Source: an uncultured Azospirillaceae bacterium (GTDB lineage: Bacteria; Pseudomonadota; Alphaproteobacteria; RF32; CAG-239). From it: 36,171 bases of DNA. Location of the stretch: NCBI GenBank assembly GCA_964370255.1, contig CAYJIO010000001.1:1-36171 (forward strand). Direction: 5' to 3'. A model generated the notes under the pieces. It was not told the DNA's origin, searched no databases, and saw only the letters and a program-made list of their open reading frames with translations. A program made the position numbers and the translations under genes. Positions within the stretch are counted from its first letter, which is position 1. Every line of letters starts with the position of its first letter. Below are positions 1 through 36,171 of this stretch, piece after piece.

Positions 1-147
1 ATCATTTTGTTTTTGTTAATCAGCGCTGGCATAAACCTTTTTAATGCAAAAGATAGTAGCATTGTGGTCGAAAGAGTTGAGAGCAAAAAAACAGCTGATA
101 ATAAAGGTGTTATTGATGTTGAATTTGAAATTGTTGATGATAAATAA
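1..147 (+). CDS. 3' end of an unidentified CDS (truncated by window start)
   Basis: Frame 1 is open from base 1 (IILFLLISAGINLF...VEFEIVDDK*) with stop TAA at 145-147. It has one hydrophobic segment and no recognisable motif. Confidence 0.3.
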   Translation: MILFLLISAGINLFNAKDSSIVVERVESKKTADNKGVIDVEFEIVDDK

Positions 148-150
148 AAA

Positions 151-861
151 TTAATATCCATACAATTTTTTTGAGCTTTGTTTTAGCCAGTGTTCTGCTT
201 TGTCATATTCTGGGCAGATTTTATATAATAAGTTATAAAAACCTTCTCCGTGGTTGTGCTCTAATAAGTGGCAAACCTCATGGCAAACAATTGCTTCACA
301 AACATATAATGGTGCTAGGGCTAATCTGAAGTTGTAGTTGATGTTGCCTTTTATTGAGCAGCTGCCCCATCTGGACTTGGTGTCTTTTATGGCAATGCTA
401 CAAAAACTTGCGCCAATTAAGTCAGCCTTTTGTTTGCTTAATTCAAAAAGTTTTTCTTTGGCAAATGATTTTATAAACTTTATTATTCTTGCGTGCAAAA
501 AGCGCTCATCTGTCGGGGCGTATAAAAAAGCTCCGTCAATTTTGCAATTTGAACGACAAGTAGAAGAGGGGGTTATTATATATTCAACTCCTAATAATGA
601 TATTGCCTCGCCAAATTTAAGCTCTTTTTGCTTGGGAATTGCGCTTAATTTATTCTCTATCCAAACCTTGTGGTCTTCAACAAATTTTATGGCTTGCTTT
701 TTTGAAAAGTTTTTAGGCAATGTTAAAATTGGTAAGCGTTTTTTGACATCTATTTTTAATGACATTCTTTTTGCTAGTTTGCTTTGATTTATTATTATAT
801 CAAGGTTTATAGCATCTTTTAGGCCGTCAATTTTTGATGATGGCAATATAATTCTTATCAT
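151..861 (-). CDS. YgjP-like (DUF45) zinc metallopeptidase-fold protein
   Basis: 236 aa. [11 protein letters not shown] (HExxH plus downstream H) lies near the C-terminus, and RWGSCS is typical of the DUF45/YgjP family. The ATG overlaps the ftsH stop (ATGA at 858-861). Confidence 0.7.
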
Positions 862-2714
862 AGCTGTGGCACGGATTCTAATGTTTTTTTATCTTCTGAA
901 ACTGGTGCTTCATTGCTGCGGTTTAGTTTTTTTCCTTCTATAACTTCTTTTATTTCATCACCTGATAATGTCTCATATTCAATTAATGCCTGAGCCAAAA
1001 GCTCTAACTCTTTGTCTTTCTTTTTTAATAACTTTGCTGCCTCGTCATATGCATTTGTTACAAATTTTTTGATTTCTGCATCGATTAAGTTTGCGGTTTT
1101 TTCTGATATTAATTTGCTTTGGGTGACACTTTTGCCTAAAAAGACTTCGTTTGAATTTTCTGCATATAAAACTGGGCCTAGCTCATCACTCATTCCCCAT
1201 TCTGTTACCATTGCTCTTGCTAGATTGGTTGCACCTGCTATGTCTGATGAGGCTCCGGAGGTTACTTTGTCGTAGCCAAATTTGATTTCTTCTGCAACAC
1301 GGCCTCCCATCATAATTATCAAGCGAGATAACATTTTGTCTCTTGAATATGAGTATTGGTCTTTTTCTGGCAGTTGTTGCACCATGCCTAAAGCTCTGCC
1401 GCGTGGCACAATTGTTGCCTTGTGAATGGGGTCTGTTGCGGGGACAAATAATGAGCAAATTGCATGCCCTGCCTCATGATATGCGGTTAAGCTTTTTTCT
1501 GCATCATCCATTACCATAGATTTTCTCTCAGAGCCCATAAGCACTTTGTCTTTTGCGTCATCAAAGTCTTGTTGAGTTACTTTGTGTTTGTTTTTGCGTG
1601 CTGCCAAAAGGGCTGCTTCATTAACCAAATTTGCCAAATCTGCACCAGAAAACCCAGGAGTGCCTCTGGCAATGACAGAAAGTTTGACGTCTTTTGCTAA
1701 AGGGACTTTTTTTATGTGGACTTCTAAGATTTCCTCTCTGCCTTTGATGTCTGGATTGACAACAGTTACTTGGCGGTCAAAACGACCAGGGCGCAATAGG
1801 GCCGGGTCTAGAACATCTGGTCTGTTGGTTGCTGCAATTAAGATTACGTTTTGTTTTTCTTCAAAGCCGTCCATTTCTACCAACAGTTGGTTTAAGGTTT
1901 GTTCGCGTTCATCATTGCCACCGCCTAAGCCTGCACCACGGTGGCGACCTACGGCATCAATTTCGTCTATAAACAAAAGGCAAGGCGAGTGTTTTTTTGC
2001 CTCGGCAAACATATCTCTGACACGGCTTGCGCCAACACCAACAAACATCTCAACAAAGTCTGAGCCAGAGATTGAAAAGAAAGGAACGTCTGCCTCGCCA
2101 GCAACTGCTTTGGCAAGAAGGGTTTTGCCTGTTCCTGGAGGGCCTACTAATAACACACCTCTTGGAATTTTGCCACCTAAGCGCTGAAATTTTGCGGGGT
2201 CTTTTAAGAAGTCTACAACTTCTTCTAGCTCTTGTTTTGATTCATCGCAGCCTGCAACGTCTTTGAATGTTACTTTTTTTCTGTTTTCTACTAGCTTGGC
2301 TTTTGATTTGCCAAAGCTCATGGCTTTATTGTTGCCAGAAGAGGCTTGGCGCATAAAATATAACCAAACACCAATTAATAAAAGCATTGGGAACCAAGAA
2401 ATTAAAACGCCCCAAAAAGTGGTTTGAGATGTGATTTCTGGTTTTGCCTCAATTTTAACGCCTGAATTTGCAAGGTTTGAGACCATTGATGGATCATATG
2501 GAGCAAATGTATTAAAGCTTTTGCCATCTGTGTATGAGCCAGAGATGTTTTGCCCCTCAATAATAACGCTTTTGATGTTGTTTTCATTAACACTTTTCAT
2601 AAAGTCTGAAAATGCTATTTGTGTGCTGTCTTTGGTTGCACTTGTTTTGTTTATGGCATTAAATCCTGCTGATAATACGATGAATGCTATTGTCCAAATT
2701 AAAACGTTTTTCAT
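858..2714 (-). CDS. ftsH: ATP-dependent zinc metalloprotease FtsH
   Basis: 618 aa with two N-terminal TM segments. Walker A GPPGTGKT, Walker [10 protein letters not shown], second region of homology, and HEAGH zinc site. Confidence 0.97.
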
Positions 2715-2737
2715 TATATTCTACCTATATGTTATTG

Positions 2738-4003
2738 TTAATTTTGTTCTTTTTCTCTGGTGATGTTTGCACCAACGGCATTTAGTTTTTCTTCTAGTGT
2801 TTCATAACCTCTGTCTAAGTGATAAACACGGTTGACAATGGTTTCTCCTTTGGCAACAAGCCCTGCTAATACTAATGCAAATGATGCTCTTAAGTCTGTT
2901 GCCATAACAGGGGCTCCTGAAAGCTCTTTGACCCCTCTTATGATTGCAGAGGCGTGCCCGTGGACATTGATGTTTGCGCCCATTCTCAGTAGTTCTGGCA
3001 CGTGCATAAAGCGGTTTTCAAAGATTGTTTCTGTTATTAAGCTTGCACCGTTTGCAACGCTCATTAATGCCAGATATTGGGCTTGTAAATCTGTTGGGAA
3101 GCCAGGGTAGCCTTCTGTTATGATGTCTTGTGCTTCTAGGTGAGCTTGAGTTGCATTTATTATAATGCTGTTTTCTTTTTCTTCAACAATAACACCCATA
3201 TTTTTAAGAACTTTTAAGGGGAGGGTTAAGTGTTCTGCTCTTGCATTTATAAGTTCTATTTTGCCTTTGGTAATAGCTGCTGCCACAGCATACGAGCCTG
3301 CCTCAATTCTGTCTTCTATAACTTTGTGAGTTGTGCCATTAAGGCTTTTAACTCCTTCTATTGTGATAATGCTTGTGCCAGCGCCTTCAATTTTGGCACC
3401 CATGGAGATTAACATATTTGCAAGGTCTTCAATTTCTGGCTCTTTTGCGGCATTTATAATTTTTGTTGTGCCCTGAGCAAGTGTTGCTGCCATAATAACG
3501 TTGCAAGTTGCCCCAACGGATGGAAAGTTAAAGTCAATCTCAGCACCTTTTAATTTGCCAGAAGCAATAACGTAGCCGTTTTTAATCTCTACTTTTGCGC
3601 CCATTTGCTCAAAGGCAGAAAGGTGAATGTCCATTGGTCTGGCGCCAATTGCACAGCCGCCAGGAAGAGAGACTTCTGCGTGGCCGAATCGTGCTAGTAA
3701 TGGGCCTAAGACATAATATGAGGCACGCATTTTTCTAACCAAGTCATATGGGGCAGTGTGTGATGTTATGTTGTCTGCTTGATATTGGTATATAGAATCT
3801 TCTATTTTTTCTATTTTTATGCCTAGCTCAGCTAAGAGGTTGTTCATGGCTTTTATGTCTGAGAGTTTTGGCATGTTTGTTAAAGTGAGTTTATCTGCGG
3901 TTAATAGGCATCCGCAGATTAAGGGGAGGGCTGCGTTTTTTGCTCCGCTTATGTTGATTTTTCCGTTTAATTTTGTGCCGCCTTGAATGCGTAGTCTGTC
4001 CAT
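2738..4003 (-). CDS. murA: UDP-N-acetylglucosamine 1-carboxyvinyltransferase
   Basis: 421 aa. N-terminus MDRLRIQGG..ISGAKNAALP, and catalytic loop LPGGCAIGARPMD with the active-site Cys. Confidence 0.95.
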   Translation of the reverse strand: MDRLRIQGGTKLNGKINISGAKNAALPLICGCLLTADKLTLTNMPKLSDIKAMNNLLAELGIKIEKIEDSIYQYQADNITSHTAPYDLVRKMRASYYVLGPLLARFGHAEVSLPGGCAIGARPMDIHLSAFEQMGAKVEIKNGYVIASGKLKGAEIDFNFPSVGATCNVIMAATLAQGTTKIINAAKEPEIEDLANMLISMGAKIEGAGTSIITIEGVKSLNGTTHKVIEDRIEAGSYAVAAAITKGKIELINARAEHLTLPLKVLKNMGVIVEEKENSIIINATQAHLEAQDIITEGYPGFPTDLQAQYLALMSVANGASLITETIFENRFMHVPELLRMGANINVHGHASAIIRGVKELSGAPVMATDLRASFALVLAGLVAKGETIVNRVYHLDRGYETLEEKLNAVGANITREKEQN

Positions 4004-4086
4004 TTTATATTATCCTTATTTTTTTTATTTATTTATAATAGGGATATAGGAGTTTTACAAGGCTTTTTTTGGGGCTTGGGGGTTTT

Positions 4087-7509
<3,423 letters not shown>

Positions 7510-7563
7510 TTGTTAGAGGTTATATAATATATTTATTAAAAATCAATAAAAAAGGAATGTGTT

Positions 7564-8061
7564 ATGTATAAATATTTGGTATTGTTTTTGCTTATCTCTT
7601 TTGGCGCTATGGCAAGGAATGCTGAGATGGTTGCAGAATATGGAAATTGGAAACTTTATTATTATAATGATTATAATGATAAGGTTTGTTATATTCGCTC
7701 AACTCCTGTGTTGGATGAGGGGAAATATAATCAAAGAGGTGATATATATATGACAATTACCTCAAGGCCAAACATTGACAGTTTTGATGTTGTGGGATTT
7801 AATGCTGGCTATGTTTTTGAAAAAGGGGTTGATGCAACAATAAAAGTTGGTTCTAGCACAATAAATAAGTTGTTTGCAAAAGATGATATGCTTTGGGCTG
7901 TTAATTCTGATGCGGATAAAGAAATTGTTGATTTGATGCAAAAAGGGCAAAGAATGATTGTTGAGGGCGCTAATGATGATGGTATAAAAACAGTAGACAC
8001 ATATTCTCTTAATGGTTTTAATGAGGCATATAGAGCAATGAGCGCTAGATGTGAGAGATAG
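7564..8061 (+). CDS. Invasion-associated locus B (IalB)-family periplasmic protein
   Basis: 165 aa. Signal peptide MYKYLVLFLLISFGAMA. The size and Cys pattern (C near the N-terminus, C at the C-terminus) with W..Y core are typical of the IalB family. RBS AAGGA lies upstream. Confidence 0.6.
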   Translation: MYKYLVLFLLISFGAMARNAEMVAEYGNWKLYYYNDYNDKVCYIRSTPVLDEGKYNQRGDIYMTITSRPNIDSFDVVGFNAGYVFEKGVDATIKVGSSTINKLFAKDDMLWAVNSDADKEIVDLMQKGQRMIVEGANDDGIKTVDTYSLNGFNEAYRAMSARCER

Positions 8062-8151
8062 AGCTTTCGTTACTACACAAAGAGAAAAGCCAAATTCAAA
8101 ATATAAAATTCATCACAAAAATGATTTCATTAACCGTGAAAATTTCTAAAT

Positions 8152-8177
8152 AAAACGCCCCGAGGGGCGTTTTTTTT
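8152..8177. terminator. Bidirectional intrinsic terminator shared by the convergent IalB-family and Skp-like genes
   Basis: AAAACGCCC-CGAG-GGGCGTTTTTTTT: a GC stem with A-tract 5' and T-tract 3', so it is usable on both strands. Confidence 0.7.
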
Positions 8178-8562
8178 ATGATTTTATTTTTTTGATAACA
8201 TCTTGGGTGATGTCTGTTGCACCAAATATAACAGTGCCTTTTGCAAAAACATAGTCATATTTTTCTTCTTTTGCAATGTTTGCTACAACTTCTGTTAATT
8301 TTGCGTCTAAGCCTAACATTTTTTGGTGGTGCTCAACATTTATTGCTTGTTGTTTTTGTTGAAACTGTGCTTGACCTTGTTGAGCCATTTTGTTTTTATC
8401 TTCTTGAGTGCTTTGTTTTGCAATTTCTGCATTCATTGCGTTGGTCCAGCTTTGAAGCTCAAGAGCTTTTATGTTTTGTGCTTTTTTTAATTCTATAAAA
8501 TCTGTTGAGTTTGCTAATAATTGTTGAATGTCAACAGATGCGATTTTTGGGTTTTTTGCCAT
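8176..8562 (-). CDS. OmpH/Skp-family chaperone-like protein lacking a signal peptide
   Basis: 128 aa. The pattern IASVDIQQLL...coiled Q/K-rich middle...EKYDYVFAKGTVIFGATDITQDVIKKI matches the OmpH family. RBS AAGGA. An in-frame stop lies 9 codons upstream of the ATG. Confidence 0.65.
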   Translation of the reverse strand: MAKNPKIASVDIQQLLANSTDFIELKKAQNIKALELQSWTNAMNAEIAKQSTQEDKNKMAQQGQAQFQQKQQAINVEHHQKMLGLDAKLTEVVANIAKEEKYDYVFAKGTVIFGATDITQDVIKKIKS

Positions 8563-8594
8563 TTTGTTTGTCCTTATTTTGTTAACCTAAGTTT

Positions 8595-8623
8595 AATATA
8601 GAGATTTATTTTTAAAAAAGCAA
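8595..8623 (-). promoter_or_regulatory. Putative sigma70-type promoter for the Skp-like gene
   Basis: The minus strand reads TTGCTT-17 nt-TATATT. Confidence 0.35.
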
Positions 8624-8650
8624 GTGGTTCTGTGGTTTTTACAAAAATTG

Positions 8651-8679
8651 TTGACAAAAAGGAGATTTTCTTTTATAAA
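8651..8679 (+). promoter_or_regulatory. Near-consensus sigma70-type promoter
   Basis: TTGACA (8651-8656), 17 nt spacer, TATAAA (8674-8679). Confidence 0.55.
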
Positions 8680-8707
8680 GCAGTATAAATTTTATAAATA
8701 TTAAATT

Positions 8708-9046
8708 ATGAAACAGAGATTATTATTTAAAACCTCTCAAGTTGCAGGAATAGAGGTGAAGAGCGTGCGCTTTACATCTTTGAACGATGAAAATAAAGAG
8801 AGAGAGATGAATGAAGATGGCTGGTATAGGTCGTCTACAAGACCAACAAAAATACTAAACCGAAGAAATGAGGTTGTTGGATTTTCGGTTGAGTTTTATA
8901 AGGGAGAGAAGCCAGAAGGTGGTTTTAATCCTTTTGGGATAGGGAGGACTTTGGTGTCTTTTGATAGCGGAAGTGAACAACGCTATAAGACGCATCGGCA
9001 AGAGCGGCAAGATAGAAAGAAGGCTGCATTAAATCCACGCAAGTAA
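8708..9046 (+). CDS. Hypothetical small basic protein (112 aa), or a non-coding RNA; coding status unresolved
   Basis: Uninterrupted ORF between a strong promoter and a strong terminator. There is no SD before ATG 8708. An in-frame GTG at 8765 has SD GAGGTGA at 8753-8759. The stretch is locally purine- and GC-richer than its surroundings, and no family motif was recognised. Confidence 0.35.
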   Translation: MKQRLLFKTSQVAGIEVKSVRFTSLNDENKEREMNEDGWYRSSTRPTKILNRRNEVVGFSVEFYKGEKPEGGFNPFGIGRTLVSFDSGSEQRYKTHRQERQDRKKAALNPRK

Positions 9047-9051
9047 ATTAA

Positions 9052-9088
9052 ACCGCCGTGCTCATATTTGGGCACCGCGGTTTTTTTT
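9052..9088. terminator. Intrinsic terminator (strong on +, usable on -) between ORF 8708-9046 and the XRE-like gene
   Basis: CCGCCGTGC-loop-GCACCGCGG followed by T8. The minus strand reads the same stem followed by TTTAATTT. Confidence 0.75.
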
Positions 9089-9099
9089 GTTGTTTATTT

Positions 9100-9318
9100 T
9101 TATTCAAAGCGTATTTTTATTTTTTTGTTATAAAAGTGGGCTAGTTTTAGCAAAAAATACCAGTCAATGTGTGCTTTTGCGTTCTCTAGTCTTGTTAGCC
9201 ATTTCAATCTTAGGTTTAAGGCTTGCGATAGGTCTTCTAGACTTATATTTTTTTCTTGTCTTAGTGTTTTTAGTTGCACAGCTAAGTCTTGCTTTATTGG
9301 GTTTATGTTTAAGTTCAT
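9100..9318 (-). CDS. Small XRE/Cro-C1-type helix-turn-helix protein
   Basis: 72 aa. LAVQLKTLRQEKNISLEDLSQALNLRLKWLTRLENAK fits the HTH_3 pattern. AGGAG lies 8 nt upstream of the ATG. Confidence 0.6.
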   Translation of the reverse strand: MNLNINPIKQDLAVQLKTLRQEKNISLEDLSQALNLRLKWLTRLENAKAHIDWYFLLKLAHFYNKKIKIRFE

Positions 9319-9375
9319 AGTTTTTGCTCCTATTTGTTGCGGACGCCAAGGGTGTCGTCCTCTACATTAAAATAA

Positions 9376-9398
9376 CCTCCGATAAAAAAAATCGGAGG
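9376..9398 (-). terminator. Intrinsic terminator or attenuator hairpin in the leader of the XRE-like gene
   Basis: The minus strand reads CCUCCGAU-U7-AUCGGAGG followed by UUAUUUU. It lies about 55 nt upstream of the XRE start codon. Confidence 0.5.
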
Positions 9399-9529
9399 TG
9401 GAGCTGAAAAACTGTCAAAACACAGTCGCTCTTCTTCGAGAATAAAATTCCTTATGCCGAGCCCTCCACCAAAACAGTGGATTGTTTTGAAGATGTTTTT
9501 CAGACACCACAGCCAAGCCTTCTTGACTG
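9397..9529 (-). ncRNA. Candidate structured leader or small RNA (minus strand)
   Basis: A 5' hairpin at 9529-9510 is perfect only on the minus-strand RNA, where it uses a G-U wobble; the plus strand has a C-A mismatch. Competing long-range helices exist: 9508-9495 or 9470-9464 pairing with 9412-9397. An upstream TTTACA-16-TATCAT promoter and a downstream terminator flank it. Confidence 0.35.
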
Positions 9530-9537
9530 CAAGATAT

Positions 9538-9565
9538 ATGATAAAGAATTTTTTTAATTTGTAAA
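9538..9565 (-). promoter_or_regulatory. Putative promoter of the minus-strand leader/sRNA and XRE-like gene
   Basis: The minus strand reads TTTACA (9565-9560), 16 nt spacer, TATCAT (9543-9538). Confidence 0.35.
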
Positions 9566-9587
9566 GCAGTATAATTTTGTATAGTTA

Positions 9588-9627
9588 ATATACCAAATAC
9601 GGAATCCGTATTTGGTATATTTTTTTT
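9588..9627 (+). terminator. Very strong plus-strand intrinsic terminator with no obvious upstream plus-strand gene
   Basis: 15 bp perfect stem ATATACCAAATACGG / CCGTATTTGGTATAT with a 3 nt loop, followed by a T-tract. Confidence 0.7.
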
Positions 9628-9653
9628 GTAAGTAAAGTTGGTTAGACATAAAT

Positions 9654-9680
9654 AAAACGAGCAGGGTGCTCGTTTTTTTG
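9654..9680 (-). terminator. lepA intrinsic terminator
   Basis: AAAACGAGCA-GGG-TGCTCGTTTT. On the minus strand the stem is followed by TTTTATTTAT, immediately after the lepA stop. Confidence 0.7.
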
Positions 9681-9685
9681 TTTTT

Positions 9686-11485
9686 TTATGCATCACCGAT
9701 GCGCAATGCCTCAATAAAGGCAGATTGAGGGACTTCAACACGGCCAAATTGACGCATACGCTTTTTACCTTTTTTCTGCTTGTCTAAAAGTTTTCTTTTT
9801 CTGGATGCATCACCACCATAGCATTTTGCGGTCACATCTTTTCTCATTGCAGAGATTGTCTCACGAGCAACGACTTTGCCACCAATGGCAGCCTGAATAG
9901 GTATCTTAAACAAATGTCTTGGGATAAGGTCTTTTAATCTTTCGCAAATTTGGCGGCCTCTTGCTTCTGCTTGGGTTTTGTGGCACAAAAAGGCAAGGGC
10001 GTCAACGGGCTCTTCATTAATAAGAATTTGAACTTTAACAAGATTTGATTCTTCATAACCAATCATTTCATAGTCAAAACTTGCATAGCCAGAGGTAATT
10101 GATTTTAGACGGTCATAAAAGTCAAATACAATCTCATTAAGTGGAATGCGATATACAACCATGGCGCGAGTGCCAACATATGTCAACTCTTCTTGCACGC
10201 CGCGGCGGTCATTGCAAAGTTTTAAGACGTTGCCCAAAAACTCATCTGGCACTAGAATCGTCGCTTTTACCATTGGCTCTTCAATTGATTTTATTTGAGT
10301 TGGCTCTGGCATATCGGCTGGATTGTGTAGGTTAATAGATTCTCCATTGTTCATATTTAGTGTATATGCAACAGATGGAGCTGTTGTAATTAAGTCTAAG
10401 TCAAACTCTCGCTCAAGGCGTTCTTGAATAATCTCCATATGCAAGAGCCCTAAGAATCCGCATCTGAAGCCAAGGCCTAATGCGGCTGAGTTTTCATTGA
10501 TATATTCAATGCTGGCGTCATTAAGTTTTAATTTGCCAAGAGCGTCTTTTAATAATTCATATTGAGAGCTGTCAACCGGAAACATTGAGCAAAACACAAC
10601 AGGAACAGAAGGCTTAAAGCCAGCAAGAGGGGTGTCACATGGTTTTTTTGTTTCTGTTATGGTGTCACCAATGTTTGTGTCAGATACAGACTTTATGCTT
10701 GCGGTTATAAAGCCCATCTCCCCTGGGTAGAGGGCTTCTACGTCTTGCATCTTTGGTGAGAATATGCCGACTCTGTCAACCAAATATTGCGTGTTGTTTG
10801 ACATCATGGTAATTTGAGTTTTCTTTTTTAAGACACCGTCTTTGATGCGAACTAAAATAATAACTCCCAAATATGCGTCATACCAGCTGTCAATTAAAAG
10901 TGCTTTTAATGGGGCATTTGCATCTCCTGTTGGGGCAGGGAGTTTTTTTGTGATTTCTTCTAACAAGTCTTGAACACCGATGCCAGATTTTCCGCTTGTT
11001 TCAACAGCCTCTGATGTGTCTAAGCCAATAACGTCTTCTATTTGCGCTTTTACTTTTTCAACATCTGATGATGGCAAATCAACTTTGTTTAATACAGGAA
11101 TAATCTCGTGATTGTTATCTATTGCCAAATATACGTTTGCCAAGGTTTGTGCCTCAACCCCTTGGGTTGAATCGACAACCAAGATAGAGCCCTCACAAGA
11201 GGCTAAAGAACGAGATACTTCATAAGAAAAGTCTACGTGCCCTGGGGTGTCCATCAAATTTAGTTGATATGTTTTGCCATCTTTGGCTTTATAATTAAGG
11301 CGGACAGTTTGGGCTTTTATAGTAATGCCGCGTTCTTTTTCAATATCCATACTATCAAGAACTTGTTCTGTCATTTCTCTTTTTTCAAGCCCGCCACAAA
11401 ACTCAATCATTCTGTCTGCAAGTGTTGACTTTCCGTGGTCTATGTGTGCGATTATCGCAAAATTTCTGATTAAATCTAAACTCAT
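9686..11485 (-). CDS. lepA: Elongation factor 4 (LepA)
   Basis: G-domain motifs [17 protein letters not shown] and NKVDL, plus the LepA C-terminal domain. Start trimmed to the ATG at 11485 (MSLDLIRNF), which has AAGGA upstream. The ORF-track start at 11503 is TTG. Confidence 0.95.
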
Positions 11486-11553
11486 GTTATTTTTTCCTTG
11501 CAAGTTTTATAATAATATTTATTATTAGAGTCAACATTATTCGGAGATTAAAT

Positions 11554-11991
11554 ATGAAGAAAGTTATAGACATTGATTTTGGCTCTAGTCGTTATGAAGA
11601 GCTTGTTAGCTTGCGATATAAGGTATTAATGCAGCCTTTGGGTTTGAAGTTTTTGGACTATCACAGAGAGCTTGAGGCAAATTATTTGCACATTGGTTGT
11701 ATTGAAGAGCTTGATGATGCGCTTGTTGGCGGCGTGATGCTTGCTCCGATTGATAATGAAACTATTAGAATGCTCCAAGTTGCGGTTGATAGCAAATATC
11801 AAGGAGAGGGCGTTGGTAAAAAACTTGTTGATTATGCAATAAAAAGAGCTAAGAAAACAGGGTATAAACAAATGTATATGAATGCAATGTTATCTGTTGT
11901 TGATTATTATGAAAAAATGGGCTTTGAAAAAGTTGGCGATGTCTTTGAAGATAAGGGCATTACGTTTTTGAAGATGAGCATTAATTTATGA
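11554..11991 (+). CDS. GNAT-family N-acetyltransferase
   Basis: 145 aa. The acetyl-CoA motif region QVAVDSKYQGEGVGKKLVDYAIKRAK fits the Q/RxxGxG/A pattern. GGAG RBS. Confidence 0.8.
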   Translation: MKKVIDIDFGSSRYEELVSLRYKVLMQPLGLKFLDYHRELEANYLHIGCIEELDDALVGGVMLAPIDNETIRMLQVAVDSKYQGEGVGKKLVDYAIKRAKKTGYKQMYMNAMLSVVDYYEKMGFEKVGDVFEDKGITFLKMSINL

Positions 11992-12668
11992 AACTTCCGG
12001 TTATAAATGTTTTAAGTGATAGTTTGACTTATATGGTTGAAAACTATAAGATTGCAGCATCGTTTGCAATGATAAACTTTGTTTTGCTTTTGGTCTCATC
12101 AATTTTGGGTGGTTGGACAAACTTGTCATTTTTGTTTTCTTTGTCTTTGATATATGTGTTGTGGGTTGCTTATTTTAGGCTTTATTTTCAAAAAAAACCA
12201 TTGATTGATTATAAATCTGTAACGCATTCTTTGATGCCTTCTACAAAAATATTATTGTTTATGTTTTTGTTTGGAATAATATTGGTGTTTTTGCCATATA
12301 TATTTATATATTTGGGCTTGCCGATTGATTTTATGGAACAATATATTGATGACTCTTATTTGTTAAATTTGGTTTTGATTTTTTTGTTTTTGCTTGTTTC
12401 ACCAAATGTTTTATATCGTCCATATTTTGCTTGGATTGGCTCTGTTGTTGATAGAAATAAAAGCATTAGATTTGCGTTTAATCATACAAAAGGAAATTAT
12501 TTTAGGTTTTTGTTTATATTAATTTTTATTAATGCGTTGATGTTTTTTGTTCATAGTGTTTGTCCTTTTGAGTGGATTGAGCTTTTATTTGTTTCTGTAA
12601 TATTTACATATTTTAATATTGTGTTGGCAAAATCATATGAGTTCTTTTTTGTTAATGGGGTGCAATGA
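11988..12668 (+). CDS. Polytopic membrane protein, unknown function
   Basis: 226 aa with about 6 hydrophobic segments. ATGA overlaps with both neighbours place it in the GNAT-rnhB operon. Confidence 0.55.
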   Translation: MKLPVINVLSDSLTYMVENYKIAASFAMINFVLLLVSSILGGWTNLSFLFSLSLIYVLWVAYFRLYFQKKPLIDYKSVTHSLMPSTKILLFMFLFGIILVFLPYIFIYLGLPIDFMEQYIDDSYLLNLVLIFLFLLVSPNVLYRPYFAWIGSVVDRNKSIRFAFNHTKGNYFRFLFILIFINALMFFVHSVCPFEWIELLFVSVIFTYFNIVLAKSYEFFFVNGVQ

Positions 12669-13300
12669 GTTCTAGCTATAAGTTTGAGATTGAAAACCAA
12701 TATGGTAATATGGTTTGTGGTATTGATGAAGCAGGCAGAGGGCCTTGGGCTGGACCTGTGGTGGCTGGCTCTGTTGTTTTTTTGAGCCAAGAGATTGATG
12801 AAAATATATTAAATATGCTTGATGATTCAAAAAAAATCTCTGCAAAAAAAAGACAATTAGCGTTTAATGCTCTTTATAAGTTAAAAGACGAGGGTAAGGT
12901 CTTAATTGGGGTCGGAGAAGCAAGCGCTGAAGAAATTGATGAGCTAAATATCTTAAACGCGACTTTTGTTGCAATGAACAGGGCGGTTAAAGATATGGGG
13001 CGAAAGCCAAACTTTGCAATTGTTGACGGCAACCAAAAACCAAAAGATATGTGCTGTGATTGCAAGCCTATTATTAAAGGAGATAGCAAATCTTTTTCTA
13101 TTTCTGCAGCGTCAATTGTTGCAAAAGTTTATCGTGACAAAAAAATGAGTGAATATGCTCTTAAATATCCTCAATATGGGTTTGAAAAACACGCTGGCTA
13201 TGGAGTGAAGAAACATATTGAAGCCTTGAGCCAATACGGGATTACGCCAATTCATCGAAAATCTTATAAGCCAATTATGAGGTATTTAGTTAATGATTAA
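12665..13300 (+). CDS. rnhB: Ribonuclease HII
   Basis: 211 aa. GIDEAGRGPWAGPVV active-site motif, DDSKK, and IVDG..., typical of RNase HII. Confidence 0.93.
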   Translation: MSSSYKFEIENQYGNMVCGIDEAGRGPWAGPVVAGSVVFLSQEIDENILNMLDDSKKISAKKRQLAFNALYKLKDEGKVLIGVGEASAEEIDELNILNATFVAMNRAVKDMGRKPNFAIVDGNQKPKDMCCDCKPIIKGDSKSFSISAASIVAKVYRDKKMSEYALKYPQYGFEKHAGYGVKKHIEALSQYGITPIHRKSYKPIMRYLVND

Positions 13301-13826
13301 GGATAATTTTTTATTGCTTTCTTGTTGTGCGCCATGTAGCGTTGCTGTGATTAAAACCTTGGCTGAGGCTGAGCACAATTTTATGGTGGTGTTTTATAAT
13401 CCAAACATTGTGCCAGATATAGAGTATCAAAAAAGAAGAGATGAAAATGAAAAAATCTGCAATATTTATGGCATAAAATTTATTGAGCTTGAGTATGATA
13501 ATCAGGTTTGGCAGCAGGCAGTTCAAGGGCTTGAAGATGAGCCAGAAAGAGGCAAAAGATGCTCTGTTTGCTTTGGCTTAAGGCTTAAACGGGTGATGGA
13601 ATATGCAAAAGCAAATGGGTTTTCTGGCGTTGCTAGTGTTTTGGGGACTTCTAGGTATAAGGACTTGGCACAAGTAAATGAAGCCGCTTATAAAATGTCT
13701 TTGGAAACAGGTGTTGCTTATTTTGATATTGAGCTTAGAAAAGGCGGAATGCAAGAGCTGAGCAATCGTTTAATTAAAGAGCATAATTTATATCATCAAG
13801 ATTATTGTGGCTGCAAGCCAAGGTAG
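13293..13826 (+). CDS. queH: Epoxyqueuosine reductase QueH (DUF208)
   Basis: 177 aa. Motifs CCAPCS, FYNPNI.P..EY..R, GKRCSVCF and the C-terminal YCGC are diagnostic of QueH. Confidence 0.85.
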   Translation: MIKDNFLLLSCCAPCSVAVIKTLAEAEHNFMVVFYNPNIVPDIEYQKRRDENEKICNIYGIKFIELEYDNQVWQQAVQGLEDEPERGKRCSVCFGLRLKRVMEYAKANGFSGVASVLGTSRYKDLAQVNEAAYKMSLETGVAYFDIELRKGGMQELSNRLIKEHNLYHQDYCGCKPR

Positions 13827-13914
13827 CGATAAATGCGTTTTATGTGATAATGTTAAAAACATCTTGATTTTAAGAACTCTATGATGTAGTTTGAATATAT
13901 ATTAGGAGAGAATA

Positions 13915-14709
13915 ATGTTAGTAGATAGTCATTGTCATTTGGATTATAAAGATTTTAGAGCAGATTTTGATGAAATTTTAAGCAATGCAAAAGAAAAAGG
14001 CGTTTGTGCGATATTAAACGCAGGGGTTAACCTCGCAGGCATTGAAGAACAGCTTGAGTTGTCAAAGAAAGTTCCTTTTGTGTGGAACGCTGTTGGTATT
14101 CATCCTCATGATGCAAAAGATTATCCAGATTTTTGTGCTCAAGATTTGTTGAAGTATGTTAACGATAAAAAAGTTGTTGCTATTGGCGAGTGTGGGCTTG
14201 ATTATTATTATAATCATTCTGAAAAAGATATCCAAAAGAAAGTTTTTGAAACACAGATAAAAGTTGCTCAAGAATGTAATTTGCCAATTATTATTCATAC
14301 GCGTGATGCTGATGATGATATGATAGAGATATTGGATGATTATTATCAATTAAAGCCTTTTAAGGCCGTTATACATTGTTTTTCTGGCTCTCAGAGATTG
14401 GCGGACTTTGCAATTTCTAAGGGGTTTTATATCTCTGCTTCTGGGATTGTTACGTTTAATAAATCTTTTGGCCTGCAAGAGGTTTTTAAATCTGTGCCCC
14501 TTGAAAATTTGTTGGTTGAGACAGATGCTCCGTTTCTAGCACCTGCTCCTTTTAGGGGAAAAAGAAATGAACCTGCTTTTGTTTATTATGTGGCAGAAAA
14601 ATTGGCACAATTAAAAAATGTTTCTTTAGATGACATTGCAGAGATTACGACAAACAATTTTTTTAGGCTTTTTGTTAAGGCAAGTGATAAGAAAGGGAAT
14701 AAGCTTTGA
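13915..14709 (+). CDS. tatD: TatD-family metal-dependent DNase/hydrolase
   Basis: 264 aa with DSHCHLD, IGECGLDY, IIHTRDA, HCFSG and ETDAPFL motifs. Confidence 0.9.
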   Translation: MLVDSHCHLDYKDFRADFDEILSNAKEKGVCAILNAGVNLAGIEEQLELSKKVPFVWNAVGIHPHDAKDYPDFCAQDLLKYVNDKKVVAIGECGLDYYYNHSEKDIQKKVFETQIKVAQECNLPIIIHTRDADDDMIEILDDYYQLKPFKAVIHCFSGSQRLADFAISKGFYISASGIVTFNKSFGLQEVFKSVPLENLLVETDAPFLAPAPFRGKRNEPAFVYYVAEKLAQLKNVSLDDIAEITTNNFFRLFVKASDKKGNKL

Positions 14710-15482
14710 AACAAATTATTATATTAGGCTCTGGAGCTGCACCTGGTGTGCCTTCTGTTGCGCTGGGTTTTGGAAAATGTAATCCAAATAACTTAAAAAA
14801 TTATCGGACAAGAACCTCAGCTTATGTTGAGATTGATGGTGATAAGATACTGATAGATACGTCTCCTGACTTAAGAACACAGATGATTGCAGCAGGTATC
14901 AGAGAGCTTGATGGTGTTTTATATACTCATTCTCATGCTGACCATTTGCACGGAATTGATGACTTGCGCGAGATAAACAGAGTTATGAGAAAGCCATTAA
15001 ATATTTATGCGACTTCTAAAACAATGAGACATATAAAAAAACGTTTTGGCTATTTGATATCGTCTAAAAACGATGGCATTGTTACAGCGTCTTTGGTGTC
15101 TAATAAGATAAAAAAGAATAAAGCTTTTTATATTGGCAACACAAAGATTGTGGCAGTTGAGTTATTGGGACATTTGGTGCCGACAGTTGCTTATGTTTTT
15201 AATGATGGAGAGATTGTTTATATCTCTGATTGCAAGGACGTTGATAAAAATCTTTTTAAGGCAATAAAAAAAGAAGTTGGAACCTTAATCTTGCCTTTAA
15301 CAAATATTTATTCTCATGCTTATCATATGGATATTAATAAAGTTAATGAAATTATAGAAAAAATTAAACCACAAAAAGCAATTATTAACCATATGTCAAC
15401 TTGTTGTGATTATGATGAGGTTAATAATTTGACAAATGACAACGTGTTTCCCGCTTATGATGGGATGAAAGTAGAGATTTAA
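14706..15482 (+). CDS. MBL-fold metallo-hydrolase (PhnP-like)
   Basis: 258 aa. HSHADHLHG metal motif. The TTG start overlaps the tatD stop. The tatD / MBL-hydrolase / metG neighbourhood recurs in alphaproteobacteria. Confidence 0.8.
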   Translation: MKQIIILGSGAAPGVPSVALGFGKCNPNNLKNYRTRTSAYVEIDGDKILIDTSPDLRTQMIAAGIRELDGVLYTHSHADHLHGIDDLREINRVMRKPLNIYATSKTMRHIKKRFGYLISSKNDGIVTASLVSNKIKKNKAFYIGNTKIVAVELLGHLVPTVAYVFNDGEIVYISDCKDVDKNLFKAIKKEVGTLILPLTNIYSHAYHMDINKVNEIIEKIKPQKAIINHMSTCCDYDEVNNLTNDNVFPAYDGMKVEI

Positions 15483-16349
15483 ATGAAAACATTATGCATA
15501 TATCACATTGCAGACCATGACGGAAAAGGAAGTGCTGGGATAGTTAAGAGCGTTTATCCAAACACTAACTTTTTTGGGTATAATCATGACATGACAGTTC
15601 CATATGACAAGATTGAGAAAGCAGACAGAGTTATTGTTTGCGACATTGCGTTGCCGGTTGATTATATGTTTGAGCTTGCAAAAACAAAAGATTTGATTTG
15701 GATTGATCATCATATTTCTGTTATTAATGAATATGAAGAGTATATGAAAACAGGAAAGTATGAGCCAATAAAAGGAATTAGAAAAAACGGAGTTGCTGCA
15801 ATTGAGCTGACTTGGAATTATTTTTATCCTAACAAGGAAGTGCCTTTGGGGATTAAACTATTGGCCTTAAATGATTTATTTTTGCTTGAAGACCCTAGGG
15901 TTAGGGCTTTTGAATATGCTTTTCAGTCATTTGGGGTTAATAGACCAAACGAGCCAATATGGCAAGACTTGATTGAAGGCAGAATTGATGTTGATGAAAC
16001 AGTTGCCAAGGGAAATGCCATTTTAGACTGGATTAGGATTAGAAACTTTAGGCTTTCTAAGGCTCTTGTGTTTGAAAGTGAGTTTATGGGCATGAAGTGC
16101 TTGTGTGCAAATATGCCACAAGGTTATTCTGAGTTTTATGACAGTGTTGAAAATAAACATAAGTTTGACTTTTTTATCAACTTTTATATGAACTCAAGGC
16201 AAAATTGGAAAATGACATTTTATACAGAAAGAGATGATGTTGATGTGTCTAGGTTGGCCGCGCAATTTGGTGGTGGTGGGCACAGAAAAGCCAGTGGCGC
16301 AAATTCAGCAACTCTTCCTAGGTTTTTAGATAAAAAAGAAAAGGTGTAA
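15483..16349 (+). CDS. DHH/DHHA1-family phosphoesterase (NrnA-like)
   Basis: 288 aa. Motif I HIADHDGKGSAG, motif II VIVCD, motif III WIDHH, and DHHA1 GGGGHRKASGA. Confidence 0.8.
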   Translation: MKTLCIYHIADHDGKGSAGIVKSVYPNTNFFGYNHDMTVPYDKIEKADRVIVCDIALPVDYMFELAKTKDLIWIDHHISVINEYEEYMKTGKYEPIKGIRKNGVAAIELTWNYFYPNKEVPLGIKLLALNDLFLLEDPRVRAFEYAFQSFGVNRPNEPIWQDLIEGRIDVDETVAKGNAILDWIRIRNFRLSKALVFESEFMGMKCLCANMPQGYSEFYDSVENKHKFDFFINFYMNSRQNWKMTFYTERDDVDVSRLAAQFGGGGHRKASGANSATLPRFLDKKEKV

Positions 16350-16355
16350 AAAGAT

Positions 16356-18041
16356 ATGGAAAGAAAATTAATTACTTCAGCTTTGTTATATATTAATGGT
16401 TTGCCGCATTTGGGGCATATTATTGGGTGCTTGATGCCATCTGACTTGTATGCAAGATTTTCTCGTGCTATGGGCGATAAGGTTTTATATATTTGTGGAA
16501 CAGATGAGCATGGCGCTGCGGTAGAAATTGCAGCAAATAAGGCCGGTGTTGATATTAGGGAATATTGCACAGACTATTTTAAGCAACATAAAGAGATTTA
16601 TGAAGGATTTAATCTTTCTTATGATTATTTGGGCAGAAGCTCTGATGATGCATCTAAAGAATTGACGTATCGCATTTTTAGTGAGCTTGATAAAAATGGA
16701 TATATTGTTGAAAAAACAATGAAGCAAGTATTTTCAATTGATGATAATATGTTTTTGGCTGATAGATATATTTATGGAACTTGTCCATATTGCGGTTATG
16801 ATAAAGCAAGGGGCGATCAGTGTGAAAACTGCACAAAAGTTTTGGAAGCAACAGATTTAATCAACCCAAAATCAGCAATATCAGATAGCTCAAACATTGA
16901 AGTTAGAGAAACAAGACATTTGTTTTTAGACCTTCATAAAGCGGAGCCAAAATTAAAAGAATGGCTGAAAACCAAAGCTGGCGTGTGGCCTGATGTGGCT
17001 TTTTCTATTGCGCAAAAATGGCTTAAAGAAGGTTTGCAAGAAAGATGTATTACTCGTGATTTGAAATGGGGTTTTCAGGTGCCTAAAAAAGGTTTTGAAG
17101 ATAAAGTTTTTTATGTGTGGTTTGATGCTCCAATATCTTATATTGGGATTACAAAACAATGGGCAGATGCAACAGGCAATAAGTGGGAAGATTGGTGGTT
17201 AAATCAAGATGATGTGTCTTCTTATCAATTTATGGGAAAAGATAATGTGCCTTATCATGCAATATCGTTTCCGGCAACGCTTATTGGGGCGCAAGAAAAC
17301 TGGACGCAGGTTAATATGCTTAAAGGCGGAAGCTATTTGACTTTTGAAGGTGGCAAGTTTTCAAAGTCTGAAAATAGGGGTATTTTTGCAAAAGAAGCAC
17401 TAGAAGAATTTGGTGCTGATTATTGGCGTTATTGGTTGATGGCAAATGCTCCTGAAAGTTCTGATACAGAGTTTACGTTTGATGGCTTTGCTGGTGTTGT
17501 TAATAAAGACCTTAATGGTGTGTTGGGTAATTTTGTTTCTAGGGTCTTGAAAATGACAGCATCAAAACTTGGTTCAGAAGTGCCTGAAATATCTTCTGAG
17601 ATTACAGAAGTTGAAACGCAGATGCTTGATAATCTGCAGGCAAGAATAGATGCATATATTGAGCATATGCAAAAATGTGAGATTAGAAAAGCAATGGCAG
17701 AGCTGCGTGCAATGTGGGTTGAGGGCAATAACTATATTTCAACAACAGAGCCTTGGGCGGTTATAAAAACAGATGAGAATAGAGCAAAAACAATATTAAA
17801 TATTTGTATTAATCTAATTAGAATTTTTGCAATATTTACAAGTCATATAATGCCTCAAACGGCAGAAAAAATGCTTGAGCAATTGGGTCTTACACCAGAG
17901 TATAATATAAAAGACTTTAATGTGGCAAAAGAGATTTCTGTCTTGCCTGCGGGGCACAACTTTGTTGTTGGAGAGCCTTTGTTTGAAAGAATTTCTGATG
18001 AAAGAGTTGTTGAGCTTAAAGAAAAATATGGAGCAGCTTGA
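16356..18041 (+). CDS. metG: Methionine--tRNA ligase
   Basis: 561 aa. HIGH-type motif PHLGH, KMSKS-type motif KFSKS, and zinc knuckle CPYCG...CENC. Confidence 0.95.
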   Translation: MERKLITSALLYINGLPHLGHIIGCLMPSDLYARFSRAMGDKVLYICGTDEHGAAVEIAANKAGVDIREYCTDYFKQHKEIYEGFNLSYDYLGRSSDDASKELTYRIFSELDKNGYIVEKTMKQVFSIDDNMFLADRYIYGTCPYCGYDKARGDQCENCTKVLEATDLINPKSAISDSSNIEVRETRHLFLDLHKAEPKLKEWLKTKAGVWPDVAFSIAQKWLKEGLQERCITRDLKWGFQVPKKGFEDKVFYVWFDAPISYIGITKQWADATGNKWEDWWLNQDDVSSYQFMGKDNVPYHAISFPATLIGAQENWTQVNMLKGGSYLTFEGGKFSKSENRGIFAKEALEEFGADYWRYWLMANAPESSDTEFTFDGFAGVVNKDLNGVLGNFVSRVLKMTASKLGSEVPEISSEITEVETQMLDNLQARIDAYIEHMQKCEIRKAMAELRAMWVEGNNYISTTEPWAVIKTDENRAKTILNICINLIRIFAIFTSHIMPQTAEKMLEQLGLTPEYNIKDFNVAKEISVLPAGHNFVVGEPLFERISDERVVELKEKYGAA

Positions 18042-18766
18042 TGGCTAGAAAAAGGAACAGAATTAAAGATGATGATAGAATAGCCTTAAAAGGAAAAGCA
18101 AGAACGTTTCATAAAATTGCAAGGTTTATTTTGTTTCCTATTTTTCATCCTTTTATTATGCTGTTTATTTTATTTATGTTATGGTTGACGCCGACTTTTT
18201 TGGGCGCCAAACCAACAACAGTGCACTTGTGGTATAAGCAAAAAATTGATGAGATATTTGTAAAAAAAATAATTGAACCAATTAAAACAGAAGTTGCAAC
18301 TCATATTGGTATAGAGCCTTTATATGAAATAAGAGCTGAAAAACCAAAAGAAAAAAAAGACCCTAATTATGACGTAAATGCCAGAAGAAAAATTTTTGCA
18401 AAAGTGCAAGAAAACAAAAAAAATGTGTTTGCAAAAAAAGAAGAGGTGTTAACAAGACCAGACTTAACTTATTTAAAAGTGCCAGAAATGGTTGTTGGAA
18501 ATGTTTTAGTGATTAATGCTAATCAAATTTTGGTTGGCAAAAAATTTATGTTCTTTCATGGAATATATATAGACCCTAATTCAGAGCTAGGAAAAGAGGC
18601 AGAAGCTTTTTTGACAAATCTTTTTGATAATAAAGAGGTTTTTTGCAACGTTGTTGCTTATAGTAATAAGGGCGATGCAACAGCTTTTTGCAAACTTGAT
18701 GGGGTTGATGTTAATCGCTTGTTGGTTGAAAAAGGGTTATCAAAGAACGTTGGGTTAGGTGAGTGA
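18038..18766 (+). CDS. Membrane-anchored protein with a degenerate staphylococcal-nuclease-like (SNase/OB) C-terminal domain
   Basis: 242 aa. Basic N-terminus plus one TM segment. The C-terminus VINANQILV..FFHGIYIDPNS..GKEAEAFL..VDVNRLLVEKGLSK aligns by eye to the SNase pattern, but the catalytic positions are substituted. Confidence 0.5.
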   Translation: MMARKRNRIKDDDRIALKGKARTFHKIARFILFPIFHPFIMLFILFMLWLTPTFLGAKPTTVHLWYKQKIDEIFVKKIIEPIKTEVATHIGIEPLYEIRAEKPKEKKDPNYDVNARRKIFAKVQENKKNVFAKKEEVLTRPDLTYLKVPEMVVGNVLVINANQILVGKKFMFFHGIYIDPNSELGKEAEAFLTNLFDNKEVFCNVVAYSNKGDATAFCKLDGVDVNRLLVEKGLSKNVGLGE

Positions 18767-20210
18767 TATGTGGCAACCAGTATTTATGATTTCAGGCTAC
18801 TTCTTTTCTGTTTTGGGATTTTTTATGCTTTTGCCAGCAGGGGTAGACATTTTTTTTGAAGGAATGAAATGGTCGCCTTTTTTGTCTTCTGCAATAGTTG
18901 TTGTGTTTGTTGGTTTGTCTTTGTTTTTGGCAAACAAAACTCAAATACATAGATTAAGCACGCATCAAGGATATTTGTTGACAGCTATTTCATGGGGAGG
19001 GTGCGCTCTTTTTTCTACCTTGCCTTTTATTTTATCTGGAAGTTTTCCTTCATATACAGATGCGTTCTTTGAGGCTTTTTCTGGAATAACTGCAACAGGA
19101 GCAAGTGTGGTTTCAAATATAGAGGCCTTGCCAAAGTCAATTTTGTTATGGCGATCTTTATTAAACGCAATAGGTGGCATTGGTATTGTAATTTTTGCAA
19201 TTGCTGTCTTGCCGCTATTGGGAATTGGCGGAATGCAAATATTTCAAAGAGAAAACTCAGACTTTGGGGAGCAATTTTTGCCTAAGATGGGAGATATTGC
19301 AAAAAGAATTATAGTCGTTTATGCGTTGTTTTTTATATTATGCACATTGAGCTTATTTTTTGCAAAAATGAGTTTGTTTGATGCAATAAATCATAGTCTT
19401 ACAACAATATCTACGGGTGGATTTTCTACAAAAAATAATTCTTTGGCATTTTATGATAGCTTTTTGGTAGAGTTTGTTACAATAATTTTTATGATATTAG
19501 GCTCTCTTCCGATGAGTTATTATTTGTTAATGTTTTTTGCAAATAAAGGAAAGTCTTTGAAAGTTGCTCAGATTGTAACGTTTTTTCAGGTTTTGGTTTT
19601 TTATGTTGCTTTGGTTACGTTGATTTTGGTAGTGCAAAATACTTATTCATTTATTGATGCATTGCGTTATTCATCCTTTAATGTAATTTCTATTATGACA
19701 ACAACAGGTTTCTCATCTGTTGATTATATGAAATGGGGTAATTTTGCTTTTGTTTTATTTTTGATATTTGCTCTTACTGGTGGTTGCACTGGGTCTACAA
19801 CTGGATCTGTAAAAATATTTAGATGGCAGGCTTTGTTTGCATATTTAAGAAACGCTTTGTCAAAATCTTTTTCTTCAAACTTAATTAAGCAACCAACAAC
19901 AAGGGGTGTTGTAATTAGTGAAGATGTTATTAACTCTGTATTGATAATGATTGGTTTTTATTTATTAACGTTGGCGGTTATTATTGTTTTATTAAATGTT
20001 GATGGGGTTTCTTTTGAAGTTGCTATTAGCGGGGCAATTGCTTGCTTTACAAATACAGGCCCTGGGGTAGGGGACTTGATTGGCCCAATTGGAAATTATG
20101 CAACATTATCTGATTTTTCAAAGTATGTGTTGTCTATTGGAATGCTCTTAGGCAGGCTTGAAGTGCTTACTGTTTTGGTGTTGTTCTCTCATAGTTTTTG
20201 GAAAGATTGA
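18759..20210 (+). CDS. trkH: TrkH-family potassium uptake protein
   Basis: 483 aa, polytopic. Four pore-loop glycine motifs: TATGAS, STGGFS, TTTGFS and NTGPGV. The start is GTG 18759 or ATG 18768. Confidence 0.9.
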   Translation: MSDMWQPVFMISGYFFSVLGFFMLLPAGVDIFFEGMKWSPFLSSAIVVVFVGLSLFLANKTQIHRLSTHQGYLLTAISWGGCALFSTLPFILSGSFPSYTDAFFEAFSGITATGASVVSNIEALPKSILLWRSLLNAIGGIGIVIFAIAVLPLLGIGGMQIFQRENSDFGEQFLPKMGDIAKRIIVVYALFFILCTLSLFFAKMSLFDAINHSLTTISTGGFSTKNNSLAFYDSFLVEFVTIIFMILGSLPMSYYLLMFFANKGKSLKVAQIVTFFQVLVFYVALVTLILVVQNTYSFIDALRYSSFNVISIMTTTGFSSVDYMKWGNFAFVLFLIFALTGGCTGSTTGSVKIFRWQALFAYLRNALSKSFSSNLIKQPTTRGVVISEDVINSVLIMIGFYLLTLAVIIVLLNVDGVSFEVAISGAIACFTNTGPGVGDLIGPIGNYATLSDFSKYVLSIGMLLGRLEVLTVLVLFSHSFWKD

Positions 20211-20211
20211 G

Positions 20212-20904
20212 ATGTATTCAGAAAAATTTCAGAGATTTATTGATATATGGCTTAAGGAATATGCTCTTAATAAAACAATAGAGGAAAAAAAATCTATTGA
20301 TAAAGATGGCAACCCAATTCCTTGGTATACGTATCCTGCGATTGAATATTTATCTCAGTTTGATTATTCTCAAAAAAAAGTGTTTGAGTTTGGGGTGGGG
20401 TATTCTTCTTTGTATTGGGCAAAAAGGGCAAAATCTGTAATCTCAATTGAGGATAATCAAGAATATTATAAGCGTTGGACAACCGAGTTTAATGAAGATA
20501 ATCTTGAAATTAAATGGCGAGATGAAGGCAACGCTTATGAAGATGCAATATTTGAAGATGAAGAAAAATATGATGTTATAATAATAGATGGCAAAAGAAG
20601 AGCTGAGTGTGCAGAAGTTGCTGTTAAAAAAATATCTGATAATGGGTTTATAATTCTTGATGATGCAGACAGAATAAATGTCTCACACGAATATGTGAAC
20701 GCTGTTGAGGCATTAAAAAAAGGAAACTTTTTGCAAGTAGATTTTTATGGCTTTTGCCCAATGAATAATTTTTCAAAAACAACAAGTATATTTTTTCAGA
20801 GAAGTTTTAATTTTGCCATAAAGTCAGATGTGCAGCCTGCAAACGGTATAGGTAACCTATGGGCTATGGAGAGGCGTGCACGCAAACAATTGTTTAAGAG
20901 GTAA
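20212..20904 (+). CDS. Putative class I SAM-dependent methyltransferase-like protein
   Basis: Start trimmed to ATG 20212 (MYSEKF...), because the track start 20158 is TTG inside trkH. VFEFGVGYSS resembles SAM motif I, and the acidic loops ISIEDN and IIIDG follow it. Confidence 0.5.
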   Translation: MYSEKFQRFIDIWLKEYALNKTIEEKKSIDKDGNPIPWYTYPAIEYLSQFDYSQKKVFEFGVGYSSLYWAKRAKSVISIEDNQEYYKRWTTEFNEDNLEIKWRDEGNAYEDAIFEDEEKYDVIIIDGKRRAECAEVAVKKISDNGFIILDDADRINVSHEYVNAVEALKKGNFLQVDFYGFCPMNNFSKTTSIFFQRSFNFAIKSDVQPANGIGNLWAMERRARKQLFKR

Positions 20905-21005
20905 ACTCATATAATTGACTACTACTTGAAGGTTTACTCCTCGTGTACGTTTTGTGTGTACACGTCGTCGCAAACCTTCTGCGTATTAGCCTAATTCTAT
21001 GAGTT
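20904..21005. repeat. Palindromic MITE-like repeat, copy A1
   Basis: Terminal inverted repeats AACTCATATAATT / AATTCTATGAGTT. Core CCTCGTGTAC-GTTTTGTG-TGTACACGTCGTCG. The left end overlaps the stop codon of the upstream gene. Confidence 0.7.
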
Positions 21006-21200
21006 TTAGCATGGACTACTACTTGAAGGTTTACTCCTCTTAAAAGGTAATTTATGGGCATCTTCTTGCAACTTGCCAGCCTCGAGTGCTATTTTGCACA
21101 CGTCGGCTGTCAACTCACGTCGCATGTGCCTCATAACTCACCTTTTATTTATAGGCTAGGCATCTTCTTGCAACTTGCCTAGAGTTTTAGCTTGGACTAT
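21006..21200. repeat. Composite or nested copies of the same repeat family (A2 and partial copies)
   Basis: An exact 26 nt copy of the A1 arm (GACTACTACTTGAAGGTTTACTCCTC) sits at 21014-21039. An imperfect palindrome spans 21041-21147 (TAAAAGGT...ACCTTTTA). A 21 nt direct repeat GGCATCTTCTTGCAACTTGCC occurs at 21057 and 21159. GAGTTTTAGC(A/T)TGGACTA occurs at 21001 and 21182. Confidence 0.65.
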
Positions 21201-24200
21201 TTCTCTATGTCTTGTGCGTTGGACTTATTACTTGTTTCTTCTATGTTCTTTTTAATCTCTTCAAAATCTTCTTTGCTTATTTCATAATACATATTTTCAA
21301 AGCTATACTTTATGAAGTGTTTGTTATCTGATTGATAAAACTCTATATCAAACTCTTTTTTATCTGTTTTGACGTCTATTGCAAAGTCTTTTATTGCGTC
21401 TTTAATGGCGTTTGTTGCTCTTAATAAAGGTGTGTTAATCATTGCTTTAATTAACTCTATGTCCATATTAATCGCTTTGCCGTAGCGAAGGTTCCATGCA
21501 AATGAGTAAGCAAACTCTCTCCAGTTTGGAGAAACATCTATTAAGTCTGCATTTATTAACCAAACATCATAATTGTTTGCGTCTCTATAATAAGCTCCTC
21601 TGGCTCCGCGGCCTAAGTCTATGTCATATTCTCCTATATAAAAGTCTTGTTTTATGTTGTTATTATCAAAAAGCTCTATGTGGGTTGCTTCTTTGTTGCC
21701 TAGTCCAAAATATGGCAAGTTTTTTACCTGATTTGACTTTTGCTCATAAAATTTTGCAAAAGAGATTGCGGTTAATAAGTTTTTTATTCTTTCATCATAG
21801 ACCTTAAAGCCATCATGATTTTTTATTTGCCAGTTATTATCAGATTTATAAAGCTCTATGCTTTTTTCTTCTTTTGTTATAATAATTTTGTTAATTTCTT
21901 GTATGTTAAGGTTTTTAAAAACGGGCAAATCTGTTTGTTTTTTTTGTGTGCTTATGTTTATGGCAATGCCTGTTATTAAGGCAATTAACGCTATTATTGA
22001 AAGAACTTTGCTTTTTTTATCAAAAACAATTTGAGCTTTTTCTTTTGTTATGGTTTTTTTATTATGAATAAGCAAGGTTATGATTAAAATTATTAGGGGT
22101 AGCAAGTATATGTTTATTGCCTTTATTAAAAGTTCAATATTTTTTAGCTTTTGGTATGACGCTTCTTTTAACTTGCCAAGATTATTTTTTAAGTCTGATA
22201 AATTTTGTCTTAGTTTTGCTATTAAGGCAAGCTCATCTGCAATAAAGTTTTTTCTTCCTTCAAAATCTCTTTTGCTAATAACTTTTTGGAGCTGTGTTTT
22301 TGTGTTGTTTACTTTTGAGAGTAGTAAGTTTTCTTCTTTTGCATATTTTAGCTGAGCTTTTCTTCTGATATCTTCTATAAGCTCTAGCCTGCTTGCTTTT
22401 TGGTTTTTTGAGCGCAGAGACAATAAAGAGTGGTTTTTTACAAGCTCATCCAAAGAATTTAGTATAAGATATAAATTGTCACTATTGTTTATATAGCTGT
22501 CATATAATAAGTCGCTGTCTGCAATAACAATCGCCTTGTATGGGTTTTTTTTGTTATTGGATGTTATTTTTGCGGCTAATATTTTTTTGTAATTATCTTT
22601 TTTGAAGTTGCTTAAGATAATGGCTGGGTTGTAGTTGTTATAAATGTATTCAATACTCATTAAGCTTGAGTTTTTTGAGGCCGCTAAGAGAGGCGTGAAC
22701 GTAATGTTTGCCTCTTTGTTTGCAGCAATTATTGAAGACGTTGATAGTATAATTGTCTGAAGGCCAGCAGTTGGCAAATATGCTTGCTCTATGTTGTCTT
22801 CGGTTAATTTTATTTGAGCAATGTCTTGGGTTATAATTGGGTTTTGAGTATAGTCTATTGTTGCATCAACTGTTATAGAGTTGTCAAAGTCTGCTACAAA
22901 AGCTTTATCTATAAACTTAAATCCAAATTCATTTTCAAGCTCTTTGAAGTCAGATGCTTTGATTGCTTTTGTTTGAGGTGCAAAATTTCTGATTGCTTCA
23001 GGGGCAGGGTCTAATAATATTAAGAATTTGCCACCTTGGTTTTTATAAGACTTGATATTTTCAATAAGTTCTTTTGACATATCTTGAGGTGAGATTATCA
23101 TTAATGCGTCTATGTCTTTGATATCTGGGTTGTTGTTGTCTATTTTTTTGATGTCATAAAAATTTGATATTTCATCAATGATTTGCCAGTTTTGCGTGGC
23201 AACACCTGCTATTTCTGTTTCAAACATTTCAACACCACTTATAACACCCAGAGAGGGCTTGGTGTGGTTTAGCAAATATATTTTTTGAGTAATTATAGTT
23301 TCTAGTTTGTTTTGCATGCTTGGGGTTAAGAGTTCTATTTCTTCTTTGTTGTTTATTGCATCTGTAAAAACAAGCCCAAAAAATGCGTTTTGGTTTGAGT
23401 CCAGTATTGGCAAGCCTTTGAGGCCACTTGCTATGGCTATATCTTCAAGCTCGCTTAATGTTTGAGGATAATAAATTTCTATATTTAGTTTGTTTTTTGC
23501 AAGTTTTTTGTATTGTTTTAATAATGTTATTACAGAGTTAAAAGATTCTTTAAACTGAGGGCTTTGGGTTGATAAAATTTTTGAGTAATAAACTTTTATT
23601 GTTACAGGCTCTTTTAGGTTTTGTAGTATATATTTGGTGCTTTCACTTAAAGAGTGCTTTTTTTGAGAAGAGGCGTCAAAGTATGAAATACTTTTTGAAG
23701 AGATTAGGTTAAAGCCAATAAATAATAATAGAGAAAATATAATTATATATGGCGTATTTTTTTTTGCGCTAAACTTATTGTTTATTGTTGTTATGGTAAT
23801 AAATATAAAAAAGACAATAATGCTTGAGAAAAATAATATTGCTTTAAGTTCTATAAGCCCAGAAATCATAGAATAATAGTTAGATAAAATATTAAAGCTT
23901 GCCAAAATTTCTAGTGTTTGGTTGCTTAAAAATGGCTGATACAAATTAACTATAAAATCAAGGCTAGATACGTAGAAAAACAATATAAACAAAATTCCTA
24001 GTATTAAGGCTATTACTTGGTTTTTTGTTGTAGACGATGCATATAAAGCAATTGAGATTAAGGCAGCACAAAGCAAAAATGTTGATAGATAAGAATATGT
24101 TATTATGGAGTTATCTGGTGTGGCTATTGCGTTTATTGTAATCCAGAGCTCAAACGTGGCTGCAATGCTTAAGCTACAGAAAGCCCATGCGGCTAAAAAT

Positions 24201-24496
24201 TTTCCGATGGTTATAGATGTTATTGAAATTGGCAGGCTTAGGGTTTGATATATTGTGCCTGATTTGAATTCTTCTGCCCAAAGGCGCATTGATATGGCTG
24301 GAACAAAAAAGAGTAGTATCCAAGGCATAAAAACAAACATTGGATTTAAGTCGGCTATTCCTCTTTCTAAGAAATTGCCAAAATAAAAAACGCAAAACCC
24401 GTTTAAGAGCAAAAATGCAATTAAATATACAAATGCAACAGGAGTGTTGAAGTATCTTAAAAATTCATATTTTAAAATTGTCATTATTTGTTTCAT
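21197..24496 (-). CDS. Fusion protein: ABC-2 (GldF-like) permease + GldG-like ABC auxiliary domain + DUF4340-like C-terminal domain
   Basis: 1099 aa. The N-terminal ~245 aa are polytopic with MRLWAEEFKSGT..TLSLPIS, typical of ABC-2/GldF permeases. The middle has the GldG-like pattern (EPVTIKVYYS...), followed by a coiled coil and two TM segments. The C-terminal ~220 aa resemble the DUF4340 proteins that usually follow gldG. Confidence 0.75.
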   Translation of the reverse strand: MKQIMTILKYEFLRYFNTPVAFVYLIAFLLLNGFCVFYFGNFLERGIADLNPMFVFMPWILLFFVPAISMRLWAEEFKSGTIYQTLSLPISITSITIGKFLAAWAFCSLSIAATFELWITINAIATPDNSIITYSYLSTFLLCAALISIALYASSTTKNQVIALILGILFILFFYVSSLDFIVNLYQPFLSNQTLEILASFNILSNYYSMISGLIELKAILFFSSIIVFFIFITITTINNKFSAKKNTPYIIIFSLLLFIGFNLISSKSISYFDASSQKKHSLSESTKYILQNLKEPVTIKVYYSKILSTQSPQFKESFNSVITLLKQYKKLAKNKLNIEIYYPQTLSELEDIAIASGLKGLPILDSNQNAFFGLVFTDAINNKEEIELLTPSMQNKLETIITQKIYLLNHTKPSLGVISGVEMFETEIAGVATQNWQIIDEISNFYDIKKIDNNNPDIKDIDALMIISPQDMSKELIENIKSYKNQGGKFLILLDPAPEAIRNFAPQTKAIKASDFKELENEFGFKFIDKAFVADFDNSITVDATIDYTQNPIITQDIAQIKLTEDNIEQAYLPTAGLQTIILSTSSIIAANKEANITFTPLLAASKNSSLMSIEYIYNNYNPAIILSNFKKDNYKKILAAKITSNNKKNPYKAIVIADSDLLYDSYINNSDNLYLILNSLDELVKNHSLLSLRSKNQKASRLELIEDIRRKAQLKYAKEENLLLSKVNNTKTQLQKVISKRDFEGRKNFIADELALIAKLRQNLSDLKNNLGKLKEASYQKLKNIELLIKAINIYLLPLIILIITLLIHNKKTITKEKAQIVFDKKSKVLSIIALIALITGIAINISTQKKQTDLPVFKNLNIQEINKIIITKEEKSIELYKSDNNWQIKNHDGFKVYDERIKNLLTAISFAKFYEQKSNQVKNLPYFGLGNKEATHIELFDNNNIKQDFYIGEYDIDLGRGARGAYYRDANNYDVWLINADLIDVSPNWREFAYSFAWNLRYGKAINMDIELIKAMINTPLLRATNAIKDAIKDFAIDVKTDKKEFDIEFYQSDNKHFIKYSFENMYYEISKEDFEEIKKNIEETSNKSNAQDIEK

Positions 24497-24497
24497 T

Positions 24498-25211
24498 CTA
24501 TTTTTCCTTAGTAAGAGCTTTAAATGCTTTTTCTATGTCAGTTGTTTTTGCTTGGTTTAATATGTCTAGCTTTGAGCCTTGGGCAATTATTTTGCCTTTG
24601 TTTATTAAAACAATTTTGTTTGCAAGTGTTTGAACGTCATCTAGGAGGTGGGTCGATATTATGATTGTTTTTTGTTTTGAGATGTTTTTTATCACCTCTC
24701 TTATAACGTCTTTTTGATTGGGGTCTAGTCCGTCTGTTGGCTCATCTAATAATAATATTTGCGGGCTTCCTAACAAACTTTGGGCAAAAGAAACACGCCT
24801 TAAATAACCTTTTGAAAGGGTTTCGATTTTTTGGTCTAAGACATTTGTTATCTTAACCATTTCTGCTATTTCTTTTATGCTTTTTATGTTTTCGTTTTTG
24901 ATTTTTGCAATGTATGATAAAAAGCTTATGACACTCATGTCAGCATATAAGGGAGAGCCTTCTGCCAAAAAGCCCAGGTTTTTTTTTATAAACATTTTGT
25001 TAAATTCGATGTTTTTGGTTAAGATAAAGACATCTCCTTTGTCTTGTGAGAGAACGGTTGATAAGATGTTTAAGAGAGTGGTTTTTCCTGAGCCGTTTGG
25101 ACCAAGAAGAGCAATGATATCTCCTTTTTTTGCAGTAAATGATACGTTATCAAGTGCTTTTATGCGTCCATAAGACTTTGAGATGCTTTTTACTTCTATT
25201 GTATTAATCAT
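24498..25211 (-). CDS. ABC transporter ATP-binding protein (GldA-like)
   Basis: 237 aa. Walker A GPNGSGKTT, signature LSKGYLRR, and Walker B LLLDEPTDGLD. Confidence 0.9.
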   Translation of the reverse strand: MINTIEVKSISKSYGRIKALDNVSFTAKKGDIIALLGPNGSGKTTLLNILSTVLSQDKGDVFILTKNIEFNKMFIKKNLGFLAEGSPLYADMSVISFLSYIAKIKNENIKSIKEIAEMVKITNVLDQKIETLSKGYLRRVSFAQSLLGSPQILLLDEPTDGLDPNQKDVIREVIKNISKQKTIIISTHLLDDVQTLANKIVLINKGKIIAQGSKLDILNQAKTTDIEKAFKALTKEK

Positions 25212-26194
25212 AAAAATGGCTCCGCTTTCATTAGTCCGTTATTTTCTATTAAATTGTTTTTTTCTCTTTTTATGCCCAAGGGGGCTATGAACGAGTTGAA
25301 AAAATCATCATAGTTGCCAACTTGGGATATGGCAAGTTTTAGCCAGTCTGGCTTTAGCCCCAGTGCTTGCCATATTTTGGGGTTGTCTCCTAATAAGTTT
25401 TGTGTTGATTTGTCTTTTGTTAGAAACGAGATGCTTAAATTGCTTTTGCTTATGTTCATTTTTTCTGACAATAACAAGGCATTTACTATCCATTTTATGG
25501 CTATTTTTAAGTCATAATTTTGTTTTACGACATAAATGTTTATGGGAACAGTTTCTATAACGTCGTTTAAGATTATGGTGTTTTCTTTTTGAATGTCTTT
25601 AAGATAAATCTCTGCATCTGCAAGCATTGCGCATCTTTTTAATAAAAAAGCCTCTTTGGCAGAACTTTTTGAGTTAAATTTTAAGATATTTAGGTTGAGG
25701 TTATATTTTTGGCTATATTCTTTGATGTAGAACTCATTAAGGCCTTGACCTGTTATAGTGCACACATTTGCGTCTTTGTATGCAAGCATAGATGTTGCGT
25801 TTTCTTTTTTATAGGCTAAAAACTTTAGATTGTCATAATAAAATGTAGCGGCTGGTGTTATTTTGGCAGATACTTCATTGCTGGCAATGATGTTATGCCC
25901 CCCAATTGCAACATCTATTTGTGCCATTAGAAGATTTTTTTGTAGGTTGTAGCTTTTTGTGTCTATCATCTCAAAGGCAGAGGGAGAGCCCAGAAGCGCT
26001 GTTGCCAAGACTTTGCAAATTTCTGTATCAATACCTTGCCAGAGGCCTTCTTTGTCTTTTTTTGCAAGTGTTTTGACACTAAGGTCTGTTCCGCATCTTA
26101 AGTATCCTCTTCTTTGAATGAGGTTTAAGCCGTCATCTTTTGCAAAAGCATTAAAACTAAAAATTATTAAAAATATAAAAAAAATGTGTTTCAT
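25208..26194 (-). CDS. Family-3 periplasmic solute-binding protein (AapJ/BztA-like amino-acid binding)
   Basis: Start trimmed to ATG 26194 (MKHIFFIFLIIFSFNAFA signal peptide, AAGAGG RBS). The motif run RGYLRCGTD...GIDTEICK...IDV matches the pattern of general amino-acid SBPs. The stop overlaps the ATPase start (ATGA). Confidence 0.75.
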   Translation of the reverse strand: MKHIFFIFLIIFSFNAFAKDDGLNLIQRRGYLRCGTDLSVKTLAKKDKEGLWQGIDTEICKVLATALLGSPSAFEMIDTKSYNLQKNLLMAQIDVAIGGHNIIASNEVSAKITPAATFYYDNLKFLAYKKENATSMLAYKDANVCTITGQGLNEFYIKEYSQKYNLNLNILKFNSKSSAKEAFLLKRCAMLADAEIYLKDIQKENTIILNDVIETVPINIYVVKQNYDLKIAIKWIVNALLLSEKMNISKSNLSISFLTKDKSTQNLLGDNPKIWQALGLKPDWLKLAISQVGNYDDFFNSFIAPLGIKREKNNLIENNGLMKAEPFL

Positions 26195-26239
26195 TTTTAC
26201 CTCTTTTGGTTTATAGATAGCATTATAGGAGTTATTTTT

Positions 26240-26821
26240 ATGAAAGTTAAGGCTTTTTTTATAGTTATCACAATTTTTTTGACCTCTTTTAATTTGCATG
26301 CTTATGAGGGGGCAAAAAACTGGTTGAATGAAAAAGGAAAAAATTTAATTGAAGCATTTGGTGAAACAAACATCGATAAAAAACACAAAAAACTAGATGC
26401 AATTTTGCTTGAAGATATTGATATGGAATATGTCTCAAAATTTGTTATGGGAAAACACTATAAAAATATGAGCGAAGAGCAAAAAAAACGATATAAAAAA
26501 GCCTTTAGACAATACGCTTTATATGCTTATAAAAAGTTTCCACTTTCTTTTGGAGAGAATATTAGTTTTGATGTGGTTGATGCTTATAAAGAAAATAATA
26601 TTATAAAAGCAAAAACAAAGATTTTTGTAAGCGAGAATAATATCTTTGTTGTAGAGTTCTATCTTAAGCCTTATGAAGATGGTTATAAAATTATTGACTT
26701 AAGGTTTGAAGAAACTAGTCTGATATTAGCATATCGCAATAGATTTAATGAGATGATGGCAGAGGTTGATTATGAGATTGACTGGTTTATTGAAGACTTG
26801 GAAAGGGCAGAAAAATCTTGA
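26240..26821 (+). CDS. MlaC/Ttg2D-family lipid-binding periplasmic protein
   Basis: Start trimmed to ATG 26240 (MKVKAFFIVITIFLTSFNLHA signal peptide, AGGAG RBS). D.EYVSKFVMGKHYKNMSEEQKKRYKKAFRQY fits the toluene-tolerance Ttg2D/MlaC pattern. Confidence 0.65.
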   Translation: MKVKAFFIVITIFLTSFNLHAYEGAKNWLNEKGKNLIEAFGETNIDKKHKKLDAILLEDIDMEYVSKFVMGKHYKNMSEEQKKRYKKAFRQYALYAYKKFPLSFGENISFDVVDAYKENNIIKAKTKIFVSENNIFVVEFYLKPYEDGYKIIDLRFEETSLILAYRNRFNEMMAEVDYEIDWFIEDLERAEKS

Positions 26822-28497
26822 TAGAAGTTTTTATGCAACAAGCAACATTGTGCTATAATCAAGGCAATTTTGATGAGGCTGAGCGCTTATATAAAAAAGC
26901 TCTTGAGATTGCACCAAATAGCCCAGATATATACAACCTTTTGGGCCTTGTTGCGCAAAATAAAGGGCTTGACTTGGTTGCAGTTGAATATTTTTATAAG
27001 GCTTTGAGCTTTAACCCTTTTTTGCAAGAATATAATTTTTCTTTGGCATATTCTTTGGAGAACTTAGGAAAATATAGTGAGGCAATAGAGTGTTATAAAA
27101 AAGCTAGCTCTGTTAAAGAGTCTTATAATAATATTGGCAATATTTATCAAAAAATGGGCGAGGTTGAAAAAGCAAAAGAGAGTTATCAGAAGGCGTTATT
27201 AATAAATAAGGATTATGATGAGCCAAAAATAAACCTTTTGTTTATAGAAAAAAACATTAATGAACTTATGACTTTTAATCATCCGTTGGCGCATTATTAT
27301 ATTGCCTTGTTTTTGTTTGAAGGAGGCAAAAATCATAAGGCTTTAAGCTATTTGCAAGAAAACTTGGAGTTTGACTATCAGCACGCTTTAAGAGGGGAGA
27401 TATTGTTTGCAGAAAAAGAATATGACGAGGCAAAAGTTTTTTTAAAAAACGCAATAAGCATTAATCCAAATAATTATAAAGCAATTAAGCTTTTGGCTGA
27501 TATTATGGTCTTGCAAAAAGACTTTGTTGCAGCAGAAGATTTATATAAAAAAGTCTTGGAAGCAAAACCTAATAATATTGATGCACAAATAAATTATGCA
27601 AATATGTTATATGTGGCAGGTAACGTGGCGCAAGCATTAGAAGAATACAGAAGAGCCGTTTTAATAGATGATAAAAACTTTGCGGTGCTTAATAACTTGG
27701 CTGTGATAATAAAAGAAACAGGAGATTATCAAGAAGCTTTGGGCTTGTTTTTTGCTGCAAAAAATATTGAGCCAGAGAATGCGTATGTTGATGTTAATAT
27801 ATTGGAATCGCTTGTTTTGTTGGCTTGTGATAATTTTGATGATGCAAAAAGCATTTCTAAAAACTGGCTTAAGCATTATCCTGATAATATATATGCAAAA
27901 CATTTGGTTGCAAGGTTTGAGGGTAAAACAGCTGATGATGAGGTGTTTAATCAAAAGTTTTTTGATGAGTTTTCTGATAACTATGAAGCAGTCTTGAAGA
28001 AGATTAATTATAACTTACCAAACTTGGTTTGTGAGGTTTTTTCTGACATCAAGGGCAGGGTGCTTGACCTGGGCTGTGGAAGTGGTCTTTTGGGTGAAAA
28101 AATAAAAAATGCCAAGAATTATCTTATTGGAGTTGATGTATCACAAAAAATGCTTAGATTGGCAAAAGAAAAAAAATGTTATGATGAGTTATCTTGTATA
28201 GACGCAAAATCTTATTTGCAGAGCAATAATGACTTTGACTATGTGTTTGCTTTGGATGTGTTTTGTTATTTAAGTGATTTAAGTGATATTGTTAATGCCT
28301 TGAAAAACAAAAAGTTTTTGTTTTCTGTTGAAAAGGGAGGAGGCAAAGACTTTGAGTTGCAAATTAATGGCAGATATAAGCATTCTTTGCAATATATAAA
28401 AAGCCTTTTAGGGGATTTGTCTTATGAGATAAAAGAAGTTGTTTTGCGGGTTGAAGATGGCAAAGATGTAAGAGGTTTGGTTTTTTATAAAAAATAA
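26818..28497 (+). CDS. TPR-repeat protein with C-terminal class I SAM-dependent methyltransferase domain (COG4976-like)
   Basis: 559 aa with multiple TPR units (AL..P....Y..LG...). C-terminal motif I is VLDLGCGSGLLG. The start is uncertain: TTG 26818 overlapping the upstream stop, or ATG 26833. Confidence 0.8.
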   Translation: MIEVFMQQATLCYNQGNFDEAERLYKKALEIAPNSPDIYNLLGLVAQNKGLDLVAVEYFYKALSFNPFLQEYNFSLAYSLENLGKYSEAIECYKKASSVKESYNNIGNIYQKMGEVEKAKESYQKALLINKDYDEPKINLLFIEKNINELMTFNHPLAHYYIALFLFEGGKNHKALSYLQENLEFDYQHALRGEILFAEKEYDEAKVFLKNAISINPNNYKAIKLLADIMVLQKDFVAAEDLYKKVLEAKPNNIDAQINYANMLYVAGNVAQALEEYRRAVLIDDKNFAVLNNLAVIIKETGDYQEALGLFFAAKNIEPENAYVDVNILESLVLLACDNFDDAKSISKNWLKHYPDNIYAKHLVARFEGKTADDEVFNQKFFDEFSDNYEAVLKKINYNLPNLVCEVFSDIKGRVLDLGCGSGLLGEKIKNAKNYLIGVDVSQKMLRLAKEKKCYDELSCIDAKSYLQSNNDFDYVFALDVFCYLSDLSDIVNALKNKKFLFSVEKGGGKDFELQINGRYKHSLQYIKSLLGDLSYEIKEVVLRVEDGKDVRGLVFYKK

Positions 28498-28531
28498 GCG
28501 CTTGAAGAATATAAAGATTCTCAAAGCGCTT
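28496..28531. terminator. Bidirectional hairpin between the convergent TPR-methyltransferase and ACP genes
   Basis: AAGCGCTTGAAGAAT...ATTCTCAAAGCGCTT is an imperfect inverted repeat followed by ATTT. Confidence 0.45.
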
Positions 28532-28538
28532 ATTTGGT

Positions 28539-28766
28539 TTAGATTAGAGTTTCTACTTTTTCAATAAACTCCTGGGGAGTTTTTGAATCATCAAAAAATG
28601 TGTCTGGAATTGCGATGTTTAGCTTTTTTTCGATTTCAATCCCGATTTCAACGAAGTCAAGACTATCGATGCCTAACTCTCGGAAATCTTTGCATAGATA
28701 TTCATCTTCAAGTTTTACATATGCCACATCGTAGGCAGTCTCTACGAATAAATCTTTTGTTGTCAT
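28539..28766 (-). CDS. Orphan acyl/peptidyl carrier protein (phosphopantetheine-binding)
   Basis: 75 aa. LGIDSLDFVEIGIEIE contains the DSL phosphopantetheine-attachment serine motif. Confidence 0.8.
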   Translation of the reverse strand: MTTKDLFVETAYDVAYVKLEDEYLCKDFRELGIDSLDFVEIGIEIEKKLNIAIPDTFFDDSKTPQEFIEKVETLI

Positions 28767-28907
28767 AATTTAATTTGTGTTTTAATGTTTATATTGTCTT
28801 TTATTATATAAACAAATGTTTTTTTGTCAATAGTGTTAAAAATTATTTTCTTGCTATATTTTTTATATTTTATATACTTATAAAAAACTAATAGAAAGAT
28901 ATAAGCA

Positions 28908-29453
28908 ATGAACACATTTTATAAAGTATCAAATTATCTTAATTCACCAGAGGTTTTGAGCCTTGTTTTTGACAACAGGTTTATGCTGATATTGTTTGTG
29001 ATATTGCTTACAAAACTTAAGAACTCAACGTATAGAAGTATGTATATGAGTGCTATTATAAATATTCCGGGGACTATTTTGCATGAGGCAATGCACTATG
29101 TTGTTGGAGGGCTCTTAAACGCGCAGCCGGTCAATTTTTCTGTGTGGCCAAAAAAAGATAATATGGGCAATTATGTTATGGGATCTGTTGGGTTTAAGAA
29201 TATTACTTTTTATAATGCTTTGCCTGCAACTATGGCTCCTTTGTTGTTGTTAATTATGGGCTTTTATATAAACAGATATTTGCTGCCTTTGATTGAGCCT
29301 TCTTTTGTTTCTTATATCTTATATATTTTGTTGCAGACAATTATTATAGAAAATGCTATCCCATCGCGAGTGGATTTTGCTGTTGCCTTTAGGCACAAGC
29401 TTGGGCTTTTGATGTATATTATCTTATTTGCTCTTGGATTTGGGTTGATATAA
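28908..29453 (+). CDS. Membrane protein with HExxH motif (putative intramembrane zinc metallopeptidase)
   Basis: 181 aa with 4-5 hydrophobic segments. HEAMH follows the first TM segment. The stop overlaps the recJ start. Confidence 0.5.
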   Translation: MNTFYKVSNYLNSPEVLSLVFDNRFMLILFVILLTKLKNSTYRSMYMSAIINIPGTILHEAMHYVVGGLLNAQPVNFSVWPKKDNMGNYVMGSVGFKNITFYNALPATMAPLLLLIMGFYINRYLLPLIEPSFVSYILYILLQTIIIENAIPSRVDFAVAFRHKLGLLMYIILFALGFGLI

Positions 29454-31162
29454 TGAAAACAATAAACGGATGTATAATAAAAGAAACCACATATGATGAG
29501 CGCTTGGCAGAAAACATTGCCCAAAAGCACAACATCTCTCATATAATATCTAAAATATTGGTGCAAAAAGGCGTTGGTCTTGATGATGCTCCTCTTTTCT
29601 TAGAGCCCAAAATTGCAAACCTTATGCCAAACCCCAATTCCTTAATGGATATGGATAAAGCCTCAGAACGTATTGCAAAAGCCATAGAGAATAAAGAGAC
29701 AATTGGTATTATTGGTGATTATGATGTTGATGGTGCAACCTCAACTGCATTATTAAAAATATTTTTTAGGCAGCATAATATTGAGCCTTTGGTTCATATT
29801 CCTGACCGTGAAGAAGGCTATGGACCTAGCAAACTTGCGGTTGATAAGTTTGTGGCAGGAGGGGCAAGCCTTATTATTACCGTTGACTGTGGAACAACTG
29901 CGTTTGTGACCTTGGAATATGCTTATGAAAAAGGCATTGAGTTGATTGTGCTTGATCACCACGCAGCAGAGGTCACGTTGCCAAAGTCTTATGCTGTGGT
30001 TAATCCAAAACGCATGGATGATGAAAGCGGGCTTGAATATTTGGCTGCTTGTGGTGTTGTGTTTATGGCAATTGTTGCAACAAATGCAAGACTTGAGCAT
30101 AAGGTCAACTTGTTAGACTTATTAGACATTGTGGCTCTTGGCACGGTGTGTGATGTTGTGCCTTTGGTTGGGCTCAATCGTGCGTTTGTAAAACAAGGCA
30201 TTAAAGTTATGAGCCAATATAAAAACGTTGGAATTTCAGCTCTAAGAGATATTGCAGGAGTTACAGACACACTGTCTGCGTATCATCTTGGCTTTGTGTT
30301 TGGACCAAGAATTAATGCAACAGGCAGAGTAGGTGATGCAAAATATGGCAATCAGCTTTTAAGCGCTCAAGATATTGTTGAGGCAAAAGTTTTGGCAGAA
30401 AAACTTCAAGACTGTAACACTGAGCGCAAAGAAATTGAACAATATGCGTTTATTCAGGCAATCGAAAAACTTGAGGGAGAGCCTCAGGATGTGCCATTTG
30501 CCTTTGTATATGCTGATGATTGGCACCAAGGTGTTATTGGAATTGTTGCTGGCAAATTAAAAGAACGCTACAACCAACCTGCGTTTGTTATGACGCTTGA
30601 AGCCGGAGTTTATAAAGGCTCTGCACGCTCAATTGCTGGGCTTGACTTGGGGGCATTAATAATTCAGGCCAAAGAAAAAGACTTGCTTGTATCTGGTGGT
30701 GGGCACATTATGGCAGCAGGATTTTCTGTATCTCCTGATAAACTAGAAGAATTTAAGGCATTTATTGCTGAATATGTAATAGAGCATCTTGGCAAAGATG
30801 TGATTGAGCCAATCATAGAAGTTTCTTCAATGCTTTCTGTTGGCGGTGTTAATATAAATCTTGCCAACGAGCTTGAGAACCTAGAGCCTTATGGTGCATC
30901 TAACTCAGAGCCAAAGTTTTTGATTAAAAACGCGCAAATAACAGGGGCTGCAATTGTGGGGCAGGGGCATATAAAATGCTTTATATCTTCATCATCTGGC
31001 GGCAACATCAAAGCAATTGCCTTTAAGATGGCAGACACAGAATTAGGCAGACAAATGCTTGCAAATTCAAGAGGAGTGTTTGACCTCGTTGGAGTGGTTA
31101 GAAAAAACACCTGGCAGGGAAGGGTTAGTGTTCAATTCATAATCGAAGACGCTTTAAATTAA
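29453..31162 (+). CDS. recJ: Single-stranded-DNA-specific exonuclease RecJ
   Basis: 569 aa. DHH motifs GDYDVDGATS, TVDCG and LDHH, plus DHHA1 GGGHIMAAG. Confidence 0.95.
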   Translation: MKTINGCIIKETTYDERLAENIAQKHNISHIISKILVQKGVGLDDAPLFLEPKIANLMPNPNSLMDMDKASERIAKAIENKETIGIIGDYDVDGATSTALLKIFFRQHNIEPLVHIPDREEGYGPSKLAVDKFVAGGASLIITVDCGTTAFVTLEYAYEKGIELIVLDHHAAEVTLPKSYAVVNPKRMDDESGLEYLAACGVVFMAIVATNARLEHKVNLLDLLDIVALGTVCDVVPLVGLNRAFVKQGIKVMSQYKNVGISALRDIAGVTDTLSAYHLGFVFGPRINATGRVGDAKYGNQLLSAQDIVEAKVLAEKLQDCNTERKEIEQYAFIQAIEKLEGEPQDVPFAFVYADDWHQGVIGIVAGKLKERYNQPAFVMTLEAGVYKGSARSIAGLDLGALIIQAKEKDLLVSGGGHIMAAGFSVSPDKLEEFKAFIAEYVIEHLGKDVIEPIIEVSSMLSVGGVNINLANELENLEPYGASNSEPKFLIKNAQITGAAIVGQGHIKCFISSSSGGNIKAIAFKMADTELGRQMLANSRGVFDLVGVVRKNTWQGRVSVQFIIEDALN

Positions 31163-31262
31163 TTTTAATGGAATTCTGCTTGTTTATTATTTCCTCGTGT
31201 GCGTTTTTGTGCACACGTCGTCAATAACAAACTTCGCATAATTCTCATTAAAATCAATTTAA
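31154..31262. repeat. Palindromic MITE-like repeat, copy B1
   Basis: The 17 nt terminal inverted repeats TTAAATTAATTTTAATG / CATTAAAATCAATTTAA match at 16 of 17 positions. Core CCTCGTGTGC-GTTTTTGT-GCACACGTCGTC is the same as in cluster A. The left end overlaps the last codons and stop of recJ. Confidence 0.7.
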
Positions 31263-31275
31263 TATAAAACTATTA

Positions 31276-31345
31276 TATGGATAACTACTTGAAAGTTTTT
31301 TCCTCGTGTACCCTTTAGTTGTAAACGCAGTCAAAGTTTTGCTTT
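31276..31345. repeat. Degenerate copy (B2) of the same repeat family
   Basis: ATGGATAACTACTTGAAAGTTTTTTCCTCGTGTAC...GTAAACGCAGTCAAAG parallels 21011-21039 and 20917-20975. Confidence 0.55.
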
Positions 31346-31359
31346 GTCTTTTGAATTTA

Positions 31360-31387
31360 ATTTTCTAGTTTTCTAGAAAACTAGAAA
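31360..31387. repeat. 28 nt exact repeat containing a 26 bp perfect palindrome (copy 1)
   Basis: ATTTTCTAGTTTTCTAGAAAACTAGAAA. The stretch 31362-31387 is self-complementary, with three CTAG at 8 bp spacing. Confidence 0.9.
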
Positions 31388-31433
31388 TGAGGAGGATAAG
31401 AAGATACTTAATAACAACAAAAACGAGAGAAAT

Positions 31434-31461
31434 ATTTTCTAGTTTTCTAGAAAACTAGAAA
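31434..31461. repeat. 28 nt exact repeat containing a 26 bp perfect palindrome (copy 2)
   Basis: Identical 28-mer located 74 bp downstream of copy 1. Here the palindrome extends to 28 bp (31435-31462). Confidence 0.9.
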
Positions 31462-31492
31462 ACTGGAAGATTAGAGGGTTTTTTAAAAAGGC

Positions 31493-31520
31493 TAGACATT
31501 TATTTATATTGTGATATATT
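31493..31520 (+). promoter_or_regulatory. Putative promoter with extended -10 for the HNH-like gene
   Basis: TAGACA, 16 nt spacer, TGATATATT. It is flanked by the inverted hexamers TAGACA (31493) and TGTCTA (31522). Confidence 0.4.
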
Positions 31521-31549
31521 TTGTCTATTGAAGTTTAAGAGAGGGGGCG

Positions 31550-32701
31550 ATGGCAAAAAGGAATCGCGCATCAAATTTTAAGAATAACAAAAAAACAGAC
31601 AGATTGCCTGCTAATTTGGACGGCTATTTAGCAAAACAATATAAGCGTTATATAGAGGGCACCTCATCTCAGAAAGCAGCAGCGAAATCAGCAATATATA
31701 AGGTGCTTCAAAGTGAGGGTTTTTATCTTTCAGATACAGAATATGCACCTCTAAAAAAAGCAGAGAAAAAACTTATTCGAATAGAGTTTTATGGCAGTGT
31801 TGATAAAGTAAGAAATCAATCTGGTTTTTCAAAAATATATAAAGACCATTTGTCAAGTCAAAATAAAGAAAACTATCCAAAAGAAGCCTATAATGACCTT
31901 TGTGATTGGCCAATATGGCAGGTTTGTGAGCAATCAAAAAAATTAAGTGCTCTTAAGCCAAAAATTATTTCTTATTTGCAACAAAATGCAATCTCTCCTG
32001 AAATATTGCCTTCGCTTAATTCAACAGATTTTCAAGACATTTTATATAACACCTTCAAAGTAGGTGAGAGTGGTAAAAAGGCATATTTGTTTGAAAGCCA
32101 AAGATCAAGATTTGTAAAATATTTGGCAAATAATTATCAAAAAGATTTGAAGAATATGTTTTTTCAAAAAGGAATGAGCAAGGACAAAGTAAATGAGCTT
32201 ATTTCAAAAATGAAGGAATATGGAAGCACAGAGATGCACTACATTGATCCAAATGGTCAAATTATTCAAGACAAAGAGATTATTTTAACGATACATCACA
32301 AAAAACCTGTTGCATCATATAGTTCAAAAGAAAAAAATATTTTTTCTGCAAATGACTTTAAAAATCTTTGTTTAGTTATAAACAATCATGATTTTCCTTT
32401 GCATGATATTTTTCATATTTTTAATGTTAAAAAGAGAGAAAATGATCTAGCCGAGCAAATCATAAAAAAACTTTTAGTGCCAAAAGATAGTGTTGTAATG
32501 CTTGGGATGGCAAGCTCAATGCAAATTAAAGAAAGTTTTGATGCAGAAATGACAGATGAAGTTGAGACTGACTTGAAAGCCTGCAAAAATAAGTCAAGAC
32601 ACAAAGCAGAAGAACAAAAACCTACTACTCCAAGGCAAAGAAGAAGATTAAACTCACCTCTAAAAAGAGCAAATAACTCACACAAAAGAGGTGGACGATA
32701 A
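31550..32701 (+). CDS. Basic protein with C-terminal-half HNH/EndoVII-fold (AHH-like) nuclease motif; candidate toxin/effector
   Basis: 383 aa. GAGGGGG RBS. The motif EMHYIDPNG..LTIHHKKPV-x13-NDFKNLCLVINNHDFPLHDIFH matches the HH..P / N / NLxL..H...H pattern. Both termini are Arg/Lys-rich, and there is no signal peptide. Confidence 0.55.
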   Translation: MAKRNRASNFKNNKKTDRLPANLDGYLAKQYKRYIEGTSSQKAAAKSAIYKVLQSEGFYLSDTEYAPLKKAEKKLIRIEFYGSVDKVRNQSGFSKIYKDHLSSQNKENYPKEAYNDLCDWPIWQVCEQSKKLSALKPKIISYLQQNAISPEILPSLNSTDFQDILYNTFKVGESGKKAYLFESQRSRFVKYLANNYQKDLKNMFFQKGMSKDKVNELISKMKEYGSTEMHYIDPNGQIIQDKEIILTIHHKKPVASYSSKEKNIFSANDFKNLCLVINNHDFPLHDIFHIFNVKKRENDLAEQIIKKLLVPKDSVVMLGMASSMQIKESFDAEMTDEVETDLKACKNKSRHKAEEQKPTTPRQRRRLNSPLKRANNSHKRGGR

Positions 32702-33102
32702 TGATTAGAGCAATTGAAAAATTGAGGCAAAATAAATTTGAGGCGTCTGGAGAGCAGTTAGAAACTGCAGATATTATTATAACCCAAAAAGAGTTAAAGC
32801 AGAAAAAAGGTGTTGTTTTACCAGAGGAGGTCATAAATTTTTTGCATCACTTTAATGGGTTTAGCTATGATGGTGGGCAAATATATGGCATTTATAATCC
32901 AGATGTTTTAACAAATAATATAATAACAGAAAATCAAAAAAATAATATCAAAAACTGTATAGTTTTAGGGCATAATGAGTTTGATTATCTTGTTTATAAC
33001 AATATCTTAAACAATTACCAAATTTTGGATAAAGAAGACTTTGAAATATTAGAAGAATATCTTGACTTTGATGATGGATTTTCTTATATAATAAAAATAT
33101 GA
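32701..33102 (+). CDS. SUKH (SMI1/KNR4)-like protein; candidate cognate immunity protein
   Basis: 133 aa, acidic. LPEEVINFLHHFNGFSYDGGQIYGI matches the SUKH-1 signature LP.dy..FL...NG. It shows the TAATG overlap with the upstream gene and an ATGA overlap with the downstream gene. Confidence 0.5.
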   Translation: MIRAIEKLRQNKFEASGEQLETADIIITQKELKQKKGVVLPEEVINFLHHFNGFSYDGGQIYGIYNPDVLTNNIITENQKNNIKNCIVLGHNEFDYLVYNNILNNYQILDKEDFEILEEYLDFDDGFSYIIKI

Positions 33103-34037
33103 CAAATATTTATAAAGCAAATCAAGAAAATATTATAAACGCCTCTAATATCATAAAAAAAGGTGGTCTTGTTGCAATGCCTACTGAAACCGTTTATGGG
33201 CTTGGGGCAAATGCGTTTGATGCAAAAGCGGTTGCAAAAATTTATGAGGCAAAAAAAAGGCCTTCGTTTAATCCGCTTATTTCTCATATTGCAGAAATTG
33301 ATATGATAAAAGAAATTGGTATTGCCGATGAGCGTTTTTATGCAATGGCCTCACATTTTTGGCCAGCGCCACTTACTATGGTTATAAAAAGAAGCAACCC
33401 AAAGCTTGATTTGGCTTGTGCTGGGCTTAATACAACAACGGTTAGAATGCCAAATCATAGTGTTGCCTTAGAGCTGATTAAAAAATCAGGGGTGCCAATT
33501 GTTGCTCCGTCTGCAAACTTGTCTACAACCATTAGCCCAACAACAGCTGAACATGTTTATGAAAGCTTGGGCAAAAGTGTTGATATGATATTAGATGGCG
33601 GTGCCTGTCAAGTTGGAGTTGAGTCAACAATTATAGATATTTCAACCAATGATGTTGTGCTTTTAAGGGCTGGGGGCTTGGAGATTGAAAAAATTGAAGA
33701 GTTTTTGAACCAAAAAATTATTACTGCAAAAAATAATCCAAACGCGCCAAAGTCTCCTGGGCAAATGCTAAAACATTATGCACCAAACAAAAAATTGCGC
33801 ATTAATGTTGAAAAACCTGAGGAAGATGAGTTTTTTATTGGGTTTGGGGATATGAGTTGCAACTTAAATCTTAGCAGAACAAAAGACTTGTTAGAAGCAT
33901 CGGCAAATTTGTTTGCATTTTTAAGATTGGCTGACAAAAATATAAAGTATAATAAAATTGCAATAGCGCCAATTCCTTTTAATGGATTGGGGTTGGCAAT
34001 AAATGATAGATTAGAAAGGGCAAAAAACAATGGTTAA
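33099..34037 (+). CDS. tsaC: L-threonylcarbamoyladenylate synthase (Sua5/TsaC, long form)
   Basis: 312 aa. YrdC domain with VAMPTETVYGLGANA, KGRP-like KKRPSFNPL and APSAN, plus a Sua5 C-terminal domain. Confidence 0.9.
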   Translation: MTNIYKANQENIINASNIIKKGGLVAMPTETVYGLGANAFDAKAVAKIYEAKKRPSFNPLISHIAEIDMIKEIGIADERFYAMASHFWPAPLTMVIKRSNPKLDLACAGLNTTTVRMPNHSVALELIKKSGVPIVAPSANLSTTISPTTAEHVYESLGKSVDMILDGGACQVGVESTIIDISTNDVVLLRAGGLEIEKIEEFLNQKIITAKNNPNAPKSPGQMLKHYAPNKKLRINVEKPEEDEFFIGFGDMSCNLNLSRTKDLLEASANLFAFLRLADKNIKYNKIAIAPIPFNGLGLAINDRLERAKNNG

Positions 34038-34980
34038 AGTAATGGTTTGTGGTGGTGCTGGTTATATTGGTTCTCATGTGGCAAAAGAGCTTTTGGATAA
34101 TGGAATGGAAGTTTTGGTTTTTGATAATCTTTCAACCGGAGATGAAATTAATTTGTTTGAAAAAGCAGAATTTATAAAAGGTGATATCAGAAATTTTGAA
34201 GAAATATCAATGGCTATGAAAGGGATTGACGCAGTTGTGTTCTTGGCAGGCAAAAAAGCCGTTGGAGAAAGTATGGAAAAGCCAGAAATATATACCGATG
34301 GCAATATCAGAGGGGCTATTAATGTGGTTGATGCAATGCTTGAAAATGGGGTTAAAAACATTGTATTCTCATCATCTGCTGCGGTTTATGGAATGCCAGA
34401 ATATAACCCAATTGATGAGATGCATCCTACAAAGCCAATAAACTATTATGGTTGGACAAAGAAGTTTTTTGAAGAATATTTGGATTGGTATTCAATTATA
34501 AAAGGCATTAACTATATGTCTTTGCGTTATTTTAATGCAGTTGGCTATGATGCAACAGGCGCAATTAAAGGAAGAGAAAAAAATCCACAAAATTTGTTGC
34601 CAATTATTATTGAGGTGTTAAACGGGCAAAGAGAAAAATTATCTGTATTTGGCAATGATTATGATACTCCTGACGGAACTTGTGTGCGTGATTATATTCA
34701 TGTCTCTGATTTGGCCTCAGCCCATTTCTTGGCAATTAAATATCTTATGAATGGTGGCGACTCTGGTGTTGTCAATCTTGGTACAGAAAAAGGCACATCA
34801 GTAAAAGAAATTGTTGAAGCAACAGAAAACGTGGCTGGCAAAAAAGTTAAAATGGAATATGCGGGCAGAAGAGCTGGAGACCCTGCATCTTTGAGTGCAT
34901 CTGCAAAAAAAGCAAAGGCAGCTTTGGGCTGGCAGCCAAGATATATGAATATTGAAGATATTATAAAAACAAATTTGTAG
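34030..34980 (+). CDS. galE: UDP-glucose 4-epimerase
   Basis: 316 aa. Rossmann motif GGAGYIGSH, SSSAAVYG, catalytic YGWTK (YxxxK), and RDYIHV. Confidence 0.9.
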   Translation: MVKVMVCGGAGYIGSHVAKELLDNGMEVLVFDNLSTGDEINLFEKAEFIKGDIRNFEEISMAMKGIDAVVFLAGKKAVGESMEKPEIYTDGNIRGAINVVDAMLENGVKNIVFSSSAAVYGMPEYNPIDEMHPTKPINYYGWTKKFFEEYLDWYSIIKGINYMSLRYFNAVGYDATGAIKGREKNPQNLLPIIIEVLNGQREKLSVFGNDYDTPDGTCVRDYIHVSDLASAHFLAIKYLMNGGDSGVVNLGTEKGTSVKEIVEATENVAGKKVKMEYAGRRAGDPASLSASAKKAKAALGWQPRYMNIEDIIKTNL

Positions 34981-34997
34981 GATTGATAAAATTTTGC

Positions 34998-35026
34998 TTG
35001 ACTTATAAGTTAAAAGCATATATTAA
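34998..35026 (+). promoter_or_regulatory. Putative rpmB promoter
   Basis: TTGACT, 17 nt spacer, TATTAA (alternatively TATATT with a 15 nt spacer). Confidence 0.35.
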
Positions 35027-35058
35027 CAGGTCAATAATTTTTATAAAAGGATAAAAAA

Positions 35059-35412
35059 ATGTCAAAAAAATGTAGTTTAACAAACAAAGGTATTCAGTCT
35101 GGTAACAACGTGAGCCATGCAAACAACAGAACTCGTCGTCGTTTTTTGCCAAATTTGCAAGTAATCTCTTTGTTTTCTGAAGCTTTGAACAAAGTATTCA
35201 AATTGAAAATTTGCTCAAACACTTTACGTTCTATTGAGCACAAAGGTGGTTTTGATTCTTATTTAGAAAATACAAAAGATGCTGAGTTAACAACAGAAGC
35301 ACAAAAAATTAAAAAAGCAGTTAAAAAGAAAACTGCAGGCACAAAAGTTGCTCCAGCGAAAAAAGCAGTAAAAAGAACTCCTGCAAGAAAAGCTAAAAAA
35401 GCAGCAAAATAA
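35059..35412 (+). CDS. rpmB: 50S ribosomal protein L28 with Lys/Ala-rich C-terminal extension
   Basis: 117 aa. The L28 core is C.LT.K....GNNVSHANN.T.RRFLPNL. The last ~33 aa are KKAVKKKTAGTKVAPAKKAVKRTPARKAKKAAK. Confidence 0.9.
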   Translation: MSKKCSLTNKGIQSGNNVSHANNRTRRRFLPNLQVISLFSEALNKVFKLKICSNTLRSIEHKGGFDSYLENTKDAELTTEAQKIKKAVKKKTAGTKVAPAKKAVKRTPARKAKKAAK

Positions 35413-35431
35413 TTTTTGTTAGCTGATAAAG

Positions 35432-35456
35432 AAAGCGCCCTATGGCGCTTTTTTTT
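35432..35456. terminator. Intrinsic terminator after rpmB (also usable by the convergent small ORF)
   Basis: AAAGCGCC-CTAT-GGCGCTTTTTTTT. Confidence 0.75.
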
Positions 35457-35646
35457 GTGTGCAAGATGGAGCATCTCTTTCTTCTGTAATAATTTTTTGA
35501 TGATGATGATCGACAATTTTTTTTACTTTATGAGCAAAGTCACTATTAAGGGCAGATATTGCACCCCACAAAGCCATAACCGATATTATTATGGTAAAAA
35601 TGGCTTCTGTTATTTCTAATGCTTCTTTTATTTCGTGCTTTTTCAT
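35440..35646 (-). CDS. Small single-TM protein, unknown function
   Basis: 68 aa. AAGGAG lies 7 nt upstream of the ATG. It has one hydrophobic helix, AIFTIIISVMALWGAISAL, and a DHHHQ stretch. Its 3' end runs into the rpmB terminator. Confidence 0.4.
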   Translation of the reverse strand: MKKHEIKEALEITEAIFTIIISVMALWGAISALNSDFAHKVKKIVDHHHQKIITEERDAPSCTQKKAP

Positions 35647-35719
35647 AGTAATCTCCTTATTTATTTATATAATCCTAATTTTTTTTTTGTAAAGATGTTA
35701 AAAAAAATAAAAAAAGTGC

Positions 35720-35748
35720 TTGCCATATAAAAAAATATTGTTTATAAG
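35720..35748 (+). promoter_or_regulatory. Putative tRNA-Phe promoter
   Basis: TTGCCA, 17 nt spacer, TATAAG, about 28 nt upstream of the mature tRNA 5' end. Confidence 0.45.
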
Positions 35749-35775
35749 TCTTTTAGTTTTTAAGAAAACACCCTT

Positions 35776-35851
<76 letters not shown>

Positions 35852-35855
35852 CTAT

Positions 35856-35885
35856 AAAACCGCTTCTATAAGAAGCGGTTTTTTG
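35856..35885 (+). terminator. Intrinsic terminator after tRNA-Phe
   Basis: AAAACCGCTTCT-ATA-AGAAGCGGTTTTTT. Confidence 0.8.
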
Positions 35886-36117
35886 TTATGCGCGGATCCA
35901 ATCAAACAGCGGGCAGGGCTGCCCTTGTTTTCTTGGGGACGGGATGCTCAGGTATCAAGAGCCTTCCAAGAAAAGATAAAATGCATTTTGTTACTCGTCT
36001 TTTGTGTTTTGCTCGTTGTTTTTTTTCTTGGGCTAGAGCCTACTAGCCGGCATCAAAAAAACAAATTCAAAACATAAAATCCGTCGCAAAAAAGAGTTTA
36101 TCTTATCGTGAAAGGCT

Positions 36118-36171
36118 CTAAATTCGCTTTTCATCAAGCATAGCTTGAGTAAGCTCATTAAGATATTCTGA
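36118..36171 (-). CDS. 3' end (17 codons) of a CDS truncated by the window end; possibly an integrase C-terminus
   Basis: The minus strand reads ...SEYLNELTQAMLDEKRI*. This loosely resembles the (A/S)EYL.E...MM tail of P4-type tyrosine integrases, but it is far too short to assign. Confidence 0.2.
   Translation of the reverse strand, partial: SEYLNELTQAMLDEKRI

Follow-up and report, generated by a model that had tools for sequence, protein, structure and literature searches.

A 36,171-nucleotide stretch of DNA from an uncultured Azospirillaceae bacterium, referred to here as the window, carries between recJ and sua5 two overlapping genes that a preliminary description had taken for a toxin/immunity pair acquired by a housekeeping operon, and the question it raises is whether the enzyme they probably encode is exported or has been domesticated. 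The open reading frames of 383 and 133 amino acids (aa) and the HH..N..NLxL..H-x3-H motif of the first are present exactly as described, and so are the basic C-terminal tail, the upstream repeats and the twin palindromes (Table 1). Reading the junctions directly gives a 1-nt overlap at 32701 between the nuclease-like gene and the SUKH gene (cgaTAATGatt), a 4-nt overlap between the SUKH gene and sua5 (ATGA at 33099-33102) and an 8-nt overlap between sua5 and the galE-like gene; the order of toxin gene followed by immunity gene, stop and start overlapping, is real, and the chain does run on through tsaC/sua5 into galE. The locus probably encodes a lineage-specific and vertically inherited nuclease/inhibitor pair, in which a new N-terminal domain, a divergent HNH domain and a basic tail are joined in one protein and a YrhA-family SUKH protein is the partner.

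Table 1. Features of the locus, in window coordinates
Feature	Position	Strand	Basis or remark
recJ, upstream neighbour	29453..31162	+	Pfam DHH, DHHA1, RecJ_OB
REP/MITE-like hairpin repeat of ~60 nt, two copies	~31170..31335	.	two further copies at ~20905-21040
Two identical perfect 26-nt palindromes, TTTCTAGTTTTCTAGAAAACTAGAAA	31362-31387, 31436-31461	.	unique in the window; none expected (100 shuffles)
Best sigma-70-like promoter match, TAGACA-16-TATATT with TG upstream	31493..31520	+	consensus match only
Gene of the 383-aa family protein	31550..32701	+	ORF reading
Family-specific N-terminal domain, aa 21-208	31610..32173	+	alignment of family members
HNH/His-Me-like nuclease domain, aa 209-330	32174..32539	+	hhalign, residue conservation, AF2 secondary structure
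Disordered, strongly basic C-terminal tail	32540..32698	+	AF2 pLDDT <50
Gene of the 133-aa acidic SUKH-superfamily protein (YrhA family), predicted inhibitor	32701..33102	+	NCBIfam NF038335
sua5/tsaC, threonylcarbamoyl-AMP synthase, coupled downstream	33099..34037	+	Pfam Sua5_yciO_yrdC 1.5e-55, Sua5_C 1.5e-18
NAD-dependent epimerase (GalE-like), last gene of the overlap chain	34030..34980	+	Pfam Epimerase 4.2e-52

The 383-residue protein and its HNH-like domain

Alignment and an AF2 model divide the 383-aa protein into a disordered and basic start (aa 1-20), a mostly helical region (about 21-208), an HNH/His-Me-like domain (about 209-330) and a disordered basic end (331-383). The model, built on a 51-sequence MSA, reaches a pLDDT of 86.7 and a pTM of 0.82, falls to low confidence in residues 1-20 and 335-383, and renders the N-terminal and HNH domains as a single confident body; a model from two sequences only was unusable (pLDDT 41.5). 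A word-index homologue search returned one relative of this protein and zero of its partner; 103 representatives were collected at E<=1e-3 out of 1.84 billion proteins, corresponding to about 100 clusters at 50% identity. Most family loci come from human-gut metagenomes, and one member alone occurs on 723 contigs. The analysis defines an uncatalogued protein family, unmatched in all the family libraries searched, in which an HNH nuclease missed by standard profile and fold searches is coupled to a new domain.

The N-terminal domain is recognisable across the family by its near-invariant residues R77, G82, Y114, W123, F132 and D160. Pfam and NCBIfam recognised no family in the N-terminal ~230 aa or in the consensus, and Foldseek comparison of the 383-aa model with PDB and BFVD gave nothing at E<0.9, a null result that is probably explained by the small size of the His-Me core in a whole-model search. 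The N-terminal domain is new, having no known family and no solved or viral fold match, and the earlier statement that this part lacks a known motif or delivery domain holds: Pfam and NCBIfam find no recognised export or trafficking domain or signal in the protein (Hcp, PAAR/RHS, LXG, TPS, signal peptide and others), and there are no secretion-system genes near the pair.

In the second domain the motif reads ..LTIHHKKPV(249-254)-13 aa-NDFKNLCLVINNHDFPLHDIFH(268-289), and the predicted catalytic constellation comprises H249, H250, N268/N272, H285 and H289 (nt 32294-32416). This constellation is conserved among the 103 family representatives wherever they align (H249 in 89/92, H250 in 92/92, N268 in 89/93, H285 in 83/86 and H289 in 81/85), as would suit the catalytic His closing strand 1, the structural Asn and the metal-binding His of the helix in the HNH superfamily. 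The predicted AF2 secondary structure, with a strand at 246-250, a second strand at 273-278 and a helix at 284-289, fits a hairpin-plus-helix fold of this kind. Direct searches of Pfam, NCBIfam, PADLOC and PHROGs with the protein, 51 scanned members and the family consensus gave no significant HNH match, and PDB sequences were matched neither by the protein nor by the family profile. Kinship emerged from profile-profile comparison: hhalign aligned the family profile with E. coli YhhZ (probability 94.9%, E=4.8e-8), with an 'HNH endonuclease' of an IncHI2 plasmid (E=1.1e-5) and with a joint profile of the two (E=1.2e-9, probability 96.4%). Among 100 shuffles of the YhhZ segment, the best E-value was 0.042 and the top score 18.5, against 57.2 for the real segment. 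The IncHI2 protein matches Pfam HNH (PF01844) with 27.1 bits, above the gathering score of 21.4, and does so over the very residues that align; YhhZ carries a T6SS_HCP domain together with a weak HNH match. The 383-aa protein most likely carries a very divergent HNH (His-Me finger) domain, an assignment that runs through transitive profile homology only, and the free enzyme would cut DNA through the conserved HH/N/H-x3-H metal site.

The HNH-type domain proposed at the outset is thereby upheld, though not the view that it stands closest to AHH/LHH toxins: AHH (PF14412) is matched weakly by one of 51 members (E=0.0044), LHH by none, and the 383-aa protein itself matches neither. Colicin E9 DNase/Im9 follows the same motif logic (HH, N, H-x3-H) and has an acidic, co-transcribed immunity protein. 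Its alignment falls in the expected register but at E=0.029 and a score of 19.7 is no better than shuffles, so this kinship is not counted as evidence; moreover, Im9 is not a SUKH protein, and colicins are plasmid-borne and carry receptor and translocation domains. Tox-REHH/RehhI offers a precedent for an HNH nuclease that evades searches, being too divergent for Pfam and global fold searches and neutralised by acidic immunity proteins including SUKH, but it is a separate family with other residues (R46, H52, E53, H102, H121) at other spacing, and known secretion systems deliver it (bioRxiv 10.64898/2026.09.22.753552).

The closest comparison is E. coli YhhZ/YrhA. The nuclease domains are homologous (VHHK..DDGG/..N.F.NL.L...PYH), the partners fall in the same NCBIfam family, and yrhA lies directly downstream of yhhZ with a 4-nt overlap. 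YhhZ differs in lacking the second His of H-x3-H and in carrying at its N-terminus an Hcp domain that serves T6SS delivery, where the 383-aa protein has its unrelated new domain, together with a basic tail; its locus is a variable island, with yrhA disrupted by IS1 in K-12, whereas the pair studied here is fixed in a core operon. By architecture, not by confirmed clan membership, YhhZ can be likened to the Hcp-ET1 HNH-DNase class of T6SS effectors, and effectors that fuse Hcp to an HNH-DNase break down target DNA (PMC6099711). The IncHI2 pair (NZ_CP098384.1, WP_000902297.1 / WP_000654195.1) likewise combines a homologous HNH motif with an adjacent gene for a 'YrhA family protein', but it is plasmid-borne within a conjugative transfer region, has a different N-terminal region, which recurs in the middle of YhhZ, and lacks the basic tail.

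The YrhA-family partner and its coupling to the nuclease-like gene

For the 133-aa protein, which contains LPEEVINFLHHFNGFSYDGG, the preliminary description had named SUKH of the SMI1/KNR4 kind and had proposed checking both proteins against Pfam. That comparison, which gave no direct HNH match for the 383-aa protein, left every SUKH match of the partner below its gathering score (SMI1_KNR4 20.9 against 25.4, SUKH_5 18.6-25.4 against 27, SUKH_6 about 18-20 against 27), consistently across three orthologues, but NCBIfam bore out the superfamily: the protein matches the YrhA family NF038335 with 59 bits (cutoff 55, E=4.8e-16) over aa 2-132 of 133, and all seven orthologues including it do so (7/7, best E=2.8e-18). 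A profile search of PDB sequences returned nothing, and Pfam gave no match to a DNA-binding family. The IncHI2 YrhA-family protein aligns with the partner family over 90 columns (E=2.4e-4), whereas the alignment with K-12 YrhA fragment 1 is weak (E=0.0019); because IS1 disrupts the K-12 gene, the family assignment rests on NCBIfam and not on this fragment. The sequence comparisons support placing the 133-aa protein in the YrhA family of the SUKH superfamily. It is acidic (22 D+E against 12 K+R), as are all its orthologues by net charge. SUKH proteins confer immunity to HNH toxins (PMC3113570), and by this homology the partner would bind the nuclease and hold it inactive in the producing cell. 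One lineage (L005) has an intact HH/N/H/H gene and no SUKH gene within 6 kb, which is awkward for an obligatorily lethal toxin.

The 383-aa protein ends in ..TPRQRRRLNSPLKRANNSHKRGGR, and the last tail codons, AAA AGA GGT GGA CGA (K-R-G-G-R), contain a Shine-Dalgarno sequence for the SUKH gene, GAGGTGG at 32688-32694; a comparable GAGG/GGAG lies 10-15 nt 5' of the SUKH start in six of eight coupled loci. Since the stop and start overlap and the ribosome-binding site of the SUKH gene falls within the final codons of the nuclease gene, synthesis of the inhibitor is presumably coupled to that of the nuclease, and a single promoter would give a transcript of the nuclease, SUKH, sua5 and galE-like genes. 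The promoter-like match lies about 30 nt 5' of the first start codon, which is preceded by a Shine-Dalgarno-like AGAGGGGG at 31540-31547.

Conservation of the pair and its possible role

The order family gene, SUKH gene and sua5 with overlapping stops and starts recurs at about 17 loci from at least seven lineages, mostly from human gut and with a GC content of 35-52% (window, L004, L006-L010, L012-L020, L024 and L025). Across these loci Sua5 is 60-74% identical, and GC spans 30-54% over all family loci. The pair keeps a fixed position between pepA or recJ and sua5; an orthologous locus at 39% identity (L001) also has recJ as its neighbour, across a spacer of only 53 nt, although its sua5 linkage is broken. 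Two lineages hold a divergent tandem paralogue; the genes are otherwise single-copy. Within species selection is purifying, with dN/dS of 0.11-0.12 against 0.07 for Sua5, while between genera the pair diverges three to four times faster than its neighbours (24-42% identity for the family protein and 32-61% for SUKH, against 60-74% for Sua5). A mirror-tree correlation of nuclease and SUKH distances (partial r 0.66) was driven by one close pair and used non-independent points, and we did not use it.

The same chromosomal position and the sua5 coupling across the whole clade argue that the pair is not a recent insertion; most likely it has long been inherited vertically within a conserved sua5 operon in gut Alphaproteobacteria. 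Single-copy conservation with purifying selection had been named beforehand as the outcome that would count against a mobile toxin, and apart from the tandem paralogue this is what we find. It speaks against a mobile polymorphic toxin, not against nuclease/inhibitor biochemistry. Polymorphic toxin systems are said, following Zhang et al. in 2011 and 2012, to combine AHH/LHH/HNH C-terminal toxins with SUKH immunity, and the present pair resembles them in having an HNH-superfamily nuclease gene followed by a SUKH gene and in the fast evolution of both partners. It differs in lacking a trafficking domain, orphan cassettes, a mobile context, an AHH/LHH match and alternative C-terminal toxins: full-length matches that contain the N-terminal domain have this HNH-like domain too, whole or truncated (short fragments with the N-terminal domain only are uninformative). 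Searches for plasmid or phage copies found none, and a viral scan was likewise empty.

Where the enzyme would act can be considered within the same framework of a vertically inherited nuclease/inhibitor pair. Possibly it still serves as a competition toxin that leaves the cell by an unrecognised route, and we rank this somewhat above an internal role, which we entertain more tentatively. We are rather doubtful of a more specific history, in which the ancestor of the clade captured a toxin/immunity cassette once, fused it to the new domain and domesticated it for an internal function as a core component constitutively co-expressed with the sua5 operon, or in which the N-terminal domain is itself an unrecognised export route for a core-genome toxin. 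If either reading is true, purifying selection has kept a toxin/immunity pair in place at a single locus while lineages diverged to the level of families or orders. A nuclease/SUKH pair of the effector/immunity type need not always be a mobile and polymorphic weapon: it can evidently accompany an essential gene stably in one operon and be inherited vertically, which matters for the automated calling of 'toxin-immunity' loci.

The strongest rival, though on balance unlikely, is that a former toxin/immunity cassette has become a core nuclease, with SUKH as its regulatory partner, that is expressed with sua5 and acts inside the cell in DNA repair, recombination or controlled DNA degradation. The fixed position across loci that differ in GC and share 60-74% of Sua5 residues, the within-species dN/dS close to that of Sua5, the non-polymorphic C-terminal domain, the lack of plasmid or phage copies and of a trafficking domain, the single modelled body of N-terminal and HNH domains, and the tolerated loss of the SUKH gene in L005 all agree with such a role, and DNA binding would suit the basic disordered tail. 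Set against it are the divergence of both partners between genera, which is like that of conflict genes, the effector/immunity type of the closest homologues, the broken sua5 linkage in L001 and the lack of a tie to any known repair pathway.

An addiction or abortive-infection module, in which a stable nuclease is released from a labile SUKH inhibitor once a phage, for instance, shuts down transcription or translation, appears improbable. Tight translational coupling and a chromosomal nuclease and inhibitor without an export signal would fit, but PADLOC gave no match, and the arrangement is unlike type II TA systems, as the nuclease gene comes first, the partner has no match to a DNA-binding antitoxin and the toxin measures 383 aa. 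The fixed, syntenic position of this pair also contrasts with the normally patchy and mobile occurrence of defence and TA modules.

The basic tail and the upstream DNA

The C-terminal tail had led to the idea of a VirB/VirD4-type T4SS substrate recognised by its positive charge, which we now hold to be very unlikely. Tails of the family are indeed basic, with a median net charge of +4.5 over the last 30 aa compared with about +0.75 per 30 aa of whole protein and a charge of at least +4 in 56 of 92 members; the toxin domain is internal to the tail, as in T4SS effectors, and the homologous IncHI2 HNH/YrhA cassette sits inside a conjugative transfer region. The nearest orthologue (P0002), however, has a tail of 15 aa with a charge of +1 and a net charge of 0 over its last 30 aa, neither the IncHI2 protein nor YhhZ ends in a basic tail, and the 36-kb contig and the related loci with flanks of up to 13 kb contain no T4SS gene. 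Furthermore, the extreme C-terminal G-R/R-G, enriched 11-fold in the family, coincides with the Shine-Dalgarno sequence of the overlapped SUKH gene and thus reflects a coding constraint, not necessarily a signal, which weakens the export idea. The case illustrates how a 'conserved C-terminal motif' can in truth be where the ribosome binds for an overlapped downstream gene. We also considered an amphipathic, membrane-targeting helix in the tail and dropped it, as hydrophobic clusters (50/92 tails against 181/379 linker windows) are not enriched.

A recently acquired mobile polymorphic-toxin cassette marked by MITE-like repeats, for which the repeats and palindromes directly upstream and the toxin-to-immunity order would speak, is hardly credible given the orthologous pair at the same position in L001 behind its short spacer, the sua5 trio kept in at least seven lineages, a GC content at 31-33 kb (0.30-0.33) inside the range of the contig, the lack of plasmid or phage homologues and the presence of the same repeat beside unrelated genes at about 20.9-21.0 kb. 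The repeats upstream of the pair fill a single intergenic spacer in a lineage-specific way. The twin palindromes, which lie 74 nt apart just 5' of the promoter-like site, may represent operator sites (31362-31461).

Homology of the predicted nuclease domain and its partner

Searches of Pfam, NCBIfam and PADLOC with the 383-aa protein gave no match, PDB sequences yielded only noise, and a word-index search of 5.8 billion proteins returned a single relative, P0002, an alphaproteobacterial MAG protein of 39% identity. A two-sequence profile of these proteins, used in an exhaustive HMM search, gathered a family of 103 representatives at E<=1e-3 (55 at E<=1e-10), most of them 360-620 aa long. Each position of the HH, N and H-x3-H motif is conserved in 94-100% of the aligned representatives, showing a putative catalytic constellation that is intact and conserved. 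Neither the family consensus nor, against PDB sequences, the family profile matched anything, and none of 51 aligned members had a convincing Pfam or PHROGs match, the only hints being one weak match each to AHH and Col-Pyo_DNase. Several members (P0004-P0007, P0010, P0013 and P0018 among others) have ~50 extra aa (..IYVIDHDKGVKLLNKYKQKGILP..) separating the MKxxG helix from the HNH strand; the window protein lacks this insertion. In a subfamily of 570-640 aa (P0045, P0052, P0057, P0067, P0069, P0083, P0084, P0092 and P0093) VHHD..AI.DAG..VN is kept and the H-x3-H half is missing; these proteins may be inactivated or remodelled.

The 133-aa partner matches the NCBIfam 'YrhA family' (NF038335) above cutoff, as do seven of seven orthologues, and its Pfam SUKH matches are consistent but sub-threshold. 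This YrhA-family match led us to compare the nuclease domain with YhhZ. In E. coli K-12 (L026, 3581863-3584309), yhhZ ('putative endonuclease') overlaps the following yrhA by 4 nt, and YhhZ itself has a T6SS_HCP domain plus a weak HNH match. Using hhalign, YhhZ aligned to the family profile with a probability of 94.9% (E=4.8e-8), pairing LLRMRK-G..NVHHKLSLDDGG..TNDFENLVLIENEPYH with the family's MKxxG..VHHKxAVxDA..vNxFxNLCL..PyH; in a control with 100 shuffled versions of the YhhZ segment, the best E was 0.042 and the maximum score 18.5, vs 57.2 for the real segment. By the same yardstick, a score of 19.7 for the family against the colicin E9 DNase amounts to noise. The K-12 yrhA gene is split by IS1E, downstream of an intact Hcp-HNH gene.

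The YhhZ segment also matched 460 plasmid records by tblastn, 434 of them conjugative, and the one inspected is IncHI2 (H7, NZ_CP098384.1; L027, 111450-113027). There, the transfer region encodes a 353-aa 'HNH endonuclease' and, behind it, a 'YrhA family protein'; on this large conjugative plasmid the pair is flanked by genes for a lytic transglycosylase and TraG_N. The IncHI2 protein exceeds the Pfam HNH gathering score (27.1 vs 21.4 bits) at the residues aligned with the family, to which it matches at E=1.1e-5, and a two-sequence YhhZ/IncHI2 profile raises the family match to a probability of 96.4% (E=1.2e-9). These profile comparisons show homology of both predicted partners to the HNH/YrhA pair type: the putative nuclease domain belongs to the HNH superfamily and is of the YhhZ C-terminal type, and the partner is of the SUKH/YrhA type that matches such a domain. 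The preliminary description had expected profile searches to identify an HNH nuclease and a SUKH protein, which held for the YrhA match and, transitively, for HNH, but not for a direct Pfam nuclease match or a Pfam SUKH match above threshold; its placement of the domain closest to AHH/LHH toxins gives way to the YhhZ type.

The family shares with the enterobacterial proteins no more than the ~80-120 residues that precede the tail; the N-terminal ~190 residues are specific to the family. AlphaFold2 (51 sequences) modelled the 383-aa protein confidently (pLDDT 86.7, pTM 0.82), with residues 1-20 and about 335-383 disordered and residues ~21-208 mostly helical. In the motif region, a strand ending in HH (246-250), a short helix (264-268), a strand (273-278, LCLVIN) and a helix bearing H285 and H289 (284-289) are predicted, a strand/strand/helix layout that fits a beta-beta-alpha-metal finger. 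As a Foldseek search of PDB and BFVD gave no structural neighbour (best E about 1), the predicted overall fold is new relative to both.

Conservation of the locus

The window is a complete NCBI contig of 36,171 nt (~35% GC) with ordinary chromosomal genes (ftsH, an EPSP_synthase-family gene, a ccrM-like methylase, lepA, metG, trkH, recJ, sua5 and rpmB). The ORFs, peptide strings, overlaps, palindromes and repeats described for it were all confirmed; read directly, the family gene/SUKH junction is cgaTAATGatt, SUKH and sua5 overlap by ATGA (33099-33102), and sua5 and the galE-like gene overlap by 8 nt.

With custom HMMs, the trio of family gene, SUKH and sua5 with overlapping stop and start codons was found in every sufficiently long locus except L001 and L005, that is, in the window and about 16 others (L004, L006-L010, L012-L020, L024, L025); L007-L025 are 19 metagenome loci, mostly from human gut. 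L001, which encodes P0002, reads TPR-methyltransferase, 182-aa gene, recJ, family gene and SUKH, where recJ and the family gene are just 53 nt apart and no sua5 lies downstream. In L006 recJ lies 2.2 kb upstream of the trio. Eight loci have pepA upstream, and GC content across the loci spans 30-54%. L004 and L005 share pepA (minus strand), a divergent paralogue and the family gene, followed by SUKH and sua5 in L004 and by sua5 in L005, where tblastn found no SUKH gene within 6 kb. These paralogues, directly 5' of the main copy (L004:4665-6014, 449 aa; L005:5254-6711, 485 aa), carry HHI.HVSNA..N..NL.LV..H..IH and are homologous to the family only from about Y114 onward (hhalign probability 99.4-99.5%). 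The main L005 copy (6708-8071) is an intact HH/N/H/H gene with sua5 65 nt behind it.

Across the same genome pairs, identity is 60-74% for Sua5, 56-76% for RecJ, 32-61% for SUKH and 24-42% for the family protein. Within one species (L017 vs L019 and L020), sua5 has a dN/dS of 0.07, the family gene one of 0.11-0.12 and SUKH one of 0.19-0.24; for L007 vs L008/L009 dN/dS is 0.35-0.40, with most of the differences in the disordered regions at the N- and C-termini. No homologues were found in 72,556 plasmids, 50,697 phages or viral contigs. The human-gut member MBP3418224.1 was seen on 723 contigs; the SUKH protein next to it is filed under Candidatus Scatocola. From synteny, identity, dN/dS and absence from plasmids and phages, the pair is a clade-wide, essentially single-locus, vertically inherited module, translationally coupled and in deep synteny; it is under purifying selection, yet diverges 3-4 times faster than the housekeeping genes around it.

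Role of the pair and its basic tail

Published work describes SUKH proteins as providing immunity to HNH toxins (PMC3113570) and Hcp-fused HNH-DNases as T6SS-delivered effectors degrading the DNA of their targets (PMC6099711). The window genes probably form such a nuclease/inhibitor pair, in which the family protein would act as a DNase, the acidic SUKH protein would inhibit it, and both would be co-transcribed with sua5; a known nuclease/immunity type would stand here in a novel architecture and, unusually, in a core operon. That the predicted DNase is still an exported toxin serving conflict is a tentative proposition, favoured by relatedness to effector/immunity pairs with differing N-terminal parts (Hcp in YhhZ, another region in the IncHI2 protein), by the fast divergence of both partners and by tandem paralogues in two lineages. 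Domestication to an internal cellular role, a slightly less likely reading, would suit the fixed locus, a toxin domain that is not polymorphic, the lack of a recognised trafficking domain, the N-domain and HNH domain modelled as one body, and the lack of a SUKH gene in one lineage.

Delivery by a T4SS, suggested earlier from the basic C-terminus, is very improbable: nothing specific supports it, the terminal motif is largely a Shine-Dalgarno footprint, and the tail is missing in the nearest orthologue, P0002. Tails are basic family-wide (median net charge +4.5 over the last 30 aa), the final 8 residues show an 11-fold enrichment of G[RK] (p=4e-29), and 50 of 92 members end in R or K. The footprint reading follows from the codons themselves, since the last codons of the window gene, AAA AGA GGT GGA CGA (KRGGR), include GAGGTGG at 7-13 nt upstream of the SUKH start codon, AGAGG or GAGGAG (encoding R-G, R-R or G-x-K-R) lies 10-15 nt 5' of the SUKH start in six of eight coupled loci, and SUKH-less L005 has neither. 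The remaining tail is hypervariable and of low complexity, and may help DNA binding; a Lys/Ala-rich extension is likewise present on the L28 protein of this contig.

Upstream region and neighbouring genes

The twin palindromes lie directly 5' of the operon's best promoter-like site, are absent from the orthologous L001, and may be operators. Two copies of the hairpin repeat lie upstream of the family gene and the others at about 20.9-21.0 kb; these are dispersed intergenic elements rather than insertion markers, and with trio synteny showing the pair to be old and vertical, the acquisition once read from them is not borne out.

Features of the pair and its upstream region in the window
Feature	Position	Strand	Details
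Family gene	31550..32701	+	ORF, 383 aa
SUKH gene	32701..33102	+	ORF, 133 aa
Twin palindromes	31362-31387; 31436-31461		identical, perfect, 26 nt; 74 nt apart; unique in window
REP/MITE-like intergenic repeat	about 20905-20975; 21002-21040; 31170-31235; 31268-31335		~60 nt, GTGTAC..GTACAC hairpin
Best promoter-like site	31493-31520		TAGACA-16-TATATT with TG; between second palindrome and Shine-Dalgarno
Family-gene Shine-Dalgarno	31540-31547		AGAGGGGG

Elsewhere in the window, a predicted 181-aa membrane protein with an HExxH-like HEAMH motif (28908-29453) has a stop codon overlapping the recJ start codon, and the 182-aa gene of L001 occupies the matching position 5' of recJ. The CcrM-like N6/N4 DNA methylase (5159-6250) has a C-terminal RAMA domain and is consistent with alphaproteobacterial origin. 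Ribosomal protein L28 (35059-35412; 117 aa in all) carries a Lys/Ala/Pro-rich, histone-H1-like C-terminal extension.
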